Positions 1 through 8,164 of a stretch of 8,164 nucleotides of DNA are shown piece by piece. The first letter of the stretch is position 1. The number at the start of each line of letters is the position of its first letter. This DNA comes from Naegleria gruberi (lineage: Eukaryota). The stretch is from assembly GCA_000004985.1 (NCBI GenBank), contig GG739086.1; one strand, 5' to 3'. The notes below the pieces were generated by a model, which saw only the letters and a program-made list of their open reading frames with translations, had not been told where the DNA came from and searched no databases. A program made the translations under genes and the position numbers.

Positions 1-1085
1 TAAAATTCTAGTGATGGCATTGTAATATTTGCTAAATCACAAATAGTATTACACCATTCTGATTTGTTGAAACGATCATTGAGAATAAGGTATTTCAATG
101 AAGGTATGTTTGTAATATTTTGAATAATTGAACCACTAGTTATTTCTAATTTTGTTAAATTACAAAAATTAATATTATTTGGTAATTGAAAACTATATAT
201 GCCATGACCAATAGCAAGTGCTTCAAATTGGTGAGAATATTTTATAATTTCGTTGCATAATTGATTCAAATTTTTGCAAAAAGAAGTATCAATGGAAATT
301 GAAAATTTTTTTAGAAATGGAAATTTTGAAAAATCAAAAGTAGTATTAATTTGTTCTTGGTTATCGCTTGCTACAAATAATTCTTTTAAATTAGAATACG
401 GGATGTCAATGCAAAATAAAAAAGGTGCTATTTTTGCAATATTAAAATATGTATCTATAATAAATGTATCCAATCTAATGTGAACATAATTGCTCAATAA
501 TTTAAGTGATTTCTTTGGATTAATTCCGCTAAACGATACATCACCAAGTGCTAACTCTTTTAATTTTGGTAATTTAAATATATTTTCTATATCACTATAA
601 CTTAATGTGTGACATTTAATATGTAATTTTTTAATATTTGAATAATTTAATAAATTATCAGAAATAGAGCTGAATCCAAGTTTACAAAAACTGCCACTAA
701 AAAATTTGATGCCACTTGTTGCCAATTGTGTTAATTTTTTAGATGATATCATTACTTCTAAAGTGTCTTTAAAATTAGTAATGCCATATAATGTAATTCT
801 TGTAAATAATTGTAAAAACTCATGACTCTCCCCTAATCCGCAACTAAGTAGTTTAGTTGTTTTATCAAAATATCTATTCATAAAGTCTCTATCTAATAGC
901 GATGAAAAGGTTAATTGTCTCCATGCTGAACATACATGAGTAATCCGAATTAAATTATTGGTGTTTAAATAGGAAAAAATTTCTAATAATAAATCGTCTG
1001 GAAGAATATCTGATGATAGTGATGTCCGTTTAAAATATTCAGTATTTGGTTTTCTTTTTCGAAAAAGAGAGAGAAAGTTTGGCAT
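1..1085 (-). CDS. F-box domain protein with degenerate leucine-rich-repeat-like C-terminal region (partial; continues beyond window start)
   Basis: I manually translated the minus strand from the ATG at 1085-1083. The frame stays open for 361 codons down to position 1 with no stop, so the C-terminus lies outside the window. This explains its absence from the ORF track. Residues ~22-57 (SDILPDDLLLEIFSYLNTNNLIRITHVCSAWRQL) match the canonical F-box consensus LPxExLxxIFxxL...VCkxWrxl. Downstream segments such as LPKLKELALGDVSFSG, NLKELFVAS, NLTKLEITSG and IPSLKYLILND look LRR-like. An in-frame upstream stop (plus 1119-1121) leaves 1085 as the first ATG, and the start context is aaaaaaaATGcc. The 69-aa plus ORF at 274-483 is antisense inside this CDS. 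Confidence 0.7.
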   Translation of the reverse strand, partial: MPNFLSLFRKRKPNTEYFKRTSLSSDILPDDLLLEIFSYLNTNNLIRITHVCSAWRQLTFSSLLDRDFMNRYFDKTTKLLSCGLGESHEFLQLFTRITLYGITNFKDTLEVMISSKKLTQLATSGIKFFSGSFCKLGFSSISDNLLNYSNIKKLHIKCHTLSYSDIENIFKLPKLKELALGDVSFSGINPKKSLKLLSNYVHIRLDTFIIDTYFNIAKIAPFLFCIDIPYSNLKELFVASDNQEQINTTFDFSKFPFLKKFSISIDTSFCKNLNQLCNEIIKYSHQFEALAIGHGIYSFQLPNNINFCNLTKLEITSGSIIQNITNIPSLKYLILNDRFNKSEWCNTICDLANITMPSLEF

Positions 1086-1327
1086 TTTTTTTAGCTTTTT
1101 AATAGTGAAAATTACAACCTATTGTTCGTTACAATATTTGACCAAAAGGGTGACAGTTTCATGCGCCAGAAATCGGTAGGTGGATTTTTCAATTCAATAA
1201 AGCAGTATTGACAAAATCAAGTGGCGTTTGTCATCATCTTTCCACCATAGATAATTTTTATTTTCAATTCTAAAAGAAATTTTGCAATTTTTTAAATTTT
1301 TTGAATTTTCAAACAATAAGTCAGAAA
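1086..1327. promoter_or_regulatory. Divergent intergenic/promoter region between the minus F-box gene and the plus gene at 1328
   Basis: This is a 242-bp AT-rich spacer between two divergently oriented start codons. A TATA-like ataatttttatttt lies about 60 bp upstream of ATG 1328. A locally GC-richer island sits at 1148-1183 (gggtgacagtttcatgcgccagaaatcggtaggtgg). There is an inverted repeat TGACAAA(N11)TTTGTCA at 1209-1233. Confidence 0.4.
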
Positions 1328-1936
1328 ATGATTTTCAAAATTTACAACAATTTACAAATACATGTAAATTCAAGATGCAATGTACTCAAATATAGTTCCA
1401 CTGTACTAAACAAATCAATTCACGGTACCACTTTTGAAAAAATCCCCAAATGGTTTTATACGAAAGATTGGACGATTCTCTCAAGCAAAAAAAATACAAC
1501 AACAAACGCAATGATCACAGATGTTGTCTCACCCACCGTGACCATTCACAACAATAACGACACGAAGGATGACTCTAACAAACAGTCGACGAAACCTAAT
1601 GTTGTTTCGGATAGCACAATCACTCCAAACGAAACTAGCAAAAAAACAGGATTGACTGCATCCTCTACCGTAACAACTCTTGATGACATGGAAACGAAAG
1701 TAATTCTAACAAATTTAAAGAATGCTTCGAATGTAAATTATGTAGAAACTCAAAATTGGAAGAAAGGTCTAAAAGGAATTAGACGAAAGAAATATACTTG
1801 GACATTTCTAACAGTTTGTGGATTTGTTGGTGGAGTGATTATTTATACGCATGATTTGATTGTCAAATACATGTTTCAGGGAAGGTTGACTTTGATAAAT
1901 GCATTCGATTCGAATAGTATTTCGGGTTACGTTTAG
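1328..1936 (+). CDS. Hypothetical S/T/N-rich protein with a single C-terminal transmembrane segment (tail-anchored-like topology)
   Basis: The ORF track gives 1301-1936, but the codon at 1301 is TTG (a prokaryotic-style alternative start). The first in-frame ATG is 1328-1330, in the context gaaaATGatt, and an in-frame upstream stop lies at 1271-1273. The ORF is 202 codons, unusually long for DNA this AT-rich, and ends at TAG 1934-1936, 4 nt before the gap. The hydrophobic stretch WTFLTVCGFVGGVIIY is preceded by a basic cluster (GIRRKKY), consistent with a positive-inside rule. The N-terminal ~160 aa are rich in S/T/N/K (low complexity). I recognise no similarity to any known family. Confidence 0.45.
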   Translation: MIFKIYNNLQIHVNSRCNVLKYSSTVLNKSIHGTTFEKIPKWFYTKDWTILSSKKNTTTNAMITDVVSPTVTIHNNNDTKDDSNKQSTKPNVVSDSTITPNETSKKTGLTASSTVTTLDDMETKVILTNLKNASNVNYVETQNWKKGLKGIRRKKYTWTFLTVCGFVGGVIIYTHDLIVKYMFQGRLTLINAFDSNSISGYV

Positions 1937-1940
1937 TTTT

Positions 1941-4900
1941 NNNNNNNNNNNNNNNNNNNNNNNNNNNNNNNNNNNNNNNNNNNNNNNNNNNNNNNNNNNN
2001 NNNNNNNNNNNNNNNNNNNNNNNNNNNNNNNNNNNNNNNNNNNNNNNNNNNNNNNNNNNNNNNNNNNNNNNNNNNNNNNNNNNNNNNNNNNNNNNNNNNN
2101 NNNNNNNNNNNNNNNNNNNNNNNNNNNNNNNNNNNNNNNNNNNNNNNNNNNNNNNNNNNNNNNNNNNNNNNNNNNNNNNNNNNNNNNNNNNNNNNNNNNN
2201 NNNNNNNNNNNNNNNNNNNNNNNNNNNNNNNNNNNNNNNNNNNNNNNNNNNNNNNNNNNNNNNNNNNNNNNNNNNNNNNNNNNNNNNNNNNNNNNNNNNN
2301 NNNNNNNNNNNNNNNNNNNNNNNNNNNNNNNNNNNNNNNNNNNNNNNNNNNNNNNNNNNNNNNNNNNNNNNNNNNNNNNNNNNNNNNNNNNNNNNNNNNN
2401 NNNNNNNNNNNNNNNNNNNNNNNNNNNNNNNNNNNNNNNNNNNNNNNNNNNNNNNNNNNNNNNNNNNNNNNNNNNNNNNNNNNNNNNNNNNNNNNNNNNN
2501 NNNNNNNNNNNNNNNNNNNNNNNNNNNNNNNNNNNNNNNNNNNNNNNNNNNNNNNNNNNNNNNNNNNNNNNNNNNNNNNNNNNNNNNNNNNNNNNNNNNN
2601 NNNNNNNNNNNNNNNNNNNNNNNNNNNNNNNNNNNNNNNNNNNNNNNNNNNNNNNNNNNNNNNNNNNNNNNNNNNNNNNNNNNNNNNNNNNNNNNNNNNN
2701 NNNNNNNNNNNNNNNNNNNNNNNNNNNNNNNNNNNNNNNNNNNNNNNNNNNNNNNNNNNNNNNNNNNNNNNNNNNNNNNNNNNNNNNNNNNNNNNNNNNN
2801 NNNNNNNNNNNNNNNNNNNNNNNNNNNNNNNNNNNNNNNNNNNNNNNNNNNNNNNNNNNNNNNNNNNNNNNNNNNNNNNNNNNNNNNNNNNNNNNNNNNN
2901 NNNNNNNNNNNNNNNNNNNNNNNNNNNNNNNNNNNNNNNNNNNNNNNNNNNNNNNNNNNNNNNNNNNNNNNNNNNNNNNNNNNNNNNNNNNNNNNNNNNN
3001 NNNNNNNNNNNNNNNNNNNNNNNNNNNNNNNNNNNNNNNNNNNNNNNNNNNNNNNNNNNNNNNNNNNNNNNNNNNNNNNNNNNNNNNNNNNNNNNNNNNN
3101 NNNNNNNNNNNNNNNNNNNNNNNNNNNNNNNNNNNNNNNNNNNNNNNNNNNNNNNNNNNNNNNNNNNNNNNNNNNNNNNNNNNNNNNNNNNNNNNNNNNN
3201 NNNNNNNNNNNNNNNNNNNNNNNNNNNNNNNNNNNNNNNNNNNNNNNNNNNNNNNNNNNNNNNNNNNNNNNNNNNNNNNNNNNNNNNNNNNNNNNNNNNN
3301 NNNNNNNNNNNNNNNNNNNNNNNNNNNNNNNNNNNNNNNNNNNNNNNNNNNNNNNNNNNNNNNNNNNNNNNNNNNNNNNNNNNNNNNNNNNNNNNNNNNN
3401 NNNNNNNNNNNNNNNNNNNNNNNNNNNNNNNNNNNNNNNNNNNNNNNNNNNNNNNNNNNNNNNNNNNNNNNNNNNNNNNNNNNNNNNNNNNNNNNNNNNN
3501 NNNNNNNNNNNNNNNNNNNNNNNNNNNNNNNNNNNNNNNNNNNNNNNNNNNNNNNNNNNNNNNNNNNNNNNNNNNNNNNNNNNNNNNNNNNNNNNNNNNN
3601 NNNNNNNNNNNNNNNNNNNNNNNNNNNNNNNNNNNNNNNNNNNNNNNNNNNNNNNNNNNNNNNNNNNNNNNNNNNNNNNNNNNNNNNNNNNNNNNNNNNN
3701 NNNNNNNNNNNNNNNNNNNNNNNNNNNNNNNNNNNNNNNNNNNNNNNNNNNNNNNNNNNNNNNNNNNNNNNNNNNNNNNNNNNNNNNNNNNNNNNNNNNN
3801 NNNNNNNNNNNNNNNNNNNNNNNNNNNNNNNNNNNNNNNNNNNNNNNNNNNNNNNNNNNNNNNNNNNNNNNNNNNNNNNNNNNNNNNNNNNNNNNNNNNN
3901 NNNNNNNNNNNNNNNNNNNNNNNNNNNNNNNNNNNNNNNNNNNNNNNNNNNNNNNNNNNNNNNNNNNNNNNNNNNNNNNNNNNNNNNNNNNNNNNNNNNN
4001 NNNNNNNNNNNNNNNNNNNNNNNNNNNNNNNNNNNNNNNNNNNNNNNNNNNNNNNNNNNNNNNNNNNNNNNNNNNNNNNNNNNNNNNNNNNNNNNNNNNN
4101 NNNNNNNNNNNNNNNNNNNNNNNNNNNNNNNNNNNNNNNNNNNNNNNNNNNNNNNNNNNNNNNNNNNNNNNNNNNNNNNNNNNNNNNNNNNNNNNNNNNN
4201 NNNNNNNNNNNNNNNNNNNNNNNNNNNNNNNNNNNNNNNNNNNNNNNNNNNNNNNNNNNNNNNNNNNNNNNNNNNNNNNNNNNNNNNNNNNNNNNNNNNN
4301 NNNNNNNNNNNNNNNNNNNNNNNNNNNNNNNNNNNNNNNNNNNNNNNNNNNNNNNNNNNNNNNNNNNNNNNNNNNNNNNNNNNNNNNNNNNNNNNNNNNN
4401 NNNNNNNNNNNNNNNNNNNNNNNNNNNNNNNNNNNNNNNNNNNNNNNNNNNNNNNNNNNNNNNNNNNNNNNNNNNNNNNNNNNNNNNNNNNNNNNNNNNN
4501 NNNNNNNNNNNNNNNNNNNNNNNNNNNNNNNNNNNNNNNNNNNNNNNNNNNNNNNNNNNNNNNNNNNNNNNNNNNNNNNNNNNNNNNNNNNNNNNNNNNN
4601 NNNNNNNNNNNNNNNNNNNNNNNNNNNNNNNNNNNNNNNNNNNNNNNNNNNNNNNNNNNNNNNNNNNNNNNNNNNNNNNNNNNNNNNNNNNNNNNNNNNN
4701 NNNNNNNNNNNNNNNNNNNNNNNNNNNNNNNNNNNNNNNNNNNNNNNNNNNNNNNNNNNNNNNNNNNNNNNNNNNNNNNNNNNNNNNNNNNNNNNNNNNN
4801 NNNNNNNNNNNNNNNNNNNNNNNNNNNNNNNNNNNNNNNNNNNNNNNNNNNNNNNNNNNNNNNNNNNNNNNNNNNNNNNNNNNNNNNNNNNNNNNNNNNN

Positions 4901-6665
4901 NNNNNNNNNNNNNNNNNNNNNNNNNNNNNNNNNNNNNNNNNNNNNNNNNNNNNNNNNNNNNNNNNNNNNNNNNNNNNNNNNNNNNNNNNNNNNNNNNNNN
5001 NNNNNNNNNNNNNNNNNNNNNNNNNNNNNNNNNNNNNNNNNNNNNNNNNNNNNNNNNNNNNNNNNNNNNNNNNNNNNNNNNNNNNNNNNNNNNNNNNNNN
5101 NNNNNNNNNNNNNNNNNNNNNNNNNNNNNNNNNNNNNNNNNNNNNNNNNNNNNNNNNNNNNNNNNNNNNNNNNNNNNNNNNNNNNNNNNNNNNNNNNNNN
5201 NNNNNNNNNNNNNNNNNNNNNNNNNNNNNNNNNNNNNNNNNNNNNNNNNNNNNNNNNNNNNNNNNNNNNNNNNNNNNNNNNNNNNNNNNNNNNNNNNNNN
5301 NNNNNNNNNNNNNNNNNNNNNNNNNNNNNNNNNNNNNNNNNNNNNNNNNNNNNNNNNNNNNNNNNNNNNNNNNNNNNNNNNNNNNNNNNNNNNNNNNNNN
5401 NNNNNNNNNNNNNNNNNNNNNNNNNNNNNNNNNNNNNNNNNNNNNNNNNNNNNNNNNNNNNNNNNNNNNNNNNNNNNNNNNNNNNNNNNNNNNNNNNNNN
5501 NNNNNNNNNNNNNNNNNNNNNNNNNNNNNNNNNNNNNNNNNNNNNNNNNNNNNNNNNNNNNNNNNNNNNNNNNNNNNNNNNNNNNNNNNNNNNNNNNNNN
5601 NNNNNNNNNNNNNNNNNNNNNNNNNNNNNNNNNNNNNNNNNNNNNNNNNNNNNNNNNNNNNNNNNNNNNNNNNNNNNNNNNNNNNNNNNNNNNNNNNNNN
5701 NNNNNNNNNNNNNNNNNNNNNNNNNNNNNNNNNNNNNNNNNNNNNNNNNNNNNNNNNNNNNNNNNNNNNNNNNNNNNNNNNNNNNNNNNNNNNNNNNNNN
5801 NNNNNNNNNNNNNNNNNNNNNNNNNNNNNNNNNNNNNNNNNNNNNNNNNNNNNNNNNNNNNNNNNNNNNNNNNNNNNNNNNNNNNNNNNNNNNNNNNNNN
5901 NNNNNNNNNNNNNNNNNNNNNNNNNNNNNNNNNNNNNNNNNNNNNNNNNNNNNNNNNNNNNNNNNNNNNNNNNNNNNNNNNNNNNNNNNNNNNNNNNNNN
6001 NNNNNNNNNNNNNNNNNNNNNNNNNNNNNNNNNNNNNNNNNNNNNNNNNNNNNNNNNNNNNNNNNNNNNNNNNNNNNNNNNNNNNNNNNNNNNNNNNNNN
6101 NNNNNNNNNNNNNNNNNNNNNNNNNNNNNNNNNNNNNNNNNNNNNNNNNNNNNNNNNNNNNNNNNNNNNNNNNNNNNNNNNNNNNNNNNNNNNNNNNNNN
6201 NNNNNNNNNNNNNNNNNNNNNNNNNNNNNNNNNNNNNNNNNNNNNNNNNNNNNNNNNNNNNNNNNNNNNNNNNNNNNNNNNNNNNNNNNNNNNNNNNNNN
6301 NNNNNNNNNNNNNNNNNNNNNNNNNNNNNNNNNNNNNNNNNNNNNNNNNNNNNNNNNNNNNNNNNNNNNNNNNNNNNNNNNNNNNNNNNNNNNNNNNNNN
6401 NNNNNNNNNNNNNNNNNNNNNNNNNNNNNNNNNNNNNNNNNNNNNNNNNNNNNNNNNNNNNNNNNNNNNNNNNNNNNNNNNNNNNNNNNNNNNNNNNNNN
6501 NNNNNNNNNNNNNNNNNNNNNNNNNNNNNNNNNNNNNNNNNNNNNNNNNNNNNNNNNNNNNNNNNNNNNNNNNNNNNNNNNNNNNNNNNNNNNNNNNNNN
6601 NNNNNNNNNNNNNNNNNNNNNNNNNNNNNNNNNNNNNNNNNNNNNNNNNNNNNNNNNNNNNNNNN
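1941..6665. other. Assembly gap (4725 N)
   Basis: An uninterrupted run of n. No biological inference is possible inside it. Confidence 0.97.
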
Positions 6666-7072
6666 TGATAGAGAATTGGAACTTGATCAATCACTAAAGG
6701 CTGATGATTATTATTAGTTGGAGGAAGAATGACAACTTGTTGGGGAGAATTTGTTGAATTGTTATTGTTCACCACATTGTTAGTGTTCATCATCATGGTT
6801 GGAGGTGAAACTCTTTGGATTGGAACAGTTTGTTGGATCGGATGTGGTTGAAGGTTAGGAGAGGTTTGTTGGCCATGCATCATTTGTTGTTGTTGTTGGT
6901 TATTTATCACAATCAGGTTATTATTATTACTATTGGGTGTTAGTGTTCTTGTTGATTGATTCGGAAGAGGAGGTAATTGAGTTGTTTGTTGTTGTGGTTG
7001 AGGTTGTTGAGGATGAGCGTGAGCATAAATCATCCGAACTGGTTGCTGTTGTGGTTGTTGTTGGGGATCCAT
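6666..7072 (-). CDS. Q/N/P-rich low-complexity protein, N-terminal 135 aa only (gene continues into the assembly gap)
   Basis: The minus-strand ATG at 7072-7070 is followed by an open frame up to the gap edge. The product begins MDPQQQPQQQPVRMIYAHAHPQQPQPQQQ and continues with NNNN, QQQQQ and MMM runs. Codon choice is strongly biased (about 30 CAA versus 2 CAG), which supports real coding rather than a random open frame. An in-frame stop lies upstream at plus 7097-7099. The start context (ttctATGgat) is weaker than at the other genes, so the true start could be the second Met (PVRM) or lie in an upstream exon. Confidence 0.55.
6884..6898. repeat. (TTG)5 trinucleotide microsatellite, (CAA)n on the coding strand, within the Q-rich CDS
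   Basis: The sequence tttgttgttgttgttgg is read directly. Further imperfect TTG/GTT-rich stretches lie at 6981-7010 and 7041-7064. On the minus strand these encode the Q runs. Confidence 0.7.
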
Positions 7073-7405
7073 AGAACTAAATAACTTGATGAAAAATCAC
7101 TTGGGCAATTCAACTACAAATGTTGTTGATATTATTAATACTTTTTTTTAGATAGTTAAATTGAAACGTGAGCATGTAATGGATTTGAATTGGAAACAAA
7201 AAGATTTTAGAATCGTGATTGGGGAAAGGAATTGTATTAGGATGATTTAACCTTGTAATACTTTATTAATTGGCTCGATTTATGAATTTGTAAAGAACTT
7301 TTTTGTTGTATTATTCTATTGATATTATTTGATGATGAAATATAATATTAATAATAGGTTGATCGGGTGATGATGAAAAGAAAAATTAATTTCATGATTA
7401 AAAAA
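7073..7405. promoter_or_regulatory. Divergent promoter region shared by the Q-rich gene (minus) and the small charged protein gene (plus)
   Basis: AT-rich sequence lies between the two start codons. ATTGG (an inverted CCAAT box) occurs three times on the plus strand, at 7189-7193, 7218-7222 and 7269-7273. TATA-like tataatattaataata sits about 50-60 bp upstream of ATG 7406. On the minus strand, tattaataata sits about 50 bp upstream of ATG 7072. Confidence 0.4.
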
Positions 7406-7690
7406 ATGTCTTCCAGTGTTGGTAAGAGAGGTCTTTCGGAAAGAGAGCTCCAAAGAAAAGAGGAACAATTAGCAAAGACTTATGGCTATGAAACAGATCT
7501 CACCCACAATGAAGAGTCTGTAGTACAAAAGGAATCTCCAACCACTCCAAAAACTGGTTCTTTTAAGGAATTTCTTGCTAGTATTTCCACTTGTGAAAAG
7601 GGTAGAAAGAAGAGAAAGCCTAATGTTGCTTGCCATGCTCCAGCTAAAACTTTAGATACTGTTGAACCAGTCACTCCAATGACCAAATAA
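7406..7690 (+). CDS. Small (94 aa) highly charged K/R/E-rich protein with a basic NLS-like cluster (KGRKKRKP); likely highly expressed
   Basis: The ORF track starts at 7367, which is GTG. In-frame ATGs lie at 7370, 7373, 7394 and 7406. I favour 7406 (MSSSVGKRG...) because of the aaaaaaATGtct context and because sequence upstream of it is AT-rich and UTR-like, while the optimised codon bias begins after it. A start at 7370 cannot be excluded. The stop is TAA at 7688-7690. Codon usage is strongly optimised (AGA, GGT, AAG, GCT, CCA, TCT, ACT, GTT) and differs clearly from the AT3-rich codons of the neighbouring F-box gene. The 66-aa minus ORF at 7486-7686 is antisense to this gene and I dismiss it. 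Confidence 0.6.
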   Translation: MSSSVGKRGLSERELQRKEEQLAKTYGYETDLTHNEESVVQKESPTTPKTGSFKEFLASISTCEKGRKKRKPNVACHAPAKTLDTVEPVTPMTK

Positions 7691-8164
7691 TTAAACTATG
7701 AATCATTAGAGAACAATTTACCATCAGACAACATACAATTAGACTGAACAACAAACACACGAGAAACATCAACCAATAGTAATATATTCTAAATCTCTAG
7801 GAAATCCAGTTCATTCAATCCATTGAACAAACCACGGATGAAAGCCTGTAAATAAATAATTTATCTCATAAGAAATAATCGGAAAGTTTTTCATACTTTC
7901 ATACAACAACAATAATCATACAATGATGAATTGGATAGAGGAATAACCCACTTCTCCGCTTCTTCTTGAAAACACCACCATCAAGAAATTGTATTGAAAA
8001 TATCGGAAGACGGAAGCACTTACTAGTAATACATTATCTGACCAGCAAACATTTCATCCATCACTATTCGTTGTTCGTTCATCATGATATTATGATGTAA
8101 AGAGACAATGGACGACTCGACTTGAAAAAATTACGACAAACACTCATCATTGGCAAGTCTATTG
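7691..8164 (+). other. ORF-poor, A+C-rich (plus strand) region downstream of the small gene; probable 3' UTR, intergenic DNA, or part of an intron-containing or non-coding transcript
   Basis: The track shows no ORF of at least ~60 aa in any frame. The plus strand is depleted of G and T (for example gaacaacaaacacacgagaaacatcaaccaatag). Start-stop pairs are very short on both strands. Confidence 0.3.

Follow-up and report, generated by a model that had tools for sequence, protein, structure and literature searches.

A constrained single-exon gene encodes a small basic protein of a motif-bearing family found in Naegleriidae amoeboflagellates

Organization of the locus

The window, meaning the whole 8,164-nucleotide stretch of DNA that was analyzed, contains a masked run of N from position 1941 to 6665, and a small open reading frame (ORF) lies near its 3′ end on the plus strand. 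This ORF (7367..7690) comprises 107 codons when the GTG at 7367 is counted as the first, and ATG codons are found in frame at 7370, 7373, 7394, and 7406. Within the window, the minus-strand neighbor is a long ORF that is masked for the most part and whose N-terminus is Q/P-rich. The intergenic region between the two divergent genes presumably holds the promoter and the 5′ leader of the small gene. The loci of N. fowleri and N. lovaniensis show the same layout, with the small gene arranged head-to-head with a Q-rich UCH (USP) gene. Scans of the window for tRNAs and Rfam families found nothing, and a 202-aa protein also encoded in the window had no exact match in annotated collections. The coordinates of all features are collected in Table 1.

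Table 1. Coordinates of the small gene, its 5′ flank, and the conserved segments of its product
Feature	Position	Strand	Residues	Basis or distribution
Divergent intergenic region, 333 bp, separating the small gene from the Q-rich minus-strand gene (ATG 7072-7070)	7073..7405	.		Sequence, ORF listing
In-frame upstream extension with GTG 7367 and ATG 7370/7373/7394	7367..7405	+		Without counterpart in homologs
A-rich start context aaaaaaATG	7400..7408	+		aaaaaATG in 6/6 family members
Coding sequence of the 94-aa protein, single exon, including the TAA stop (7688-7690)	7406..7690	+	1-94	ORF listing, homolog alignment, dN/dS
Block 1, GxSxxELQ[KR]xE[EL][QT]LAKx[YF]GYExD[LV], containing a predicted amphipathic helix (12-26)	7430..7501	+	9-32	6/6 members
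Block 2, Kx(1-2)SFxEF[LI]xx[IV], containing the second predicted helix (53-62)	7550..7591	+	49-62	Pattern and AlphaFold2
Basic cluster KGRKKRKP, with invariant KRK (69-71)	7598..7621	+	65-72	Family alignment
Block 3, [SA]PAKT[LI][DE]	7637..7657	+	78-84	6/6 members
C-terminal [VT]TP[MI] (here VTPM)	7670..7681	+	89-92	6/6 members

The small ORF is a gene under purifying selection

Translation from the ATG at 7406 yields the 94-aa product MSSSVGKRGLSERELQRKEEQLAKTYGYETDLTHNEESVVQKESPTTPKTGSFKEFLASISTCEKGRKKRKPNVACHAPAKTLDTVEPVTPMTK, which has a molecular mass of 10.5 kDa and a pI of 9.17. Its 17 Lys and Arg residues face 13 Asp and Glu residues, giving a net charge of about +4, and K, R, E, S, and T together make up 51% of all residues, in line with the small, basic, K/R/E/S/T-rich protein that had been described from the sequence in an initial annotation. 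That description had left the length at 94 to 107 aa, depending on the ATG used. We observed that the homologs reported below align with the 94-aa protein from M1 through the C-terminal Lys, so that the shorter form, which starts at ATG 7406, is supported and the 107-aa form is not. Furthermore, locus L008 and N. lovaniensis carry in-frame stop codons 3–5 codons 5′ of the conserved ATG. Because of these stops just upstream, the 94-aa form is considered to be the conserved product, and judging from this comparison the segment 7367–7405 is most likely a 5′ leader rather than conserved coding sequence. The A-rich start context, which had also been pointed out, is indeed present and is shared by the whole family (Table 1). 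An aaaaaaaATG also precedes the neighboring F-box gene, indicating that such a context is not unique to the small gene. Start position and start context are conserved throughout the family, and the position of the stop codon is conserved among the Naegleria members.

The ratio of nonsynonymous to synonymous substitutions (dN/dS, Nei-Gojobori) was 0.27 between the window ORF and the ORF of L008, and 0.13 between the N. fowleri and N. lovaniensis orthologs. These values come from the unsaturated pairs; the more distant pairs were saturated at synonymous sites. Two antisense ORFs inside the small gene (7469–7636 and 7486–7686) gained no independent support by tblastn, and all matches of the frame 7486–7686 fell within the coding sequence of orthologous small genes, on the opposite strand. 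An ORF this short might arise by chance or be a miscalled exon, the more so as the sequence is AT-rich and a large part of the window is masked. Against this stand six orthologs with conserved start, stop, and motif blocks, dN/dS ratios of 0.13–0.27, and the lack of support for the antisense ORFs; a chance origin is effectively refuted, and we give it a negligible probability. We conclude that the small ORF is a genuine gene with a single exon and that purifying selection acts on it.

Relatives are found in Naegleria and Willaertia

A word-limited search of 5.8 billion proteins returned the same ORF as its sole match. This ORF is carried on L001, a 1020-bp ENA metagenome contig whose DNA is 98.3% identical to positions 7164–8164 of the window. 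Exhaustive searching of 1.84 billion cluster representatives with phmmer turned up three relatives (E = 1.5e-25, 7.9e-13, and 8.3e-07), and a profile search then brought the family to six members, with the Naegleria members at E-values of 3e-34 to 7e-41. The six are the window protein, two proteins from environmental contigs (P0006 and P0002, with 76% and 63% identity, respectively), and the proteins of N. lovaniensis, N. fowleri, and Willaertia magna. The pI ranges from 9.2 to 9.6 across all members. A scan of JGI metagenome contigs with the family alignment produced 516 pattern matches, none of which was a relative.

The named homologs are FDP41_010396 of N. fowleri (XP_044568044 / A0A6A5C873), C9374_008964 and C9374_014324 of N. 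lovaniensis, and ABK040_012952 of W. magna. Over the alignment, the N. fowleri and N. lovaniensis homologs showed 53–59% identity and the Willaertia homolog showed 43%. All of them share the five motif blocks and the start context with the window protein. The Willaertia homolog differs in having a 55-residue N-terminal extension rich in N, Q, and E, and in missing the final residues. The homologs were deposited as 'hypothetical protein', and none of them has a name or a Pfam domain. A full-text literature search for the locus tags and accessions of the orthologs found nothing, nor did searching by run and project accession. Unlike its named homologs, the exact 94-aa protein of the window was absent from annotated collections in an exact look-up. 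The window copy therefore adds a member to a family that is already catalogued and uncharacterized.

The protein had initially been regarded as an orphan, and its locus had been read against yeast-like and dictyostelid genomes. Neither view agrees with the relatives found, all of which come from Naegleria or Willaertia; both genera belong to the family Naegleriidae of the Heterolobosea. Since five homologs were found and every one of them is of Naegleriidae, the protein is lineage-restricted rather than orphan, and the searches described here place it in a small-protein family confined to these amoeboflagellates. The window accordingly derives from a Naegleria-type organism and not from a yeast or a dictyostelid.

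Five short blocks in a chain predicted to be largely disordered

A pattern scan showed that the five blocks, counting the invariant KRK as one of them, occur in the same order in all six members. The linkers between the blocks are variable and rich in indels, and the KRK itself sits in one such linker. The most strongly conserved blocks are hydrophobic or acidic (ELQ..LAK.YGYE.D and SF.EF[LI]), not basic. Some of the positions that appear conserved may reflect a short divergence time, given that only six fairly close sequences were aligned.

An AlphaFold2 model was built with the six-sequence alignment and reached a mean pLDDT of 68.7 and a pTM of 0.28. Helices were predicted for residues 12–26 and 53–62 and no other secondary structure was predicted; residues 11–30 had an average pLDDT of 88–89. 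The model thus depicts the 94-aa protein as largely disordered, with two short helices of predicted amphipathic character.

The KGRKKRKP cluster that had been singled out as NLS-like is present, and its KRK is invariant in the family. The strict consensus of a monopartite NLS, K[KR]x[KR], was matched at the cluster in three of the six members (the window protein, P0006, and the W. magna protein), and KRK without the full K[KR]x[KR] was found in the other three (P0002 and the proteins of N. lovaniensis and N. fowleri). A protein of 10.5 kDa can enter the nucleus without any NLS. Only one Ser/Thr-Pro site is common to all six members, the C-terminal [VT]TP[MI]; its form in the five Naegleria sequences is PxTP.

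Comparison with described small-protein families

The initial annotation had found no place for the protein in any described family and had proposed a profile search. No accepted match was obtained from Pfam, PDB, hhalign, or motif scans, which agrees with that view as far as well-known small-protein families are concerned, and the profile searches did recover the Naegleriidae relatives described above. In the Pfam scan, which covered every family member as well as both the 94-aa and the 107-aa form, all matches stayed below threshold and did not recur. Matches to Skp1, RGS12_usC, BCL9, NinE, and Ribosomal_S21 were each seen in one of the six members and were judged to be chance. A profile search of the PDB returned only a fragment of a trimeric autotransporter (E = 0.84), which was rejected.

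It could be supposed that the protein descends from a known small-protein family, such as ENSA/ARPP19, PCLAF/PAF15, NUPR1/p8, or the WH2/thymosin-type actin binders, or from a Skp1 fragment, and has diverged beyond the reach of sequence methods. Its size, disorder, and basic cluster are similar to those of such proteins. ENSA/ARPP19, PCLAF (PAF15), and NUPR1 (p8) are small disordered regulators of the cell cycle or of stress responses, and the protein resembles them in length (about 80–120 aa), in predicted disorder, in a basic or NLS-like patch among conserved short motifs, and in proline-directed phospho-sites, the last being putative in the present case. A mechanism of their type is the one favored for it below. 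The Skp1 match was to the model of its C-terminal (dimerization) region, PF01466, where residues 20–44 (EQLAKTYGYETDLTHNEESVVQKES) resemble positions 21–45 of the 48-position model with E = 0.011; the score of 16 bits lies below the gathering cut-off of 22.3, the match occurs in one of six members, and no BTB/POZ part is present, indicating a chance resemblance. The segment 'RKPNVACHAPAKTLD' is similar to 'RKVVAARAPRKVLG' of PCLAF. Nevertheless, hhalign gave probabilities of only 1.6% for PCLAF and 0.3% for NUPR1, and no Pfam match to NUPR1 (Phospho_p8) was found.

Signature motifs of these families were likewise absent. The Greatwall-site motif FDSGDY of Endosulfine/ARPP19 was found in none of the six members, and the family model gave no Pfam match at E ≤ 10. 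For PCLAF/PAF15 and p21-type PCNA binders, the canonical PIP box Qxx[LIM]xx[FY][FY] and KEN were lacking in all members, with KxSFxEF[LI] being at most loosely PIP-like. The LKKT-type pattern L[KR][KRH][VTA], which in actin-binding WH2/thymosin-beta proteins comes a few residues after an amphipathic helix, was also absent from all members, again without a Pfam match. D-box, RVxF, and B56 LxxIxE patterns were not found in any of the six members by motif scan. By eye, the sequences across the family did not follow the consensus of UBA/CUE ('MGF/GYE' loop), the stathmin 'SLEEIQKKLE' helix, the complexin 'DKYGI' helix, MIU/UIM, RPEL, PAM2, MAPK D-sites, Cdc4/Fbw7 degrons, or Ku-binding motifs. The likeness to ENSA/ARPP19, PCLAF, and NUPR1 is thus one of general type, unaccompanied by any sequence or profile relationship. 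As the exhaustive phmmer search also retrieved Naegleriidae sequences only, descent from one of these families is refuted on present evidence, and we regard it as very improbable.

A CCR4/PDE12-like gene lies downstream in related loci

In every related locus examined (N. fowleri, two contigs of N. lovaniensis, W. magna, L007, and L008), a CCR4/PDE12-like gene was found 3′ of the small gene, on the same strand and 248–685 bp away. When the 16-kb loci of N. fowleri and W. magna were compared, the small gene and the CCR4/PDE12-like gene were the only genes in common. The downstream gene encodes a protein of 518–537 aa in the endonuclease/exonuclease/phosphatase (EEP) superfamily, with a myristoylation-type N-terminus (MGxxxS). 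Over the first part of the EEP domain it matched PDE12 (6e-5), Ccr4 (1.4e-3), and CNOT6L (8e-3). Where these three proteins carry LQEV, it carries LQN[VI]; the Glu of LQEV is a metal-binding catalytic residue. A profile search for this protein retrieved Naegleria-type sequences only, and it was non-exhaustive, as it missed the known W. magna copy.

The window itself stops at 8164, and the 608-bp spacing in L008 would place the start of the gene about 130 bp further on. The metagenome sample that yielded L001 also contains L009, a contig bearing a gene of the CCR4/PDE12-like type, and no overlap between L001 and L009 was found. Because the window stops before the expected gene and the two contigs do not overlap, we infer the pairing for the organism of the window from its relatives.

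This conserved arrangement raises the possibility that the small protein is tied to the downstream gene, as a regulatory subunit or inhibitor of its product or as the upstream cistron of a shared transcript. Such a tie would agree with the same-strand tandem order in all these loci, with the pair being all that N. fowleri and W. magna share over 16 kb, with the altered LQN[VI] motif of an otherwise PDE12/Ccr4/CNOT6L-like protein, with the Naegleria-type distribution obtained in the non-exhaustive profile search, and with the co-occurrence of both gene types in the metagenome sample that holds the 98.3%-identical gene. However, gene order in eukaryotes may persist without functional coupling, the window and the metagenome contigs end before the pair is spanned, as described above, and no fusion of the two proteins was found in the exhaustive phmmer search. 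For a dicistronic mRNA in particular, the conserved stop codon, the 248–685-bp spacer, and the strong start on a 94-codon ORF disfavor efficient reinitiation. A Logan contig covers both N. fowleri genes. Its sequence agrees fully with the genome and is broken off at a CAA repeat, and its library is of unknown type; for these reasons it is uninformative on transcripts. On balance, we consider a tie of this kind unlikely.

Codon usage and expression

The codon usage of the small ORF had been described as sharply different from that of its neighbors, with a preference for AGA, GGT, AAG, GCT, CCA, TCT, ACT, and GTT in an otherwise AT3-biased locus. Codon counts confirmed the use of the named codons: AGA accounted for 5/5 of its synonymous set, GGT for 4/5, AAG for 8/12, GCT for 4/5, CCA for 5/6, TCT for 4/9, ACT for 7/11, and GTT for 3/6. 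In a null model with the same amino-acid composition and with codons drawn from the three unmasked neighboring ORFs (5000 simulations), the observed Fop of 0.65 compared with 0.41±0.044 and was reached in 0/5000 simulations, Fop being scored with a yeast-like set of optimal codons that is assumed for Naegleria and not measured. The observed Nc of 29.9 compared with 38.4±4.8 in the same simulations (p = 0.015). With the background taken instead from the CCR4/PDE12-like gene of the metagenome sample that yielded L001, the simulated Fop was 0.49±0.048 against the observed 0.65 (p = 0.0002).

The difference from the neighbors is real, exceeding chance in both Fop and Nc. In an overall heterogeneity test, the deviation of the small ORF (z = 3.1) did not surpass that of the F-box gene (z = 3.3) and of the 202-aa ORF (z = 3.2). 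A departure from the AT3 bias of the locus was not borne out. The third positions of the small ORF are 73% A/T, and its GC3 of 0.26 lies within the 0.16–0.34 of the neighbors. What changes is the use of T in place of A within four-fold families, together with AAG, and the AT3 bias itself persists. Among the two-fold pyrimidine codons, 9 of 10 end in T, and none of the 6 Leu codons is TTG, which is unlike a fully optimized gene.

Among the orthologs, the Fop excess was +0.09 in N. fowleri (p = 0.03) and +0.05–0.06 in N. lovaniensis, L007, and L008 (p about 0.15), and no excess was seen in Willaertia. AAG made up 38 of the 58 Lys codons in the pooled window ORF and Naegleria orthologs, compared with 5/50 in the neighbors within the window and 44/100 in the adjacent CCR4/PDE12-like genes. 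Genes with a low Nc tend toward high expression in N. clarki and W. magna (PMC11702301). The shift toward AAG, GCT, GGT, and ACT together with the conserved A-rich start would plausibly fit above-average expression. High expression is a plausible reading at most, the optimal set being assumed and the shift weakly conserved in the orthologs; no expression record was found for any ortholog, and the small protein did not appear in the searchable part of the N. fowleri omics and proteomic supplements, which are partial files.

These data bear on whether the protein might be, instead of a signaling adaptor, an abundant basic factor comparable to HMGN, SERBP1/Stm1, or hibernation factors, binding nucleic acids or residing on ribosomes or chromatin. 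The basic pI of all members, the basic patch in a chain predicted to be disordered, and a codon bias and start context consistent with high expression would all suit such a role. The net charge, however, is only about +4, the top conserved blocks are hydrophobic or acidic, the Stm1, HABP4, HMG, SERF, and TMA7 models gave no Pfam match at E ≤ 10, and the protein was absent from the searchable portions of the proteomic files. We therefore hold an abundant factor of this type to be an improbable account of the family.

Discussion

The present analysis defines a constrained single-exon gene, a Naegleriidae family, and a protein predicted to be mostly disordered with five short blocks; we are nearly certain of this description. 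As to what the protein does, we favor the view that it is a short-linear-motif regulator or adaptor, possibly nuclear, and not an enzyme or a structural fold. The two predicted helices (12–26 and 53–62) may dock onto one or more partner proteins. The invariant KRK could be the core of an NLS or provide an electrostatic contact, and the family-wide C-terminal Thr-Pro, which is PxTP in Naegleria, is a candidate proline-directed (CDK/MAPK-type) phospho-switch. This mechanism, taken by itself, is offered tentatively and with more doubt than confidence. The complete statement, that a Naegleriidae-restricted, disordered, basic protein acts as a short-linear-motif regulator or adaptor, falls in our estimate a little short of an even chance.

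A more far-reaching proposal would join the small protein with the N-myristoylation-type CCR4/PDE12-like protein, in which LQEV is changed to LQN[VI], in a Naegleriidae-specific module. The two genes would have stood in tandem since before Naegleria split from Willaertia, with the small protein serving as a dedicated partner or regulator of a pseudo-nuclease, or with both genes expressed from a single dicistronic transcript. We think this rather improbable. If true, either arrangement would stand out as unusual in the nuclear genome of a heterolobosean.

As a motif-bearing candidate regulator or adaptor, the protein joins the many lineage-restricted, uncharacterized small disordered proteins that occur in every eukaryotic genome. 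The start, the motif blocks, and the limits of its family are now defined, and the range of the family includes the pathogen N. fowleri, with no detectable human relative. The conserved tandem pairing with the divergent CCR4/PDE12-like gene is the most useful and testable lead to function. Should this pairing turn out to reflect a module, whether physical or transcriptional, the gain for heterolobosean cell biology would be small but real.

Conservation of the small gene in close relatives

We examined the small basic-protein gene in related loci. The environmental metagenome contig L001 (ENA ERZ929261, 1020 bp) showed 98.3% DNA identity to window positions 7164-8164, with nine mismatches and four gaps, and the small protein encoded on it was identical to that of the window. 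Therefore, that sample contained an organism very closely related to the one from which the window derives. In Willaertia magna, the orthologue carried a 55-residue N-terminal extension rich in N, Q, and E, and its C-terminus ended in ...TTPIQQ, lacking the final residues present in Naegleria. Its start context (aaaaaATG) was the same as that in the rest of the family. In N. lovaniensis, the small gene and its downstream neighbors, namely a CCR4/PDE12-like gene, TAP42, and a kinase gene, were identical on contigs PYSW02000036.1 (L004) and PYSW02000088.1 (L005). This double occurrence probably reflects a haplotig or a duplicate in the assembly, and not a duplication of the gene.

Coordinates of features in the window and related loci
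Feature	Location	Strand	Remarks
F-box and leucine-rich-repeat protein	window 1-1085	-	PF12937 2.2e-11; PF00646 1.8e-08
202-aa ORF	window 1328-1936	+	C-terminal segment hydrophobic
Long minus-strand ORF	unmasked N-terminus starts at window 7072	-	Q/P/N-rich
Small-gene orthologue, W. magna	L006:8001-8498
CCR4/PDE12-like gene	L002:8920-10527		beyond window's right end
CCR4/PDE12-like gene	L004:8986-10599		beyond window's right end
CCR4/PDE12-like gene	L006:8747-10303		beyond window's right end
CCR4/PDE12-like gene	L007:819-2393		beyond window's right end
CCR4/PDE12-like gene	L008:931-993		beyond window's right end
CCR4/PDE12-like gene	L009:121-1719		beyond window's right end

Upstream genes in the window

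At the left end, the F-box gene starts from an ATG at 1085-1083, and its coding sequence continues past the window's edge. Its third codon positions were extremely AT-biased (GC3 0.16), such that AAA accounted for 28 of the 29 Lys codons. The 202-aa ORF gave no Pfam match, its exact sequence was absent from the protein collection, and no counterpart was found in the fetched N. fowleri, N. lovaniensis, and W. magna loci. A masked run of 4725 N bases (window 1941-6665) lies within the long minus-strand ORF. In N. fowleri and N. lovaniensis, the same head-to-head position is occupied by a gene for a Q-rich UCH (USP) deubiquitinase, of which the masked gene may therefore be an orthologue.

A CCR4/PDE12-like gene downstream of the small gene

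All of the related loci that were read carried a gene for a 518-537-aa protein directly downstream of the small gene. A metagenome contig with a gene of this type (L009) came from the same sample as L001. The protein begins with a myristoylation-type MGxxxS N-terminus and showed a partial match of its endonuclease/exonuclease/phosphatase (EEP) domain to PDE12, Ccr4, and CNOT6L, with LQEV replaced by LQN[VI]. Residues ~50-100 weakly matched the AIR9 A9 Ig domain in all three copies tested (E 0.017-0.06). Only Naegleria-type sequences were recovered in a profile search, which missed the known W. magna copy and was thus not exhaustive. We propose that the CCR4/PDE12-like protein may be a lineage-specific pseudo-nuclease.
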